DNA from: Promethearchaeota archaeon | GTDB taxonomy: Archaea; Asgardarchaeota; Heimdallarchaeia; Hodarchaeales; Hodarchaeaceae | Length of the DNA stretch: 64,000 nucleotides | NCBI GenBank assembly: GCA_048938105.1 | Contig: JBHLMN010000001.1 | Location: 224,001-288,000 of the forward strand | Direction: 5' to 3' | Shown here: one piece after another, positions 1 through 64,000 of the stretch | Layout of the letters: each line of letters begins with the position of its first letter | How positions within the stretch are numbered: position 1 is the first letter of the stretch | Notes under the pieces: generated by a model | What the model was told of the DNA's origin: nothing | Databases searched by the model: none | What the model saw: the letters and a program-made list of their open reading frames with translations, nothing else | Translations under genes and position numbers: made by a program

Positions 1-1
1 A

Positions 2-1252
2 ACACAGAGCCTAGATCAATATTATGAGATTATTCTGACAATACTAATTTATTTCCAAAATCCAACACTTTTTTCTCTTGATGTTACTGATCTGAAGTGG
101 ATAGAAGTGGATAGCTATGAAGATTTAGAACAAGCAAACATAATGTTTTCTCCAAAAGAAAGATTACTCGAGACAATTCTAAATAAGCATGGTGGTTATT
201 GGCGATACCCCTTTTTGGATTTTTCTTATTTGTACAATTTATATTTCCCTCCAGATAAATTACTAGAAGATTTAAAATATAATCTTAGGGATTTATTATG
301 TAATTATCCCTCTACTCATGTTGAACTTATTCAAAAGCTCTCAAATTGGACAAGAGTAGAAGCGAAGTACCTAGCGATAGGTAATGGTGCTTCAGAGATA
401 ATAAATTCATTAAAAAAATATTTTACTAAAATCTTAATTCCCATACCAACATTCAATGAATATGAAAGAAATCTATCAAAGCAAAAGATTCATTATATTG
501 AAAGAGACAAGAAAGATTTTTCTCTGCCTATGAACCAATTTGTTGAAACTTGCGAGAATAATAACGACATTAATACGGCTCTGATTATTAATCCTAATAA
601 TCCCACATCTCAGATTTTGAAATACGAAGAAACAAAGAAATTAGTGACTAGATTATCAAAAATCCAATCTTTAGAAATGATAATTCTAGATGAATCTTTT
701 GTTGATTTTGTTGGTGAAAACATTTCTCTCTTAGATGAATTAAGTAATTATCCTAATTTAATCATACTAAGAAGTCTTAGCAAGGATTTAGGAACACCAG
801 GCGTTAGATTAGGTTATATTGCTTCCGCTAATCAGAAGTTGATAAATAATATTAGAAAAGAAATTGCAATTTGGAATATAAACTCAATAGCTGAACGTTT
901 TTTGGATATTTTACCAAAATACCGTCAGGAATACTATCGATCAATAAGAATGGTAATTGAAGATAGAGCCTATTTTTATCAGAGGCTAAATGAAGAAGTT
1001 ACTGGAATCGAGATCTTTCCTTCTTATGCTAATTATTTTTTCATTAAGTTAATAAATGGAGCAAAAAGTAAGGAATTAAGAGATAGACTATTTCTAGATC
1101 ATGACATTCTTATTAAAGATTGTAGCAATAAGACTGGCCTTGAAAATGAGAAGTACATTAGAATAGCAATAAGAACGAAAGATGACATTGATTATTTTAT
1201 CCCCCGATTCAAAGCAGTTCTTAACCAATTGAGAAAAGAGAGGGAAAGATGA
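2..1252 (+). CDS. 5'-truncated fusion: C-terminal end of a LicC-like nucleotidyltransferase domain plus a class I/II PLP enzyme (CobD/HisC-like decarboxylase or aminotransferase)
   Basis: The frame is open from base 2 (TQSLDQYYEIIL...LKWIEVDSYEDLEQA, the WxEvDxxeDL end-motif of NTP transferases). It continues into INPNNPT, ILDESF and the PLP lysine motif SLSKDLGTPGVRLGY. Confidence 0.8.
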   Translation, partial: TQSLDQYYEIILTILIYFQNPTLFSLDVTDLKWIEVDSYEDLEQANIMFSPKERLLETILNKHGGYWRYPFLDFSYLYNLYFPPDKLLEDLKYNLRDLLCNYPSTHVELIQKLSNWTRVEAKYLAIGNGASEIINSLKKYFTKILIPIPTFNEYERNLSKQKIHYIERDKKDFSLPMNQFVETCENNNDINTALIINPNNPTSQILKYEETKKLVTRLSKIQSLEMIILDESFVDFVGENISLLDELSNYPNLIILRSLSKDLGTPGVRLGYIASANQKLINNIRKEIAIWNINSIAERFLDILPKYRQEYYRSIRMVIEDRAYFYQRLNEEVTGIEIFPSYANYFFIKLINGAKSKELRDRLFLDHDILIKDCSNKTGLENEKYIRIAIRTKDDIDYFIPRFKAVLNQLRKERER

Positions 1253-1295
1253 GTTCTGTTAGACTATATCAAAGTTTAAATGAAGGAATTTTATC

Positions 1296-2312
1296 ATGTG
1301 GGACAAACTTAAAGATAATAGGATTTTTGTTGGAGGTCATAGGAAGAATGGGACTACAGTGTTAATAGCATTACTTGATGGTCACCCAGATTTATTCATT
1401 TACCCTTATGAAACACACTTTTGGTATTCCTTTTATCCCATTTATGCTGAAGGCAATTTTAGCGTTAAAGAAAAAGTAGAAAGAATTACTCAATTCCTCT
1501 TTGAGGATTTAAAAGAAATCATTCAGAAATGGCTTAAATTAGATGAGAATGGTCTGAATTTCTCCTATCAAGAATTGAATGCCAAATACAATGAATTTAT
1601 ATTGAAAAATGGCAATACAACTAAAGATTTCTTTGATACTATGTGTTATTTGGTTAGAGAGCTATTACCATGCCCAAATTACCAAACACATAAATCTATA
1701 GTAACCAAAGATACGATGTCAGAAATTCATGTTAATGAATTATTCAAATTGTATCCAAAGTCAACATTTATTCATATTATGAGAGACCCAAGAGATAATT
1801 GTGCAGTAATAATGAATGGCTGGGATAAACATTACAAGAGAAACTATGATAGCAAAGAAAGATTATTCCGAGATGCCATTGATAGGGGATGGTTAAGTAT
1901 GCGCATGGCTATAGATAACCAAAAAATATATGGGGATGAGAAATATTTGATTATTAAATATGAGGATTTAATACTTAATACTAAAGCTACAATGAGAAAA
2001 GTATCCAAATTCATTGGAATTGATTTTAATCGTCTGAATTTTGACACTACTTTCTGTGGTATTCCATGGGAGGGAAATAGTTTCACAAATATGAAATACA
2101 AAGGTGTAAATACTAGTAGAATTGGAATGTATAGGAAATATTTAACAGAAGACCAAATAAAAGTCCTAGAATATTATTTTGAGGGAGAGATGATTCATTT
2201 CGGTTACAAACCTGATTATAAAAGATCAGAAAGTGTAGATGCGGTTAGAGAACATTATAAATGGTTTAATAATAATCAAATTTATTCAGGAAAAGCCTTT
2301 CGGAAATATTAG
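1296..2312 (+). CDS. Sulfotransferase family protein
   Basis: IFVGGHRKNGTTVL (5'-PSB loop), LLDGHPDL, FIHIMRDPRD (3'-PB), IKYEDL. Confidence 0.85.
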   Translation: MWDKLKDNRIFVGGHRKNGTTVLIALLDGHPDLFIYPYETHFWYSFYPIYAEGNFSVKEKVERITQFLFEDLKEIIQKWLKLDENGLNFSYQELNAKYNEFILKNGNTTKDFFDTMCYLVRELLPCPNYQTHKSIVTKDTMSEIHVNELFKLYPKSTFIHIMRDPRDNCAVIMNGWDKHYKRNYDSKERLFRDAIDRGWLSMRMAIDNQKIYGDEKYLIIKYEDLILNTKATMRKVSKFIGIDFNRLNFDTTFCGIPWEGNSFTNMKYKGVNTSRIGMYRKYLTEDQIKVLEYYFEGEMIHFGYKPDYKRSESVDAVREHYKWFNNNQIYSGKAFRKY

Positions 2313-2528
2313 AAAATAGGATGGTTTTTTTATCCCCTCCTTCTTTGCCAACTCCTTTATGAATCCATTGAGTCAATAGTGACTAAAACTCAATCGCCTC
2401 ATTATGAAACAGGAGAGAACCTTATCAAGCAAAAAAAGATTATGTAACAATGATAATGAGTCAAACACATCCCGAGTGAGGAGATAATCATATCTGAGAG
2501 ATTAAGTGCCAAATACAAGCGATTCATT

Positions 2529-3971
2529 ATGGGAGGTTTCTCAAGAGTCTTAATCTCTCGTACATTCTCTTTTCTTTATGTTATAATTATTACCCGCTTA
2601 GTCACAAAGGGAATAATGGACGAAATGATCATTTTAGCTTCTGGCCACCTCATAATTTCACAATTAGCAAGCTTTAGTATGAAATACTCTTGTAGACAAC
2701 GAGCTTTATCAGTAGGTGAAGAACGAAGTGAGGAAATCCGTTACAATGCATTAGTATTTATGTTGGTAATAGTTATACCGTTAGCTATTTTACTAGCTAC
2801 TATATTAGCTCTGTATGTGACAGGTTCTAGCTCTTTTGAATTATTATTCCTGTATCCACTATCTATGGCATTTTTAATCATAGTAGATACAGAAATAATG
2901 ATTGAAAGGTCATTATTGGCTGCAGATAAGGCAATATTCATAAATATGGCTTATACAATACTGAACTCGGTATTAGTGCCTTTATTCTACTATATCAACC
3001 CAACTTTGAGGAGTATATTGTGGGCTTGGATTATTGGTTTAGTGGTGACTGTTTTATTAGATATTCGAAAACCATTCCAAATATTACGAAAGAAAAAATT
3101 AAATCTTCAAACTTTGCACTATTTACTACGTTTTAGTTTTCCTATTTACCTAAGTCAATTACCAAGACTAATTTCGAGTCATATTAACAAGTTCATAATG
3201 TTTGAATTTCTTGAGACTGGAGCTACCAGCATTTTTTATTGGCCAAACAGAATTCTTTCTATTATTCGTGAAATGATTTTCATTGTAGCTACTGGTTCGG
3301 CACTACTGTTTAATAAACTTAATATAGTTGATAAGGAGAGATTACGTGATAGTTTTTTAGGTTTATTCCGAACAATTGTCCTTATTTCAGCTGTGGTTTA
3401 TTTTTGGATTTACCTAGATGCTGCTATATTGATTTATCTACTTTTAGGAGAAGGGTATATCGAAGCGGTTCTTTTCTTTAGATTGCTATGCATTACTTGG
3501 ATTATAACATCTATGACTACTGTTATGATAAACCTGAAAGATGCGCAAGGGCACAGGCGAATTTTGGTGAAAGGTAACCTTTTAGATTTTTCCAGTAAAA
3601 TTGTTCTGTTATTAATTTTGATTAGTCTGGGAGTATTGGGAGTCGTTCTAACTGAATTATTTGTTGCTATCCTCTATTTTGTATATTATCTCAAAAATAC
3701 TAAATATTTGCACGTTAATGACAACTTCATTCGTTTGGGTATCTTTATTACTATTGTGTCTATAACAGCTCACATAGGTATCTTTATCGAAAATTTCGAT
3801 CTGTTTGTAATGATGATACTAAATCTCATTTATATAGGAATAGCCATAGGATGCTTTTTTATGATTAAACCATTGACAACACGTGATATTAGATTTATTG
3901 ATAATATAATTCCGCAAAAACTCCAATGGACCTTAACCTATTATCACCCATCCAAATCTAAATTCGACTAA
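2529..3971 (+). CDS. Wzx/MOP-family oligosaccharide flippase
   Basis: About 12-14 hydrophobic segments, LLRFSFPIYLS motif, located in a glycan cluster. The frame is open upstream to an ATA at 2490 preceded by GAGGAG. Confidence 0.75.
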   Translation: MGGFSRVLISRTFSFLYVIIITRLVTKGIMDEMIILASGHLIISQLASFSMKYSCRQRALSVGEERSEEIRYNALVFMLVIVIPLAILLATILALYVTGSSSFELLFLYPLSMAFLIIVDTEIMIERSLLAADKAIFINMAYTILNSVLVPLFYYINPTLRSILWAWIIGLVVTVLLDIRKPFQILRKKKLNLQTLHYLLRFSFPIYLSQLPRLISSHINKFIMFEFLETGATSIFYWPNRILSIIREMIFIVATGSALLFNKLNIVDKERLRDSFLGLFRTIVLISAVVYFWIYLDAAILIYLLLGEGYIEAVLFFRLLCITWIITSMTTVMINLKDAQGHRRILVKGNLLDFSSKIVLLLILISLGVLGVVLTELFVAILYFVYYLKNTKYLHVNDNFIRLGIFITIVSITAHIGIFIENFDLFVMMILNLIYIGIAIGCFFMIKPLTTRDIRFIDNIIPQKLQWTLTYYHPSKSKFD

Positions 3972-4107
3972 ATTGAAAGAAGTTACAATAGACGATTAAA
4001 TTTGAGACTTCAAGGGTTTTTCCCACTATTTTTTTGTTAAGTAGACAAAGTAATTGGTAATTTCGTTATCCATCAAGATTCGCCTCTCGATGGAAGATGA
4101 TCCGATT

Positions 4108-5430
4108 TTAATTTTTATTAAGCACTGTTATAGGATTGAACTTGTTAAATCTCTTAACTAATTGTAATTCAAATGTAAACTTCAAGTCGGAGTTCATTAC
4201 ATTACCATCCTCTTTGAATCGTAGTGTCCTAAAAAGTGCTTCTTGTTCATTTAAATCTGTTATTTTGGAAGCAAGGAATGGAATAGGATAACCAGTCTTT
4301 GACATATTAATAGAGTCATATCTCAACTCTTCTTTAGCCTTGAGGTTTTTCAGGACACTGATTATTCGCTTACCTGCGTCTGCTTCAAACAAATTGACTG
4401 GTTTACTCATTTTTTTGACAAAATGAATGTCATGATGAAGTTTATTGATTACATTTAAGATTAAATCGGAATTATGACCGACTAAGAGGTTTTTTCCGCT
4501 GATTATTGTTTCAGGCCATTCAGAGGTTTCTCTTAAAGTAATGCACGGAATATTCAGTATAGCTGCTTCTTCTTGAACCCCGCCACTATCAGTTAATACT
4601 AAATGGGCTTTTTTTAATAAATTTATGAAAGAAAGATATCCGAGTGGGGGAATCATCCTGATTTTTGATTTGGGATGAAAGTCATTACTTAAATCAAAGA
4701 GCTGAATTTGTTTTTTGGTTCTAGGATGGACGGGAAATACAATAGGGATGGGACTATTCTTTATCCCAGTGATAATATCTCTCAATCGTTCCAAATCATC
4801 AGTATTTTCAGGCCGATGGATTGTTAATACACCATATGGAGATTCAAATTTGGGTACGCTTTGGTTGTCTCTTTTAACTTGGATAACATGATTTATTACA
4901 TCCTTTTGAGTGTTTCCGCACATAAAAATCCTATTACTAGGTTTTCCTTCCCAAAGAAGATTAATTTCAGCTTGAGCAGATGGTGCAAATAATATAGATG
5001 ATATTGCATCAATTATTAGACGGTTTAATTCTTCTGGCATTTTTCGATCAAAGGATCGGCATCCAGCTTCAAAATGAGCTGAAGGAATGTTAATTTTTCG
5101 AGCTGCTAAAGCACCTGCCATAGCTGAGTTGGTATCGCCCAGTACTCCTACAACGTCAATTTCTTCTTTCAAAAGAAAATCTTCGATTTTTACAAGCATT
5201 GATGCAGTCTGACTTCCATGAGTCTCTCCTTGTGCTTCAAGGAATACATCAGGTTCTCTAATTTTTAAATCCTCGAAAAAGATCTGAGACATCTCATAAT
5301 CATAGTGTTGACCTGTATGAATGAGGATACTTCTTATGTCAGGATCTTGATCAGCATGCCGAATAATTGACCATGTCTTGATTATTTCAGGCCTCGTTCC
5401 AAGTATGAAGGCAATTGTGTACATAATCAT
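4108..5430 (-). CDS. wecB: UDP-N-acetylglucosamine 2-epimerase (non-hydrolysing)
   Basis: GTRPEIIK, HTGQHYD, GDTNS, HFEAGCRS, MPEELNR, TDSGGVQEEA. Confidence 0.95.
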   Translation of the reverse strand: MIMYTIAFILGTRPEIIKTWSIIRHADQDPDIRSILIHTGQHYDYEMSQIFFEDLKIREPDVFLEAQGETHGSQTASMLVKIEDFLLKEEIDVVGVLGDTNSAMAGALAARKINIPSAHFEAGCRSFDRKMPEELNRLIIDAISSILFAPSAQAEINLLWEGKPSNRIFMCGNTQKDVINHVIQVKRDNQSVPKFESPYGVLTIHRPENTDDLERLRDIITGIKNSPIPIVFPVHPRTKKQIQLFDLSNDFHPKSKIRMIPPLGYLSFINLLKKAHLVLTDSGGVQEEAAILNIPCITLRETSEWPETIISGKNLLVGHNSDLILNVINKLHHDIHFVKKMSKPVNLFEADAGKRIISVLKNLKAKEELRYDSINMSKTGYPIPFLASKITDLNEQEALFRTLRFKEDGNVMNSDLKFTFELQLVKRFNKFNPITVLNKN

Positions 5431-5559
5431 CTCTCAAATCATTTGAAAAGAATTTTTCCTCTGGTACAGGAAAAAAATACTTTTACTGGAATATTGTTCT
5501 GATACATTAATATCATAGTTTATACTTTCTCAAAAATACTTAAAGCTTCTTTGTATAAA

Positions 5560-6657
5560 TTATCCCCCTCTTAAGATTCCTCTTCTCTTAAAAATTTCCG
5601 CGTATAATTGTAATGTTTTCTGGACTCCTGCTTGTACCGACAGTTCTTTCACAACAAAATTACGCCCTTTTTGTGACAATTCATGTCGAAATTTGTGATT
5701 GGTCAACACTTTAATTAATGCTTGAGAAATACTCTGTGGATCAAAAGCGTGTACAACTCCAGGAACATCACCTTTGGGATAATATGTAACTATCGGTGTT
5801 CCAGAAGCAAGTGATTCCAACTGGGAAATCCCCAGTTCGACAATACGGGGCTGAAATCCTCGTGTTTCGACTTTGGATGCATTCAAATACTTTCCTACCT
5901 CACTATTTGGAATTTCTCCTAAAAAATGAACATTTTCACTCATATGTAACTTTTTTACTAGTTTTTCCATACCTTTCCGTTCAGGCCCTTTTCCAATGAA
6001 TATAATGTTAGCATCTGGAATTTGATCTAAAACTAATCGAAACGCGTAAAGTACAGTATAGGGGCTTTTTATTTTAAATAGACGAGCAGTAAATGTAATA
6101 ATGTTTTCACCATATTTAGCAACAATTTCTGAAGCATCAATATTTGGATTGAAGGTTTCTGTATCGATTATACGCGGAAGATAAATCTTTTTATGCTCGG
6201 GAACGGTGTCTAATTCCTCTAGATAGTAATCAGCTGTTAATATAACTTTATCGATTTTTCTTAAGAAGATTCGTTGGATTGGCCCACGAATTCTTGAATG
6301 TGGTACAATTAACACTTCCCAACCATGACCAACGCCAACTATGGGGACTTTTAATCGCCATGCAACAATTTGTGATAAGAATAATTGTGACCACAAATAA
6401 TGGACATGGATTATTTGCGGTTTAAATTGTAAAATTTCTTTTATTAGAGGGTAAGCTATTCCAAAAGCCCGTGGTCGAATTGGTAAAGGAGACAACCATT
6501 TGACACGGACGTTCTTAGGAGTTTCTTGGGTGAAACGAAACCTTTTTCTAAACTTTTGCCTATCTAGGAGGACTAATACTTCGTGTCCTCTTTCTCCCAA
6601 ACCTTTCGCTAGATAAAAGCTGCAATTAGCGATTTCATCAATAATACAGATTTTCAT
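5560..6657 (-). CDS. GT4 family glycosyltransferase
   Basis: MKICII start, GHEV, IIHVH, ARLFKIK, ELGISQLESLASGTPIV. Start moved to the second Met. Confidence 0.9.
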   Translation of the reverse strand: MKICIIDEIANCSFYLAKGLGERGHEVLVLLDRQKFRKRFRFTQETPKNVRVKWLSPLPIRPRAFGIAYPLIKEILQFKPQIIHVHYLWSQLFLSQIVAWRLKVPIVGVGHGWEVLIVPHSRIRGPIQRIFLRKIDKVILTADYYLEELDTVPEHKKIYLPRIIDTETFNPNIDASEIVAKYGENIITFTARLFKIKSPYTVLYAFRLVLDQIPDANIIFIGKGPERKGMEKLVKKLHMSENVHFLGEIPNSEVGKYLNASKVETRGFQPRIVELGISQLESLASGTPIVTYYPKGDVPGVVHAFDPQSISQALIKVLTNHKFRHELSQKGRNFVVKELSVQAGVQKTLQLYAEIFKRRGILRGG

Positions 6658-6777
6658 TTCAATGGAAGAGTTTTTATAAGATACCTTTAACATTATTGCC
6701 AGATGAAAGCCACATTAATAGAGCTACTGTGCTAGAGTCGTTCTATATTGCATTATTTCTTGGTTATTTGTGATTCA

Positions 6778-7404
6778 TCATAATTTCCAACGGATAACCT
6801 CAAAAGCTTCAGCATATTGAGCTTTAATTTGAACCCCCCTAGCAATCGCTAATCCACGAATGAATTCTGGATTCACATACCCTCGGTGTTTTTGACTTTT
6901 ATAGCAAAGTAATGCCTCTATTTTCTTTTGTACATGTTTCTCCTGGAGTACACTGAAACATTGCGTCTGAAAATAAATATTATTCCAAGGTAATTCGTAA
7001 CCCAAAATTGAATCTGTTTTAAAAGCCCTAATACCTTCTTGTGAGATAGTTGTATGATCTTGATGAAGATCATTGGGAGATGGTAAAAAAATAATATCCG
7101 GTTCTACTTCTCTCCTAAGTTTAACAAGATCTTCTAAAATTTCTTGACGATTATAGGAGAATTTCCTTACAGTATAGTCATAAAGTATAATGTGGTCTTG
7201 TGGAATATTTAAAACTTTAGCAGCAGCCTTGATTTCCTTTACTAATGTATCATCAGGCACTCCAGGCGGTAATGAGGCCCTAACACTTGAGAAAGCGGCT
7301 AAATACAAATCTTTCTGTTGTTCTATAAATTTCACAATACTTCCTCCCATTGATAGTTCGCCATCATCGGTGTGGGGGGCTAAAACTAAGATTCTTTCAG
7401 TCAT
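6778..7404 (-). CDS. PIG-L/LmbE family deacetylase
   Basis: LAPHTDDGELSMGG, DLHQDH, YKSQ, AEAFEV. Confidence 0.92.
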   Translation of the reverse strand: MTERILVLAPHTDDGELSMGGSIVKFIEQQKDLYLAAFSSVRASLPPGVPDDTLVKEIKAAAKVLNIPQDHIILYDYTVRKFSYNRQEILEDLVKLRREVEPDIIFLPSPNDLHQDHTTISQEGIRAFKTDSILGYELPWNNIYFQTQCFSVLQEKHVQKKIEALLCYKSQKHRGYVNPEFIRGLAIARGVQIKAQYAEAFEVIRWKL

Positions 7405-7651
7405 TTTTTCTCCTCTTATTCTAATTGTACATTAAAACGATGAGCTAAACTTTTTTTCAAAAATATTATGTCCACCTTTCTTTATTTTTAACTATTTTTT
7501 GTATTTTACTTTTATTTATCAAATTATTTTATGAATACGTAATTCGATTATTATCTATCTTTAATAAATCCAATTGTTATCGTTCTGGTGTTTCGAATAA
7601 CATGACTATATCTGAAAGATGATGTACTTCAAAAATCGAAGGGGTTCAATT

Positions 7652-8434
7652 TCATGAAATCATTGAAGAGAATGTTTGGAAATCATTAATGGATTCCATT
7701 AGTTTCTGAAAATCATCTTTCTCTTTGTTAGAAAAAGCCCATTTATGCGGATGTGTTAATACTACGAAAGTTTTTCCTTTTAAGACGTTTTTAATTAACC
7801 AATTCATATTGTATTTTGATATGTCGCGATAGTATTCATCAAGCCAGAAAGCTCCAGGAAATACAAGAAATTTGTCCTTTTGAATTGGTTGGGCTGTAGG
7901 AATTTCATCATTTCCAGAAAAATACTTGAAACCTACATCTTGGCCGAGTTTTATCAAAAAATCCAAGTTGTACTCAACAGTATGATACTTTGATAGCTTG
8001 ATTTTGCCTGATCCATGTTTTGAAAAACCCAAAATAGGGGTGGGAAGATTTTTAGATAAAATTTTGAGATCCGTTTGAAAATCTCTTAGTGAAGATGTTC
8101 TTTCGGCATGATAAGCTATTTCATGTTTAGCTTTGATCAATTTTTGTTGAAATTCTTTAGATGGTTTTGTTTGAACCCGAAAAAACCAAGTTGCAGGAAT
8201 CTGAGCTTTTTCTAGTACTTTAAATAGGGATTTTGCTTGATCTAAATACCCTAGAAAATTGTGACGGATTGGTAATCTTTTGAAGTTTAAAGAAAAGTAA
8301 TTCAAAACCTTTTTATGAAACGAAAACCACCCATATGGATTATCGACATCTATTCTTAATATTATTGGCACAATTTCTTCTCCATTTCGTCTTTCTGTAT
8401 TTTTCCTCTTATCTATCGCTAGAAGATACAACAT
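7652..8434 (-). CDS. Polysaccharide deacetylase-like protein (NodB/CE4 fold)
   Basis: LRIDVD, ATWFF, HEIAYH, LTHPHKW. The true start is probably near 8371 (VPIILRIDVD). Confidence 0.65.
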   Translation of the reverse strand: MLYLLAIDKRKNTERRNGEEIVPIILRIDVDNPYGWFSFHKKVLNYFSLNFKRLPIRHNFLGYLDQAKSLFKVLEKAQIPATWFFRVQTKPSKEFQQKLIKAKHEIAYHAERTSSLRDFQTDLKILSKNLPTPILGFSKHGSGKIKLSKYHTVEYNLDFLIKLGQDVGFKYFSGNDEIPTAQPIQKDKFLVFPGAFWLDEYYRDISKYNMNWLIKNVLKGKTFVVLTHPHKWAFSNKEKDDFQKLMESINDFQTFSSMIS

Positions 8435-8466
8435 AATTTACTTCGATAGTGATTTCTCGGTGAAAA

Positions 8467-9360
8467 CTATGATTCGATAGATAAATAGCTCCTAAGAGAA
8501 TATTTGTCTCCGATTCTATCAAACACCCAATCTGGAATAGTATCAACAAACTGCTTAGCATCTTTTAAATCTTGAGCTGAAAGAATAGTTGGTTCTATAT
8601 TGATATTCCTATCAACTGATAATTTTAATTGCTTAAAGGTTATACCGAGAATTTTGAACATCTTTCTCACTTGATACTCGTCGTTAAGTTCTTCTATGTC
8701 AATATCAATTACTTTTTCAACGTCATATTTCTTTATGAATCTTTGATGTCTTAATTCAGTTTCAAACCAGTACCATAAGCATTTCTGAAAATCAGACATC
8801 GGAGAAATGATTTTTAATTCATTTCTTTTGAAATTAGGATCAAGAAGATAGATATTCTTAGGATCAGGTATCGATCCACGGTTATAAAAGCTTTTAGCGA
8901 CATGTAAGGGATTACGAACCAGATGAATTAGACTTAATTGAGGATTTAATAAGTACATTTCCTCTCCGAAAGATTTTGTGAAAGCATGAGTTGATTCTAA
9001 GTATATTTCTTTTATATCTACTAAAGCAATATATGAGGAAACACGATTCCTCAGGCGTCTCGTAAGTCTTAAGAAAGATTTAGATTGTTTTTTCCCCCGT
9101 CCTAACGTATCTCTTACTAAAGGAAGATTTAACATCTTTCCATATCTTTTCCCCCTCTTTAGACGCGTAATCTTTTTCTTTGCAAGTTTTATTAACTTGT
9201 CCCTCTCAAAATTGTCATACCATCTTATTGGATCACCATAACCCCTTGGATAAGGATCATGTTCAGCAGAAGCATTTTTTGCGTTAGTATTAATGATATT
9301 CGCTAAATATCCTGTACCACTTCTTCCAGTCGTAGATGTGAACACTAATTGAAGATCCAT
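8467..9360 (-). CDS. Sulfotransferase-like protein
   Basis: TTGRSGTGYLA PAPS-binding loop, HDP, LIHLVRNP. Confidence 0.7.
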   Translation of the reverse strand: MDLQLVFTSTTGRSGTGYLANIINTNAKNASAEHDPYPRGYGDPIRWYDNFERDKLIKLAKKKITRLKRGKRYGKMLNLPLVRDTLGRGKKQSKSFLRLTRRLRNRVSSYIALVDIKEIYLESTHAFTKSFGEEMYLLNPQLSLIHLVRNPLHVAKSFYNRGSIPDPKNIYLLDPNFKRNELKIISPMSDFQKCLWYWFETELRHQRFIKKYDVEKVIDIDIEELNDEYQVRKMFKILGITFKQLKLSVDRNINIEPTILSAQDLKDAKQFVDTIPDWVFDRIGDKYSLRSYLSIES

Positions 9361-9496
9361 AAAATAATTTCACCAGAAAACCAGTCTTAAAGTATGTGAT
9401 TTATATGAATTGTATCTCTTTTGTTCTAATTGTTTGAAATTTCTCTTCTATTTGCATCATACCATTAGTTTCATGAATTAAAACTTCTAACAATTT

Positions 9497-10396
9497 CTAT
9501 TTTAATTTTTTAAGTATTTGAAATAATTTTTCAGGTATTTTTCTAAGCTGATATCGCCGCATAAATTCACGATTTAATTGTTGGGCAGCTGAGAGATGTT
9601 CAGGAATAGGAGAACTGTAATATCCTGCTAGAAATCTTATACTTGCTTTAATTCCGCGATGTTGTAATAACCATAATCTTATAGCTCGTAATACCGCCAC
9701 AATGAAAGGGTATTTCATTGCTCGAACAGCCCGTCCCCAGTTCAGGTAATCAATAGTTCCCTGTGGTTTTCTCATTGAATAAAATCGTACCTTCGGAAAA
9801 TTCTTTACTTTAAAACCCATTCTTCGACTTTGAACAAGACAATCATCCTCCCATCCATATATTACTGGATATTTTTCACCATAGAATTTCCAGAATCGTG
9901 AATCAATCAGGCGACCCGCACCTCGAGCGTGGGTAGGATTAGTCACCATTTGTATATTCTGACCAGAAGCTATAGCTAAAGTAGAATCTTTCTTAAATTC
10001 TAACAACATTTTTTCGATATATCTCTTTTCTAATATGATATCAGCTCCAACGATCATAATATAATCGAATTGATAATTTTTAGCAATATTAAATCCCACG
10101 TTAAAGGTAGTTGCGAGTGCAGGTGTCCCAACAAGACTAACACCATTTTTCCGATGGGGTCTTTGTTGGACAAGTAATTGAAAACTCGGGGTAGTATAAT
10201 TTTGGAGTACTTGTAAAGTATTATCTCTAGATCCATCATCCACAACGATTACTTTTTCTGGTGGGTGAGTTTGTGTTGTAATTGCATCCAGTGTTCTAGC
10301 AATGGATTTTTCTTCGTTACGAGCAGGAATTACAATAAACACTTTTTTAGGAACTTTCAAAGATAATTCCTCAATGAATGGATATAGATGACTCAA
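9497..10396 (-). CDS. GT2 family glycosyltransferase
   Basis: IVIPARNEE, VVDDGSRD, GADI, GWED. Confidence 0.9.
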   Translation of the reverse strand: MSHLYPFIEELSLKVPKKVFIVIPARNEEKSIARTLDAITTQTHPPEKVIVVDDGSRDNTLQVLQNYTTPSFQLLVQQRPHRKNGVSLVGTPALATTFNVGFNIAKNYQFDYIMIVGADIILEKRYIEKMLLEFKKDSTLAIASGQNIQMVTNPTHARGAGRLIDSRFWKFYGEKYPVIYGWEDDCLVQSRRMGFKVKNFPKVRFYSMRKPQGTIDYLNWGRAVRAMKYPFIVAVLRAIRLWLLQHRGIKASIRFLAGYYSSPIPEHLSAAQQLNREFMRRYQLRKIPEKLFQILKKLK

Positions 10397-10448
10397 ATCG
10401 TAATTTTATCAAAGATGGTCGGAAGATAAAAGGCATAGTTGTATATGA

Positions 10449-12296
10449 TTATGGAGGTTTAGATACTATTTCTATCCATACGGAGTATTCCAAAGATGGT
10501 TGGTCTTCAATATTATAATACCAAACCTCGAAATCTCCACTAAAACCCTCTTTTTTAAATTGAGCCTCCTCAAAAACTTTTTGCATTGCACTATTTCTAT
10601 CTGTTTTTCTAAATTGTCCCACAATTTTCTTTATTTTCTTCTTTCTAGCAGCTTTTTGGATGAAAGCAAGCGTGTTATATTCAACTGTTTTTCCCATAGC
10701 CCGACATGAGAAAAGGAAACTGATTAATTTCCATTCTAGAAATTCATTTTCCTCGGTAATAGCAACTCCAATTAGTCCATATTCCCCGTATTTATCCCAT
10801 AAATTTGTTACAAATATCTTATGCTTTTTTGATTTATCAAATTCGATGATTTCTGATTTTTTAAATCTAGTAGTAGTAGCATTAAGCTGGTTAGTTCGCT
10901 GAATAAGCTCCGCTACCCGATCAATATCTCCTTTTGCGGCCTCACGAATCCACAACTTCATTTCAATAGATTTTAAAAACTCCTCCTTATTACCTTCAAA
11001 CGATTTTTCGCTTTTTGTACGCATTTTCTGCTGCTCATACATCTCTGTTCTTTTTATGGATTCAGATGTTATAAATCCAGGATCGAACTCAGGAAGGCGT
11101 AATGCATCTAATATAGCAGTTTCAGGATATACGGAGATTTGTGGATAAATCATTTCAACTTGATCTCTTTCAAAGGGGCTATCATCAAAGAAAGCTAGAT
11201 TTTCTATGTTGATATTTAAGTCATCAGCAATCTCTTGGAGTGATTGGACTTTATTATTCCAATTGATTCTTTTGATGGTGAAAATATCAAAGTCCTCACC
11301 CAACAGCTCATTAATTAATGGTTCAACTCCAGGTTCGTTTTTTGAGGCAATAGCAAGTATTATACCCCGTTTTTGTAGAAGTTTAAGTATTGTTATACGA
11401 TTATGATAAATACTCACCCCTTCAAGACCATCATCTTGAATAATACCGTCCCATAAGGTGTTGTCTAAGTCAACAACAACACATTTTATTTTTTTGCCTA
11501 TCTTATAATAGACTTGCAGAATACTGAGGAACTCATCACCTAGGATTGTACCCCCTGTTCGAGTGATGTGTTCATGAATACCATCTGCGTCTGAGCGGCG
11601 GATATATTGGTCTTTCCCTACCTTAGCTAATACCTCATCGACATCCAAGATGAAAACGTCTGAAAATTCTTTTGTTATCTCATAGAAAATTAAGTTCAAC
11701 CTATTAGAAAATTCAACTAAGGAATAACTGTTTTTAATCGATTGGTACTCAAATTTACCCAACGCAGGACGATAAGCTATTGGATAAGTAAAAATGATAA
11801 TTGGACCAGTTATTCCTTTTTCTCGAAGTAGTTTTATTGTTTCTCTGAAAGTCGTTTTTATTTCTTGTAGTTGTTCTTCTTGATCACTATATTTCACTTG
11901 TTTTAATTGTAATATTTGAAAATAGCTTCTGATTTGTTGGTTATGCGATAAAATCACGATATCAGGGTTGAAACCCCAAATTTCGCTCTTATCATCTTGA
12001 ACTTCAAATAATGGATTAGAAGAAGCTCCATAATCAAATGTGTGCAATGTATTAAAATCAATATTGCTTTCAACGTACTCTTTTAAGAAAGAAAGCTCAC
12101 AGCCTCCTATAAAAAATAGCTTTTTGCCTTTAAGGGCCAGTTTTAAATCAGGAGCATATGATACGATCTCGCTTTTCTTCCTCGTCTCAGATGTCTGACG
12201 TATCATAGCTAGAACTCGGTTACGGAATTTCCGATTTCTAAGAAAACGTACAAAGTAACTGAGTATCTGTTTTGTTTGGCCCATTAAAACCACCAA
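10449..12296 (-). CDS. FkbH-like protein (HAD-IIIC phosphatase/glyceryl transferase with an N-terminal SGNH-like domain and a C-terminal GNAT-like domain)
   Basis: KCVVVDLDNTLWDG, ASKN, INWNNK, FFDDSPFER, QRTNQLN, DKYGEYGLIG, FSCRAMGKTVE. Confidence 0.9.
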   Translation of the reverse strand: MVVLMGQTKQILSYFVRFLRNRKFRNRVLAMIRQTSETRKKSEIVSYAPDLKLALKGKKLFFIGGCELSFLKEYVESNIDFNTLHTFDYGASSNPLFEVQDDKSEIWGFNPDIVILSHNQQIRSYFQILQLKQVKYSDQEEQLQEIKTTFRETIKLLREKGITGPIIIFTYPIAYRPALGKFEYQSIKNSYSLVEFSNRLNLIFYEITKEFSDVFILDVDEVLAKVGKDQYIRRSDADGIHEHITRTGGTILGDEFLSILQVYYKIGKKIKCVVVDLDNTLWDGIIQDDGLEGVSIYHNRITILKLLQKRGIILAIASKNEPGVEPLINELLGEDFDIFTIKRINWNNKVQSLQEIADDLNINIENLAFFDDSPFERDQVEMIYPQISVYPETAILDALRLPEFDPGFITSESIKRTEMYEQQKMRTKSEKSFEGNKEEFLKSIEMKLWIREAAKGDIDRVAELIQRTNQLNATTTRFKKSEIIEFDKSKKHKIFVTNLWDKYGEYGLIGVAITEENEFLEWKLISFLFSCRAMGKTVEYNTLAFIQKAARKKKIKKIVGQFRKTDRNSAMQKVFEEAQFKKEGFSGDFEVWYYNIEDQPSLEYSVWIEIVSKPP

Positions 12297-13222
12297 TCTG
12301 GATGAATTAATATTTGAACTAATGAACCAGTGGTTATTTTGTCCACTACTTTGAGTTTTTCCATAAAAGTTTCTTTTTTATTATTTTTTGATTCAAAGTG
12401 ATGAAAACCACCTGCTTCTGATAAGTACTGATCATATGGAAGTTGATAGGAGGATTTCAACTCTAATGATTTCAAATCAACTAGTCTTTCAGAAACTAAG
12501 CGTCTATTGCGATATTTGTCTCCGTGAGCTGCAATCATTCGAATAGGATAAATTGACCGAAATTCTTCTACTTCCTCTAAGAATAATTTTGTAGCTTTTG
12601 TAAGATCTCCTTTTGCCTTTGTAATACTCTCATAATGAAAGCCTACAGAAAAGAGTGAGCTACTATGAAGATAATATATGAATTCCTTCGCTTCGTCGAA
12701 TGAATAACGTTCAGCACTATTCCTAAGATAATAACATGAAGGAATTTCTAATTTTTCTTCTTCTTCTAACATTCTTTTCGCCCTAATTAAACTAATATCA
12801 ACATCATGTCTTATTAGGACTAGAACATGATCTGGATCCTTCTGTGGTCTGTCAAGCCATTCATTAATGCCGATTATACGAAATTTAGGGTTATTCTTCA
12901 ATCTTCGGAGAAATTCTAAATAATACTTTAAACGATAAGAGGCATACCATCTCCAATAAATAGTAAATTGAACTCCAAAATAAAGTAGAAATAAGCCCAA
13001 AATAAGTGGAAGCAATATATTATTGCCAAATAAATAAATTAATCCATAACTACTAGTAACAAAACCACTAAGGACGAAAATGGGATAGAAAGGAAGAAAA
13101 TCAAAAAGAATTGTAGCAAAACGATAATTTTTAAAATAAACGAACCATAGAAACACACTACCCGCTAATGCAGTTATTAATATAAAGAATACCACTACTT
13201 TGTCGAGCATCGAATAAGTCAC
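12284..13222 (-). CDS. Membrane-anchored polysaccharide deacetylase-like protein
   Basis: Three N-terminal TM helices, then LIRHDVD, VGFHYE, AAHG, QILIHPDWW. Confidence 0.7.
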   Translation of the reverse strand: MTYSMLDKVVVFFILITALAGSVFLWFVYFKNYRFATILFDFLPFYPIFVLSGFVTSSYGLIYLFGNNILLPLILGLFLLYFGVQFTIYWRWYASYRLKYYLEFLRRLKNNPKFRIIGINEWLDRPQKDPDHVLVLIRHDVDISLIRAKRMLEEEEKLEIPSCYYLRNSAERYSFDEAKEFIYYLHSSSLFSVGFHYESITKAKGDLTKATKLFLEEVEEFRSIYPIRMIAAHGDKYRNRRLVSERLVDLKSLELKSSYQLPYDQYLSEAGGFHHFESKNNKKETFMEKLKVVDKITTGSLVQILIHPDWWF

Positions 13223-13321
13223 TTTATTTTCGATAAATTCAATCGTTATTAAAGTTAGTAAATTTCGGATTTTGGAATTTATCTACTTTAACTCTTCTTT
13301 TGTTAAGCATTGAAATTTTAC

Positions 13322-14185
13322 CTAAAGATGAAAGAAGAATCTCCAACCAAAATATTTCCGAACTTCCTTATCTCTCAATTGCCATTTCTCTTTTCTTGCA
13401 TGCCAATATCCTTTCAAGATTTTCATTCCTCCTTTACCTGCTAAGATCACTTTCAGTAAAAGAAGAATGGGATTATAGCCGAAATGATATGTTAAACGTC
13501 CATTTCGATAAAGATCTCTCTTAACTACACGAGTAGTAGGACGACTTGTATAAAAGTAAGTTTCATCTATTTGAGGGGTTTTGAATTTTCGAATTTTTGC
13601 TTTTGTGTTTATCCAAGTATCCCAAGTGACGTCAGGAAAGAGAGTTTGATCAATCGTTCTTAATAATGATGTTCGGATAACTTTACCTGTGCCCCGAGCA
13701 TCTTTTCTGCCCACCTTAGCCCCTATATTTATCTGTTCTTGATACTTTTCTGATGCAATACTAACTATAAGAGCACCTGAAGCACAGGCAATATTTGGAT
13801 TCAACTCCATCTTTTGAGTAATTATTTCATAATATTTTGGGTCTAGTTTGGCATCAACATCTAAAACTGAGACATAATCATAATCACAATCCTTTATCTT
13901 TACCCATGCCTTTTTTAATCCTTTTCCCAAGGTATCCAAATCGGGTTCTTCTTTCAAAGGCATGCGTAAAGGTTCTATGTTTAATTCAGAGTATTTAACA
14001 GCTAATCTTTTTATTTCTCTCAGAACTTTAGGATTTGGTGACCCATCGTCAATAATTATTATTCGTGTGGGTTTAAGGCTTTGTTCATGTAAAGATTGAA
14101 CAAGGTCTTCCAGCTCATCATATTCATTATAAACTTGTACAAAGACACATACTGTTTTTACATTAGTGGCTGTTATTATCTTCAC
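13322..14185 (-). CDS. GT2 family glycosyltransferase
   Basis: VQVYNE, IIDDGS, LDVD, RGTGK, TWDT. Paralogous in style to 9497-10396. Confidence 0.88.
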   Translation of the reverse strand: MKIITATNVKTVCVFVQVYNEYDELEDLVQSLHEQSLKPTRIIIIDDGSPNPKVLREIKRLAVKYSELNIEPLRMPLKEEPDLDTLGKGLKKAWVKIKDCDYDYVSVLDVDAKLDPKYYEIITQKMELNPNIACASGALIVSIASEKYQEQINIGAKVGRKDARGTGKVIRTSLLRTIDQTLFPDVTWDTWINTKAKIRKFKTPQIDETYFYTSRPTTRVVKRDLYRNGRLTYHFGYNPILLLLKVILAGKGGMKILKGYWHARKEKWQLRDKEVRKYFGWRFFFHL

Positions 14186-15182
14186 CTTTCGGGAATATCA
14201 GATTTTTTTGTTCATTCTTTAGTGTTTTAATGTTCCAGAAAAGAAAAACCAATCCAATACCGACTCCAAACCATAAAGTTGTGAATCGAATTAATAAGGT
14301 TAATGCTACTGATAAGGTGTACTCAATTTCTAATAAATCTATTACAAAGAATTCTAAACCCCCCTCCATTAATCCTAATCCTCCAGGTAGAAAGGATATC
14401 GCCCCTAGGATGGATGAAGTAGCATAGATAAATGTAGCCATTTGAAAACTCATAGAAATATTCAGGCTTTGAGCTATTAACATAAATGCTAAGCACTCAC
14501 ATGACCATCCAATAATACCTAAGATTGTTGCTACCAAAAAAGTCGTATAATGTAAAGTCATCAATACATCTGTTCGAAATTGATCAATATTCTTGCCAAT
14601 AAAATCCCAAGGACCAATGCGAAATATCACCGAAAAAACATGATAGAGGGGATCAAACAAAAAAACAACAACACTAAACATTACAACCAATAATATCACT
14701 AGGATGATTGGTAAATATGCTGATTCAAGCCCTAAGACCAAGATTCCAATTATTGATAATAATGTGACTGCTAATAAATCAATTAATCTTTCTGAAAATG
14801 TTGAAGCAAGCCCTTTAGAAAGCTCAATATTGTTACTTTTTCTTAAAAGGAACGCTCTTATCGCTTCACCAGCTTTCGCTGGAGTTATTGCCAAGGAAAG
14901 TCCTGCAAAAAACACTTTGAAGTTATACCAGAAAGGAATAGTCAGATTGAGGCTTCTGGTAAATAGATTCCACTTTAAAAATCGAAAAAGATAATTAACA
15001 AAACTCAATCCTAATGCAATTAGAATAATTGATATAGGTATAAAAGTCAAGTAATTCAACAACTGTTCCCAATTACTTACTAAAATTAGAATCAAATAAA
15101 CTAAAATGCCTAAAATTAGCCCGAAAGAAAAGTTTTTAAAGTTCAATGCTTTCCTTAACTGTATTTCATTCACTGACCTCAC
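14163..15182 (-). CDS. UPF0104/lysylphosphatidylglycerol-synthase-TM family flippase-like membrane protein
   Basis: RFLKW, TPAKAGEAIR, ERLID, PGGLGLMEG, RFTTLW. Confidence 0.88.
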   Translation of the reverse strand: MRSVNEIQLRKALNFKNFSFGLILGILVYLILILVSNWEQLLNYLTFIPISIILIALGLSFVNYLFRFLKWNLFTRSLNLTIPFWYNFKVFFAGLSLAITPAKAGEAIRAFLLRKSNNIELSKGLASTFSERLIDLLAVTLLSIIGILVLGLESAYLPIILVILLVVMFSVVVFLFDPLYHVFSVIFRIGPWDFIGKNIDQFRTDVLMTLHYTTFLVATILGIIGWSCECLAFMLIAQSLNISMSFQMATFIYATSSILGAISFLPGGLGLMEGGLEFFVIDLLEIEYTLSVALTLLIRFTTLWFGVGIGLVFLFWNIKTLKNEQKNLIFPKGEDNNSH

Positions 15183-15231
15183 TAATTCCAGCTCACAGAC
15201 TTTTTTACCTAAAAGAGAAAGATTTCCGCAA

Positions 15232-16293
15232 TTAATAGACCAATAACTTGTTTAAACGTGGATGATGTGCGAGTTCTTCTATCACTTGTTTTACATTTCG
15301 GGCTTTATGTTTGTGACAAACGAATACACAATCATCGGTATCGATAACTACTAAATTTGAAATTCCTAACGCTATTACTGGTTTTTCTCCGAGAATCACA
15401 CATTTCTTCACATCTATTCCCAGAAAATCTCCTTGAATAATGTTTCCATCGGAATCTGATTCTAAGATGCAGTCTAAAGAATCCCATGTACCTATATCGT
15501 CCCATGGAAAATCTCCTCTCACAACTACTAAATCGGATGTTTTCTCCATAACACCATAATCAATAGAGACTTTTGGAAGGGATAGAAACACGTTGTACGC
15601 TTCCTTTTCATTAAATTCTGACTTCCGTATTTTTTCTAAGGCTTGATAAAGAGTCGGCATATATTCACGAATTTTTTCATATAGCACAGAAGGTTTAACA
15701 ATAAACATACCAGAATTCCATAAATACCCCTGTTTAATATATTCTTGGGCTTTAATTTCATCTGGTTTTTCCTTGAAGCTCTCAACGTTATAAACTGGAA
15801 TAGGAGTTTGAACAATCTCTTTTCCAGGACTGATGTATCCAAAACGAGTTTCATTACGACTTGGTTTTATTCCAATCGTTGAAATTTTTCCTTTTTTAGC
15901 TAATTGAACCGCGGTTTTTACAACTTCTTTGAAGTGGCTTATATCTGGTAAATGATAATCCGCTCCCATAAATAAAATTGCTTCATCTTTATTTTCGTGA
16001 AGAAATTGAGCGCAAACATAACCCATACCTGCTGCAGAATCACGACCCATTGGTTCTACTATCATTCTTACTTGTGGTAGTTGTTCTTGGATAATTGGTA
16101 AAAATTCTCTTCGTATAGACACTGATGTGTTCTTCTCTCCGGCAATTTGACAAGCAATCTTGAAAGTTCGTTGAATCAAAGATTCTTTTCCATCAAGAGA
16201 GATGAATTGTTTAGGTTTATTCTTACGTGATTTTGGCCATAACCGCTCTCCTCCTCCCCCAGCTAAAATTACTATATAAACCACTGGTTTCAC
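15232..16293 (-). CDS. manC: Mannose-1-phosphate guanylyltransferase
   Basis: ILAGGGGERLWPKSRKNKPKQF, EPMGRDSA, FKEKPD, WNSGMF, SIDYGVMEK, WDDIGTW. Confidence 0.93.
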   Translation of the reverse strand: MKPVVYIVILAGGGGERLWPKSRKNKPKQFISLDGKESLIQRTFKIACQIAGEKNTSVSIRREFLPIIQEQLPQVRMIVEPMGRDSAAGMGYVCAQFLHENKDEAILFMGADYHLPDISHFKEVVKTAVQLAKKGKISTIGIKPSRNETRFGYISPGKEIVQTPIPVYNVESFKEKPDEIKAQEYIKQGYLWNSGMFIVKPSVLYEKIREYMPTLYQALEKIRKSEFNEKEAYNVFLSLPKVSIDYGVMEKTSDLVVVRGDFPWDDIGTWDSLDCILESDSDGNIIQGDFLGIDVKKCVILGEKPVIALGISNLVVIDTDDCVFVCHKHKARNVKQVIEELAHHPRLNKLLVY

Positions 16294-16407
16294 CTTATTC
16301 TTACAGAAATGTCAGATATTTTCCTTTCTTTTTTTAAAATTGCCATTGAATTCATTGAGAGCTAATCAATATTTTGATCACTCCAATTTTACTCCTCAAG
16401 CTAATTT

Positions 16408-16782
16408 TCAAAGAATATGAAGATTTACTAGTCGGATCAGCTCTTTAGAACTAAAAGGTTTAGTGATATATTCAACAGCTCCAGCTTGTAGTCCTAATTC
16501 TATATCATGACTTAGAACCTTGGCAGAAAAAATGATAATTGGAATATGTTTGTATTTTTCATCCTTCTTCAGATGGTGACATACATCAAGTCCAGATAAT
16601 CCGCCAGGCATTTTAATGTCTAATAATATTAAATTAGGCATCTTCTGAACTTCTTTAAGGGCTTCTTTTCCATTTGATGCTTCCCAAATTTCGAATCCTT
16701 CATATTCTAAAATTGTACGGAGTAGCCCGAGTGTATCGACTTCATCATCGACGACTAAAATGCTCTTTTTTCCGCTAGGCAT
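16408..16782 (-). CDS. Single-domain response regulator (REC)
   Basis: ILVVDDE, LILLDIKMPG, FSA, YITKPF. Start set at MPSGKK. Confidence 0.92.
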   Translation of the reverse strand: MPSGKKSILVVDDEVDTLGLLRTILEYEGFEIWEASNGKEALKEVQKMPNLILLDIKMPGGLSGLDVCHHLKKDEKYKHIPIIIFSAKVLSHDIELGLQAGAVEYITKPFSSKELIRLVNLHIL

Positions 16783-17205
16783 TGTTAAAAACCGAATTGA
16801 GTATTTTTTTCGGAAACACGAGTAAATATAATTCACTTTTAAAAAGGGTATATACATAATATCAAAGCTTAGGAATCTCAAACTCAACTAAGAGGAGGTG
16901 TTTGAAGAGATTATTTCACTCTTGCATCGTTATTCTATTAAGCTTTATAGAAAATAGCGAATTAAAACCTTGAAATTGAACTCAGTTCAACTCCTAGCTG
17001 ACAGAGCTGAAGAAATAGTACCTATGGATTAAAAAAAACAGGAATGACCTGAATAGTTTTCTTTTAAAAGGTTGATTTCTTAGATGGTTATAAAAAAGTG
17101 TCTGATTTTTTCTTGATCAATAGTTACTCCTCAGGAAAAACCTAGCTATTCTGAAAGTCATCAAAAGGGATATTACTTGACTAAAAAAGATGTTGTGTAG
17201 ATATG

Positions 17206-18366
17206 TTAACAGAGAAGATTATATAATGTCCCACGTTCACATGAAGTTCTTTGAAGTTGATGAATACTCATCTGAAATTTTTCAGGAGTAGCAAGCTGTC
17301 CAAATACTCCACCAGCAGAACGAGTGATATTTTCCTCAAATAATGTTCCGCCAAAATCATTACAACCAGTTGTTAATGTGATTTGAGCCATTGGAAACCC
17401 TAATTTTACCCAAGACGTTTGAATGTTCTTAAATAAATCTCCTAAATACAATCTGGAGACAGCATAGAATTTTATATAGTCCAAACTACTTAATTCATGA
17501 AAAGAATGAGTCTGCTTTAATTGTGTATTTTCCGCAATGAATGGGAGAGGAATGAATTCTGTAAAACCATTGGTTTTTTCCTGTATCATTCGTAATATTG
17601 AGAGATGACGAACCCAATGATGATAATTTTCAATATGACCAAAAAGAATTGTGGCTGTTGTAGGAATCCCCAGCTGATGAGATAATTCTATAGTATGAAT
17701 CCATTCAGAACTACTCAATTTATGAGGACATATGATTTTTCGAATATTATCATCTAGAATCTCGGCTGCTGTTCCAGGTACGGATCCTAGTCCCTGTTTT
17801 TTGAATTCCAGCAAAACATCTTCAACATCTTCTTCTATAGAATTAGCTGCATGAGTAATTTCTTGAGGAGAAAACGCATGAATATGAAGAGTAGGATCAA
17901 TCTCTTTCAGATTCTGAAGGATTTCAATGTATGCATTAAAATTCACTGCAGGATGAATCCCTCCTTGAACACAGACCTCTGTTATGTGATAAGGATAGGT
18001 CTCCTCAATTTTTTTTCTGAGGCCCTCCATTGAAATATCGAAATATCCATCTTTTGAATTAGGAGGTACAGAATATGCACAAAACAAACAGTTATTTGAA
18101 CATACATTAGTAAAGTTAATATTACGGTTAACAACATATGTTACTATAGATCCTACCTGACGTTCCCTTATTATGTCAGCTACCTGACCTAAAAGATGAA
18201 TTTCATGTCCCTGTGCTGAAAGTAAAATGTATAATTGTTCAACTGTAGGAATCTCATCGTTAAGTATTTGTTTCAATACATTACGGAGTTCTCTTCTAGC
18301 TTTTCTTAGATCAAGCTCCTCCTGATCAGCTAGTTTCGCCGTTTTACTTAACCATCCTTGTCTCAA
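17206..18366 (-). CDS. cofH: FO synthase subunit CofH (radical SAM)
   Basis: VTYVVNRNINFTNVCSNNCLFCAY, EVCVQGG, HAFSPQE, PGTAAEIL, NIQTSWVKLG, NDFGGTLFEENIT. Confidence 0.93.
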   Translation of the reverse strand: MRQGWLSKTAKLADQEELDLRKARRELRNVLKQILNDEIPTVEQLYILLSAQGHEIHLLGQVADIIRERQVGSIVTYVVNRNINFTNVCSNNCLFCAYSVPPNSKDGYFDISMEGLRKKIEETYPYHITEVCVQGGIHPAVNFNAYIEILQNLKEIDPTLHIHAFSPQEITHAANSIEEDVEDVLLEFKKQGLGSVPGTAAEILDDNIRKIICPHKLSSSEWIHTIELSHQLGIPTTATILFGHIENYHHWVRHLSILRMIQEKTNGFTEFIPLPFIAENTQLKQTHSFHELSSLDYIKFYAVSRLYLGDLFKNIQTSWVKLGFPMAQITLTTGCNDFGGTLFEENITRSAGGVFGQLATPEKFQMSIHQLQRTSCERGTLYNLLC

Positions 18367-19492
18367 GTTTCTTAACAGAAGCTATCTTATATACTTGCGG
18401 TGAGAGCCACTCTAAATTAATGTAGCGAGGGTATACTGGAAGTCTCTCCTGCAATTGATACCCACCTTTTCGTGTAATCCGCTCTAGTTGAAAAAACGAA
18501 GGCCAATTATGATCTGGATTTATGAAATCAACAGACATAGAAGAAATTCCTCCCCAATCAGACATTCCTGATCCTATAAAACGATGTTCATGACTTTTCA
18601 CAAGATTTGGGGGGATTTGAATCGAAATTTCTGACGGGAGGATATGACGTGCAATGATGAGGATTTTTTCCATCAAATCTATTGATGGGGGAGGAAAGTT
18701 CGCCATAACACTATCTTTATGAGGTTGAAAATTCTGAATAATCACTTCCTGAAGGTGTCGATACTTCTGATGAACCTTTTTCAAAGCAAATAAACTTCTT
18801 ATTATTTCTTCTTGAGTTTCACCAATTCCAATTAAAATCCCACTTGTAAATGGGATTTTCAGTTTTCCTGCATTTTTAATGGTTGACATCCTTTTTTTGG
18901 GGTGTTTATCAGGAGAATGTTCATGGGGGAAACCCCTATGTGTCAATCTTGAACTTATTGTTTCAAGCATCAGCCCTATACTGGCTGATACCTCATGTAA
19001 ATATCTAAGTTCATCAAAAGCCAATGTTCCACTATTTATATGGGGTAATAACTCGTATTTCAAAGCTTTTTCAGCGATGAAGTAGGTATATTCTACTGTT
19101 GTATCAAATCCATGATTAGACAGCCATTTCCTTGCAGAAAAATATTTTTTCTCAGGTTTATCTCCATTTGTAATGAGTACTTCGGACACCTTATGATCTC
19201 TAGCAGCGGATAGAATCTTCTCTATCTTTTCTAATGTTAAGAATTCTTGGCCTAGAGGAACCTTAGAGCGACGAAATCCACAATAATGACATGTATTCCG
19301 ACAAAGAAACGTCAAAGGAATGAAGACATTATTCGAGAATGTAATTTTGTTTTGATAAACACTTGAAGCAATAGATCTTGCAGATTGTTTCCAAAGATTT
19401 ATTTCATCTGGATTATTTTGATGTAAAAATTCTAGTGCATGGTCAATAGTTATTGATTCAGGAGGACTAAGTGAGGAAGAATTGTGTACCAA
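18344..19492 (-). CDS. cofG: FO synthase subunit CofG (radical SAM)
   Basis: ITFSNNVFIPLTFLCRNTCHYCGF, LPHIN, PDKHP, PFTSGILIGIGE, QIPPNL, DWGGIS, ERLPVYP. Confidence 0.95.
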   Translation of the reverse strand: MVHNSSSLSPPESITIDHALEFLHQNNPDEINLWKQSARSIASSVYQNKITFSNNVFIPLTFLCRNTCHYCGFRRSKVPLGQEFLTLEKIEKILSAARDHKVSEVLITNGDKPEKKYFSARKWLSNHGFDTTVEYTYFIAEKALKYELLPHINSGTLAFDELRYLHEVSASIGLMLETISSRLTHRGFPHEHSPDKHPKKRMSTIKNAGKLKIPFTSGILIGIGETQEEIIRSLFALKKVHQKYRHLQEVIIQNFQPHKDSVMANFPPPSIDLMEKILIIARHILPSEISIQIPPNLVKSHEHRFIGSGMSDWGGISSMSVDFINPDHNWPSFFQLERITRKGGYQLQERLPVYPRYINLEWLSPQVYKIASVKKLETRMVK

Positions 19493-19644
19493 AACAATGC
19501 CTCTACTTGTTAAGATGAAATTGGGCTATTAAAACAGATATACTAATTTTATTTCAATTTTATTGTTTTAATTTACTACATTCAAATATTGCTTCAATTA
19601 CATAGACGAATTTACTCTCATTTACATTGTGGGAATCATCATTC

Positions 19645-20247
19645 TCATTTGAGTCTGTCAAAAATGTAGATACCAGCAGAAATCAGTCCTTTTCTATGAA
19701 AAATAGGAGCTCCAAAAATAGGATAGTTGATTGTGAACACTTTACATGAATATTTCAATCCCTTGAATATACATATTTCAGATGGGTAGAATTCATAGTA
19801 ATGACCTTGAAAAATGAAATTATCAACCCCACGTAACATTCGACGAAGAAAATTAAAAATTGGACGAATAAAACGATTTTTCGTTGTTGGTACAATAATG
19901 ATAACCCGACGGTTTGCTGTTCTTAACATATCCTTAATAACTGCTGAATAATTTTTGATATGTTCAATGACATCAAAAGATACAACATATTCAATTGATT
20001 GATCTGCAAACGGAATATGCGATGCACTAGCTTTGATTGCATTCTTTCGTCGCCCAGGATGGATATCAATTCCAATTACTTCTTTATATTTCTGCTTTAA
20101 ACGATTATGGCAATAAAGGTGACCTGTAACATCAATATCTCCGCAGCCGACATCTAATACACGGCCTGATCCTTTAGGAATAAGCTGTTCAACAATATCC
20201 ATTTTATTCATGCAATATCGGAGATAAATATCAGGAATATAACTCAC
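19645..20247 (-). CDS. Class I SAM-dependent methyltransferase
   Basis: VLDVGCG, GIDI, IPFADQS, FDVIEHI. Confidence 0.85.
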   Translation of the reverse strand: MSYIPDIYLRYCMNKMDIVEQLIPKGSGRVLDVGCGDIDVTGHLYCHNRLKQKYKEVIGIDIHPGRRKNAIKASASHIPFADQSIEYVVSFDVIEHIKNYSAVIKDMLRTANRRVIIIVPTTKNRFIRPIFNFLRRMLRGVDNFIFQGHYYEFYPSEICIFKGLKYSCKVFTINYPIFGAPIFHRKGLISAGIYIFDRLK

Positions 20248-20519
20248 CTTTTTTAGATTCAGTATAGGATTATTACGAACAAACAGAGTTTAATAATTGT
20301 CGGATTTAGTTCATAAAGAAGAAGTCTAATTGAGATATTGTCTGATTTAAGCCTCTGAAAAGTAATAAAGTCATCGTCATTGAAGTTTATTGCAGTTTAA
20401 AGATGATGATAAAAAAAGTTATTTGTAAAGGGACATTGAAATTTCTATCAAATGATTACCACAAACAGCGGTAGTTATAATTGATATAGTCTCAATATAA
20501 TTAAAAGAAGGAGGTAATC

Positions 20520-21851
20520 ATGTCCCTACCAGACTGGTTCATTTTACAATCTCCGCCTGACCTCGATATTGATGTCAATCAGTGGAAGCAATTAGCATGG
20601 GATCGAGTCAAACTTCTCGAACAATTACCCCAAAATCCTTCGCAAATTATGCGAGATCGTTTCCCAATATATGATGATGCATTGAACCAGATATACAATG
20701 ATTACCGTTTAGGGGCATATTTACTTCGGTTAGTAGCTGCCACTAATCGCCGTTTAGAAGCATGGTTTATAGAGGCAGAGGGAGATTTATTTGAACGATT
20801 ATATTTTGATCGGACATCGTCGGAAGACAAACGAGCCATTTTCAAGTATTTATTCGGTTCAGAGAATGTTATGGAATATGAAGAGTATAAGTACAAAATG
20901 GATGAAAAACGAAATGAAAATTTAGCAGAGCTATATAATCAATATCATTCATCCCGAGGAAGAACAACAAGTGACTTCTTAATATGTGTTCATTTTTCAC
21001 AGATCCCGTGGATGGTTTCGAATCGTAGAGGTTATCTTCGTAAGGGATGGGTCATCTCAAACGAGGTTTCTTATCGGGGAAGCCTTAAAAAAGCCTTTGA
21101 AAAAAAGCTTCAAAATAAAATTGAAGAAGCTCAAGATTTACTAGGAGTCAACGAGAATATAGACCAAATAGTTCAGGAAATTGAGCAAAAACTAGCTAAA
21201 CATACCCAAATTCGTTCACAATTTTCCTCTACTGAATTTGAAGGTAAAGATTTACAATCACATCCAGAAGTTTTCCCCCCGTGTATGATATTCTTATACT
21301 CTGAATTCGAGAAAACTGGTCGTTTGATACATACCCATCGGCTTCAATTAGGTTTTTTTCTGAAGAAAATAGGAATGTCTGTTGATGATCAATTGCATTA
21401 CTGGTTTGAAAAGTCTGTAGACAACCTGAATATAAGTTATGCGGAATTTCAACGAACAGCAGGATACCAAATACGTCATTTGTATGGACTGGAAGGTGGA
21501 AAAAAAGATTATGATGTTCCAAAGTGTTCTACCATAGCCACCAGTTACTTCTGTCCATTTGTTCACTTAGATCCAGGAATATTAATAGAATTTCTTAGTA
21601 ATAATTATCTAACACATAAGAAATCAGTAGCTCCTTCGAAAAAACAATTAGAAAAGATCGTTTCTACTAGTAGTCGTGACCCAACCTTAGCCTGCAAAGA
21701 CTACTTTCCTTTTATTTATAAAAAAAGCTTGTATAGGAAAATCGTTCATCCGTTACAATGGGCTAGGTATGCCAGTAAATTTGAAGGATTAATAGTAGAA
21801 CAGGATGAAACTAATTCTTCAATGATAATTGAGGCGGAAACAGATCAGTGA
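20520..21851 (+). CDS. priL: DNA primase large subunit, eukaryote (PRIM2)-like, with [4Fe-4S] domain
   Basis: FPPCM, RLQLGFFLKKIG, YQIRHLYGLEG..DY..PKC, CPF, AC..YF, HP. Confidence 0.92.
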   Translation: MSLPDWFILQSPPDLDIDVNQWKQLAWDRVKLLEQLPQNPSQIMRDRFPIYDDALNQIYNDYRLGAYLLRLVAATNRRLEAWFIEAEGDLFERLYFDRTSSEDKRAIFKYLFGSENVMEYEEYKYKMDEKRNENLAELYNQYHSSRGRTTSDFLICVHFSQIPWMVSNRRGYLRKGWVISNEVSYRGSLKKAFEKKLQNKIEEAQDLLGVNENIDQIVQEIEQKLAKHTQIRSQFSSTEFEGKDLQSHPEVFPPCMIFLYSEFEKTGRLIHTHRLQLGFFLKKIGMSVDDQLHYWFEKSVDNLNISYAEFQRTAGYQIRHLYGLEGGKKDYDVPKCSTIATSYFCPFVHLDPGILIEFLSNNYLTHKKSVAPSKKQLEKIVSTSSRDPTLACKDYFPFIYKKSLYRKIVHPLQWARYASKFEGLIVEQDETNSSMIIEAETDQ

Positions 21852-22831
21852 ATCGAACTAATCAAAGAACCACCCTTCGGGATTATTATTCTACAAATTT
21901 CAACATAGATGGGCTTGCATCGATTATTGACTTCTCAACTTTTTCAACCCGTGAATTCGGTTTCGCTACTCTTGGAGGGAAGTTTTTTCGAAACATTTCA
22001 TTTGAAAATCCTAAAGCATTGATTGACTTCTTGGTGGATCGAACGCCATATCATGCTTACGTTGGAGCTGTGTATAATGATCCACCTTCTCGGGAAACGC
22101 CTATTCATACCCTAGAATGGCTAGGGCATGAACTTGTCTTTGATATCGACCTGAATGAATATGATGCTGTACGTCAATATGTTTGTGAATGTCAAGGTGC
22201 TGATCAGGTGTGTTTGCGTTGTTGGCAATTAATAAATCTCGCAGTCTATATTATTGATGAAACATTACGACTGGATTTCGGGATGAAAGACATTAAATGG
22301 ATTTTTTCTGGGCGACGGGGAGTACATGGATGGGTTATTGATGATTCAACTTTTTCATTAGATCAAGAACAACGAATGTCTATAATAAATTACCTATCAG
22401 TTATCCACGGAGAAGCAGAGAAAGCTCGAATTCAGGATCGTACAAAATTACAATATGATTTTCGCTACCGAATTGAACACACTGTTTTTAAGTATTTCCT
22501 TGAGAATATCAGACGAAAAGACCTCATAGATCTGGGTTTCAGCTCTTCTGTTGCATCCAATATCATAAAGCAATTAGAACACCAAAACGGACAGATTGAT
22601 GAGAATTTATTAAGAAATTTCAATCTTCGGGTTGCAAAAATAAATAAATACGATGAAATCCTACGACGATGGGTACCACGCATAGATCACAAAGTTTCTA
22701 TCGATTTACGACGATTACTTCGATTACCCAACTCCATCCACGGGAAAACTGGTAAAGTGGCACGAATTTTAGATCCTAGTAAAATATTCTCCTTTAATCC
22801 TGATGAGGAACCTTCAATCTTCTCTAGTTAA
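21848..22831 (+). CDS. priS: DNA primase small (catalytic) subunit, eukaryote (PRIM1)-like
   Basis: REFGF, ELVFDID, Zn motif CECQGADQVCLRCW, FSGRRGVHGW, PRIDHKVS, RLLRLPNSIHGKTG. GTGA overlap with priL. Confidence 0.95.
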   Translation: MNRTNQRTTLRDYYSTNFNIDGLASIIDFSTFSTREFGFATLGGKFFRNISFENPKALIDFLVDRTPYHAYVGAVYNDPPSRETPIHTLEWLGHELVFDIDLNEYDAVRQYVCECQGADQVCLRCWQLINLAVYIIDETLRLDFGMKDIKWIFSGRRGVHGWVIDDSTFSLDQEQRMSIINYLSVIHGEAEKARIQDRTKLQYDFRYRIEHTVFKYFLENIRRKDLIDLGFSSSVASNIIKQLEHQNGQIDENLLRNFNLRVAKINKYDEILRRWVPRIDHKVSIDLRRLLRLPNSIHGKTGKVARILDPSKIFSFNPDEEPSIFSS

Positions 22832-22861
22832 AGCTTCGTATAAGAACTGCTTGCTATTGAC

Positions 22862-23491
22862 TCAAACAGATTTTTGGGCTGCAATACCAAGCCATCCTGG
22901 AGGATGACAAATTTTTCTGACGCGGAGCTCCTCGTTTTGAAAGAGTAGAATAAAATCTTTGAGAAGGAGGGGATTTTCGTAACCAAATATCCATTGTTTT
23001 GTCCGTTCTAAATACCATCTATTTAAACGGTACAAAATGTCTGGAGTTGGCACCCAGCAGACTAACCATCCCCCTGGCCTAACACACTTGGCATGATTAT
23101 GAAACGCGACTCGTTGAACAGACTTTCTAAAATGTTCGAGCAAACCATGTGAATGTACAAAATCAAATTGCCGATTAATTGACAAGTTCAATACATCTTG
23201 TTGGATCAATTTCGGAGATATCTTGGCTTCTCTAAAAAGCTTATTTGCAATAGCCAAGGCAAGTTTTGAAGTGTCAACTAAAGTTGGACTTAGCTTGTAT
23301 TTTTTAGCAAGACGAAGAGAATTTTGGCCTGAAGAAGATCCTATCTCTAATAAGGTTCCTTGAGGTATTTTCAATCCATGTAACAAATAGAGATAATTTC
23401 GCCACACAGTGAAGAAATAATGAGCTCGTATGATAGCAGATGATGTATTTTTAGCATAAGAATCCCAATCTGCAGAAGTAAGTGGCATCAT
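22862..23491 (-). CDS. Class I SAM-dependent methyltransferase
   Basis: LLEIGSSSG, FDFVHSHGLLEHF, VRPGG. Confidence 0.85.
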   Translation of the reverse strand: MMPLTSADWDSYAKNTSSAIIRAHYFFTVWRNYLYLLHGLKIPQGTLLEIGSSSGQNSLRLAKKYKLSPTLVDTSKLALAIANKLFREAKISPKLIQQDVLNLSINRQFDFVHSHGLLEHFRKSVQRVAFHNHAKCVRPGGWLVCWVPTPDILYRLNRWYLERTKQWIFGYENPLLLKDFILLFQNEELRVRKICHPPGWLGIAAQKSV

Positions 23492-23574
23492 TATTTCACT
23501 TTAATGATAGAAAGTATTAGTAATTGAGAATAATGTTCAAGTCAAATACTAGGTTATCGCTCCTGTTCAAAATG

Positions 23575-24888
23575 TTAAAGATTATTAACACTCTTGACAC
23601 AAAATTGTTTGTACGAAGTTTGGAATAAATCCCTTATTCGGGCAGGCTGAAACCATAAACAGCCCCTATTGACTAGGTTTTTAATAAAACCATCGCCAAT
23701 TACTTTTCTTAAGATATTTAATGCCCCATTCACATCCGCATTAATCAAATAATTCACGCTTTGAAATAACCCACGATTACGACGCGTCCCGAGATAATGC
23801 TTATGTTTGTTAATGCGTTCTAAATCTAACGCACTACATTTAGAGGTATAAGCTTCATTAACCTCATAGACCTTAATACCAACTAAATCAGCTTTGTATT
23901 TGAGCATTTGTTTGAGTCGATAGAATGGAATAGTAACGAAATTTTGGTTTGTTTTTTTACCTAATTGGATACCGTCCTTGATATCCTTTAATTCCCCCAG
24001 ACAAATGTTGCCTATCTTGTAATGCAAACAATAGTCAATGATAAACCGACTAGTTTTATGCAGATAGTCTGTAATAGTCATGTTGCGATTCCTGGTAATC
24101 TCCTCTAATTTGGCTGTGAATTGCTTGTGTTTTTGTTTGTCTTTAATCGAAGTCAATTGAGCTTTCTGTTTATTCCAACCTTGATTGATGGATTTGAGGA
24201 TACTCCCTGAAATGATGATTGGGGTTTTGTTTTGGTTTTCTACCATTGTAATCAGATTGTTTAATCCAAAATCAATCCCCAGATAAGCACGAGTGTCTAA
24301 AGCGGAATTAACACCAGTAACTTTGTAAATCACTTCAATCTCAAAATATTTTTTCCGAGGCAAAACTCTGATCTGCTGATAATCAACAAAATTGATTGTT
24401 CTTGTGTGATGTTTGGGAATAGGAATTGTGATAGGCTCTTTCAAGTCAGGATATTTGGCTTGGAAGGTTTTCGACATAGTTAAGATGATTTTGCTTTTAT
24501 TGGTGTCGATTTTACTATTTTGATTAGTAAAGATAAGTAAAAAAGGTTCTGCTTTGGGTTTATAACGGGGGGGATTCGGTTTCCCCCGATACTTATCAGG
24601 ATTGTGGTTCCAGTCTCTGATCGCTTTGAAATAGGAACTCCAATTCTTATCAATCACTTTCAAGAGTTGTTGAGCCGTCTGTGCCTTTAATAACCGGTAA
24701 TGAATGGAATCAGCCTTCAAAAGCCTGTTCAGCTCTAAATACCTCAACCATTTCTTTGTTAGTTGGAGCTCTTGGTTGATTAAATAATTGGCTTGATTAT
24801 AAAGATTCTTGGAAGTATAGCATAGCTGTCTTAACTGGTCTAAGTGGGGATATCGGGGATAATAGCGAAATTTATAGGTTAATCTCAT
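23575..24888 (-). CDS. tnpB: RNA-guided endonuclease TnpB
   Basis: LYNQANY, YLGIDFGLNN (RuvC-I), DYLHK, NQNFVTIP, VNEAYTSKC, RGLF, INADVNGALNILRK (RuvC-III). Confidence 0.95.
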   Translation of the reverse strand: MRLTYKFRYYPRYPHLDQLRQLCYTSKNLYNQANYLINQELQLTKKWLRYLELNRLLKADSIHYRLLKAQTAQQLLKVIDKNWSSYFKAIRDWNHNPDKYRGKPNPPRYKPKAEPFLLIFTNQNSKIDTNKSKIILTMSKTFQAKYPDLKEPITIPIPKHHTRTINFVDYQQIRVLPRKKYFEIEVIYKVTGVNSALDTRAYLGIDFGLNNLITMVENQNKTPIIISGSILKSINQGWNKQKAQLTSIKDKQKHKQFTAKLEEITRNRNMTITDYLHKTSRFIIDYCLHYKIGNICLGELKDIKDGIQLGKKTNQNFVTIPFYRLKQMLKYKADLVGIKVYEVNEAYTSKCSALDLERINKHKHYLGTRRNRGLFQSVNYLINADVNGALNILRKVIGDGFIKNLVNRGCLWFQPARIRDLFQTSYKQFCVKSVNNL

Positions 24889-25474
24889 TTTGAAATTCCT
24901 TGATCCTTTTTTTGGTAAAGTTTTTTCTTCTTGTTGAATACATTGACATCGTATAGCAGTGTAATAACGAAATTATTTCCTGAAAGATTTCCTGCTCTGT
25001 GGAAACTGATTCTAACTCATTCAACACAATTAATTCTGCACCAAATTCATGAAAAAAGGCATTAAACAATTCGAACCCAATTCTACTTAGTCTATCTTTA
25101 TGGGAGATGATGATTTTCTCAATTTTATAGTTGATCAGTTCTCTTAATAAGCTCATTAACTTCTCCCGTTTGAATCGCATGCCTGAGGCAATATCCTCAT
25201 AGATAGCATTTAAGACTATCCCATTTTGAAAGCAATAGTTTTTAATGAATTGAACTTGATTTTCTAAATCAGGTTTTTGTTTTTTGGTAGACACTCTGGC
25301 ATATGCAACCGTTTTTCGAGGTAAATCTTTGTTTAGAAACTTATAGACTGATTTTTCATTATAATCATACCTTCCATTTGGTAGAGTAGTTACTTCAATT
25401 GTGCCTTCTTTCACATACTTTGAGAGAGTCACCCTTGAGATTCTGAGTAAGTTTAACACTTCTTTTGCTTTCAT
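24872..25474 (-). CDS. tnpA: IS607 serine-recombinase transposase
   Basis: N-terminal MerR-like HTH (MKAKEVLNLLRISRVTL), YARVSTKKQKPDLENQ, DIASG, KDRLSRIGF. Confidence 0.95.
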   Translation of the reverse strand: MKAKEVLNLLRISRVTLSKYVKEGTIEVTTLPNGRYDYNEKSVYKFLNKDLPRKTVAYARVSTKKQKPDLENQVQFIKNYCFQNGIVLNAIYEDIASGMRFKREKLMSLLRELINYKIEKIIISHKDRLSRIGFELFNAFFHEFGAELIVLNELESVSTEQEIFQEIISLLHCYTMSMYSTRRKNFTKKRIKEFQNEINL

Positions 25475-25611
25475 GATTATTACTATTCTGAAGTAATACA
25501 TAAATTTTGTTAAATTAATTTAATATTCTTAATTATTTTCTACATTATAAATACTATATTTCTTTCATTGATAAATAATTAAAATCATATTTATGAGTAA
25601 CGGGATAAGAT

Positions 25612-26238
25612 ATGAGATCATTACTATTGACTGGTTTTGAACCTTTTGGGGGATATAACGTCAATCCTTCTGACATAATTGCACAAGAATTGAATGATAC
25701 AACAATTTCACATATTAAAATAATTGGAAAAACGATTCCATTAAGATTTGCTGAAATAAAATCCGCAATTACTCAAGTAATAGACGAAACAAACCCCGAA
25801 ATTATAATCAATACTGGACAAGCTTCACGTCCTTCGATTTCCATTGAACGAGTCGCCATTAATCTAGCAGATGCTTCAAAAGTAGCGTATAATTGTGGTA
25901 CAAAACCGAATGAAAAAACATTGGTAGAAGGAGGGCCAGTGGCATATTTTAGTACTCTACCTATCAAATATATAGAAAAATATCTGAAGAAAAACGATAT
26001 TCCATGCTACATTTCGAATTCGGCGGGAACTTTTGGTTGTAACCAAGTTATGTATCACACCTTGAATTATCTAGATTCATCTTTCCGGTATAATTCGGTT
26101 TTAGCAGGGTTTATTCACTTTCCACTCCTGCCAGAACAGATAGTTAACTCTCCTCAGTCCTCTTCAATGAGTTTGGATGTTATGAGAAAAGCAATTACCT
26201 TGGTTATCAAATGCTTAAAAAATTATGAAAAGAGTTGA
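25612..26238 (+). CDS. pcp: Pyroglutamyl-peptidase I
   Basis: LLTGFEPFGG..NPS, IERVAIN, SAGTFGCN, GFIHFP. Confidence 0.95.
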   Translation: MRSLLLTGFEPFGGYNVNPSDIIAQELNDTTISHIKIIGKTIPLRFAEIKSAITQVIDETNPEIIINTGQASRPSISIERVAINLADASKVAYNCGTKPNEKTLVEGGPVAYFSTLPIKYIEKYLKKNDIPCYISNSAGTFGCNQVMYHTLNYLDSSFRYNSVLAGFIHFPLLPEQIVNSPQSSSMSLDVMRKAITLVIKCLKNYEKS

Positions 26239-26250
26239 AGTAACTGAATG

Positions 26251-27369
26251 TTAAGAGCTGCTAGTAATACTCTGATAAGCCTTATATATAGATTGGGCAA
26301 GATCTTCAGATGTAGTGCCAGGACTTTCGCAGTTATTTCTGTTTAAAAATGATTTTATATACAATCCGAGATCTACTTTGTTCAGATTGACATTACGTAG
26401 ATGTTGTTCCAATTGGGGAAGAATAAAGTCAGGATAAATCCAGAAGTCACCGCTTATAAGAATGTCAACGAGAACTGCCTCCTGAAACTCACAAATCACC
26501 TGTATTAAGCCACCAGTTGACTTGTGTGTTCCTTCTACCACATAATTTGACGCACGAATCTTGACTTTATGAATTAAGTTTTTTCCTCTACGAGCTACTT
26601 GGAATCTCCATTCATCGGTCAGATAGGTAGTTCTCAGTTGTTGCATTAATTCAAGGGTCTCTGGTTCGAGTGTGGTTGGTGTAAGAGAAATATCCAAGAT
26701 TGATTCAAGATTATGTGTATATACTTCAATTATCTCATTTCGATTTGGAATATACCCAAGTTCGTCCTGAAAGGAAGTTATTCCTGCTTCTAAAGATTTA
26801 TAGACCTTATCACGGAATTTCTCGCTTGGTACTCGCAATATTTGAGTCATACCTCTGCGAGGAAAATCTAAAATGAAATTCCCAACTAAAACTTGTGCAC
26901 TCTCGAGAAGTGCAGCTCCATTTCCTGAAATTTTACGTCCTCTAACCAGGATATCATTAATCGGATGATAATTTGCCTCAATATTGAAATGACGGTATGT
27001 CTTAACAACAGGTTCAAGAAGGCTCGAATATAAAGCATTAATCCGCCGTGGAACTTTTTTTGAGTTTATATGAGCTATAACATTGTAAAATAACTGGTTT
27101 GAGTCCAGTAAAACTGCTCCTCCACCACATACTCGCCGAACGACTGGAATATTGTTTGATTCACAGAATTTCATGTCTACAACTTGGTTTAAGGATTGAT
27201 GGAGTCCACAACAGACAATTGGATCTTTTGGCCAATCAATAATCACAAGGTCGTGTTCTTGAATCCCCCTACTCCTTGTTAGGGTGGCAGCATGCCATAT
27301 CGTCTGAGTATTGATGCTATCATTTTCTCCAATGAAAATAAGATCCCATTCATTGTTTTGAGTAGACAT
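26251..27369 (-). CDS. lplA: Lipoate-protein ligase A family protein with C-terminal domain
   Basis: VVRRVCGGGAV, NDILVRGRKISGNG, KFRDK, KSTGGLI, ISGDFW. Confidence 0.88.
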   Translation of the reverse strand: MSTQNNEWDLIFIGENDSINTQTIWHAATLTRSRGIQEHDLVIIDWPKDPIVCCGLHQSLNQVVDMKFCESNNIPVVRRVCGGGAVLLDSNQLFYNVIAHINSKKVPRRINALYSSLLEPVVKTYRHFNIEANYHPINDILVRGRKISGNGAALLESAQVLVGNFILDFPRRGMTQILRVPSEKFRDKVYKSLEAGITSFQDELGYIPNRNEIIEVYTHNLESILDISLTPTTLEPETLELMQQLRTTYLTDEWRFQVARRGKNLIHKVKIRASNYVVEGTHKSTGGLIQVICEFQEAVLVDILISGDFWIYPDFILPQLEQHLRNVNLNKVDLGLYIKSFLNRNNCESPGTTSEDLAQSIYKAYQSITSSS

Positions 27370-27477
27370 AACTATTCATTGACTGCAATAATTTATGGAC
27401 TATTATTAAAATAATGGCATTGAATACGCAAAAAAAAGGTAATATAATGTCTTATTTTCAGTCAAGGAGATAACAGA

Positions 27478-28410
27478 TTGCACTCCTCTAGAGTTGTTTT
27501 TTTGTCAGGGGGTACTGGAACACCAAAACTATTACAGGGTGCGGTAGAGGTAATTGATGCCGATGATATTGCAGTAATTGGAAACACTGGGGATGACTGG
27601 GATTTCTACGGGTTACATGTATCACCTGACATCGATAGTATATTATTTACATTAGCAAATCTTATAGATACAAAGAAATGGTGGGGAATAAAGGATGATA
27701 CTTTCAAATTAATTTTCTTTTTGAAAGAACGATTAAAAGAAGAAATCTGGTTCAATCTTGGCGATTTCGACGCAGGACTTTGTTTATTGAGAACTCATCT
27801 ATTAAGAAAAGGAAAAAGCCTAACAGAGGCAATAGAAATTATTAGGAAACGATTAGATATTCAATCTTCTGTACTACCAATGGCAGATCAAACTATTCAA
27901 ACAAAAGTTCGTATATCAAACAAAACAATACATCTACAGGAGTTTTGGGTTAAATATAAGGGAAAATTAGATGTAAAAAATGTTTTTTTTGAAGGAGACC
28001 TGAGAAAAACAACCAATCAGGTTTTAGATGCCATTAAGCAAGCTAGTACTATTATAATAGGTCCAAGTAATCCTGTTTCCTCGATTGGTCCAATCTTGGC
28101 AATACAACCTTTACGTGAAGCTTTACAAAACGCTTCTGGATACCGAGTCGCTATAAGTCCAATTATCGGAACAAATCCGGTTTCTGGTCCAACATCATCT
28201 TTTTTAAGAGCTTGGGGATATAATATTTCCCCTGTAGTAATTGCAGAACTATTTCATGATGTTTTAGATGTCTTAATGATTCATGATACTGATAAACAAT
28301 ATTTAAATGATATTAAAAAGAAGGATCTCACTCCACTTTTAGAAGACATTTATATTCATTCTAAGAGTGATGCTGTACGATTATTTAAGCGAATAATGGA
28401 TCGTAAATGA
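27478..28410 (+). CDS. cofD: 2-phospho-L-lactate transferase
   Basis: LSGGTGTPKL, NTGDD, HVSPDID, WWGIKDDTF, LGDFD, HLQEFWV, IGPSNPVSSIGPIL. Confidence 0.95.
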   Translation: MHSSRVVFLSGGTGTPKLLQGAVEVIDADDIAVIGNTGDDWDFYGLHVSPDIDSILFTLANLIDTKKWWGIKDDTFKLIFFLKERLKEEIWFNLGDFDAGLCLLRTHLLRKGKSLTEAIEIIRKRLDIQSSVLPMADQTIQTKVRISNKTIHLQEFWVKYKGKLDVKNVFFEGDLRKTTNQVLDAIKQASTIIIGPSNPVSSIGPILAIQPLREALQNASGYRVAISPIIGTNPVSGPTSSFLRAWGYNISPVVIAELFHDVLDVLMIHDTDKQYLNDIKKKDLTPLLEDIYIHSKSDAVRLFKRIMDRK

Positions 28411-29166
28411 ATGGGGAACTTAAGGAATCCAAGTATATTAGCTGCAATGGCTGGTATAACGGATGGTGATTTTGCAAGACATTGTTTGCTGAAAGGCGGA
28501 GCAGGAATGGTTACTATTGGAGGATATTCTATTGGAAAAGAAATGATAACAGCTTCAAAGCAAGTTACTCAAAGAGGCAGAAAGGAATTCATTCTACGTG
28601 TTGGAAAAGAGGCAAATGATATATTGAGAGAAGCACACATTGTCTCCACTTTGACCAAGCTCATCATCAACCTAAGGCTCAATAGCTTAAAGGTTACCAG
28701 AAATTTTGTTCAAAAATTTGAAGATCTCATCAATATAAGCCCGATAATTGAAATTAATGCCCATTGTCGGCAAAAAGAAATTTTGCATATAGGAGGAGGT
28801 CAAAGTCTTTTACAACGTTTTGATGTCCTTACAAATATTATCAAGATATTCCATTCTAAAGATTTTAAGGTTTCTTTAAAAGTACGTGGAAATGCTGTAC
28901 ATCCAGATATATTAATCCCTCAAGTGAATCAATGGCAGCTCGACTATTTACACATTGATTCTTATAAAACAGGAGAGGAAGGAACCGATTTGGAGTTGTT
29001 GGAGCTTTATTCTAATGAAATAAATGTTCCTCTTATAGGAAACAATTCAGTGGTAGATAAAGAAAGTGCTCAAGCTATTTTAGACACAGGGATCCAATAT
29101 TTCTCAGTTGCAAGAGCAGCAAGAATGAATCCCTCTATCTTTAAAACTCTCGTGAAAAATTATTAG
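28411..29166 (+). CDS. MJ0144-like dihydrouridine-synthase-related TIM-barrel flavoprotein
   Basis: LAAMAGITDGDF, GGYS, RGRKEF, EINAHCRQ, IGNNSV, SVARA. Confidence 0.8.
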   Translation: MGNLRNPSILAAMAGITDGDFARHCLLKGGAGMVTIGGYSIGKEMITASKQVTQRGRKEFILRVGKEANDILREAHIVSTLTKLIINLRLNSLKVTRNFVQKFEDLINISPIIEINAHCRQKEILHIGGGQSLLQRFDVLTNIIKIFHSKDFKVSLKVRGNAVHPDILIPQVNQWQLDYLHIDSYKTGEEGTDLELLELYSNEINVPLIGNNSVVDKESAQAILDTGIQYFSVARAARMNPSIFKTLVKNY

Positions 29167-29230
29167 AATTGATTTTTTTACTTCCTCTTGAATAAACGAA
29201 GGTGTTTAGCTTCTGGAAAAATCTGAGATT

Positions 29231-29881
29231 ATGATACTTATTCCTATTAAAGATTTTTTTGAAACAAAAACACGAATAAAGTCAGCTATACCTGCAAGGT
29301 TTTCCTCGCTTATAGATAATTTAGTAGAAGTCACATTTTTCCAAACCATTGATATTATAAGATCAACTTCATATCTTTTTGGTGTTATTTCTCCTTCGAT
29401 TTCTATTCTAAACCAAAGTAAGGAATTAGGAGCTATATTTACTTATTGTGACTTGGGTATCGATTTAAATTTAGCGTTAACAGAAGCTATTCAAGAAATA
29501 GCACGAGAACAGCAAATTCTAATCCTTATGCCAGATTTACCATACATATCTCAAGAATTTTTACAACAGTTGGTTAATGAAACTGTAAATAATGATGTAC
29601 TGATCGTTCCATCAATTTCAAGTGATGAAAATTCAGGAACCGCTGCATTGTATTTAAAAAAACCTGATTTATTATCATTTCAATACGGAAAATATAGTTC
29701 CAAACGATTTCAATCAGAAGCTAATTCCAAGAACCTCAAGTGTCATGTAATCAACTTTGATCCTTTTGCTAGAGATTTAGATACTATAAATGATGTTGAA
29801 TATTTAAAACAGCATTTGATGTTGGTTTTTGAGCCTAATCGCTTTAGAAAAATATTAGAACAGATAGAGGTAATGAAATAG
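29231..29881 (+). CDS. cofC: 2-phospho-L-lactate/PEP guanylyltransferase
   Basis: IPIKDFFETKTRI, DLNLAL, MPDLP, GTAAL, FQYG..S..RF, DLDTINDV; next to cofD. Confidence 0.85.
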   Translation: MILIPIKDFFETKTRIKSAIPARFSSLIDNLVEVTFFQTIDIIRSTSYLFGVISPSISILNQSKELGAIFTYCDLGIDLNLALTEAIQEIAREQQILILMPDLPYISQEFLQQLVNETVNNDVLIVPSISSDENSGTAALYLKKPDLLSFQYGKYSSKRFQSEANSKNLKCHVINFDPFARDLDTINDVEYLKQHLMLVFEPNRFRKILEQIEVMK

Positions 29882-29883
29882 CT

Positions 29884-31059
29884 CTAAATAGAGATTTCCT
29901 TTAATTCCTTAGATGTAACACGAGTTTTCCCTGCAATATAAGCGAAAATTCCTGTAATAATGATAAAATAGAATTTCACTAATTGAACTAATATTGCACC
30001 AGCAGCAGATGTATCTGTTCCCAAATTCAATCCCATCTCTAAGAAGACTGTCAAGGTGATCTCCTTCAATCCAGCCATCCCAGGAATGCCGACAGGGATT
30101 GCATCAATTGTTCCTCCAAGAAAATTAATTGCAGCTACCTGATCAAGCAATATTTGAATACCAATAGAGTGTAGAATTAAATAAATAGAAATCCAATGTG
30201 CAACTTGAGAAAAAAAGGCTAATATTAGTGTAACAAAAGACAATAACTTATTTTGAGCTAAATATTTGAACTGGATACTAAAATCATCAATAATTTTTTC
30301 ACTTGGCTCTATTGCATCTTTTGCAAATCTTCCAACAAGAGGAAAGGGGTATAGTGCTTTTAAAATAAGTGTTACAACTCTTTTTGCCATATTAGGGCTT
30401 ATTGCAATAAGAATAAAGAAAATTATGACTAAAATAGATAGTAGAGAGATAATTAGTACAAAAATAATTGCCACATCATCAGACAAAGGTTGACCTGTTC
30501 TATGCTCGATTATATTGCTAAAATATTTTAGCATTGCAAATGCTACAAAGGTTGATATGGGAATGAATGCTATCAAACCACAGAGTCTATGAGCTACAAC
30601 ACTAGAAAGTATTTCTCCACTAGTCGCATTGCGATTTTCTCTTTCATTAATGAACGTTTTAGTTCCCAATGCAATCCTCATCAGACTTTCAATAGCTCCA
30701 GCGCTCGGAATCAGTAATCCATAAGAAAATGAAGCAAGTTGAATACGATAAACTGCTGAAGTAGAAGGTCGAATAGAAGAGATTCCTAAGAGTATTTTCC
30801 ATGCAAGAGTATCAAACAGAATGGCAATAAAAGTAAAAAACGCCCCTGAAACTAAAATAATGAGATCTGCACTCAACATAATTTCAAGCATTGTGAAAAT
30901 ACTTACATTTCCTAAATACAGATAGATAAATAAAACTATAACAGCGAAACTTAGCAATAATAAAGTTTTCTTATCAAATGCTTGTCTTAGAGAGAATTCG
31001 GTCTCTTCTACAAATAATTCCGATGAGGGTTCCACAAAATAGACCTCAGATGAGGTCAT
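29884..31059 (-). CDS. UPF0104-family flippase-like membrane protein
   Basis: Multiple TM helices, LIPSAG, HRL, PVGIPGMAGLKE. Confidence 0.75.
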   Translation of the reverse strand: MTSSEVYFVEPSSELFVEETEFSLRQAFDKKTLLLLSFAVIVLFIYLYLGNVSIFTMLEIMLSADLIILVSGAFFTFIAILFDTLAWKILLGISSIRPSTSAVYRIQLASFSYGLLIPSAGAIESLMRIALGTKTFINERENRNATSGEILSSVVAHRLCGLIAFIPISTFVAFAMLKYFSNIIEHRTGQPLSDDVAIIFVLIISLLSILVIIFFILIAISPNMAKRVVTLILKALYPFPLVGRFAKDAIEPSEKIIDDFSIQFKYLAQNKLLSFVTLILAFFSQVAHWISIYLILHSIGIQILLDQVAAINFLGGTIDAIPVGIPGMAGLKEITLTVFLEMGLNLGTDTSAAGAILVQLVKFYFIIITGIFAYIAGKTRVTSKELKEISI

Positions 31060-31129
31060 GAGGCGAGACCTTCATATATTCTTTTGCTAAAAAACGATAT
31101 GTGCCAACCATAACATAAGATGGTCTAAA

Positions 31130-31339
31130 ATGGATATTCCTGAACTGGTCTTCGTTTACTTGGGGCCCATTCTATACAATCTTGTTTTCATTTCATTATG
31201 GATCCTCTGGTTTATATACCATCGAGATGAAGAAAATCGTGGTGTAAAACGCTTTTTCAGACGATATCTCCAAAACGATAAATGGTTCTATCCTATTACT
31301 GGATTATTAATTGTGGCTTTCCTGTACATACTTCTTTGA
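31130..31339 (+). pseudogene. Truncated, diverged copy of the 5' end of the gene at 32900
   Basis: MDIPELVFVYLGPILYNLVFISLWILWFIYH...FYPITGLLIVAFLYILL aligns with MDISELIFINLGPFLYNLIFILLWILWFLYH...FYPITGCLIVIFLYLLF. The upstream CATAAGATGG is also shared. Confidence 0.8.
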
Positions 31340-32587
31340 TATGATGTGACTTGTTCCATAGCTATTCTGATATTCTTTGATCAACATTTTAGGATCATTG
31401 AAGGCAGGAATAACCCACACATAAGGTTTTGTTACTCGTTGTCCTTTCTTTATCTGATGAATGAACCCCCTTTCATGAAGATATTTTAGTCGCTGAATCA
31501 AAAAATCAGGATGTCGCCCTTTGAGTAAAGTTTTTAGTTTTGAATGGAATCGAAGCTCATTTGTATTGCGAATTTTGTGATCTCCTAGAATTTTAATTAT
31601 TGTAAGACAAACTTTTTTTGCAAATTCTCTAGCATAAACTGTTTTCAAGTCATAAGAAGCCACTAATGTTTTTAATTCGTCATGCTTATGCCATAATCCG
31701 AGTAAAGGATCTTTAGAAACAGACATGCAAAGATCATTGTAGAATTGTATGACTCCTCGCTGATATAGTCCAAATGTATACCCTCTACCACGAAGTTTGG
31801 GAGGATAGGGGGTATGTTCATAACCTAATTGATCACATAGCCTCATTACATTTTCTAGTAATACCTTATTTTTTTGACCAAAGTATAAATTTTTACTTAC
31901 ACAACCATCATCAAGAAGAAATGCAGCAAGAAACTGTACTTTCCATGCATGATATATTGGAGGAAGGTCTATTATAAATTGAATGAACTTAGGGGTTTTT
32001 AAATCGTTTAAAGTAAAACTTGGCATAGTAGAGATAATTAGATAAGTTAATCCCTTTGGAAAGTTTACCCTTTCGCTTTTACCACCAGGACGACGACTCA
32101 AACGCTCTAATAGGTCACGCATAAATCCTTGATTTTTTGGTTGTTGAGTCCAAGTTAATGTAGGACTTGAATTTCTTTTATCAATAGTTCCATCTCCAAT
32201 AATGTGACAGAGTGCTCGCCAGGCGTATATATTCATAGTAAAGGGAAAAGAAAGATTTTCTTTCTTACCGTGAGAAGAAAAACGTATTGTTTGAACTGAT
32301 TTCTCAACTATCTTGAGATCTAATTTAGCTGCTTTACAGAGCTTCCAGAGGTTGGAAACTGAAATTGACATATTTGGATTGTTACGAATATTGCTCAAAA
32401 CTTTGTAATAAATTGAAAGTCGACCTGACAACTTTGAGAGATTACTTCTCCTCAAGAAATTAGAAACAGAAAGCCAAGTATTATAATCTAGAATGACATA
32501 AAAATCTTTTAAATCCCATAGATGTATCTCATTGAAAAAGTTATTATCCCACATTTTCCTGATAAGTGTTTCACATATTGATATCAC
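31307..32587 (-). CDS. Free-standing LAGLIDADG/DOD endonuclease-like protein with a probable C-terminal winged helix
   Basis: Two dodecapeptide-like motifs, ALCHIIGDGTI and FLAAFLLDDGCV, about 95 aa apart. C-terminal ...LIQRLKYLHERGFIHQ...PYVW resembles a wHTH. Confidence 0.7.
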   Translation of the reverse strand: MISICETLIRKMWDNNFFNEIHLWDLKDFYVILDYNTWLSVSNFLRRSNLSKLSGRLSIYYKVLSNIRNNPNMSISVSNLWKLCKAAKLDLKIVEKSVQTIRFSSHGKKENLSFPFTMNIYAWRALCHIIGDGTIDKRNSSPTLTWTQQPKNQGFMRDLLERLSRRPGGKSERVNFPKGLTYLIISTMPSFTLNDLKTPKFIQFIIDLPPIYHAWKVQFLAAFLLDDGCVSKNLYFGQKNKVLLENVMRLCDQLGYEHTPYPPKLRGRGYTFGLYQRGVIQFYNDLCMSVSKDPLLGLWHKHDELKTLVASYDLKTVYAREFAKKVCLTIIKILGDHKIRNTNELRFHSKLKTLLKGRHPDFLIQRLKYLHERGFIHQIKKGQRVTKPYVWVIPAFNDPKMLIKEYQNSYGTSHIISKKYVQESHN

Positions 32588-32899
32588 ATTATAAGGGAGA
32601 TTCTATGATTAAAAAGGTTTCAGACATCTTTCAAATTATATTTCGGTCTCTTTTAGATTATTTTTAGTTCAGGTCCCCTAAATAATATGCTTCTATAGAT
32701 AATTCTGTGAGACAAACTCTTTAGGCTTGTATTCAGAATTCCTCATACTGCTGAATCAATGAGATTCCTATCGATTCCTATATATATACAGTTAATATTA
32801 TATCAGATTATAAAAAATACAAAGGAATCAAAGTAATAAAACTTAATAAATCATGTATTATAATTTTCATTTCTAATAAATTGCATAAGATGGAAAGAC

Positions 32900-34090
32900 A
32901 TGGATATTTCAGAGTTAATCTTCATTAATCTAGGGCCATTTCTTTATAATCTCATTTTCATTTTGTTATGGATCCTTTGGTTTCTTTATCATAAAAAAGA
33001 TCCTTTCATTCAAAAAGCATTCAAAACCTATCTTAAAAGAAATTACCTTTTCTATCCTATAACAGGATGTTTAATTGTCATATTTCTCTATCTATTGTTC
33101 TCTTATGCGATAATAAACACCGATGTTGATGATGCTATAACATCTGCCGTCCGGGCTTTTCTAGAGGGAAGTAATCCCTATCAAGAAAATGTTGTAGAGC
33201 ATTATATAGATTCTGAAATGGTTCTTGGTCGTTATCATTATTTTCCTCCAGATCTACTCATATATAGTCTCTTTTACATCCTTATTGGTCATGTCTTCTA
33301 TGAAGACATCTCCCTTTTGGGAAGGGATATCTCCCTTTTAGGCACATATTGGTTCGTACCATTGCACTTTTTATTAGTAATCCCAGGATATTGGATAATT
33401 ACCCAGCTTGTAGATTGGCCTCATTATAGATTGTTTCCTTTTACTTTACTTCTAATTACTCCCTTTTTGTTCACCAATTCAATGCTCATGTGGTTTTTTT
33501 TCCTTATAGGATATTATTATTATGAAAAAAAAGAAAGACACATCCTTGGTATGGTATTCTACGTACTAGCAGCCTCAGTAAAATACATGGTGGGTTTTAT
33601 TATTCTCTTTTATTTTATTCGTACCATAAAAGAAATTTATAAAGAGGAAGACCCCTTAAACAATTTGAATTTAACTGGATATAAACTTGCTCCTTATATT
33701 CTCTCCAGTTTGGTCTTAACTTTAATTTGTTTGCCATTTGGGCTCATCAACGTCATAGATTCAGTTTTTATATCTCAAGGAGATCCCCAACACAGAGAGG
33801 ATGTTGCTCAATCAGTGGGTCCTTTATTGATTGAAGTCCTTAAATTCTTAAATTTGAAATCTCTCTATCTCCCTATAGTAGGAACCATTGCTATTCTAGC
33901 TTTCATTATCCTAATGAGACAGCCTACATATGACCAAATCATTCACTTCTCTTTCCTTTCTATGATTATTCTCCCATTTTATGCTACAGAGCTGTTCATC
34001 ACCCTTCCTTTCTTCTTTTGGTTTAAAGAGGGAGCTGAATCTATAAAACTAAACATTAATACTGATATCCCATCAGAACTACCGCCCTGA
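32900..34090 (+). CDS. Polytopic membrane protein, GT-C (GT87/DUF2029-like) glycosyltransferase
   Basis: After the second TM: TDVDD...FLEGSNPY...YHYFPP. Later LAASVKY. About 10 TM helices. Confidence 0.6.
   Translation: MDISELIFINLGPFLYNLIFILLWILWFLYHKKDPFIQKAFKTYLKRNYLFYPITGCLIVIFLYLLFSYAIINTDVDDAITSAVRAFLEGSNPYQENVVEHYIDSEMVLGRYHYFPPDLLIYSLFYILIGHVFYEDISLLGRDISLLGTYWFVPLHFLLVIPGYWIITQLVDWPHYRLFPFTLLLITPFLFTNSMLMWFFFLIGYYYYEKKERHILGMVFYVLAASVKYMVGFIILFYFIRTIKEIYKEEDPLNNLNLTGYKLAPYILSSLVLTLICLPFGLINVIDSVFISQGDPQHREDVAQSVGPLLIEVLKFLNLKSLYLPIVGTIAILAFIILMRQPTYDQIIHFSFLSMIILPFYATELFITLPFFFWFKEGAESIKLNINTDIPSELPP
33305..33343 (+). repeat. In-frame tandem duplication with a 21-bp period (DISLLG-R-DISLLG)
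   Basis: GACATCTCCCTTTTGGGA AGG GATATCTCCCTTTTAGGC. Confidence 0.8.
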
Positions 34091-34115
34091 CCCCTAAAAC
34101 CGCTTCAACAGGATG

Positions 34116-34358
34116 TTACCTTTTTCTATCAGCAATTGTAGTAATTACAGAAATACTGCGCACAGAAAAACGTTCATCAACATAAAGAATACGCACATGC
34201 TTCTCTTCTGAGTCAGTGAGACCATGTATGTCTACAACTTGACAGACTCCGGAGATTGAAGGTTTATAATCGTTCTTATTCATCTTTAAGGGTATTGCCT
34301 TCTTGCATATTGAGCAAGGTTCGCAATTGAGATCCACTAAATCAGTCTTAGATGACAT
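34116..34358 (-). CDS. Small putative Zn-binding protein of an Asgard-type family
   Basis: CSIC...DIHG...HVRILYVDERFSVRS resembles the CxxC...H...yvDxxfxvR domain recalled from Asgard genomes. Confidence 0.6.
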   Translation of the reverse strand: MSSKTDLVDLNCEPCSICKKAIPLKMNKNDYKPSISGVCQVVDIHGLTDSEEKHVRILYVDERFSVRSISVITTIADRKR

Positions 34359-34536
34359 TGTCCGTCTCGCCTGTTATGCTTTTGTGAAAGAACTCCAATC
34401 TTTATAGCTTCAAAAACCTTTGCTAATTCTTCGTATTAACTTTCATAAACTACCGATTACATAAATTTAAATAGAGATGTTTTCTCTAAAAACTAAGAGT
34501 ATATAACTATTCAACTTAAAATCAGGGGTTCTACTA

Positions 34537-34872
34537 GTGGATGATGAGGAACTTGTTGCAGACACTCCTTGGGGAAAGTTAATCACCTCAAAAGGATTAA
34601 AAATACTTTTAACAGGATTTGAGAATGATTTGGAAAAATTAGGGAAAAGCCTAGCTCGCATTGAAACACGCTTAGCTGAAATAGAAGGTACCCATTCAGA
34701 TAAAAATGTGAAAAGTCGAATTCAGGCAATTGAAGGGTCTTTAAAGTCACTTGAAGATGATATTCAAGAATTTCGTACTAATCAGACTGCTTTTGCTGCA
34801 CATATGAAGAAAACTCTTCAAATATTCTACTCTAAACTTGATGAAATGACGATTAATAAAGACATAATCTGA
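34537..34872 (+). CDS. Small coiled-coil protein
   Basis: Heptad pattern LEKLGKSLARIETRLAEIE / IQAIEGSLKSLEDDIQEF. Confidence 0.65.
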   Translation: MDDEELVADTPWGKLITSKGLKILLTGFENDLEKLGKSLARIETRLAEIEGTHSDKNVKSRIQAIEGSLKSLEDDIQEFRTNQTAFAAHMKKTLQIFYSKLDEMTINKDII

Positions 34873-34892
34873 AGATGATTTGAAGGGGTAAA

Positions 34893-37151
34893 TTATGGGA
34901 GAGTACGATCCCCTGGAGAGCTAAAAACAGTTTGAATTCGAATGGCGAGTTTTTTTCCAATTTGTGGAACATTAGTCAATTCTTCTAAACTAGCTGAAGC
35001 GATAGCCTGAATAGTTGTAAATTTGTCTAATAAATTCTTCGCTTTTGTTAAATTAATACCTGGGATGGCAGCTAACATGAATAATTGAATTTCTCTTATA
35101 TTTTGTTCTTTTTTTGATACTGTAGGTAACGAAAACTCTGTAGGAGTATCCTTTTGTTCACGTTTCGCCAATTGAAACATAAGTGTTGCAGTTTCTGAAT
35201 CATTTCGAGTAAAAACTAAAGGAATCTGGAAATCAAGAATTATTGAACTAATAGCACCCATAATACTGTTTATGTGAATTTGTCGTCCTATTACTTCTGA
35301 TTCCAACTGAATTAATAATAAAGGCAGCCTTTGCTGTGAAAGTCTTGTTAATTGGGATTGTTGTCCAGGGGATGAGGGGTGAAATAATCGTCCATCTATT
35401 ATGGAACTCACAAAATCTGAATAAGTTTTTCGTTCTACAACCAATCGGTTTGAAAGAACGTAATCACCTACTTCTAGTTCTTGGGATTGTAAGCGAGCTC
35501 CTTGTTGTTTTAATAATTTAGGTACACGAGTTGAAGCCTCACGAGTATCGATAATAATCAAAGGAGTTGAAGGCCCAGGTTCGATGATATCCTTTTTTTC
35601 TTGTCTTACGAAGAATTTATCTAAAGTTTCGATGGTATCGTGAGCTTCCTTTTTTTCTAACAGAAGTTGTAATTCATTCTTCAAGAAATCATTCATTTTC
35701 TTGTTCTTTCTATTAATTGCCCAGTACATTGACTCATCGCGAGTATCTTTGGTCACTAGGTGGATGACTCGAGATTTCTTCTTCCTACCTCTTCCTCGAC
35801 GTTGAATTGCCCTGATGATAGAAGGTACTGAATCATAAAACACAACTAAATCGCAATTTCCAACATCTAAACCCTCCTCACCAACTGAAGTGCTTAAAAG
35901 AATCTGTAGATCACCTCGTTTGAATTCTTCAACAACCTCTAGTTGTTGTTTTTGGGTCAACCCTTTATCTTCCTTCGAGCTTGAATGACCAATGAATATT
36001 CCAGCTTCAATACCACAATTAGATAATTCTTTATGCAGGAACCGAATTGTATCGCGATAATTACTGAATATGATGATCCTAGAGTCTTGGGAGGTGGTTC
36101 TTTTTAGAACATTAGTAATTTCATCTATTAAATGCTGAAGTTTAGGATGAATCAGCGATTTATCTGATAGCACTTTCTCTAGGGCGACAATTCTATGGTC
36201 TTCTAAAAATAACCTTAGGGCTTTTGAAGAGGACTTTCGACGCCATTTTTGAAGGCTATTAAACGCTTGAGGGAATCCTTGACTTTCAACGAGTTCTTTT
36301 AGGTGCTGCACCCGAATTAAATTCGAACTGAATATCAGCAATCCCCCAAAACTAGACTCTTGCTTAGTAAGCTTTACAACTTGTTGGTGAATCCCTAATG
36401 CTTCTCTTTTTCCTATATATTTGAAATCTAAAGCCCCTGGTATTTGTTCTTTTAGGGAAAGAATTAATTCATCCTGATAGCTATGTAGTGTTTTGAGAAC
36501 CTGAGTATATTTCTCAGGAAGCTTAATCCAGATGACTTTCGGAGTATGTATAGAAATATATTCTTTAACATCCAAATCAGTAGTATCTGTTACAGATACT
36601 TTAGTAATCTTGAGATTCTCACACACCTCCAGGATTTTCTCCGGATTGTTTCCAGGTGTTGCAGTAAATCCTATGATCTGACTTTTAGCTTGAGCAGCAA
36701 TTCCTACGTATGCATAATCACCAGTAGCTCTATGAACCTCATCGATACAAATTAATCCGATTTTTCTTAAATCTAGGCGATCATAAGTTACGTCGTTTTC
36801 AATTGTTTGAGGTGTACCTACAATAATCTTGGCATTCGGATAGCTTTCCTTCCGTTTTGGAGGAGGAACTTCTCCTGATACCTCAAGAACCATATCAGAG
36901 GATAAATTACCAATGAATTCACATAACATTTCCTTAATCTGATGAACGAGGGGTCTGGTTGGAGTTAAAATAAGAATTTGTTTGGTAGGGTCTTTCTTCA
37001 GGTAATAAGCTGATAAGTATGCCATAATAACCGTTTTACCTAACCCTGTTGGAAGGACGACGAGGGTATTCCCTGAATTCGTTACACACTCAGAAAAAAT
37101 GACTTGTTGATATATTCGCGGTTCAGCAGTAGTAATGAAAGATTCATCCAA
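34893..37151 (-). CDS. hef: Hef/FANCM-like SF2 helicase plus ERCC4 nuclease and HhH
   Basis: PRIYQ, LPTGLGKT, DEVHRATGDYAY, TATPG, EEGLDV, QRRGRG, IIIDTRE, GDYVLS..VERKT, IPGI/VPQIG HhH. Confidence 0.95.
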   Translation of the reverse strand: MDESFITTAEPRIYQQVIFSECVTNSGNTLVVLPTGLGKTVIMAYLSAYYLKKDPTKQILILTPTRPLVHQIKEMLCEFIGNLSSDMVLEVSGEVPPPKRKESYPNAKIIVGTPQTIENDVTYDRLDLRKIGLICIDEVHRATGDYAYVGIAAQAKSQIIGFTATPGNNPEKILEVCENLKITKVSVTDTTDLDVKEYISIHTPKVIWIKLPEKYTQVLKTLHSYQDELILSLKEQIPGALDFKYIGKREALGIHQQVVKLTKQESSFGGLLIFSSNLIRVQHLKELVESQGFPQAFNSLQKWRRKSSSKALRLFLEDHRIVALEKVLSDKSLIHPKLQHLIDEITNVLKRTTSQDSRIIIFSNYRDTIRFLHKELSNCGIEAGIFIGHSSSKEDKGLTQKQQLEVVEEFKRGDLQILLSTSVGEEGLDVGNCDLVVFYDSVPSIIRAIQRRGRGRKKKSRVIHLVTKDTRDESMYWAINRKNKKMNDFLKNELQLLLEKKEAHDTIETLDKFFVRQEKKDIIEPGPSTPLIIIDTREASTRVPKLLKQQGARLQSQELEVGDYVLSNRLVVERKTYSDFVSSIIDGRLFHPSSPGQQSQLTRLSQQRLPLLLIQLESEVIGRQIHINSIMGAISSIILDFQIPLVFTRNDSETATLMFQLAKREQKDTPTEFSLPTVSKKEQNIREIQLFMLAAIPGINLTKAKNLLDKFTTIQAIASASLEELTNVPQIGKKLAIRIQTVFSSPGDRTLP

Positions 37152-37570
37152 AATTAATCTAACTCACAGATACTAGCTCATAAAAACACTCAAAGATATA
37201 TTTTCCTGTGAATATTAAGCATTTTTTGTTTATCAATGAAACATTATATTCGTACCAATTCACTTAAAAAACCTAGACAGCACTTGATACAGAATAAAAT
37301 GATGGATAATAAGAGATTCTTAATTCTATTCCACGTTCAAAAAATTTTTAGAATAGAGAAAAGAAGAGACTGTACTAATTCTAGTTTATGAGAAATTTTT
37401 TCTAGAAAACGAGAATTAATACAATTAAAAACATTAATATGTCATTAATAGCCTATGTTTTCCAGAAAAAAAAGTTACGAGAATATAAAGATTCATTTGA
37501 AAAATATCTTTAAAAAAGGGGGATCAGGTAATTCATTAAAAATAAGTATTTAACTAAAAAAGTGATAAAA

Positions 37571-38395
37571 ATGGCTGAAAAAGAAGAACCTCAAGAAGAA
37601 GCGACACCCATTACTGAGATAGAACGGAAAATTACCGTAGACCTTTGGAAAACAAAACTACACGGGGAAATTGTAGGAATAAAACAAAAAGAAGAATATA
37701 TGGCTAAATCCCGTCAATTTACTAGAGATCTTGAACTGATTGGTGAAGTTAAGGAAAAAAAGAAAGGGGAAGAAGAGACCATTGGATATGTAGGTTATCG
37801 AAAAGGGCTATGGGATGATGAAGAAGATAAATTAGAAAGACGCTTAGTAATTAAACTATTTTCGAAATCAATGTATTATCAAGGCACCCTAGAAGAAATG
37901 GTCGGTCGGGAGTTCACCCGTTCATTATCCGCACGACATGATTTTCCTAGTTTTAACTTAATGATTGATGATTATGAATACTTAATTCCGCTAAATAAGA
38001 TTCGTGGCGGAAAGTTCGTTCCAGAATGGTTTGTTTTCCGTATTGATGATGAAGAAGGATTTATTCCGATTATTTTAAAGCATAAGATGGGACTTGGAAT
38101 CGATTATCGGGTAGTTCACGGAATAGGTGACACACAATTTGGTAAAATTGATGGGAAAAAGTTCGATGTAGGGGGACGATATGACATCAGCCTTAAATCC
38201 ACGGATGAACGTTTGGTTGATAATGTTCTTGTACGAGTATTAATCCTCTTTGCAGCTTCTTTGAAGTTTCATGAAGAAATTTTTAAGAAAATTAAGAAGG
38301 GGACGAAAAAAATGAGAAAGAATGAATGGCAACCAACACTTTCGAATGAAGAAAAACTTCTTCGACGTAATCCACGAGCGATTCTACGGAAATAA
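37571..38395 (+). CDS. Hypothetical protein, possible tubby/LURP-one/scramblase-like beta-barrel
   Basis: Run of beta-strand-like segments ending GKIDGKKFDVGGRYDI, followed by a hydrophobic helix LVRVLILFAASL. Confidence 0.55.
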   Translation: MAEKEEPQEEATPITEIERKITVDLWKTKLHGEIVGIKQKEEYMAKSRQFTRDLELIGEVKEKKKGEEETIGYVGYRKGLWDDEEDKLERRLVIKLFSKSMYYQGTLEEMVGREFTRSLSARHDFPSFNLMIDDYEYLIPLNKIRGGKFVPEWFVFRIDDEEGFIPIILKHKMGLGIDYRVVHGIGDTQFGKIDGKKFDVGGRYDISLKSTDERLVDNVLVRVLILFAASLKFHEEIFKKIKKGTKKMRKNEWQPTLSNEEKLLRRNPRAILRK

Positions 38396-38413
38396 ATCAC
38401 AGGAGTCTTATCA

Positions 38414-39094
38414 TTGATCCCTGAAGATGAGAGCTTAGAATTCGTAATCGAACATCTCAAGGATATGATTCAAGAACAAGCAGATAAAAAAATAGAAAAA
38501 GTATCAGATCTGACAGATATTCTTTCTAATTTTATGGCCACATTTTTAATAGTGGTTGATGCGTTAATTTCAAGCAGTCAGTCAAGATTTGGGGCAATTG
38601 ATGAAAAATTAGCTGAATTTGAGGATCTTCTACAGGGTACTTCTATTAAAGGGTTATCAGAGCCATCAGAAATATCGGAGAAAAGGCCTATTGAAGAAAA
38701 AAAACAACCAATAGAAGAGTCCGTAGTTAAATCATCCAAAACCCCGCCGATTCCATCGAGTGATGTTGTAATCTCTCCACCACCTCCACCGCCCCCTTCC
38801 CCTTTCCCTTCCATAACCGTTGCGGAAGAACAGAAACCTGTAGTTGAAACCACAGAAATCATGGAAGATGAAATCACTGAAGACGAAGCCATCGAAACAT
38901 CAGAAGATATGGAAGAAATGGAGGTGGAAGATCTTGCAGCATTTGCATTTCAACGGCGCGAAAAAAAAGAAAAAGTCCCTCCCTCTCGTCAAGTCGATTC
39001 AGGACTTAGTGCAGGATCACTCAAATTGGAATTAATGAAAGAACTAAAAAAGAAATTCAGTAGTGAAAAAGACACTCAAAATGAATCTAATTGA
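38414..39094 (+). CDS. Protein with a helical N-terminus, polyproline tract, acidic region and C-terminal amphipathic helix
   Basis: SPPPPPPPSPFP (P7 at 38777-38797), EDEITEDEAIETSEDMEEME, SLKLELMKELKKKF. Confidence 0.75.
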   Translation: MIPEDESLEFVIEHLKDMIQEQADKKIEKVSDLTDILSNFMATFLIVVDALISSSQSRFGAIDEKLAEFEDLLQGTSIKGLSEPSEISEKRPIEEKKQPIEESVVKSSKTPPIPSSDVVISPPPPPPPSPFPSITVAEEQKPVVETTEIMEDEITEDEAIETSEDMEEMEVEDLAAFAFQRREKKEKVPPSRQVDSGLSAGSLKLELMKELKKKFSSEKDTQNESN

Positions 39095-39844
39095 AATCTA
39101 TCAAGATGGGGGGATTCATATCTCCAAGGAGATTTTTAGCAAGCAAAGAGCAACCTTCAGTCCCTCCTGAAGCAATATGTCATTAGGTATGTGAAAACAA
39201 CCACAATTGATCCAGTATTTGTCATACTTCTATTCAGACACCATAAAAAGACACAATAAAATCGAATCCCAATTAATATGAGAGGAACAGTACCTCATTT
39301 ACACTTTCTTTCTTTATTATAGAACCCCCACTTGATTTAAAAAAAGCAGGTTAGTATTGAAACTGATTATCCTCAAGAAATGGATCTAAAGACCACTCCT
39401 TAAGGATGTCAGAGAGAGTGCGATATATATATCGTTTTCCGTAATTCAAAGCCGTCTTTAATAATCCTTCAATGGATAGGGCATCATCAGACAAAAGAGA
39501 TCCTTCGTACCTAGCGAGGTGGAAGGGGTTCTTAAAGGTAACGAAATAGGCCAGAATTACAGAAGAGTATTACTGTCTACATAGGAAGGTATCTCAACAG
39601 ATTTGTGAAATTAATACCAGAAAAAAAGTAACGACTAAAATGACGCTTTAATGATGAAGAACTTGCCTGAGAATAATGGAGTCTCTGAAAAATCTAAAAT
39701 TATGGAAGGGAAAACCAATTAAAATCTAGGTCTAGTTCTCCTCTTACTGTTCCCCTCTGTAAGTCTTAATTGTATTCAGAAAATGGAAGCTGATCAAAGT
39801 AGTGACGCCATAAGGCTATATAATGAATTTTCTGGCCGAATCAG

Positions 39845-40255
39845 CTAGTATAGTATCACATTCTGGCCATCTGAATCATCTTCGGTTGGTGTCGCGGTTT
39901 TAATGCCAGACGAAAGAATTCGGATTAAGTCATTTCGAGTTAATAGAAAGATTCGAATTCTTTCCGCGAGAGATCGTGCTGGGTCGGAAAAGAGATTTGT
40001 GACAATGAGCATTTTTGAAAGAAGGCGATTGTTTTTCATGATCTTTTCGGCACGAATAATGATATCTACGCCAACAGCACGTTTCCAGTCTTTGATCATA
40101 ACTCCAATACCCTCATTTTCATCACCATTTTGGATGATGAGGTCAACATTTTCATTCCGATAATTTTGTACGCCGTGGCTAACAATTAAACCACGTTGGC
40201 GACAGTACTCGAGCGTTAGCTCTTCTAATCCAAGTGAATCATAATTAATCTTCAT
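39845..40255 (-). CDS. Small Mrr-like PD-(D/E)xK restriction-endonuclease-fold protein
   Basis: LEEL...RG...VDLII...VMIKDWKRAVGVDII...LIVTNLFSDPA...IFLLTR. Start at MKINY overlaps the upstream stop. Confidence 0.75.
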   Translation of the reverse strand: MKINYDSLGLEELTLEYCRQRGLIVSHGVQNYRNENVDLIIQNGDENEGIGVMIKDWKRAVGVDIIIRAEKIMKNNRLLSKMLIVTNLFSDPARSLAERIRIFLLTRNDLIRILSSGIKTATPTEDDSDGQNVILY

Positions 40256-41336
40256 GGTAAATCCCCTCTGGGGTGATTCGAGCATCCTTAGTAATGGATG
40301 ATTCAAACGCCAGATGCTCTAAAATGCCAAAGATCGCTCTATTAGGGCGATAGGCTTTCTCACGTTTATCTCGATCTGTTGATTGCTCATAGATCAAATT
40401 AGAATTTAATAAATCAGCTAAATGATGACTAATTGTACTTTTAGTCTTATTCATCATGTAAGTAAGCTCTTTATGAATGATATATTCACGTCTATCAAGT
40501 TCGTTCTGAACCTGAACCTCTCGAACAAGTATTTCGCGGAGAATAGAAATCTTACTTCGTGGAAAACTGCTTAAAACTTTGGGGTTAATTCCAAAGGTAA
40601 AACGCAAACCGTCTGATCCCAGATAGAAATGCTCTTTCAGAATTTGAATAGCAACACCAGGATTACCTAAAGCAAGGGAAGCAATATTCGAAATGGTTGT
40701 ATCAGTAATATGGGAAGAATCTTGCTTTGTGGCACAGACATTTAAACGTCGTTGAAGAAGATGCTCAATTTCAGTCCTGGTAAGGGAAGGCATAACCAAA
40801 AAGTGACGATATGAGATGTCACCAGTCGGAATACACAGGCGACGATAGATTTCAAATTCAGTGCTATCCATGATTGCAATGATTTTAGGGGAGGGAGAGG
40901 AAGAAGACGAATTCAAACTTAATAGGGTCTTATGTAAACGAAAAGCATTATCAAGAAAGAGGATATCGTCAGATTGCACATTAGTGTTGAAAAGGTGTGA
41001 AGCATCCTGATAAATAGTGTTTAATTTATGATAATGTCGAAATTCTTCAAAAATGCGGGCAAAGATTGTTTTACCAGACCCTCGAGGGCCTTTGAGGAAG
41101 AGAATGTCAGAAGGAGAGTCTTGAATAAATTCGATAATCTTGATAATGAGGGATTTGAATTGCGGATTTGTCTCGCCATAAAACGCCATAGGTTGGTGGA
41201 GAGGGAGGAGAGGATCACAGGGATCACACTGATAACCTAATTGCACTAGCTGCTTCCGTTGTTTTCGTTGGATTAAGTCAGACATGGCTGATTCAAATAG
41301 GGTGCCCGGGGGAAGATCATCACGGTCATGACTCAT
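40245..41336 (-). CDS. P-loop (AAA+-like) ATPase with C-terminal ArsR-like winged HTH
   Basis: Walker A GPRGSGKT, Walker B ILFLDN, GNPG, KELTYMMNKTKSTISHHLADLLNSNLI...REKAYR. Confidence 0.8.
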   Translation of the reverse strand: MSHDRDDLPPGTLFESAMSDLIQRKQRKQLVQLGYQCDPCDPLLPLHQPMAFYGETNPQFKSLIIKIIEFIQDSPSDILFLKGPRGSGKTIFARIFEEFRHYHKLNTIYQDASHLFNTNVQSDDILFLDNAFRLHKTLLSLNSSSSSPSPKIIAIMDSTEFEIYRRLCIPTGDISYRHFLVMPSLTRTEIEHLLQRRLNVCATKQDSSHITDTTISNIASLALGNPGVAIQILKEHFYLGSDGLRFTFGINPKVLSSFPRSKISILREILVREVQVQNELDRREYIIHKELTYMMNKTKSTISHHLADLLNSNLIYEQSTDRDKREKAYRPNRAIFGILEHLAFESSITKDARITPEGIYHED

Positions 41337-42658
41337 GGGGACTCCCTCCTAGCAACAAGAATGGTGGATAGCTTGATATCATATTTCTTGGGTTTGAGGC
41401 GATGGAAGACAGTGATAATTTCCAAGGCGCTAGCGATGTGGGAATCCCAATCAATACAAATTATCTTTGAACGAGCGTCAACCACATCGTCGATCGCTGA
41501 TAAGATAGGAACGGGTAAAGAGGATGTTAGAGGTTTGAGATGGTAATTCATGGTAGACAGATTAACACCCAATGCATTTGCAAGAGAAGTGCTACGTAAA
41601 CCATCCACACCCGTGTTTGGGAAGAAGTAGCGTTCCCGAAGTTGATGATTAAGGAGTAAAAAAATAATCTCTCGCCGTTTCGCTGTAAGAAGACTTGCTA
41701 TTTCCTCGTCAGCATTATTGTCTATAGATTCAACTAAACGAACAACTAAATCATAACCTAACCGCTGTATTAAGGGTTTGATTGTATCTATTGTTGCTTT
41801 ATCAAGGTCTTGTAAGATTAATTCGTGCAAACAAAACGAAGCAAATTGTAATGCGAGTAATGGGATCCCTAAACTGTGATCTGCAATTAATTCGATGATT
41901 TCTTGTGAAAAAAAGTTGGTAGGGAGGCGAGCAACTTTGATACGCTGAGATAATAGTTTCATTATTTCGTATTTGGAAAATACTGGGAAAAAGAAGTGGC
42001 GAGGATGAAAAAAGGTAAGAAAAGATCGAGAGAGTTCAAGATATTCATCCTCCAAAAGAACAGTCAAGGTCAAACTATTTACAAAACCAATAACAATGAC
42101 ACCATGCTGCGCTTGAGTTTCAATTTCAGTAATAAACTCCCTAATACGGGGAATCGCAGCTGTACCAGTGATAGTATAATCTAAGTTGTTAATGAAAATG
42201 ATGAGAGGCTTCTCAACAAGTTGAATTCGATTGAGAAAATCTTCATATGTTTCTAAGACTTTAGTAGAGGAACTGAAAGGCTCTAATATCTCACGAGGTT
42301 CACGCCAATCAGATAAATCGGTATATAAAGTGTCATAATCTTGAAAACCAATGTGATCCCATTCACGGTCGAAATGACGGGCTAAAGAAGATTTACCACA
42401 GCCTCGCAAACCATGAGCCAGAAGATGTCGAAACGGGGACTGAGAATCTTCAAATAAACGAATCGCATTCCCAATACGAATGGCAAAGTCGTATAGAACA
42501 TCCTCGCGCTCAATTAGAAAGTCAGGATTATGGGGATCAATATCAGGGCTGAAAGGGTCTTGGGTGAGACCAAAACGTTCAAACGCGGATTCTTTAACAA
42601 GCTTGCCAGAACGGCCAGCTTTTAAGGCCTCACGAAGCCGGTCAGCCAACTTAGTCAC
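41333..42658 (-). CDS. P-loop (AAA+/ExeA/Cdc6-like) ATPase with C-terminal winged HTH
   Basis: FERFGLTQDPFS, Walker A GLRGCGKSS, degenerate Walker B IIFINNLD, GIP, SLANALGVNLSTMNYHLKPL. GTG start at 42658 after an AGGTG RBS. Confidence 0.8.
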   Translation of the reverse strand: MTKLADRLREALKAGRSGKLVKESAFERFGLTQDPFSPDIDPHNPDFLIEREDVLYDFAIRIGNAIRLFEDSQSPFRHLLAHGLRGCGKSSLARHFDREWDHIGFQDYDTLYTDLSDWREPREILEPFSSSTKVLETYEDFLNRIQLVEKPLIIFINNLDYTITGTAAIPRIREFITEIETQAQHGVIVIGFVNSLTLTVLLEDEYLELSRSFLTFFHPRHFFFPVFSKYEIMKLLSQRIKVARLPTNFFSQEIIELIADHSLGIPLLALQFASFCLHELILQDLDKATIDTIKPLIQRLGYDLVVRLVESIDNNADEEIASLLTAKRREIIFLLLNHQLRERYFFPNTGVDGLRSTSLANALGVNLSTMNYHLKPLTSSLPVPILSAIDDVVDARSKIICIDWDSHIASALEIITVFHRLKPKKYDIKLSTILVARRESP

Positions 42659-42684
42659 GAGATACAGACACCTACGCAAGCGAT

Positions 42685-42714
42685 GATTCGCGAGAATCGA
42701 GCTTATAAAGTCGA
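42685..42714 (-). promoter_or_regulatory. Putative TATA-box promoter with an overlapping palindromic operator for the ATPase operon
   Basis: TTTATAAG (minus strand) lies inside the near-palindrome TCGAGCTTATAAAGTCGA. The inverted repeat GATTC-GCGA-GAATC (42685-42698) is just downstream. Confidence 0.45.
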
Positions 42715-42983
42715 GAAGATTGGAATGAAATGAGGAAATAATGGTGAACGAGGAGGAAAGGGCAGTCACTCACACAGGAGAGGGCAGGAGGAGTGAAGAG
42801 GGGCACGAGATAAGCTCGCCCGCATCTTTTCGAACTAATCGAACCATTCCTTATAAACCTAACTCTAGGCGCTTCTTTATAAATAAAATTCATTCCCTTA
42901 GATACAAAGTAACTATTAGGTCTCGTTTTATAACTTAATATTAATTACGATATCATTACAAAGTCATCATTATCGAACTAACT

Positions 42984-44243
42984 TCATCGATACTTATATC
43001 GTTCTTTGGTAAAGTCTACGGGTAGCTCCCCTGTCTCCAGATACCTTCTGAGTGCCTCGCGTTTCCAGTTAAACTCTGTGATGGTCTTCTGGCGAACCGT
43101 CTCGCTCGCCAAGTATGCCTGTATTTCCGCCCGTAACTCCTGATAAAGATTCTCTGCCAGTGCCTGTGCTTTTTCGAAGAATGCTTCGTCCGCTGTCGTC
43201 CCTAGCGTTTCTTCAGTGTCATCAATCCTATGATCCTTAAATGCTTCATGAATGTGGAACACTCCTGCTTCTGTCTTCCCCCATTCTTTTATTTCATGCT
43301 CTATCTCCATTTTCAACCCCAAACTCCTTATTGTATCCTTGAGGATCACTTCCAGCATCTCCACTTCCTCGGTGATATCCGCGAGTTCTTCTACCTCAGG
43401 GAAGTTCTCTTCCACCTTGAACAGTCGCGCCATCTTCTTGAACAGGAGCTTTTGCATCTCGAACTGAATGCGTGGGATCATCTCCAGCACCCTCGCGTGG
43501 AACTTGTTGCTGTACTCTTCTGGTCTTAAGTCCCCGAACTCTTCCTCCAGTTCTACCCTGTATTTGTCATAGTTGAACACTGTTTCAAATCCCTCACGGT
43601 TCTTTAAGTCCGAATAAACATCTTTTTTCAGCATAGGCCACATCATCTTCTCGGGGTAACCTTTTATCATCTTCTCAGTATAAATAAATGCGTTATACTG
43701 ACCCATCAGGTACCCAATCTGATCTGCCAAGTCAGTTGCGTCTAACTCTGCCTCTGTTTTCGGATAGTATGGGTAATTCTTATCGATACCCTTCCAGTGA
43801 TACAGAAATTGGTTATCTGGCATCCCCCCTTCCGTTTTTTCGTGATTTTCAAGTGTTTCTGAATGTGGTGGGAACACCAACTTGATTCCTTTTAGCCGTG
43901 CACTTACTTCTTCTTCCTTTAATATGTAGATCTTGTTGCAATGTCGTTCACAGTGAAAGATCATATAACCTTCATCTGTGGTTTTTAGTTTCCCTGTTAC
44001 GGCAAAAGCGTCCGTTTTTTCGTTACACCCTGGACAAGTAACGTTAGTGATCTCAGCTACATAAGTGGTTGACACTGTCAGCCCATCTATCGTAATAAAA
44101 GCGGGTCGTGATCTATACTGATGCATTCCCTTAAGCAGCCCCTCTGATATTTTTTTAAAAGACGGTTTTGCCACCAGATCTCTAAGTGACACCTCAGGTA
44201 CAATTGTTCTCACATTATTCTCTCCTTTATTTGACCACACCAT
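42984..44243 (-). CDS. Hypothetical protein with N-terminal Zn ribbon and acidic helical C-terminus; foreign-looking codon usage
   Basis: 419-aa ORF with CPGC...CERHC; visibly more G/C-ending codons than its neighbours. Confidence 0.7.
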   Translation of the reverse strand: MVWSNKGENNVRTIVPEVSLRDLVAKPSFKKISEGLLKGMHQYRSRPAFITIDGLTVSTTYVAEITNVTCPGCNEKTDAFAVTGKLKTTDEGYMIFHCERHCNKIYILKEEEVSARLKGIKLVFPPHSETLENHEKTEGGMPDNQFLYHWKGIDKNYPYYPKTEAELDATDLADQIGYLMGQYNAFIYTEKMIKGYPEKMMWPMLKKDVYSDLKNREGFETVFNYDKYRVELEEEFGDLRPEEYSNKFHARVLEMIPRIQFEMQKLLFKKMARLFKVEENFPEVEELADITEEVEMLEVILKDTIRSLGLKMEIEHEIKEWGKTEAGVFHIHEAFKDHRIDDTEETLGTTADEAFFEKAQALAENLYQELRAEIQAYLASETVRQKTITEFNWKREALRRYLETGELPVDFTKERYKYR

Positions 44244-44736
44244 CTCTTATACTTTATAATTCCAATTTTTCTTTATAAGACTATACCCGAGAACTCCGAA
44301 AGTGCTGAAAGTGATCAGCATTTATGTCTAAGATAGTAGCCCCCGTCCCACGCGCTCGCTGTAATCTTCCCCGTACCACTCGAACTTTGCGAAGTCGTAT
44401 GGTAGCTGTCGTTGAATGAACCACATGACCACAATCCGCCCTACTGTCCCATCTATGTCGTAGATCCAGTCGTACACTACTACCATCTGTCTTAAAGCCG
44501 TGCGCGATACCTTACCTGAGTACTCTTCCTACCCCTTACCTCGACTCCCTCGTAAGACCCGAAAGGTGCTTACCAACAAATTGTGGCAACTCGACCAAAT
44601 CAAAGTCCATTTATAATAAAATGAAAGAAGGGGGTGAATGCAGTTTTTGATACTGTAGCACGGAGTGTCGTTAACTTTATAAGTTATTGAGTTCATAAAA
44701 CTCAAATTAAATCTATGAAAATCCAAGGAGGATTGG

Positions 44737-47046
44737 TTGGGTTTGACAAAATTAAATGTGAAATCGAATTTTATTATAATGATAGTTCTTAGCTTATTTC
44801 TTGTAGGAAGTCTTAGAAGTCTCACCAACAATATTGAACTATTAGAGAAAGATCAAAGCGATCTCCAGGAACAATACTTAGAGGCACTCCAAGATTCAGG
44901 GAACAACCCTGATATAAACGAGGATAGCAGAGGGAAAATCGAGGGAATCACTAGTTATGAGGAGCATGCTCCTATATCTATTACTAGCAATACTGATTTC
45001 AATAATACTGCTGATGCTGAAGGATGGCCTGGGAATGGCTCTGTTGTCAACCCGTATATTATACAGGGACTCAATATCACGGGTCAATCAGGGGATAGCT
45101 TGATTTTTATAGAATTCACAAATGTCTATTTTCAGATAAATAACTGTCTTTTAGCGGGTGGTGATTATGGATTATTCCTGTCTAGTATTAGTAATGGTTT
45201 GATATCCAATAACACCATTGTTTCCAACACTTGTGGATGTTGGCTTGAAAGTTCCCAGAACACCATTTTTTTCAATAATTCTTTCTCTGACAACCAATAT
45301 GGAGTTTATCTTATGTCCTCCTCAAATAATAATCTTCTAAATAATTCTTTCTCCAGTAACTTCAAAAGTGGAGTGCTTTTTATTAGTTCAGGTAACAATA
45401 GGATCGTGAATAATAGCTTCATCAATAGCGGTCTTTTCATTTCTTCTGGTACTCTTTCGGATTGTATACAGGCCGAAGTAACTAATAATACTGTAAATGG
45501 AAAACCTCTAATATATTGGCAGAATATTAATGGAGGAACTATCCCAAGTGGGGCTGGTCAAATCATCCTAGTCAATTGCCAATCAGTCACAATAACTGGT
45601 CAGAACATATCTGATACTAGTGGAGGACTACAGGTAGTTCACAGTTCTAACGTGACCATATCCAATAATATCGCTTCTGACAATGCATATGCGGGAATTA
45701 CACTTTATTATTCAACAGGAAATATGCTTTTCAATAATTATATCTTGGACAATTACTATGAAGGAATAAAACTATTTTACTCAGAAAATAATGAGATTTC
45801 AAACAATACTATAGCATATAACTCATTTGGAATCCTTGTTGAAGACTCCTCGATTAGTAATGCTATTCTCAACAATATGGTTCTCAACAATTCTTATGGA
45901 ATATGGCTTAGAGCGTTTACTTCCACAAACACCATTTCAGGTAATACAGTCTCTTACAACTCTAACTATGGAATTTTTGTTCAACTATCTACAAATAATG
46001 ACATCTATGGTAATACCATCTCCGATAATGATGGTTACGGAGTCTTATTAGCTGGCTCAGAAAATAATATAATTATTTGGAACGATTTCAAAAATAACAA
46101 TCTTGGTGGCTCCTCTCAGGGATCCGATGTCAGCAATACTGGTCTAGCTAACACTTTTGACTACAACTACTGGAATGAATGGACCACACCAGATATGAAT
46201 AGTGATGGTATTGTAGATAATTCCTATGTAATTGATGGTGATTCAGACAACCAAGATTCACATCCCTTAACCTCTCCCTCACACCTTTCACCAACAATTA
46301 TTACTTTTCCTAATGGTGATTGCACTCTTAATGGCATTATCACTATCCAATGGTCATCAACCATTGACCAGTGGGGCCATATGGTCACGTATACGGTTTA
46401 TTACTCCAATGATAGTGGTAGTACATGGTTTACTTTGGTATCAGGCCTGGATGACACCAGTTACCAGTGGGATACTACCACAGTACTTGATGGGTCAGAA
46501 TACCTGCTTAAAGTGGTTGCCACTTGTTATGCTGGTCTAACTACGGAAGATGTTACTGATTCCACCTTTACTATTCAAAATGCTATGGTTACTTCTCCTT
46601 CGGCCCCTCAAAGTCTAACTGCGACAGCAGGAGAATTATCTATCTACTTAAGTTGGACTGCACCTAGTAACGATGGTGGATCAACTATTACTGGCTATCG
46701 TGTATATCGTGGGACCAGTAATGGAGTATACCTCCTTATCTTCATTGCTTCAGACACCAACTACACCGATACTCTAGTTAATGGTAGTGTGACCTACTAT
46801 TACGTAATCACAGCAATTAATGCTGTTGGTGAAAGTGCTTTTTCCATTGAGGTCAGTGCTACTCCAACAACACCTGCAACAACCCAAATACCTACTACTA
46901 TCACGACCTCTACCACCACTCAAGAGACCACTTCTGAAACAACGACGACGACAAAGGCAGCAGCAGGTGCGTTCCCTGGGGTGTTAGTAATTCTGGTAGT
47001 CTTTAGTACCCTTGTGGTATTTCCTCGAAGACGAAAGAAAACGTAA
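44737..47046 (+). CDS. Cell-surface protein: NosD/CASH beta-helix repeats, Ig-like and fibronectin type III domains, Thr-rich linker, C-terminal sorting signal
   Basis: Signal peptide; NNxIxxNxxGIxL repeats; NYWNEW..PD...DG; PSAPQSL...LSWTAPSNDGGSTITGYRVYR; TTTT linker; FPG-TM-RRRKKT. Confidence 0.9.
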   Translation: MGLTKLNVKSNFIIMIVLSLFLVGSLRSLTNNIELLEKDQSDLQEQYLEALQDSGNNPDINEDSRGKIEGITSYEEHAPISITSNTDFNNTADAEGWPGNGSVVNPYIIQGLNITGQSGDSLIFIEFTNVYFQINNCLLAGGDYGLFLSSISNGLISNNTIVSNTCGCWLESSQNTIFFNNSFSDNQYGVYLMSSSNNNLLNNSFSSNFKSGVLFISSGNNRIVNNSFINSGLFISSGTLSDCIQAEVTNNTVNGKPLIYWQNINGGTIPSGAGQIILVNCQSVTITGQNISDTSGGLQVVHSSNVTISNNIASDNAYAGITLYYSTGNMLFNNYILDNYYEGIKLFYSENNEISNNTIAYNSFGILVEDSSISNAILNNMVLNNSYGIWLRAFTSTNTISGNTVSYNSNYGIFVQLSTNNDIYGNTISDNDGYGVLLAGSENNIIIWNDFKNNNLGGSSQGSDVSNTGLANTFDYNYWNEWTTPDMNSDGIVDNSYVIDGDSDNQDSHPLTSPSHLSPTIITFPNGDCTLNGIITIQWSSTIDQWGHMVTYTVYYSNDSGSTWFTLVSGLDDTSYQWDTTTVLDGSEYLLKVVATCYAGLTTEDVTDSTFTIQNAMVTSPSAPQSLTATAGELSIYLSWTAPSNDGGSTITGYRVYRGTSNGVYLLIFIASDTNYTDTLVNGSVTYYYVITAINAVGESAFSIEVSATPTTPATTQIPTTITTSTTTQETTSETTTTTKAAAGAFPGVLVILVVFSTLVVFPRRRKKT

Positions 47047-47432
47047 ACCATTTTCAATCCCTCTTTTCTCCTAAAAAGCGGGTTAGATAGCCTTATAATG
47101 TGAATAAAATCAAAAGACTCCTCATTCACATGTTATATTAAGTGATTCGGAGGATGTACAAACACCTTCTCAAAAAATATTGACATTGATGAATTTGTCA
47201 ATCTCTTTTCATTTATTCCAGTTTTGAATTACATATTCTATTTGAATTTATACACATTCCAGTTTTAAGTCATTTTATTCATTAAGGTTGGTAAAAGTGT
47301 AGTTTTATCTCAGCATAAGAAGGACAATTTTTACTAGTTTTTTTTTATTTATAGATATTTGTTACTAGAGAAACGGACATATATTTCTAGATTCATCATT
47401 TCCTTTATCAGGACAAGAACAACACCTAAAGT

Positions 47433-47645
47433 GTGCTAATCTTTGGGGATATAGGCTTTTCATTCTTGAGTAAAGACGAGATTAGACATAGATTACACAT
47501 TCTTACTTCACCTAAGTATAGCCAAAAACACCAAATAGTTGTTTCTCATTGCCCTCCGTTTCAATGTCTTGACCTTGCTTGCCGTTTAAGCCAAACGTTC
47601 CTCGGATCAAAAGGATTAAGAGAAACACTTGAGTACCTTCTGTGA
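47433..47645 (+). pseudogene. Fragment of an Icc-like metallophosphoesterase
   Basis: IVVSHCPPFQCLD...LGSKGLRE matches the HxPP...GS..LR segment. The N-terminal DxH/GD/GNHD motifs and the C-terminal GHxH are missing. Confidence 0.5.
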
Positions 47646-47725
47646 TACTACCCTCTCGCCAACCATACTCCTTAGTGGGGATCTCGCGTGGAGAAAATTC
47701 GAGATTCTTTCTTCTGGGATAAAAA

Positions 47726-48157
47726 CTATAACGAGCTCTGAGAATCGACATAAAAAGTGAGAAACACTAATGTCGGTATCTTTGATTGAATCCGTTTGAA
47801 GTGGTATACATAGTAACTTGACCGAGGCATGTACACCTCAAGTAAAAAGGGAGAGGAAGGTGTCAACCCAAGTAGTGTTTCTACCACCCACTGTTCCAGT
47901 TTGTTACCTAGAAGATAATATTGGCTCTTTTTCTTCTGAAAAATAAAGGGTAACATTAATTGATCATTCAGTGTGTTTGGTACTATCTGTTTTAGGATTT
48001 CGAGTTCTGAAATCTCCACATACGATTCTTCCCCATTCTTCAGTTCAATTTCTGGATGATTGAGAAGTGATGTCAAAGATTTTTTCGTTTTGGGCAATGA
48101 ACCAATAATTTTGGCCTTTTCTGACTCCCACAATCCTTCCAGTAGTTTTTTTGACAT
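47726..48157 (-). CDS. DUF61 family archaeal protein
   Basis: LPKTKKSLTSLL..P.I.LKNGE......EL..L......L.LP pattern. Confidence 0.7.
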   Translation of the reverse strand: MSKKLLEGLWESEKAKIIGSLPKTKKSLTSLLNHPEIELKNGEESYVEISELEILKQIVPNTLNDQLMLPFIFQKKKSQYYLLGNKLEQWVVETLLGLTPSSPFLLEVYMPRSSYYVYHFKRIQSKIPTLVFLTFYVDSQSSL

Positions 48158-48189
48158 CCCTTATCGTTCTCTCTATTTTTTGGCCAGTT

Positions 48190-48915
48190 TTACCGACGCC
48201 GAGGACGAAATTTTACCTCAGTCTTTTTTGTGGTCTCTTCTACCCCTGCGACTGATTCCGTTAGTTCTCGCAACTCTTTTAGGCGATCCTTTTCTTTTTG
48301 AAAGCTTTTGGCCTCTTTAACAGATTTACTTTCTTCACTTGATAGTGCTGACTTGTATGTGCGTGATACCTGAAAACGCCATAAGATAAATCCTCCCCCC
48401 AATAGAACTGCGCCTCCTCCAATTATTAATAGCTCCGTTAAACCTTCATATGGAGTTGAGGATTCTGTGGTGGTAGATGTTACAATGGTTGTGTGTTCTG
48501 ACGCATCATACAGAATTGCGAGTATTTTGATATGATAATAAAAATCCTCATCACTTAACCCATGGTCTTCTGCTTTTATCATGAAATCTTTTTCTTGATT
48601 CACTCGCATTCCAATCATGGCATTTATAAACGGTTGAACATAGATTTGTTTTAGACTTTCTTCTGCTGATTCAGGAAATTGGTTTACAACGGTATTAGGA
48701 ATTTTTTCATCTTGAGTTCTTCTAAGATAGACATACTCCAAATCTACATCAATATTCCCTGCTTTTTCGATAGTATGTGCCTCGTCCAACCACAGAGAAT
48801 AATTAACGTTTAATACATCTCCGTAGTCCACAGGCTCCGCAGCAGTAATTGGATTAAGATTAAGAGTCCATAAACTCAAGAATAGCGTTATTAGTACAAA
48901 TCTTCTATGCAACAC
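48190..48915 (-). CDS. Membrane-anchored extracellular FKBP-type PPIase-like protein
   Basis: Signal peptide; VDYGDVLNVNYSL; FINAMIGMRVNQEKDFMIKAED; YYHIKIL; Thr-rich linker; TM; charged cytoplasmic tail. Confidence 0.65.
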   Translation of the reverse strand: MLHRRFVLITLFLSLWTLNLNPITAAEPVDYGDVLNVNYSLWLDEAHTIEKAGNIDVDLEYVYLRRTQDEKIPNTVVNQFPESAEESLKQIYVQPFINAMIGMRVNQEKDFMIKAEDHGLSDEDFYYHIKILAILYDASEHTTIVTSTTTESSTPYEGLTELLIIGGGAVLLGGGFILWRFQVSRTYKSALSSEESKSVKEAKSFQKEKDRLKELRELTESVAGVEETTKKTEVKFRPRRR

Positions 48916-49210
48916 AGTCCGATCGCCTGAAATTGTCTTGTTTGAGGGCGTTTCTTATGGATTCTTTAACCTTTTTTGATGCCAATCTATTCTCAATTCA
49001 ACTAGGTTTTTATCGAAGGAGAGTATAATTTCAATTGACTTCCAATGATATTCCTCCTAAACTAGAAATAACCAGTTATTTAATGATATTTTCTGACATT
49101 AAAGAATAAAATAGTTGTATTAGCTAAATTAAAACAGCAATCATCCAATTATATTGAGTAAGAATGTTTAATATAAGAGAAACCAATGTATGTCTTTCAG
49201 GTTGAGGTAA

Positions 49211-49648
49211 GTGGATCGTCCTAATGGTTACAATATCTTATTAGTTGATGATGATATTGAGCAAGCGCTTTTCATAAAACAAATTCTTGAAACGTCTTTC
49301 TCGAATGAGATTGTTGTTTTTTGGTATGAAAATGGTGAGGCAGCTCTAGACTTTCTTGATGTTAAAACATCCCCCACAATCTCATTAATTCTATTGGAAA
49401 TTGAAAGCACTACTTTTGATGGTGTATCGGTTTTAAAACGGCTTAAAAGTGTTTCTTCACGCCATAGAATCATTCCCATCATTATCTTTTCACGATCACA
49501 AGACCAACCAAGAATTAAACGTTGTTTTTCCCTTGGCGTCAACTCATGGGTTAAGAAACCATCCGATCCTAGGGTCTTCCGAGATACCCTTGGGATCATT
49601 CTTGAATTCTGGCTTACTCATGCCATTTTACCATCCTCTCTTACATAA
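49211..49648 (+). CDS. Response regulator (Rcp1-like REC), atypical phosphoacceptor
   Basis: ILLVDDD, LILLEIE (Glu in place of Asp), GVNSWVKKP, FW. Confidence 0.85.
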   Translation: MDRPNGYNILLVDDDIEQALFIKQILETSFSNEIVVFWYENGEAALDFLDVKTSPTISLILLEIESTTFDGVSVLKRLKSVSSRHRIIPIIIFSRSQDQPRIKRCFSLGVNSWVKKPSDPRVFRDTLGIILEFWLTHAILPSSLT

Positions 49649-49696
49649 TTTGATCTATTTAGTTTCATTAATGGTATAAATCGTGAGATGTAGCGT

Positions 49697-50125
49697 GTGA
49701 TAGATACTGAAAGAAAGAATGTAGTCCTTCTGGTCGAGGATTCCCCTGATCACGCTTTCCTTATCAAACGAGCTATATCAGCTGTAATTCAAGAGTTAAA
49801 TATCCTATGGGCTAAAGATGGTGCGGAAGCAATTGAACTTATCTTAAAAAGGGGATTAAGACCTGATCTAATTCTCCTAGACATTAAAATGCCGCGAATG
49901 AACGGCTTTGAAGTGTTAGAAATTTTAAAAAATAATAAAGAAACAGCTCATATTCCGATTGTGATTTTATCTACCTCTGCTAATGAAAAAGATGTTTCAC
50001 GTGCCTATTTACTTGGAACTAATTGTTACATCACCAAACCTGTTGAAATCGCTGATTTTCAATTGAAATTACGAAGTATCCCAGTGTATTGGCTTCGCAT
50101 TAACATCGCTCCCCCTATTTTCTGA
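49697..50125 (+). CDS. Response regulator (Rcp1-like REC)
   Basis: LLVEDS, PDLILLDIKMPRMNG, IPIVILSTS, NCYITKP, YWL. Confidence 0.93.
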   Translation: MIDTERKNVVLLVEDSPDHAFLIKRAISAVIQELNILWAKDGAEAIELILKRGLRPDLILLDIKMPRMNGFEVLEILKNNKETAHIPIVILSTSANEKDVSRAYLLGTNCYITKPVEIADFQLKLRSIPVYWLRINIAPPIF

Positions 50126-50253
50126 ATTCTAAACTGGTTCTAGGAACAACTTTCCAAGCTTTATTGATATTTAAATTGAATCGTAGAACAATCTACATAA
50201 GTTTATTAGTCCAATGTGGATCAAAACTATTACTAAAAGAAGAAGGTCATTTC

Positions 50254-51033
50254 ATGGAAGAAAAATCATCTGAGCTTATTTTTCGATCAGATCCCAGTAA
50301 AACTGTTTGTGAATGTACAACTGATATAAGACCTGAATGGATTGTCGTTGGTTTTCCTGGACATGGATTAGTTGGTAATATTGCCGCAAAACACATTATA
50401 AAAGAGCTTGATTTAGAGTGGATTGGATCAATCCGTTCTCCTCTCATCCCTCCTGTTTCCGTGTTTATGGATGGTATTCTATCTTATCCTTATAGAATTT
50501 ATGGTAGTAAGGAACGTAAAATAGCGATTCTAATCGGTGAATCTCCGTGTCCACCTCAAGCGTATTATTATCTTGCTAATGCTGTGTTAGAATGGGCAAT
50601 TAGTATTGGAACCAAACAAGTTATTTGTCTGGACGGATTTATAGCAGATCCTCGGGATGAAAAAACAAATAATGTATTCTTGGTAGCTGAACCTCAGGTC
50701 TACGAGGAAAATGGGAAATTGATACAATTTAATTTTCCCAAACCCCATACTGGTTTCATTTCTGGACTCTCTGGAGCAATTATGAATGAGGCGCTTTTAA
50801 CGCCTATTGAAGGCTTTTCACTCCTTGTTCCTGTATCCACTCAATATCCCGACCCAGGAGGCGCTGCTAAACTGATTGATGCAATTAATCAAATAAAAGG
50901 TCTTGAAGTTGACACTTCTAAGCTCCTTCAGGATGCAGAGAAAATTCAAAAATCTCTGATGGAATTATCAGAGCGAAACCGACAACTGACACAAGGAGAA
51001 GGAGTAGAACCTAGTAAAGGGCTTTATGTTTGA
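50254..51033 (+). CDS. PAC2-family proteasome assembly chaperone
   Basis: VGFPGHGLVGNIA, PYRIY, ISGLSG, YPDPGGAA, VDTSKLLQDAEKI, C-terminal HbYX motif LYV. Confidence 0.9.
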   Translation: MEEKSSELIFRSDPSKTVCECTTDIRPEWIVVGFPGHGLVGNIAAKHIIKELDLEWIGSIRSPLIPPVSVFMDGILSYPYRIYGSKERKIAILIGESPCPPQAYYYLANAVLEWAISIGTKQVICLDGFIADPRDEKTNNVFLVAEPQVYEENGKLIQFNFPKPHTGFISGLSGAIMNEALLTPIEGFSLLVPVSTQYPDPGGAAKLIDAINQIKGLEVDTSKLLQDAEKIQKSLMELSERNRQLTQGEGVEPSKGLYV

Positions 51034-51039
51034 AAAAGA

Positions 51040-51561
51040 TCAATCTTGTTTCGGGGGATTACTCTGCCACTCAAGAATACAATCCCAATTGTCAAAATAG
51101 GGTTTCAAAGATCTGGCCAATGATTTAGATAGCTTTGAATTGGATTGGTTGTTCAGAATCTGGAGATCAGAGAACGGCACAGATACTATCCATTTATCAT
51201 TTTTCGTTTTTATACGATGCTTTTTTGCTATCTGTAGGAATGTTTTCGATTCTATTACAAAATGATGTTTCTGAAATGTCTCGTCCTCTTCAGGTAATCT
51301 CATTGCTAGAATTATGAAACTATCATTATTCATAAAAAATCCGATTTCAAGCTCCCATACAACTTTAGTTTCTTTTTGTAACCCTGTACATACTTTAATG
51401 TCAGCATAATGTACAAGATCCCCATTTTCTGAACGAATTATCATATCTACTTTACCAGAGTCAGCATATGGACTGAACGATTCCACACCCATCTGATATA
51501 ACTTCACTTGGATATCTAACTCTGCAATTCCATCCAGGCTAAATTCCTCATCTGGACTCAT
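51040..51561 (-). CDS. Hypothetical protein, degenerate PD-(D/E)xK nuclease-like fold
   Basis: AE...L...G....P..D.G.VD........DIKV pattern, ending YFDNWD. Confidence 0.5.
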   Translation of the reverse strand: MSPDEEFSLDGIAELDIQVKLYQMGVESFSPYADSGKVDMIIRSENGDLVHYADIKVCTGLQKETKVVWELEIGFFMNNDSFIILAMRLPEEDETFQKHHFVIESKTFLQIAKKHRIKTKNDKWIVSVPFSDLQILNNQSNSKLSKSLARSLKPYFDNWDCILEWQSNPPKQD

Positions 51562-51805
51562 TCACAAAATGACCCCTAACTATCCCTTCATATTAAATAT
51601 CCTGAAATATCTTGATAAAATATCTTCGATCAAATATTCAAGTACATATGAAGCAAATACTTTAGCAAGATTTCTCATTGTTCAATTTAATAAAAAGTTT
51701 TTGAAACTACTTTCAGGAGAGGTTGATGATTCTTGAAGAAACACAGGATTTCAATTCTACTAAAAATTAATTACTAAACACAACACTAGGGAGAAAAATG
51801 ATTAT

Positions 51806-52780
51806 TTAAGAAGGATTAGAAAACAACGTTAATCGTTCATGGCATATAGGACATTGATTGAAAACTTTTAACCATTCTAACAAATGGTTACGATGAAACG
51901 TATTCTGACAGATCGGACAAACAACATTATCAGTATCAGACTCTATAGAAGACCGACAAATTACGCAATACTTTTCAGATTGTTTAGATACATCCAGAGG
52001 GAATTTACTAATGGTCTCATCTTCATAACAATCCTCTACAGCTAAAATTAATTCACCAACCATATTGTGTTCCAGTCTCCCAACAATTTCTCCTTGAGAC
52101 ATTATATGCTCAAGAATTCGCTGAAGCAAATGATAATCAATAATTCGGTCTTGATAATGTTTACGAACCTTGAACATTAAATAATCAGACTCAATCTCGT
52201 TCCGTGGTCGAGAAATCTGTGTATTTATAGTTTTGAGAATAATTTGTCTTACATTTGTTAAAAAAACAACATTTTCCCGTTTTTTTCTGATTTCTTTTAG
52301 AAATTGATCCAATAACTTGATGATATCCTTTAGTTCTTTTTGGATGTATGGATTATTAATAAGAGGGGAACCTATTGAGATTTCTTTTTTAGTTAAATTT
52401 AATATCTCCTCCATTTCAATATACACATCATTTAATTGCATTAGGATGGTTTTTGCCGTACTTATGGTCTGTAATGGTTCGACTAATTCAATTTGAGCTA
52501 TCGTATGCTGTACAGTAAAACGACGGTTTACCAATTCCTCTTGATATCGGGAAATCTCTATAAAAAAGGGTTGACGTAATTTTCTATTTGCTATGTATGA
52601 AAAGAAAATACTTAGTATAAATCCAGCTAAAATGGCAAATTTGTTAACGTTAGACAATAATCCTGTTCCTAATGTACTTAAGATAAATGTAATTCCGACA
52701 AATATTACTATTAAGATAACTAAATTCCCAGTTGTTTTATTTCGAGACAAACGAGAGAGTTTTGCAGCATTAATAGCCAT
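51806..52780 (-). CDS. Membrane-anchored RING-finger protein (putative E3 ubiquitin ligase)
   Basis: Two N-terminal TM helices, a coiled region, then C-terminal CVIC...CPIC...FHRNHLLEWL....CPIC. Confidence 0.85.
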   Translation of the reverse strand: MAINAAKLSRLSRNKTTGNLVILIVIFVGITFILSTLGTGLLSNVNKFAILAGFILSIFFSYIANRKLRQPFFIEISRYQEELVNRRFTVQHTIAQIELVEPLQTISTAKTILMQLNDVYIEMEEILNLTKKEISIGSPLINNPYIQKELKDIIKLLDQFLKEIRKKRENVVFLTNVRQIILKTINTQISRPRNEIESDYLMFKVRKHYQDRIIDYHLLQRILEHIMSQGEIVGRLEHNMVGELILAVEDCYEDETISKFPLDVSKQSEKYCVICRSSIESDTDNVVCPICQNTFHRNHLLEWLKVFNQCPICHERLTLFSNPS

Positions 52781-52883
52781 TATTACACCAAAAAACAGAT
52801 ACTAATAATTCAAGCCTTTCTGGATTAATACTCTACAAGGATTAATTAAAAGCTAGCCTAGAAAATGATTCCGCAAAAAAATC

Positions 52884-53849
52884 TCATTCCAGTGAAGTCT
52901 GTTCCTTCTTATTCTCAGAATAACACTCATAATAATCTGATTGAATAAGTGAATTCTCATAATTTTGATCTATAATTGTATTTGGTAGAACAACACTACT
53001 TGTTAATACTATTCCCTTCTTAATAACTGAGTTATCTCCTAAAATGGAGTTCTTAATGACAGCTGATTCGTCGATAGTGACATTTTTTCCAATCATATTT
53101 TCATTAATTCTTCCTTTTTGAATCTTTTGAAGAAATTCGAGGTTAAAACGCCATAAATCATGAGAAGTGCTTATATGACAGACTCTCTTGGCAATCAATC
53201 CGCCCACTTGGCCTCCTTGACGAATGGTTTTGTTGATCGCTGTTGCTAGTTCATATTCACCACGATTGGATTTTTTGATGCTTTTTATTATGTTAAAAAT
53301 TGATTTAGAGAAGATATAAAGGGCTGCTGAATTTAGATCACTTAATATTTCAGCTGGAGTTTGTGGTTTTTCCTGAACCTTTAATACACGACCATTTCGA
53401 TAATCAACTGTGGAAGATTTTTTCATCAGGTCGAATCCCATTTTTTCAAGAGAAAGAGTGATGTCATTTTTTTCTTTAATATGAGCTCTACTTAATTCTT
53501 TTAAGAAAGAAGCTGAAAACAGTGAATCTCCTGCAATTACTAGAAAATATTTTGTAGATAAATATTCTTCAATCTGTAAAACCGCATGTGCTGTTCCAAG
53601 TGCTTTTTCCTGAACGATGTAGGATATATTGAGATTTGGAAAAGTTATATCAATAAATGAGGGAATGATCTTGTCATCTTTTGGGATTACAATTCCAATA
53701 TTCTGAATTTCAGCCTTGAAAAGTCGTTCTATTGAGTGTTGTAATATAGGTTTATTCAATAAAGGTAACATCGGTTTAGGAGTGCTATATGAAAATGGAT
53801 ACAGCCGTGATCCTGTACCTGCAGCAAGGATAAATGCAGAAACACTCAT
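52884..53849 (-). CDS. Sugar-phosphate nucleotidyltransferase (RmlA/GlmU-like)
   Basis: ILAAGTGSRLYP..PKPMLP, QEKALGTAHAV, AGD, EKP, SNRGEYEL, short left-handed beta-helix tail. Confidence 0.9.
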   Translation of the reverse strand: MSVSAFILAAGTGSRLYPFSYSTPKPMLPLLNKPILQHSIERLFKAEIQNIGIVIPKDDKIIPSFIDITFPNLNISYIVQEKALGTAHAVLQIEEYLSTKYFLVIAGDSLFSASFLKELSRAHIKEKNDITLSLEKMGFDLMKKSSTVDYRNGRVLKVQEKPQTPAEILSDLNSAALYIFSKSIFNIIKSIKKSNRGEYELATAINKTIRQGGQVGGLIAKRVCHISTSHDLWRFNLEFLQKIQKGRINENMIGKNVTIDESAVIKNSILGDNSVIKKGIVLTSSVVLPNTIIDQNYENSLIQSDYYECYSENKKEQTSLE

Positions 53850-54105
53850 TTTTGGCAGATTAACTGAATTAAGCATTCTAAATTAATACTCTTGTTTTGG
53901 TTTTCCTGATGACTGAAATGTGATAAGAATACTTTTTATATAGTATAATACTTCTTATTAATTAGAGTCTGAATTAAGGCAGGAAACATCATTATTGACT
54001 AAATCTTATAATTAGATGCCTCCAATTGATTCGAGGTTTCATTATATTTTTCCAATAGATGGATATGTTATTAAAAAATAATAATCTACTATCGGGGATC
54101 GTTCT

Positions 54106-54846
54106 ATGGTTCGCTTGAAGTTAGTTTATCTGATCACAGATGAAGGTTTTGTTATCTATAACCAATCGTTTGGTGTGACAGAACAAGATCAAGATATGGT
54201 TGGCTCTTTACTTATGGCACTAAGGAACTTCAGTAAAGAAGTTTTGAGCGAGGGAACTTTATCGAAGGTAGACTTTGGAGAAGGGGCAGATATGATCTTA
54301 GAAGCTGGAAACCGATTAATTGCAATCGTGGTTGTAGATCTCGATAAGGAGCATAAAGAACGAGAGGAATATGACATTCGGAAAGACCTATTGAGATTCA
54401 TCAGACGAATTGAGGAAATTTATGCAGAAGAGCTGAATGACCCCATTTTTCAAAAGAGTGCTTTTTCAGGAGTTGGAACCCAGATTTATCAGCATTTTTT
54501 CCGTGATAAAATGTCTAGGATCCATAACAACCAATTTGCTAGTCTTTCTGAGTATCTAAAATACCCCACAACTCTATTATTTGAGATCACTCCACGCGGG
54601 GGAAGACTCTATCAATTTTATAGAGAATTCCCAAAATTCACTGAATTAATCGGAGATATCCAGAAGGAAGAATTTGACAAACTAGTTGACAGTATGCTAG
54701 ATAAAAATAGCATGGTTTCATTTAAAGATTGCCTTGATCTCTTTGGTGAACAGAAGATGGATCAGATCCTTAAAATATTTAAATTCTTGACAAATCGAGG
54801 AATGTTTGAAGCCTATAATTTTGAACGAATAGCAATTGAGGCGTGA
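54106..54846 (+). CDS. Longin-like domain protein with a C-terminal helical/wHTH-like region
   Basis: VYLITDEGFVIYNQSF...DMVGSLLMALRNFSKEV....LSKVDF is a typical Asgard longin-like N-terminus. Confidence 0.7.
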   Translation: MVRLKLVYLITDEGFVIYNQSFGVTEQDQDMVGSLLMALRNFSKEVLSEGTLSKVDFGEGADMILEAGNRLIAIVVVDLDKEHKEREEYDIRKDLLRFIRRIEEIYAEELNDPIFQKSAFSGVGTQIYQHFFRDKMSRIHNNQFASLSEYLKYPTTLLFEITPRGGRLYQFYREFPKFTELIGDIQKEEFDKLVDSMLDKNSMVSFKDCLDLFGEQKMDQILKIFKFLTNRGMFEAYNFERIAIEA

Positions 54847-54982
54847 TCAGAATTTTAGTATAATTTGTATCTATTCACGTTTTAAGTAGCCATAACGAAT
54901 TGGCTTGGAAAACTATAAAATAAAATTTTATACTGTTTTTGAAATCAATAGAATATATAACAGTTTTCTTGTAATGAAGACA

Positions 54983-55828
54983 TTATGTGGATTTTTCTCT
55001 TTGGGTTCGAATAATAAACGCGGTCATCTTTTTCATTTCTTTTTGCATCGAAGTAAGCTCTGCTTTTACTTTCGTTTCAACAATTGTGTTAATTTGCTGG
55101 TTTATTACCTCTGGAAGATCAGAAATCCTTCGAGTTAACTGTTCAGTTGTTTGTACCAATTTTTGAAGAGTTCCACCTTGCATGGCTAGACGTTCTGTCA
55201 CTGATGTCTTAAGCTCGTTGACAGATGACTCTAAGTAAATAGCGATGCGATCACGAAGTGAAGCCAATTCTACTTGGATTATTGCATTCACTCGATCCCT
55301 AAGTTCAGCAACAGTGGCTAATTGATCAGTCTGATTCTCGATTAGGGCGCTTAGGTTACTTACAACGTTATCAAGTTTATCTGAAATTACTACAAAATTG
55401 TTTATACTAGCTTCAAATCGACCTTTGGTTTCTTCAGTTGATGATTCCACCATAGTAGTAATATCATTGGAAAGCTTTCGCATACTTCCAACGACATCTT
55501 CTACATAGCTTACCTTAATGAATTTCAGATCATTCTTTGTTTCTTCAGCAGTTCTCACGAATGTTTTTTGAAAAGATCCGATGGATTCCTCAAGTTTAGA
55601 AATTATTGATGGAAGGTTTTGGATTGAAACCTGCAATTCAGAACTGATTTTTGAAGCGTCAAGTATGTCTTGGATAGCAGTTAAGCCGTATTTTATCTCT
55701 TCAACACTCTTTTGTACTGAATATTGTACATCTGATATTATATCTGAGGGATCTTTCATTATTTGAAGTGATTGCGTTAATTCCGAGACCTGTTGCCTTA
55801 TGCTTTTGATATCATCTTCTAGGCCCAT
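54983..55828 (-). CDS. All-helical coiled-coil/apolipoprotein-like protein
   Basis: Continuous amphipathic heptads, almost no Pro or aromatic residues; last gene of the tubulin-like cluster. Confidence 0.75.
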   Translation of the reverse strand: MGLEDDIKSIRQQVSELTQSLQIMKDPSDIISDVQYSVQKSVEEIKYGLTAIQDILDASKISSELQVSIQNLPSIISKLEESIGSFQKTFVRTAEETKNDLKFIKVSYVEDVVGSMRKLSNDITTMVESSTEETKGRFEASINNFVVISDKLDNVVSNLSALIENQTDQLATVAELRDRVNAIIQVELASLRDRIAIYLESSVNELKTSVTERLAMQGGTLQKLVQTTEQLTRRISDLPEVINQQINTIVETKVKAELTSMQKEMKKMTAFIIRTQREKST

Positions 55829-56001
55829 GCTATTTTCTCACATCTCATTCTATCAATATTAATGAGTAATAAACTCAAAGATTCTAAAAGATTTTCGAAA
55901 CTTCAAGACTCAAGCAGTAATAATATCAATCCTTTATTAAGGTTGATTAAAACCACCAAACAACTGACATTGAATCTTATAGCTAAATTCAAAGAACAAA
56001 A

Positions 56002-57081
56002 TTATTTCAAGCGTCTTAAAAAAGTCACAAACTTCTCGTTTTCTAACATTGTGTTATTTAATCTATCGATCATGATGATTGTTTCAGAGCAGATGAATTG
56101 TTTGAAATCATTCCCTGCGGCTTTCTGTAAATCTAGATAAATCTTTTTCACGACAGAAAATGAAACATTAGGTATTCTAGATTCTAGATCTCCCGATCCG
56201 AGGTTATAATTCTTTAAAATGCTGGAAGAAACACGAAGTGAGTCTTGTAGCTTTCGACTATCACCTGAGTACTCTGAAATACTCAGATAATAATTCTTCA
56301 CAACATCTTGGACTTGTTCCTGTTCCAAAGGTATAAGGCTTACTTCATCTTCACCAGGAAACAAACGACGGAGGTTTTGGAGTAAGCGTGCAGCTGGAGC
56401 TTCTCGCAAGAGCTTACTAATGAGATTTTTTAACTCAAAAGCTGGAAGTTGAATAATTTCGTACGGATTAGGGAGAGAAGATTCTGGTAACAACTCATAA
56501 CGATGAAGCTCTTTACATGCAGTGAAGTAGTAATTAGGAAAACCTAAATGAGATAAGTTCGAATAAGAAGAGAACATTTTTTCAATGGTATCAATGATTC
56601 CCCACCTGTCTTTAAATTCAATATTTCGTTGAAAAAGGCCTATTCTTACCTTTGGAATCACAGCTGGTTTTCTAAGAGCTTCAGTTAGTGTTGAAGAACT
56701 AGAAAGTTCACCTAGTAATGTAGTGACTTCTAAATTAATTTTCTCAATTTTTTCTAGTATTTCCAAACCTGATTCTGGTTGTAAAAGCATTTTAGAAAGG
56801 AATTCTTCAACCATGGTTAAAGTTGCAATTACATCATCATTTAAGACATCCTCAGTCCGTAATGCTGTAACTAGTGATGAGATGAGCTTAATGACTAAGA
56901 GATTCAATCCAATAAGGAGATTGATTTTTTCTCCCATATTACCTCGGGAACTCCAAAAATCAAATGAAGGATACTTCTGTTTATCCTTATCTGGTGTTAA
57001 AATTGATTGATCTTTGATAAATTTATTATGATTACGTGAATCTTGTGTAAATTCGAACTTTGGGCGATTTTTTTCGTCCAA
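56002..57081 (-). CDS. Hypothetical helical protein in the tubulin-like operon
   Basis: 359-aa ORF starting 14 bp after the tubulin-like gene. Confidence 0.7.
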   Translation of the reverse strand: MDEKNRPKFEFTQDSRNHNKFIKDQSILTPDKDKQKYPSFDFWSSRGNMGEKINLLIGLNLLVIKLISSLVTALRTEDVLNDDVIATLTMVEEFLSKMLLQPESGLEILEKIEKINLEVTTLLGELSSSSTLTEALRKPAVIPKVRIGLFQRNIEFKDRWGIIDTIEKMFSSYSNLSHLGFPNYYFTACKELHRYELLPESSLPNPYEIIQLPAFELKNLISKLLREAPAARLLQNLRRLFPGEDEVSLIPLEQEQVQDVVKNYYLSISEYSGDSRKLQDSLRVSSSILKNYNLGSGDLESRIPNVSFSVVKKIYLDLQKAAGNDFKQFICSETIIMIDRLNNTMLENEKFVTFLRRLK

Positions 57082-57095
57082 CTTGATCCAGCACC

Positions 57096-58460
57096 TTATT
57101 CTGGTTTGATGTAATATCCAAACAACTTCTCGAGATCATTTACCGCTGAATTCAGTTCTTCCTGTGTTGTCCCTTTTGATCGTTTAAACCAGTGCTGCTT
57201 TAATTCCGAGTCACCACTATGAAGTTGAATTAGTGCTTTGGCCTCCTCAAGAATATCATGCAACTCTGGTATTTTTGGTAAACCAAATAATAGAAGGAGA
57301 GAAGCTCGTGTGGTATCATCATCATAGGCGCAATAAGTTGGAGAAATGCTTGCACCTTTAGCTAAGAATGGTGCCAATGCTTTTTTCAAGTGAGGATCAT
57401 ATTCTACTCGTGCAATATTGCGGGGACCACTGAGTACGGAGAAAACAGATGAAGCAGCAGGGTTTGTTCCCATATCTGTTAGGCTGCAATTGGAAAGTGT
57501 GTATTCTACCGCAGTAGAAAGTTGAGACCCCATTCCACCAATTTCGGGGAAAACGGATAAATCATCAAACATTGCAGGAACAACAACACTATCCAATTTC
57601 AAAGCAAAATCACCAATATCGGTAGTAGGTAAAACTTCTTTTCCTACTTCAGGTACACCAGGGGACAGCATTTCCGCAATGGATTCTAAAGCTAAGGGGT
57701 TAACTAATTCAACAAAAGCTTCCTCTATTTGAGCTGGATAAGATGTTCCATCTTGACCTATAACAGTTGGAATACTGGAACTAACCTGCTCACTACTTAA
57801 ATCAGCTAAATCTTTCCCTATTTGTCTACTCAACAGGTCAACAGATTCCCCACGTTGCCAACTTAAAACTCTTTCAAGCATTGTTCTATTGGAAAGAAGA
57901 AGAATAAGATCAGGTCCCATATTTCCTTCTTCTAACTGGAGTCGTAGCAATCTTGATAATGCCCAGACACTGTTAACTGCTTCAGAAGACTGGTTGACGA
58001 AAGGTAAGACCCCAAATACATATATAAAGATTTTACGCTTTTCTTCTTCAGCAAAACGCTTTCTTAGTAATCTTATTAAAGCAGGAGTCCCACCGCATCC
58101 AGTACCGCCTCCAAAACTAGTAAAAATGCAAAAACCACTAATCCCCTCATACCCAAGGCCTTGTAATTGGTTAAGTACAATATCTTGCGAATTCATAACT
58201 GCTTCGTAACCTGCAGAAAATTTCCCACCTACTCCAATCTCTGCATCTGAATAAAGAAGAGTTCTTTTCTTGGAAATTGAATATTTCTTTCGTGCTTTCA
58301 ATAAATCTCCCCGATCAGTATTCATCACGAGATATTCTCTGATACGTTGAGGTAGCTCACCTTTTTTCGATTTAGCTAGGTAGCTACCAACTAAATTTGA
58401 TCCACATTCACCAATACCGATAGCAAATATCTCTGATTCTGGTTCTCCTTCGATTGACAT
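57096..58460 (-). CDS. Divergent tubulin/FtsZ/CetZ-superfamily GTPase
   Basis: IGIGECGSNL (T1), MNTD (T2), GVGG (T3), FTSFGGGTGCG (T4), VLPF...EAVNS (T5), LLSN (T6), TDIGDF (T7). Confidence 0.92.
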   Translation of the reverse strand: MSIEGEPESEIFAIGIGECGSNLVGSYLAKSKKGELPQRIREYLVMNTDRGDLLKARKKYSISKKRTLLYSDAEIGVGGKFSAGYEAVMNSQDIVLNQLQGLGYEGISGFCIFTSFGGGTGCGGTPALIRLLRKRFAEEEKRKIFIYVFGVLPFVNQSSEAVNSVWALSRLLRLQLEEGNMGPDLILLLSNRTMLERVLSWQRGESVDLLSRQIGKDLADLSSEQVSSSIPTVIGQDGTSYPAQIEEAFVELVNPLALESIAEMLSPGVPEVGKEVLPTTDIGDFALKLDSVVVPAMFDDLSVFPEIGGMGSQLSTAVEYTLSNCSLTDMGTNPAASSVFSVLSGPRNIARVEYDPHLKKALAPFLAKGASISPTYCAYDDDTTRASLLLLFGLPKIPELHDILEEAKALIQLHSGDSELKQHWFKRSKGTTQEELNSAVNDLEKLFGYYIKPE

Positions 58461-58506
58461 TTTTTCACACTCAAATTTGTATTATTTCTTTGAAAGTCGT
58501 ATTCTA

Positions 58507-61500
58507 CTACAGTTTGTTACCAGATTTAATTTCAATAAGTAATTTCATGACAAGAGCTAAATAAGAACGGATTGCTTTATTATGAGGATACGTTTCTTTG
58601 ATTTTCTTAGAAATTTCTTTATACTGTCGTGAGTTCTCCTCTTTACTCTCCGTCGGGGAATATCGAGGACGGAACATGCGTATAGCACGATGCCAATGGT
58701 TTAACTGCACAGAAACTTTCTTCCACTCATTTCTTTGCTCATCTATTTGTGGCAATAATTCTAAAATATATCTGAGATCATGAGAGGCTAAAAATTCCTC
58801 GCGGGCTTTGACTAATTTAGATAAAGGAAAAATACTATCAGATGCTTCCTTTGTATATCTCTTAAAGACTTCTTGAATATTAGAATAATATTCTAAACTC
58901 CCTAATCCAGTTTGTAGTGCAACATTTCGATCTCTTTCAATCTTCTTCATGATTTCGATAACAGATCCTCGTACAGATACCAGTTTGAGTATAGCTTGTG
59001 TTAATCGACTGACATGATTTGTTGTAGCAATTGCTTGAAATTGACTTAAATAGGCTAAATCAACCCGTTCATCTTGACGTAGGTCAATTTCATAATGAAT
59101 GAACAAATACTCAACTGCATCTTGTATTTCCGTGATATAACGTTTTCCCATGGATCTAATTTCACTACAAGCCTTTGCATCAGTCTGTAAGCGATCAATT
59201 TCTACAAAAACATCAGTTATTTCCCGTAATTGAACATCTTCTTGGTTTTTAACTATTACCTGGCTGAAAGTTTCAATATATCCCCCCACATACTCGATGA
59301 TATTGATCCCGACTTCTTTTAGATCATTAACATTTTTCAGGACGGTTCGTGATTCTTTTACACCTTGAGCTAGCAGAATTGCTACGATTTCTGTGTCATA
59401 TAAGAAGATAAGTTGTCGTAATTTATGTGCTAATCGCTCATGAGATACTTCATCAGCTTCAAAATCAGCAATTTTCCTTTCTGCCGCAAAAACAGTACCA
59501 TCGACAGGTGTGATTTCATTTATCCGTGGTAAACTTACTCTTAACCAATTATAGAGGTTTTGATGAAGTGTAGCTAAAGAATCCTTAGCCATTTGTAGGC
59601 TTTCTAAACTATAACTCTCAAAAACATTGACTAATCTCACAATATCTTTATGGGTTTTGATTTCAGCCATTTTTTCATTCATAAGTTCCAATGTTTCTGC
59701 AAAAAACATTGCATATTGACTAGGAAGCTTGGAATAATCTTGTATATGAGAGGAAATCTCCCGTTCCATATGTTCAGCTAGTGTTGAAGCTTTTCGTTCA
59801 ATAAATGCTCTTAATTGCCAAAATTCCGTCAGAGCTTCAGAATAATCAAGGTCATCAATTTCTCTATCAGTTGAATAGATTAAACTGCTTTTCCGAGATT
59901 TTAATAAGCGAAACAGTCTTTTATCGACTCCCTCAAGATTTGTTATCTGTTTTTTTAATTCGATAATTATTTCGTTCTTATTTTCTTCAATCGTTTCCAG
60001 GAAAGAAATATATTCTTTAATTACATCCCCGATATTTCCTGATTCAGAGTGTTCATCAATAGAACTCACTATTTGATTACGTTTTTCCCGTAGATCAAAC
60101 CGTGTCTCTATAGGAATCAATGGAAATGGAATCGACTTTAAATTTTCACGGATCCGCGAAGATATCTTGTACTTCCACACTTGAATCTTTTCATACTCAT
60201 CCAGAAGTTCTTGAATACTCTTTTGAGCTGCTGCGCTAGCTTCATCTCGAAATGCTTTCAAATCCTCAACTTCAAGAATAGGAACATGAGCTTTTAATTT
60301 AGGAGGAATTGTTTCTAGATTTGTGAGCTGATTGTAGATTGGATGTATTTCATTATCCATTCTGTTCCAGAGTTCAGTTTTAATATTGGTATTAAGGTGA
60401 TGCAGGACTTCAATTTCATGAACTAAGTCTCGAATATCTATCTCTTCTGCAATTTTTTGTTTCCTTTGATACTCAATTTGATCTTTCAGTTCTTCTGATA
60501 AAATATTCCGCAAGCTTTCACGAGAATCATATAGATTCAGCAAATTTTGTCTAAGATTTTGTTGAGCAGGTCTTGAAAAGTAAGCAACCAGACGGGTCTC
60601 CCAATCCTTTATTTCTCGGGCTTTATTACTTAATTCACTCGGAGTTAATATTTCAAAATCGCGAATGGTTGGTATTTGAGGCCCCTCAACTAAATTTATC
60701 ACTTCTTGGATGTGAGGATTCTCTAATAGTCTGAAAAAATAATTTTGACACTCTTCAGCTAAAGTTGATTTTAATTCATGATAACTTTTCGCTAGTTCTA
60801 CCCATTCTTGAAGATCTTTTCCTTTTGCTGCGTCTTTCTCAAGTTTTCGTACATCTTTAGTAAAATCAGGAGGAACTGGTATCTTCATTGCACGAATAGC
60901 TTTAGAAGCATTAATCAATTCTGATGTACTGATCATTTTCTTTGTCGTAATAATCTGCTGTTGGCGCCAAGAACGAATTTTCTCAATGTCTTGAATGATG
61001 GTAGGTATACTCGTAGAAGAAACATCAGTTTCTGGAACTGGTGAAAAAGAAGATTCCAATCCTTCTCTCCCTGTTATCTGTAGAATCCGTCCGATTTGAT
61101 CTTCTGTTTCGGTTTTTAATGAAATTTCATATGTTCTAAGTGCATTAATGAACTCATTACTAAGTGAGTTTAACCTCTTTTCCAATCCAATAAGGGTTTC
61201 AACTGAAGTTGTTTTCTCTGTACTACTTTGAATATCTTGTATTTCCTCTTTCAAAGCATCTATTTTTGCCCAAAGATCCAAACCAATTGAAGCAACCGTA
61301 TCAATATGTTGTTGTAATTCAGAAGACATTTGAATTATTGCAAGTTGAATTTTACCTTCTGTACCTTTTCTGCGTTGTTTTAAATACGCATTTTCAGCTT
61401 CTAACTGATTATAAACTTCTAGTAAATCAGGAATAGCCATAACATGAATACTAGTTTTAGTTGTCTGATTTGTGATTCGTATCTTTTCTTCATCAAAATT

Positions 61501-62019
61501 AACAAATTTTCCATAGAGCTCAATAATCTCACGATTAAATAATAGTATAGAAACGTTTTTTCCTCGTAAAACCTCAGATATCTGATTATACGTTCTAAGC
61601 ACTTTTGAACTAAATTTCACGATTTCATTGACATTAAAACTGGGAATTTGAAGTTTGCGAATAGTTTCTGTCTCTTGAGGGATAAATTTGGCAATTTCCT
61701 TGATGTTATTTGCCAGGTCAAAGTAAATCTTACGAAATCCAACTAAAAGGGTGTTTAACAAATCCTCAGAGAGCTTACTAAATTTCTCTTTGTTTTGAGT
61801 AAGAGCCTTTTTCATTCCCCTTTTTTTGAAGAATCCCGCTTTAGGTAAGTCTTTTTCTAGTTTTTCAACTTCTATCACTATTTTTTGTGCTTCGTTCAAA
61901 GTGGAGATAACTTGCACTGTTGGGTCAATTGATCGTAATTCAGTCACTAAATCTCGTATCTTATGAAGAACTTCCTTTGAAAGGAGTTCTCCTTCTTCTG
62001 GTATCATATTGGCTAGCAT
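58507..62019 (-). CDS. 1170-aa alpha-helical/coiled-coil protein
   Basis: E/K/L/I-rich helical segments broken by short Pro linkers; no Walker motifs or TM seen; ends 46 bp before the tubulin-like gene. Confidence 0.8.
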   Translation of the reverse strand: MLANMIPEEGELLSKEVLHKIRDLVTELRSIDPTVQVISTLNEAQKIVIEVEKLEKDLPKAGFFKKRGMKKALTQNKEKFSKLSEDLLNTLLVGFRKIYFDLANNIKEIAKFIPQETETIRKLQIPSFNVNEIVKFSSKVLRTYNQISEVLRGKNVSILLFNREIIELYGKFVNFDEEKIRITNQTTKTSIHVMAIPDLLEVYNQLEAENAYLKQRRKGTEGKIQLAIIQMSSELQQHIDTVASIGLDLWAKIDALKEEIQDIQSSTEKTTSVETLIGLEKRLNSLSNEFINALRTYEISLKTETEDQIGRILQITGREGLESSFSPVPETDVSSTSIPTIIQDIEKIRSWRQQQIITTKKMISTSELINASKAIRAMKIPVPPDFTKDVRKLEKDAAKGKDLQEWVELAKSYHELKSTLAEECQNYFFRLLENPHIQEVINLVEGPQIPTIRDFEILTPSELSNKAREIKDWETRLVAYFSRPAQQNLRQNLLNLYDSRESLRNILSEELKDQIEYQRKQKIAEEIDIRDLVHEIEVLHHLNTNIKTELWNRMDNEIHPIYNQLTNLETIPPKLKAHVPILEVEDLKAFRDEASAAAQKSIQELLDEYEKIQVWKYKISSRIRENLKSIPFPLIPIETRFDLREKRNQIVSSIDEHSESGNIGDVIKEYISFLETIEENKNEIIIELKKQITNLEGVDKRLFRLLKSRKSSLIYSTDREIDDLDYSEALTEFWQLRAFIERKASTLAEHMEREISSHIQDYSKLPSQYAMFFAETLELMNEKMAEIKTHKDIVRLVNVFESYSLESLQMAKDSLATLHQNLYNWLRVSLPRINEITPVDGTVFAAERKIADFEADEVSHERLAHKLRQLIFLYDTEIVAILLAQGVKESRTVLKNVNDLKEVGINIIEYVGGYIETFSQVIVKNQEDVQLREITDVFVEIDRLQTDAKACSEIRSMGKRYITEIQDAVEYLFIHYEIDLRQDERVDLAYLSQFQAIATTNHVSRLTQAILKLVSVRGSVIEIMKKIERDRNVALQTGLGSLEYYSNIQEVFKRYTKEASDSIFPLSKLVKAREEFLASHDLRYILELLPQIDEQRNEWKKVSVQLNHWHRAIRMFRPRYSPTESKEENSRQYKEISKKIKETYPHNKAIRSYLALVMKLLIEIKSGNKL

Positions 62020-62189
62020 CCTACGTCATTGACACTATAATTTTCCTCTTTTTTAAATTAATCAAATTATAGTGTGCATCGTACGTCATTGAGGTGTAGT
62101 CTTTCTTCGGTACGACTTAAGGAGAGGGTTCTTTATATGTTTCAGTATTATACACACACTATAATTTTCCTCTTTTTTAAATTAATCAA
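62016..62189. repeat. Nested direct and inverted repeats upstream of the tubulin-like operon
   Basis: Exact 34-bp repeat ACACTATAATTTTCCTCTTTTTTAAATTAATCAA at 62032-62065 and 62156-62189. GCATC(C/G)TACGTCATTG at 62016-62031 and 62076-62091. 11-bp inverted repeat ACACTATAATT/AATTATAGTGT bounding 62032-62075. Confidence 0.9.
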
Positions 62190-62392
62190 TTAATTAAATA
62201 CTTTGTAGACCAAAAGAGCCTTTTTTTTCAATATCATTGGCTAAAACTTAGTGAAAGTCAAGCTAATTTATATAAATAAAGATAGAATTAATGAAAATAT
62301 GAAAAAAAAATACAAGTAATTATTTATAAGAAGGAAAAATAATTATTTTATAATAAGGCCAAATTATCTATTCATATCTGAAGGTTAGATGG

Positions 62393-63202
62393 TTGCTGAA
62401 CGCGTTGTTAATCTCAATAGGAAATGAGTTAGTTTCAGGGAAAACTATCAACACAAATGCAAATTATCTCGCGAAAAATCTCACAAATTTGGGTTTTATC
62501 GTAAAGAAAATCATTACTATTCCTGATGATCCAGAAATTGTACCAAATGAGATTTCACATGCTCTATCATCATGTGATTACCGACTCATTCTTATAACAG
62601 GAGGTTTAGGTCCGACTTGGGATGACTCAACAGCGCTTTTTCTTGCAAAAGCATTAGATGTTGCCACAGAACTTAACCCTGAAGCATTATCAATAGTTAC
62701 ACAGCGATATAAGACTTTATTTAATAATAAACTAGTAGAAACACCTGAAATTACTTCCAGTCGAGAAAAAATGGCTATTTTGCCAGAAGGCGCGGAATCT
62801 ATCAATAATCCAGTCGGAACCGCTCCTGGCATTTTTTTTAACCATATGGACTCAAATACATGGATTTTTTGTCTTCCTGGAGTACCCCGTGAAATGAAAG
62901 ATATGTATCTTTTAATTGAGTCGAAAATTATGGCTTTAATAAAAGCGGAGCATATAAGTTATTTTGAAACAGAATTTACATCATCGTTCACAGATGAATC
63001 TTTACTCGCCCCATTTTTAGCAAAAGTGCGTCAAAAGTATGATGTATGGATTAAATCACTCCCTGAAGCTTATCAAGAGGAAAAAAATATTCATTTAATC
63101 ATTTCAAAATCGGCAGATTCGGAAAAAAAAGCGAAGAAAGAAGTTCTAGAAGCAAAAGCATACCTCCATAAATTAATAGATTTTTCACGTAAAACAAAGT
63201 GA
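62393..63202 (+). CDS. cinA: Competence/damage-inducible protein A-like (MoCF-binding domain)
   Basis: SIGNELVSGKTINTNA, IPDD, TGGLGPTWDD, NPVGTAPG, LPGVPREM. Confidence 0.9.
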   Translation: MLNALLISIGNELVSGKTINTNANYLAKNLTNLGFIVKKIITIPDDPEIVPNEISHALSSCDYRLILITGGLGPTWDDSTALFLAKALDVATELNPEALSIVTQRYKTLFNNKLVETPEITSSREKMAILPEGAESINNPVGTAPGIFFNHMDSNTWIFCLPGVPREMKDMYLLIESKIMALIKAEHISYFETEFTSSFTDESLLAPFLAKVRQKYDVWIKSLPEAYQEEKNIHLIISKSADSEKKAKKEVLEAKAYLHKLIDFSRKTK

Positions 63203-63329
63203 TGTAATACGATAATCCACATAAGTAGAAAAATTATTAGGAATTGTTTGTTCATTTCATTATTGAAAAGAATCTCTTTCAAATTAAGATTAAATTAAAG
63301 AAAAATGGCACTGGAGAATTGTTTGTCAA

Positions 63330-64000
63330 ATGACTGACGATAATGATTCAAAATTACTTCTAAAAGTTGCAGAGGCGAACCAGGGTGATGTGGGCCGAGG
63401 CTTAGTTCGCATAGATTATTCTATCATGCGGGAAAATGGATTAGAAACAGGAGATATAATTGAGATTTCTAGTGAGAGAGCTGGGGGAAGAAAAACAGGT
63501 GCCTTGGTCATACCAGGAAGACGAGAAGATAGGGGGAAAAAAATCATTAGGATGGATGGGTTGATTAGAGGGAATGTAGGGACGAGTTTAGGTGAAACTG
63601 TTCGTATACGGCCGATTAAAAAACGAGAGGCAAAACGTATAACTATAGCTCCTGCAGAAGAACGTATTCGGCTTTTAGTCAGGTCTGAAATAATTCGTGA
63701 ACGCTTACAGAATCATCCAGTTTCACGTGGTGATTTACTGGTTATAACAGGACAAATCCGTAAGATCCCTCCCTCTGGAGGTTCCAGTGGGACAGGAATG
63801 GATGATTTTATATCTCGATTCTTTGGTGCATCCAGTCCTGTATCTTTGGGTGAGATTAAAGTAGTGGTCGTTGCAACGGACCCAGAAGGCATTGTAACTG
63901 TAGGAGATACAACAGAAGTCAATATAGTTGAAGAAGCTCCCAAAGACCTCCGAATGATGCCACGGGTGACATACGAAGATATCGGAGGATTATCAGAGGA
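63330..64000 (+). CDS. cdc48: CDC48/VCP (VAT) AAA ATPase, N-terminal part, truncated by the window end (absent from the ORF track)
   Basis: MTDDNDSKLLLKVAEANQGDVGRGLVRID...IIRMDGLIRGNVG...PRVTYEDIGGLSE. Confidence 0.93.
   Translation, partial: MTDDNDSKLLLKVAEANQGDVGRGLVRIDYSIMRENGLETGDIIEISSERAGGRKTGALVIPGRREDRGKKIIRMDGLIRGNVGTSLGETVRIRPIKKREAKRITIAPAEERIRLLVRSEIIRERLQNHPVSRGDLLVITGQIRKIPPSGGSSGTGMDDFISRFFGASSPVSLGEIKVVVVATDPEGIVTVGDTTEVNIVEEAPKDLRMMPRVTYEDIGGLSE

Follow-up and report, generated by a model that had tools for sequence, protein, structure and literature searches.

A predicted tubby-like barrel protein of Asgard archaea, followed in one Hodarchaeales genus by a probable optional gene pair

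The window analyzed here, a stretch of 64,000 nucleotides from the genome of a Promethearchaeota archaeon belonging to the Hodarchaeales, carries a gene (P1) encoding a protein with a predicted tubby-like barrel, which is followed directly by a gene (P2) encoding a mostly disordered protein and by a pseudogene (P3). The explanation which best accounts for these data, to which we attribute a probability of about 0.45, is that P1 is a core gene, behind which an optional P2-P3 add-on has partly survived, where P1 would be a barrel of the lipid-binding type and P2 a candidate flexible adaptor. P2 is a real gene under purifying selection, its modules and its position behind P1 are conserved, and the add-on is decaying within the genus. 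The original prediction, according to which a membrane-lipid-binding barrel is paired with a primitive actin regulator, was borne out as far as the barrel fold and the features of P2 are concerned, but the role of P2 as an actin nucleation-promoting factor was not supported.

Organization of the locus

The two genes had been described as lying 18 bp apart, which is indeed the case, and both are on the + strand. The features of the locus are as follows:

37571-38395, + strand: P1 gene (274 aa, ATG start at 37571; the orthologues have the same length)
38396-38413, + strand: spacer between P1 and P2 (18 nt long, containing the ribosome-binding motif GGAG and devoid of T-runs)
38414-39094, + strand: P2 gene (226 aa, TTG start; a genus-specific, fast-evolving, mostly disordered protein with four modules)
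39081-39259, + strand: P3 pseudogene (ATG overlapping the end of P2; the relatives encode a TPR-like protein of 136-140 aa)

The TTG start of P2 is preceded by the GGAG motif 8 nt upstream, and the orthologues of P2 begin at the same M/L-IPD-ESLEF sequence. A T5 run is located 3' of P2. In view of the short gap with its GGAG motif, the lack of a T-run between the genes, and the T5 run behind P2, the latter is probably read from the same transcript as P1. The spacing between P1 and P2 is nearly identical in three other loci (L014, L018, and L032), and in a fourth one (L015) the reading frames of P1 and P2 either adjoin or overlap. The neighboring genes encode a Hef nuclease-helicase, an Mrr-like nuclease, and AAA/wHTH proteins, which are DNA-repair or defence-like functions; the Hef gene is located upstream of P1 and is divergent from it in all 20 loci of the genus. 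Searches performed on P1 and P2 in Pfam, NCBIfam, PADLOC, and PHROGs yielded nothing usable.

Fold and distribution of P1

The AF2 model of P1, which was based on a 45-row alignment (pLDDT 84.8, pTM 0.85), shows a 12-strand beta-barrel, the last strand of which is followed by a long helix of 32 residues (218-249). In an exhaustive VIA search, this model matched tubby (1i7e) with a Z-score of 10.6 and an rmsd of 3.1 over 156 aligned residues, and At5g01750 with a Z-score of 10.2, the next fold being at 7.2. The top five entries in a second VIA search (2fim, 3c5n, 1i7e, 1zxu, and 1c8z; Z 10.1-10.8, 144-174 residues aligned) were all tubby, TULP1, or At5g01750 structures, and the next match was at 6.8. 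Since the top VIA matches consist entirely of tubby, TULP1, and At5g01750 and there is a drop to the next fold, they support the idea that P1 has a tubby/LURP1-type fold, as had been predicted. The comparison with tubby/LURP1 was weak in the case of Foldseek by itself, where tubby (1c8z) ranked 14th with a probability of 0.60, whereas it was clear with VIA.

At the sequence level, P1 differs from the Tub, LOR/DUF567, and Scramblase families in that no sequence model matches it: no family was found at E <= 1 among the Pfam and NCBIfam models, the PF04525 profile gave no match in the window's genome, and the matches of the P1 profile with the PDB sequences were at best chance or proline-run matches. 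Using hhalign, a probability of 29% over 48 columns was obtained between the P1 alignment and 20 Asgard LOR proteins, and a LOR cluster in the ESM Atlas scored 0.88, which is a lead only. Canonical LOR proteins were present in 0 of 19 genomes in the genus plus the window's genome, versus 126 of the 300 Asgard genomes.

Like tubby, TULP1, and At5g01750, the predicted P1 structure consists of a 12-strand barrel and then a long C-terminal helix. In addition to the tubby-like fold, P1 has extra helices (residues 29-46 and 111-121) and a C-terminal tail with a conserved E..L..NPR pattern. The first half of helix 218-249 is hydrophobic (VLVRVLILFAASL) and the second half is basic, and the helix overlaps the range matched to the tubby chains, which extends up to residues 233-239 of the model. 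P1 would be expected to be a soluble tubby-type barrel with its C-terminal helix filling the barrel, as in tubby. The tubby-fold proteins of eukaryotes are known to read membrane phosphoinositides and to scramble lipids. By analogy with its tubby, TULP, and scramblase relatives, the most likely function of P1 is lipid binding, where the protein may either hold an anionic lipid head group or sit on the membrane. The contact might involve the basic residues conserved in the P1 alignment (K46, R48, R77, R91, and K95) along with the basic outer half of the helix.

Phospholipid scramblase 1, in which a proline-rich N-terminal region is fused to a tubby-like barrel, resembles P1 and P2 in that a barrel of this kind occurs together with a proline-rich segment serving for protein docking. 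In the case of P1 and P2, however, the proline-rich part is encoded by a separate, downstream, optional gene, and P1 differs from the scramblase in having no predicted membrane-spanning end.

P1 was identified in 66 of the 82 genomes of the class and in 208 of the 300 Asgard genomes sampled, nearly always as a single copy. Its relatives carry Hodarchaeales and Heimdallarchaeota labels, and bacterial labels as well. P1 is best regarded as a core, mostly single-copy tubby-like barrel of Asgard archaea. Nothing relevant was found in the literature on tubby proteins in Asgard archaea.

Modules and conservation of P2

All the features initially attributed to P2 are present: the PPIP motif (residues 111-114), the P7 tract (122-128), an acidic stretch (about 145-173), and the C-terminal SLKLELMKELKKKF (202-215). 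The AF2 model based on a 32-row alignment (mean pLDDT 61) comprises helices at residues 4-23, 30-76, 171-186, and 203-218, the first two of which correspond to the N-terminal helical region described previously, while residues 80-162 are disordered. The alignment of the 32 protein clusters making up the family shows four modules separated by variable, indel-rich linkers:

38414-38653, + strand: P2 residues 1-80, a conserved helical hairpin (helices 4-23 and 30-76)
38744-38809, + strand: P2 residues 111-132, PPIP and the proline tract SPPPPPPPSPFP inside a disordered linker
38915-38971, + strand: P2 residues 168-186, an acidic then hydrophobic helix, EMEVEDLAAFAFQRREKKE
39017-39067, + strand: P2 residues 202-218, a basic amphipathic end helix, SLKLELMKELKKKFSSE

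The hairpin contains near-invariant columns (pLDDT 75-87) and is the slowest-evolving part of P2 (dN/dS 0.04-0.30). The proline tract varies between P5 and P9 in the orthologues and is doubled in P0117. The invariant residues are E170, V171, E172, L174, A178, F179, and R182 in the third module, and S202, L203, K204, L207, M208, E210, L211, K213, K214, and F215 in the end helix. The proline tract, the EVEDLAA-AF block, and the S-L-K-x-E-L-M-x-E-L-K-K-K-F block were found in 32/32 clusters, and the much more distant relatives P0111 and P0117 have kept all four modules. The original prediction was made to depend on the conservation of the polyproline tract and the terminal helix in the orthologues, and both of them are conserved. 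The dN/dS ratio of the whole P2 sequence ranges between 0.10 and 0.37 (in the 10 of 15 pairs with an unsaturated dS). The fact that this ratio is so low and that the modules are conserved indicates that P2 is a real protein.

Long proline runs are rare in this AT-rich genome (5.85 Mb): at least six consecutive prolines occur in 7 of the 25,442 stop-to-stop ORFs with a length of 50 aa or more, and 4 of these 7 ORFs are at least 100 aa long. Runs of at least seven were found in P2 and only two other proteins of at least 100 aa, which are paralogues of each other (E 5e-23) and are unrelated to P2. When the window's genome was scanned with motifs and module HMMs, the hairpin, acidic, and end-helix modules matched P2 alone. 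Neither longer nor fused forms of P2 emerged from 8000 scored candidates, although the evidence on this point is weak.

No relationship between P2 and any known family emerged from the other comparisons. The matches of the P2 profile and of its tail (residues 160-226) with the PDB sequences were at best chance or proline-run matches, and the best score in the ESM Atlas was no higher than 0.77. With the low-confidence P2 model, Foldseek returned only generic helical hairpins (E > 1); the WAVE-complex chains occurring among them are meaningless (TM 0.14-0.19, rmsd above 23). Two sub-threshold Pfam signals, CCDC53 (a WASH subunit; 14/32 relatives, best E 0.0023) and DED (17/32 relatives, best E 0.00067), were attributed to coiled-coil or composition noise. 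As regards CCDC53, a six-frame scan of 21 genomes of the genus with PF10152 matched other ORFs in 9 of them and never the P2 locus, and matches were also obtained in 6 of the 14 control genomes; since the model misses the P2 loci and matches elsewhere and in controls, this signal is taken to be noise.

Distribution of P2 and its association with P1

The P2 family includes 32 protein clusters, and 14 representatives were found among 1.84 billion proteins. The class-wide search detected P2 in 8 of the 20 other genomes of the window's genus and in 0 of the 61 genomes elsewhere, which confines it, as far as this search goes, to a single Hodarchaeales genus. Among the 20 P1 loci of the genus, six have an intact P2 directly after P1 (one being cut by the end of a contig), two have P2 remnants, 11 have no P2, and one located at the end of a contig is undecidable. 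Wherever it was found, P2 is placed directly after P1: this applies to the six intact copies, the two remnants, and L070, the single metagenome P2 locus recovered. The same adjacency is visible in the neighboring locus tags of two public records. Because the P2 carriers are located on at least three branches of the P1 tree, with remnants on a fourth one, the simplest reading is that P2 was present in the ancestor and was lost repeatedly.

The idea that P1 and P2 form a two-gene unit therefore stands only in part. The single orientation and the 18-nt gap with no T-run are in keeping with it, but P1 is Asgard-wide and is mostly found without P2 (11/20 loci in the genus lack P2, as do all the other families searched), and P2 is accompanied by a third gene, P3, of which the window contains only a dead copy.

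These data raise the possibility that P2 and P3 may be a self-contained accessory pair which landed behind P1 and is read through from the P1 promoter without having any functional link with it. This explanation is unlikely, although it deserves serious consideration. The P2-P3 cassette is inserted between conserved flanks, namely P1 and a convergent small ORF conserved in 15/20 loci; the presence of P2 is patchy, and P1 has different neighbors in other families. In addition, no P1 column was found to track the presence of P2 when the 6 carriers were compared with the 11 non-carriers, which speaks against the idea that the surface of P1 is adapted to P2. On the other hand, an unlinked pair would not be expected to occur solely directly after P1, nor to have kept the tight RBS-bearing spacer, which is retained in the deep-branching members of the genus.

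P3 and the decay of the cassette

P3 follows P2 in three genomes of the genus (G058, G056, and G051), and overlaps the end of P2 in the loci L015, L031, and L070. In L070 it encodes a protein of 137 aa, the ATG of which overlaps the last codons of P2. The intact copies are located at L070:3632-4042, L015:447-854 (- strand), and L031:2987-3400. The P3 profile, which was searched class-wide, matched in this genus only (5 of the 20 genomes plus the window's genome), and P3 is confined to genomes which have or had P2. The first 30 residues of P3 align with the TPR motif of consensus TPR proteins and of the chaperone SycD, which account for 8 of the 10 PDB matches, but all the E values are weak (0.2-10), and the Pfam matches with one member each of TPR_6 and TPR_7 are sub-threshold (E 0.12-0.4).

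The state of P3 varies from one genome to another: three genomes have an intact copy, the copy in G057 contains one stop, and P3 is reduced to a remnant in G064, where P2 is also a remnant, and to a 13-residue trace in G059. In the window, three-frame translations show that the ATG at 39081 opens the sequence MNLIEIYQDGG, after which the frame is shifted at a G-run and interrupted by an in-frame TAG, and the gene is truncated. The P3 profile matches positions 39113-39223 (E 3.2e-8) with one TAG, and the recognisable sequence is lost after about 39223.

The P2 copy in the window might likewise be in decay and have little or no function left. Its partner gene is a pseudogene, it departs from the consensus at 12 of the 91 conserved columns (more than any other of the 32 members), and dN/dS is higher in the trio of genomes without an intact P3, where it amounts to 0.27-0.37, the values for the remaining pairs being 0.10-0.18. 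This explanation is nevertheless quite improbable, given that the reading frame is intact, the length changes are all in-frame, the dN/dS values are well below 1, and all four modules are recognisable.

The fact that P2 is under purifying selection in three genomes where P3 is broken or gone indicates that P3 is not the only partner of P2. Taken together with the lack of any P1 column tracking P2, the persistence of P2 without P3 suggests that neither P1 nor P3 is an obligatory partner.

Proposed functions of the P2-P3 add-on

According to the explanation which we favor, that of a core P1 gene followed by the remains of an optional P2-P3 add-on, P2 would be a flexible adaptor in which a hairpin is followed by a proline tether and then by two conserved short helices serving as docking peptides. 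The N-terminal hairpin most likely either pairs with itself or docks on P1. In the ancestral state, the stop codon of P2 would have overlapped the start of P3. TPR-like proteins belong to a class that grips peptides, and P3 is the most economical putative receptor for one of the two P2 helices; P1 or a proline-binding protein may be other partners of P2. Whereas the reality of the P2 gene, the predicted fold of P1, the conservation of the modules, the synteny, and the decay emerge from the data, all the binding steps and the lipid-related role of P1 are inferred. The add-on is being lost piecemeal within the genus: in the window, P3 is dead and P2, although it is the most diverged copy known, is still intact.

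The actin-related interpretation of P2

In the original prediction, P2 was thought to resemble an actin nucleation-promoting factor. In this case, the proline tract would recruit profilin-actin, the end helix would grip an actin monomer, and P1 would provide the membrane address. This interpretation is very unlikely, although several features can be said to point in this direction. The order of the elements (a helical region, an XPPPPP-type tract, and a short amphipathic LKK helix) is the same in 32/32 clusters and in P0111 and P0117, and is reminiscent of WH2 proteins, the WCA factors of the WASP/WAVE type, and Ena/VASP. The host has an actin gene (L001:1474-2616; Pfam Actin, E 3e-132) and a profilin-like ORF (L002:1501-1869) scoring 22.6 bits, which is below the cut-off of 25. 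Apart from P2, only two proteins of this genome that reach 100 aa contain a run of seven or more prolines. PMC8410842 reports that a VASP proline peptide is bound by a Heimdall LC3 profilin, although weakly (Kd 0.3-3.3 mM).

The sequence of P2 does not agree with this interpretation at several points. With the Pfam WH2 model (PF02205), no match at E <= 10 was obtained for P2 or across the 32 members of the family, and the six-frame scan of the whole genome at the same threshold gave four background matches, none of which is at P2. A WH2 motif consists of an amphipathic helix, a short linker, and then an extended LKK(T/V). In the tail of P2 (LM-x-E-LKKKF), 2 residues separate LM from the leucine of LKK, the next residue after LKK is a lysine, and no WH2-type linker detaches this motif from the helix, the whole stretch being predicted as a single helix (203-218). 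In a WCA factor, the WH2 is followed by a central helix and a tryptophan-bearing acidic tail, and the host has Arp2/3; in P2, the acidic block (145-173) precedes the end helix and there is no tryptophan. A single Pfam-Actin match was obtained in the genome, so that no Arp2/Arp3 partner was evident for a factor of the WCA type. Ena/VASP proteins have an N-terminal EVH1 domain and a C-terminal tetramerising coil, whereas the helical region of P2 is N-terminal, and no WH1/EVH1 match was obtained. No fusions of P2 to actin-binding domains were found, and its hairpin, acidic, and end-helix modules occur nowhere else in the genome. Lastly, the family is limited to one genus and is often lost there although the host has actin, and the neighboring genes are non-cytoskeletal.

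As regards the literature, no archaeal factor was described in the titles and abstracts dealing with Asgard actin nucleation-promoting factors, and the terms tubby, WH2, WASH, Arp2, scramblase, and nucleation are all absent from the main text of PMC12962969.

A more elaborate version of the same idea is that P2 may be the putative native polyproline ligand of the Hodarchaeales profilin, with an end helix holding actin, and would be a minimal archaeal counterpart of VASP/WASP addressed to the membrane by P1 and tuned by P3. The chances that this complete picture is correct are slimmer still.

The possibility that P2 might be an ESCRT-type adaptor, the end helix or proline motif of which putatively docks onto the MIT domain of Vps4, is the most remote of all, since MIM1 has the spacing (D/E)xxLxxRLxxL(K/R), which the leucines of the P2 end helix at i, i+4, and i+8 do not fit when compared by eye, and there is no ESCRT gene nearby.

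Significance

If the more elaborate version of the actin-related interpretation were true, it would mean that profilin-fed actin assembly addressed to the membrane exists in the archaeal lineage which is nearest to the eukaryotes. The question as to the native ligands of Asgard profilins is raised in PMC8410842; since P2 is one of the very few proteins with a long polyproline run in its genome, it is a cheap and concrete candidate ligand for these profilins, although the evidence for an actin-related role so far consists solely of its layout.

The graded decay of P2 and P3 shows that adaptor genes of this kind are gained and lost quickly, and is a caution against taking single copies to be ancestral eukaryote-like machinery. 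P1, for its part, adds a previously unannotated family of proteins with a predicted tubby fold, which some two thirds of the sampled Asgard genomes were found to contain. Since the tubby fold reads phosphoinositides and scrambles lipids in eukaryotes, P1 may constitute a clean target for studies on membrane addressing in Asgard archaea.

Actin, profilin-like and P7-tract proteins

The actin gene, a profilin-like ORF and the proteins carrying a P7 tract other than the proline-rich protein P2 were located as follows in the window's genome (L handles denote loci or contigs):

L001:1474-2616, actin gene (Pfam-Actin match, E 3e-132)
L002:1501-1869, profilin-like ORF, 122 aa
L043:129-1844 (+), P7-tract protein
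L045:98-1132 (-), P7-tract protein

The actin gene gave the only Pfam-Actin match in this genome, and the profilin-like ORF scored 22.6 bits, which is under the Pfam cut-off of 25 bits. Apart from P2, the P7 tract was identified in only two proteins of at least 100 aa, those of L043 and L045, which are paralogues of each other (E 5e-23): they have in common a block following the proline run, both carry zinc-ribbon motifs, and one of them shows a sub-threshold match to DUF7130. P2 showed no relationship to these two paralogues.

Genes downstream of P2

Two features lie beyond P2 on the opposite strand of the window:

39354-39569 (-), unannotated small ORF convergent with P2, conserved core about 39354-39464
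39845-42769 (-), Mrr-type restriction nuclease domain protein, then two AAA-plus-wHTH proteins

The core of the small ORF, ...L(V/I)K(T/S)ALNYGK(R/K)Y...L(K/R)EWSLD..LE(D/E), is kept in 15 of the 20 loci of the genus, with or without P2 and the TPR-like gene P3; no ATG is present in the reading frame of the window's copy. Both AAA-plus-wHTH proteins gave weak matches to CARF- or Csa3-like tails. Since the 478-aa homologue shares the strand of the barrel gene P1 in several relatives, the block is inverted in the window.

The barrel protein and its neighbors

One further feature belongs to P1 itself:

about 38345-38392 (+), E..L..NPR tail of P1, residues 259-274

This tail is invariant among the archaeal and bacterial P1 relatives, and may be a motif for docking or capping.

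The divergent neighbor of P1 is the Hef helicase-nuclease gene in all 20 loci of the window's genus. In L039 and L041, which belong to another Heimdall family outside this genus, a DEAH-type helicase gene lies downstream of P1 on the same strand, either overlapping P1 or separated from it by at most about 50 nt. A gene for a Ras/Rab-like small GTPase adjoins P1 in several genomes, belonging either to another Heimdall family (L040, L042, and L034) or to the window's genus (L019 and L024); in L040 and L042 it sits directly upstream of P1 in the same orientation. This small GTPase is a candidate functional neighbor of the P1 barrel.

Follow-up and report, generated by a model that had tools for sequence, protein, structure and literature searches.

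A conserved Asgard gene cassette around a divergent tubulin-superfamily GTPase is a candidate cytoskeletal module

Gene arrangement at the locus

On the minus strand of the window (the whole stretch of 64,000 nucleotides of Asgard DNA analysed here) four genes follow one another in the same direction. According to the list of open reading frames these are BIG (58507-62019; 1170 aa, 136 kDa, ATG start), TUB (57096-58460; 454 aa, ATG start), MID (56002-57081; 359 aa, TTG start) and CC (54983-55828; 281 aa, ATG start). The gaps amount to 46 bp between BIG and TUB, 14 bp between TUB and MID and 173 bp between MID and CC. An earlier note, made from the letters alone, had described four co-oriented genes of these sizes and spacings in an Asgard archaeon, and this description is borne out in full; the locus is of Hodarchaeales type. 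The TTG start of MID is supported by the protein's N-terminus, which aligns with orthologues that start with ATG.

Reading the sequence upstream of BIG revealed an AT-rich divergent intergenic region of 373 bp (62020-62392) with a 34-bp direct duplication, presumably the promoter region of the cassette. Beyond it, on the opposite strand, lies a MoCF-type gene that is unrelated to the cassette (62393-63202). The spacer between MID and CC (55829-56001) is also AT-rich; no terminator-like site was found in it on the minus strand, and it may contain a separate promoter for CC. The cassette is surrounded by unrelated housekeeping genes, and BIG and TUB are each single-copy in their own genome. No mobile-element or defence signal was detected for BIG, TUB or MID, and PADLOC gave no match to any of the three.

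The tubulin-like protein TUB

TUB matches the Pfam Tubulin profile (PF00091) over residues 10-171 with 64.9 bits, well above the cut-off of 33. The 454-aa protein had been read as a divergent tubulin, and this match confirms the reading; judged by its sequence, TUB is a divergent GTPase of the tubulin/FtsZ superfamily. Among 17 diverse TUB members the T1 loop GxGExG (G15, G17, E18, G20) and the glycine-rich T4 signature GGGTGCGG (G117-G124) are invariant, the latter with a cysteine at the Ser/Thr position of the superfamily pattern GGGTG(S/T)G. In the same 17 members D281 and D284 are invariant within a T7-like T-T-D-x-x-D motif. Ahead of this region TUB has an insertion of about 40 aa that sets it apart from CetZ. 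The T7 loop of FtsZ and tubulin has the form NxDxx(D/E) and carries a catalytic acidic residue. T-T-D-x-x-D fits this pattern, an assignment read from the motif within a C-terminal half for which a profile search of the PDB yielded no solved chain with a significant alignment; alignments in this search span only about positions 12-200. The best solved relatives in the same search were CetZ structures (4b46, 3zid and 4b45; E 7e-12, 1.5e-8 and 5e-7, respectively), aligned over the N-terminal domain only (about positions 12-170). Both the homology to the superfamily and the intactness of the nucleotide-loop motifs are directly supported; the T7 assignment is tentative.

The score of TUB against the ftsZ equivalog TIGR00065 (32.1 bits) lies below the cut-off of 295.2, no FtsZ_C domain was matched in Pfam at E values up to 1, and a canonical FtsZ is encoded separately in the same genome (contig C9). 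Tubulin_C (PF03953) likewise gave no match in TUB at E values up to 1, and a six-frame search found no Tubulin_C in the cassette's own genome.

A CetZ-like Asgard group, Asg.Tub, was named in 2023 from four sequences (Santana-Molina, del Saz-Navarro and Devos, Front Microbiol, PMC9871819). Its authors placed the group outside canonical CetZ (the CetZ C-terminal HMM gives no match), treated it as sparse, assigned no function and defined no partners, and they already remarked on unknown coiled-coil genes beside it (PMC9871819). The members of the published alignment are LC-3, B3-JM-08, Thor SMTZ1-83 and Thor AB-25 (PMC9871819). When supplement file 35 of that study was compared with TUB by eye, residues ~220-454 agreed almost letter for letter with the published C-terminal alignment, B3-JM-08 being nearly identical; B3_Heim corresponds to our locus L015, at 83% identity. 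By this comparison TUB belongs to Asg.Tub. The tubulin-like family itself is therefore not new and represents a published but unstudied group. In our survey Asg.Tub is present in 121 of 399 Asgard genomes, compared with the four sequences of the original description (PMC9871819).

Conservation of the cassette and its partner proteins

Nearly all related loci that have room for it keep the BIG-TUB-MID arrangement in order and strand, the genes being separated by about 0-50 bp; such loci occur in Hodarchaeales, Thorarchaeota and Borr-, Sif- and LC-3-like archaea. With the single exception of L014, each related locus with room has a BIG orthologue directly upstream of the TUB gene, and a MID orthologue lies directly downstream in all loci with room outside the type-B class described below. 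Of the 399 Asgard genomes, 121 have TUB and 122 have MID; the matches adjoin each other, the family-by-family tallies are nearly identical, and both genes are missing from the two largest Asgard families (0/135 and 0/31). Since it recurs in dozens of species, the arrangement is not a product of chance. The synteny of BIG and MID with the tubulin gene, by which the earlier note proposed to check its reading, extends over several Asgard classes with the same order, strand and phyletic pattern. Tight linkage and co-occurrence are directly supported, and BIG-TUB-MID is a real, conserved Asgard gene cassette.

Between Hodarchaeales and Thorarchaeota, TUB retains 55-57% identity, compared with only about 20-25% in the partners, and clustering at 80% identity yields 7 clusters for TUB versus 34 and 39 for the partners. 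Sequence divergence of this kind marks TUB as slow-evolving and its partners as fast-evolving. Such a contrast is what one usually finds between a polymer and its adaptors. The TUB tree tracks the major lineages.

Other Hodarchaeales carry a paralogous locus (type B) in which BIG and TUB are kept and MID is missing; MID is therefore not strictly required by every member. Two Gtr1/RagA-Arf-like GTPases flank the type-B BIG-TUB pair in all six cases, and no Rag-like gene was consistently found near type-A or Thor cassettes. A 311-aa type-B protein was considered as a MID analogue and rejected, as hhalign shows no similarity.

CC occurs in 15 of 85 loci, each time just downstream of MID, and in 19 of the 399 genomes, all of a single GTDB genus. 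Conservation is strong in the central and C-terminal part of the protein. All matches to CC are weak and of coiled-coil or apolipoprotein type; in PADLOC these were coiled-coil matches to ZorA, LmuB and LeoA (E 4e-5 to 4e-3), and the ESM Atlas feature search returned generic coiled-coil neighbours only. The unit originally described as a four-gene operon has a core of three genes, with CC as a genus-restricted accessory located behind the 173-bp AT-rich spacer and outside the conserved core.

BIG, MID and CC gave nothing above the curated cut-offs of Pfam or NCBIfam, and no enzyme family was matched. The AF2 model of BIG (mean pLDDT 81.4) contains helices only, and self-comparison with hhalign produced shifted matches at 96-97% probability, i.e. 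internal repeats; the protein as modelled is a rod built of helices throughout. In Thor the protein is about 270 aa shorter and lacks residues ~520-730. The last 100 residues of BIG, with W1099, W1109 and Y1153, are conserved. MID is modelled with pLDDT >90 at residues 145-359 and poorly in its N-terminal helical part, and the model is helical except for three short strands. The initial view of the partners as alpha-helical proteins without an enzyme motif consequently holds for BIG and, for MID, holds apart from these strands.

MID contains an invariant EAP-x-ARL motif. Among 1.84 billion representative proteins only 54 clusters matched it, including one 602-aa relative with an unrelated N-terminal extension. 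Profiles of BIG and MID found nothing below E 0.006 among PDB sequences, and the ESM Atlas feature search returned nothing usable for MID. For BIG and MID there is no match to a Pfam family, to a solved structure or to a known fold; that these partners have no known homologues is a direct result. The possibility raised earlier that the partners might be members of known unrelated families or defence systems receives no support from Pfam, NCBIfam, PDB or PADLOC.

The GCP-, MAP- and spectrin-type readings that had been offered for the partners are not supported by our fold and sequence searches, which gave no evidence of a scaffold, nucleator, MAP, GCP or spectrin relationship. The fold resemblance of BIG to large helical scaffold proteins is weak and non-significant. 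The BIG profile matched none of the GCP chains in the PDB, and no GCP appeared in the BIG fold lists, for which a 1170-residue model is a poor test of single domains. Of 34 BIG orthologues scanned, a single one matched GCP_C_terminal (E 0.0032); over that many scans a hit of this strength is at chance level, and it was rejected on that ground. A membrane anchor in MID was also discarded: the N-terminal helix reaches a Kyte-Doolittle value of 2.1 here and just 1.2-1.7 in Thor orthologues, and a transmembrane anchor is for this reason not a feature of the MID family. A check of longer proteins detected no fusion of TUB with a partner, a negative that carries little weight. Complex prediction for TUB and MID (both as alignments) scored 0.00 in two runs and speaks neither for nor against binding.

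A candidate filament module and its relation to known systems

Our analysis makes the cassette a good candidate for a cytoskeletal module of archaea that has not been described before. We infer a dedicated filament system, as the earlier note did, from gene linkage and intact polymerisation-type motifs, and we consider it probable that BIG, TUB and MID are three parts of one Asgard-specific tubulin-superfamily module that works as follows. TUB would bind GTP and assemble head-to-tail into protofilaments, the T7-type loop of each subunit completing the GTPase site of the next. BIG, a long rod of repeated helical bundles, would bind along or between the TUB filaments as a scaffold or stabiliser. 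The compact C-terminal domain of MID would serve as an adaptor or regulator and possibly link the polymer to another structure. CC would be a later accessory, specific to the Hodarchaeales genus of this locus. Polymerisation of TUB, physical binding and the role of each partner are what we infer here.

The two Gtr1/RagA-Arf-like GTPases at all six type-B loci, together with the non-significant resemblance of BIG to large helical scaffold proteins, would also suit a scenario in which TUB forms no filaments and acts as a regulatory GTPase switch, forming with BIG and MID a discrete complex for membrane trafficking or signalling. We regard this scenario as unlikely, however. Type-A and Thor cassettes have no consistent Rag-like neighbour, and the acidic residues of T7 type, whose sole role is at the polymer interface, do not vary among the TUB members. 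Moreover, all characterised close relatives known to us (CetZ, tubulins, FtsZ) polymerise.

Strict adjacency and a near-identical phyletic pattern over several classes, at partner identities of only ~20%, are hard to explain without functional coupling. They make it quite improbable that TUB filaments act like CetZ in shaping or dividing the cell next to merely co-transcribed, non-binding BIG and MID, even though CetZ is the closest solved relative of TUB, dedicated partners are not normally found with CetZ genes (PMC9871819) and the TUB + MID prediction, whose score counts neither way, yielded no interface. A DNA-segregation system of TubZRC or PhuZ type on a mobile element, which the three-gene layout around a tubulin-like GTPase might recall (cf. 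TubZ-TubR-TubY), is very hard to reconcile with a chromosomal, single-copy cassette that sits amid housekeeping genes, tracks the lineage tree, shows no PADLOC match for BIG, TUB or MID and encodes in BIG, MID and CC neither an HTH nor another DNA-binding family of Pfam or NCBIfam.

Work on the Asgard cytoskeleton has centred on actin, FtsZ and rare true tubulins. FtsZ apart, no tubulin-superfamily system in Asgard archaea is as common as the Asg.Tub cassette, with 121 of 399 genomes versus 8 of 399 for true tubulins, and the cassette adds two protein families without detectable relatives or known fold. Should the three proteins of the preferred module assemble together, they would make up a filament system of a type new for archaea, equipped with a scaffold and an adaptor of its own. 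Tentatively, and with less than even confidence, we put forward a further-reaching reading. In it BIG and MID would be partners dedicated to binding a filament, the first such for any archaeal polymer of the tubulin superfamily, and would build with Asg.Tub an Asgard-specific cytoskeletal structure, far commoner than true tubulins and duplicated in Hodarchaeales with one copy wired to Rag/Arf-type GTPases. Hodarchaeales are the proposed closest relatives of eukaryotes, and such a structure would mean that archaea of the lineage nearest to eukaryotes had independently invented a system of filament, scaffold and adaptor. The cassette is absent from a family of Lokiarchaeales size (0/135), and this may be why it never came to light in the cultured Loki strains; two Hodarchaeales strains, HC1 and SC1, are now in culture (bioRxiv 10.1101/2025.02.26.640444).

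Several known systems share features with the cassette. In their GTPase domains CetZ and TUB have similar T1 to T5 loops, but the alignment covers the N-terminal domain only and CetZ has no conserved partner genes. OdinTubulin and AtubAB (PMC13394414) belong to the same superfamily and phylum and are weak sequence relatives of TUB (E 1e-5 to 1e-4); Asgard true tubulins, however, carry Tubulin_C, which TUB does not, and none of the eight genomes encoding them falls in a family with Asg.Tub. TubZ-TubR-TubY and PhuZ likewise combine a tubulin-like GTPase with dedicated, fast-evolving partners in a small operon, but they are plasmid- or phage-borne with a DNA-binding adaptor, whereas the Asg.Tub cassette is chromosomal, apparently vertically inherited and without a DNA-binding domain. 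The mini-microtubules of Prosthecobacter are built of BtubA and BtubB, which are true tubulins with the Tubulin_C that TUB lacks, and BIG, unlike the TPR protein BtubC, shows neither TPR nor another known repeat family. The operon logic is nevertheless the same, tubulin-superfamily gene(s) together with an all-helical repeat protein, and in Prosthecobacter that protein, BtubC, is co-transcribed with the tubulins and binds and stabilises the Btub filament (cited in PMC9871819).

Layout and synteny of the cassette

Four genes on the minus strand make up the cassette, as given by ORF calling: BIG (1170 aa, 58507-62019), the tubulin-like TUB (454 aa, 57096-58460), MID (359 aa, TTG start, 56002-57081) and CC (281 aa, 54983-55828), with intergenic gaps of 46, 14 and 173 bp in the window ORF table. 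The co-oriented unit described in the earlier note was recovered with the same ORFs, common orientation and gaps. On one flank lie a MoCF-type gene (other strand) and CDC48, on the other an uncharacterised gene, an NTP-transferase and a RING-finger protein; all are unrelated to the cassette, so its limits are those originally proposed. Downstream, 51806-52780 encodes a protein whose C-terminus carries a RING-type zinc finger, and 50164-51033 a member of the PAC2 family (proteasome assembly chaperone-like); both are eukaryote-signature-type genes without relation to the cassette. An exact 34-bp repeat (62033-62066 and 62156-62189, copies ~120 bp apart) sits in the AT-rich region directly upstream of the BIG start codon. 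No terminator-like site was found on the minus strand within the cassette. Judging solely from their spacing, the genes may be co-transcribed, and CC could have a separate promoter in the 173-bp AT-rich spacer preceding it.

A scan for relatives, using one genome per species, yielded 107 relatives, and 80 loci were retrieved for comparison; the ORFs called in each locus (85 loci) were then queried with the four cassette proteins. Homologues of BIG were present in 77/85 loci and of MID in 76/85, always co-oriented and arranged as BIG-TUB-MID(-CC), with core gaps of ~0-50 bp, which bears out the expected synteny for both. CC, counted by the earlier note in a four-gene operon, is not part of the conserved core: it was found in only 15/85 loci and in 19 of 399 Asgard genomes, all belonging to the window's own GTDB genus. 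Direct BLASTP connected large proteins from Thor (897 aa, 2e-20) and Heimdall (1139 aa, 3e-46) with BIG, and Thor proteins of 355-359 aa with MID (3e-20, 1e-21). Loci lacking BIG are contig ends, two assembly gaps (L008 and L053, where tblastn still detected the C-terminal part of BIG) and one true exception, L014, in which BIG was not found within 9 kb. At its expected place this genome, a relative of B3_Heim, carries two uncharacterised ORFs of 563 and 773 aa (L014:4520-8646); B3_Heim itself has an extra 1202-aa ORF without Pfam family between BIG and TUB (L015:5166-8774). MID is missing from two contig ends and seven rows of a divergent paralogous arrangement, type B (L003 and L066 being one place). 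At the Thor loci covered by gene tables (L001/L002:3185-5065 and L004:3080-5050), a divergently transcribed gene for a WD40 beta-propeller protein of ~630-650 aa lies directly upstream of BIG.

The GTPase and its partner proteins

TUB matches the Pfam Tubulin/FtsZ domain PF00091 at residues 10-171 (64.9 bits, cut-off 33); the Pfam search gave no Tubulin_C or FtsZ_C match, and the ftsZ equivalog model scored far under its cut-off (32 versus 295 bits). The best solved-structure matches of the TUB family profile were the CetZ chains 4b46 (7e-12), 3zid (1.5e-8) and 4b45 (5e-7), followed by OdinTubulin, BtubA, alpha-tubulin and AtubA at 1e-5 to 1e-4, all alignments being confined to the N-terminal domain. 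Three motifs were invariant in an alignment of 17 diverse relatives: GxGExG in the T1 loop, GGGTGCGG as the T4 signature, and T-T-D-x-x-D (D281, D284), which fits the T7 pattern NxDxx(D/E). From its sequence TUB is read as a putative intact polymerisation-activated GTPase, T7 being assigned from the motif and not from a model.

A CetZ-like group in Asgardarchaeota was named Asg.Tub by Santana-Molina et al. 2023 (PMC9871819), who found its placement between CetZ and tubulins unstable, its C-terminal region without match to any other family, and its surrounding genes uncharacterised and for the most part coiled-coil. TUB agrees almost letter by letter with their supplementary C-terminal alignment of four members (LC-3, B3-JM-08, Thor SMTZ1-83 and Thor AB-25) and is therefore a member of Asg.Tub. 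Our literature search found no other paper using this name or treating the family; the GTPase family is already published, but uncharacterised.

BIG belongs to no family in Pfam, NCBIfam or PADLOC. Its AF2 model contains helices only (mean pLDDT 81), its pTM of 0.39 is what a long chain of several domains would be expected to give, and profile self-comparison gave shifted self-matches at 96-97% probability, indicating that it is made of repeated modules. Residues ~520-730 are missing in Thor orthologues, and the most conserved positions fall in the final 100 (W1099, W1109, H1110, Y1153, L1154). In the MID model the N-terminal helical part is poorly modelled and the C-terminal domain (145-359) reaches pLDDT >90; an EAP-x-ARL motif is invariant, and just 54 clusters, all MID-sized or fragments, emerged when 1.84 billion representative proteins were searched exhaustively with the profile. 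The models of BIG and MID matched no known fold above helical-protein background and gave no evidence for the spectrin, GCP or MAP folds that the earlier note proposed to compare, and their profiles matched no solved chain by sequence. A single weak GCP_C match in one BIG orthologue was at chance level. CC is of coiled-coil type; its central and C-terminal portions show striking conservation, and its database matches are only generic. No fused forms of the cassette proteins were found.

Phyletic distribution

Among the 399 Asgard genomes TUB occurs in 121 and MID in 122, with MID matches adjoining TUB matches. Their family tallies are nearly identical: both 74/89 in the Thor-size group, 5/5 and 4/4 in two families (f28, f11), 15/19 versus 16/19 in a third (f12), and 17/20 versus 18/20 in the window's own family. 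Of the remaining families the two largest have neither gene (0/135 and 0/31). Only eight of the 399 genomes carry true tubulins (Tubulin_C); they come from four families, all without Asg.Tub, so within this sample there is no overlap between the two systems. Many archaea possess FtsZ1 and FtsZ2 together. The window genome (99% complete) holds one TUB, one BIG and one canonical FtsZ, the last (contig C9:86175-86651) being the sole FtsZ-type gene besides TUB in a six-frame PF00091 search. A quick maximum-likelihood tree of TUB, unrooted and giving no order of events, resolved well-supported clades of Hodarchaeales type A (BIG-TUB-MID, as in the window), Hodarchaeales type B, Sif/Borr and Thor, which is consistent with inheritance that was mostly vertical inside each lineage.

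Interpretation and comparison with known systems

The best-supported reading, which we hold to be probable by a modest measure, is a three-part tubulin-superfamily module of polymer, rod and adaptor or regulator, plus an accessory. Asg.Tub would form a GTP-dependent polymer, BIG, as a modular helical rod, would serve as scaffold or stabiliser, the compact MID may act as adaptor or regulator, and CC would be a genus-specific accessory.

Type-B loci occur in Hodarchaeales genomes other than the window's (L063, L066, L067, L074, L077, L079) and have the order 311-aa uncharacterised protein, BIG (~1140 aa), TUB (441-448 aa), without MID; hhalign found no similarity between the 311-aa protein and MID. 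A ~735-aa Gtr1/RagA-Arf-like GTPase flanks five of the six distinct places (those with room, not L074) and a second of ~300 aa four of these five, even where the order is rearranged. These Rag/Arf neighbours prompt a rival but less likely explanation, a non-filament GTPase complex tied to trafficking. Another, also less likely, is that TUB is a CetZ-like filament that its neighbour proteins do not bind. A TubZRC-like segregation system is unlikely, as the partners have no DNA-binding families and the cassette is chromosomal and vertically inherited.

New here are the quantified phylum-wide co-occurrence, the restriction of the fourth gene to one genus, the internal repeats of BIG, the narrow MID family, partners without known folds, the non-overlap of Asg.Tub and true tubulins, and the type-B paralogue next to Rag-like GTPases. 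As to the polymer-rod-adaptor module, Hodarchaeales-Thor identity is 55-57% for TUB and ~18-26% for BIG and MID, and clustering at 80% identity gives 7 clusters for TUB, 34 for BIG and 39 for MID. In filament systems the polymer subunit is usually conserved and its partners evolve fast, a picture that the slow TUB and the fast BIG and MID would appear to match.
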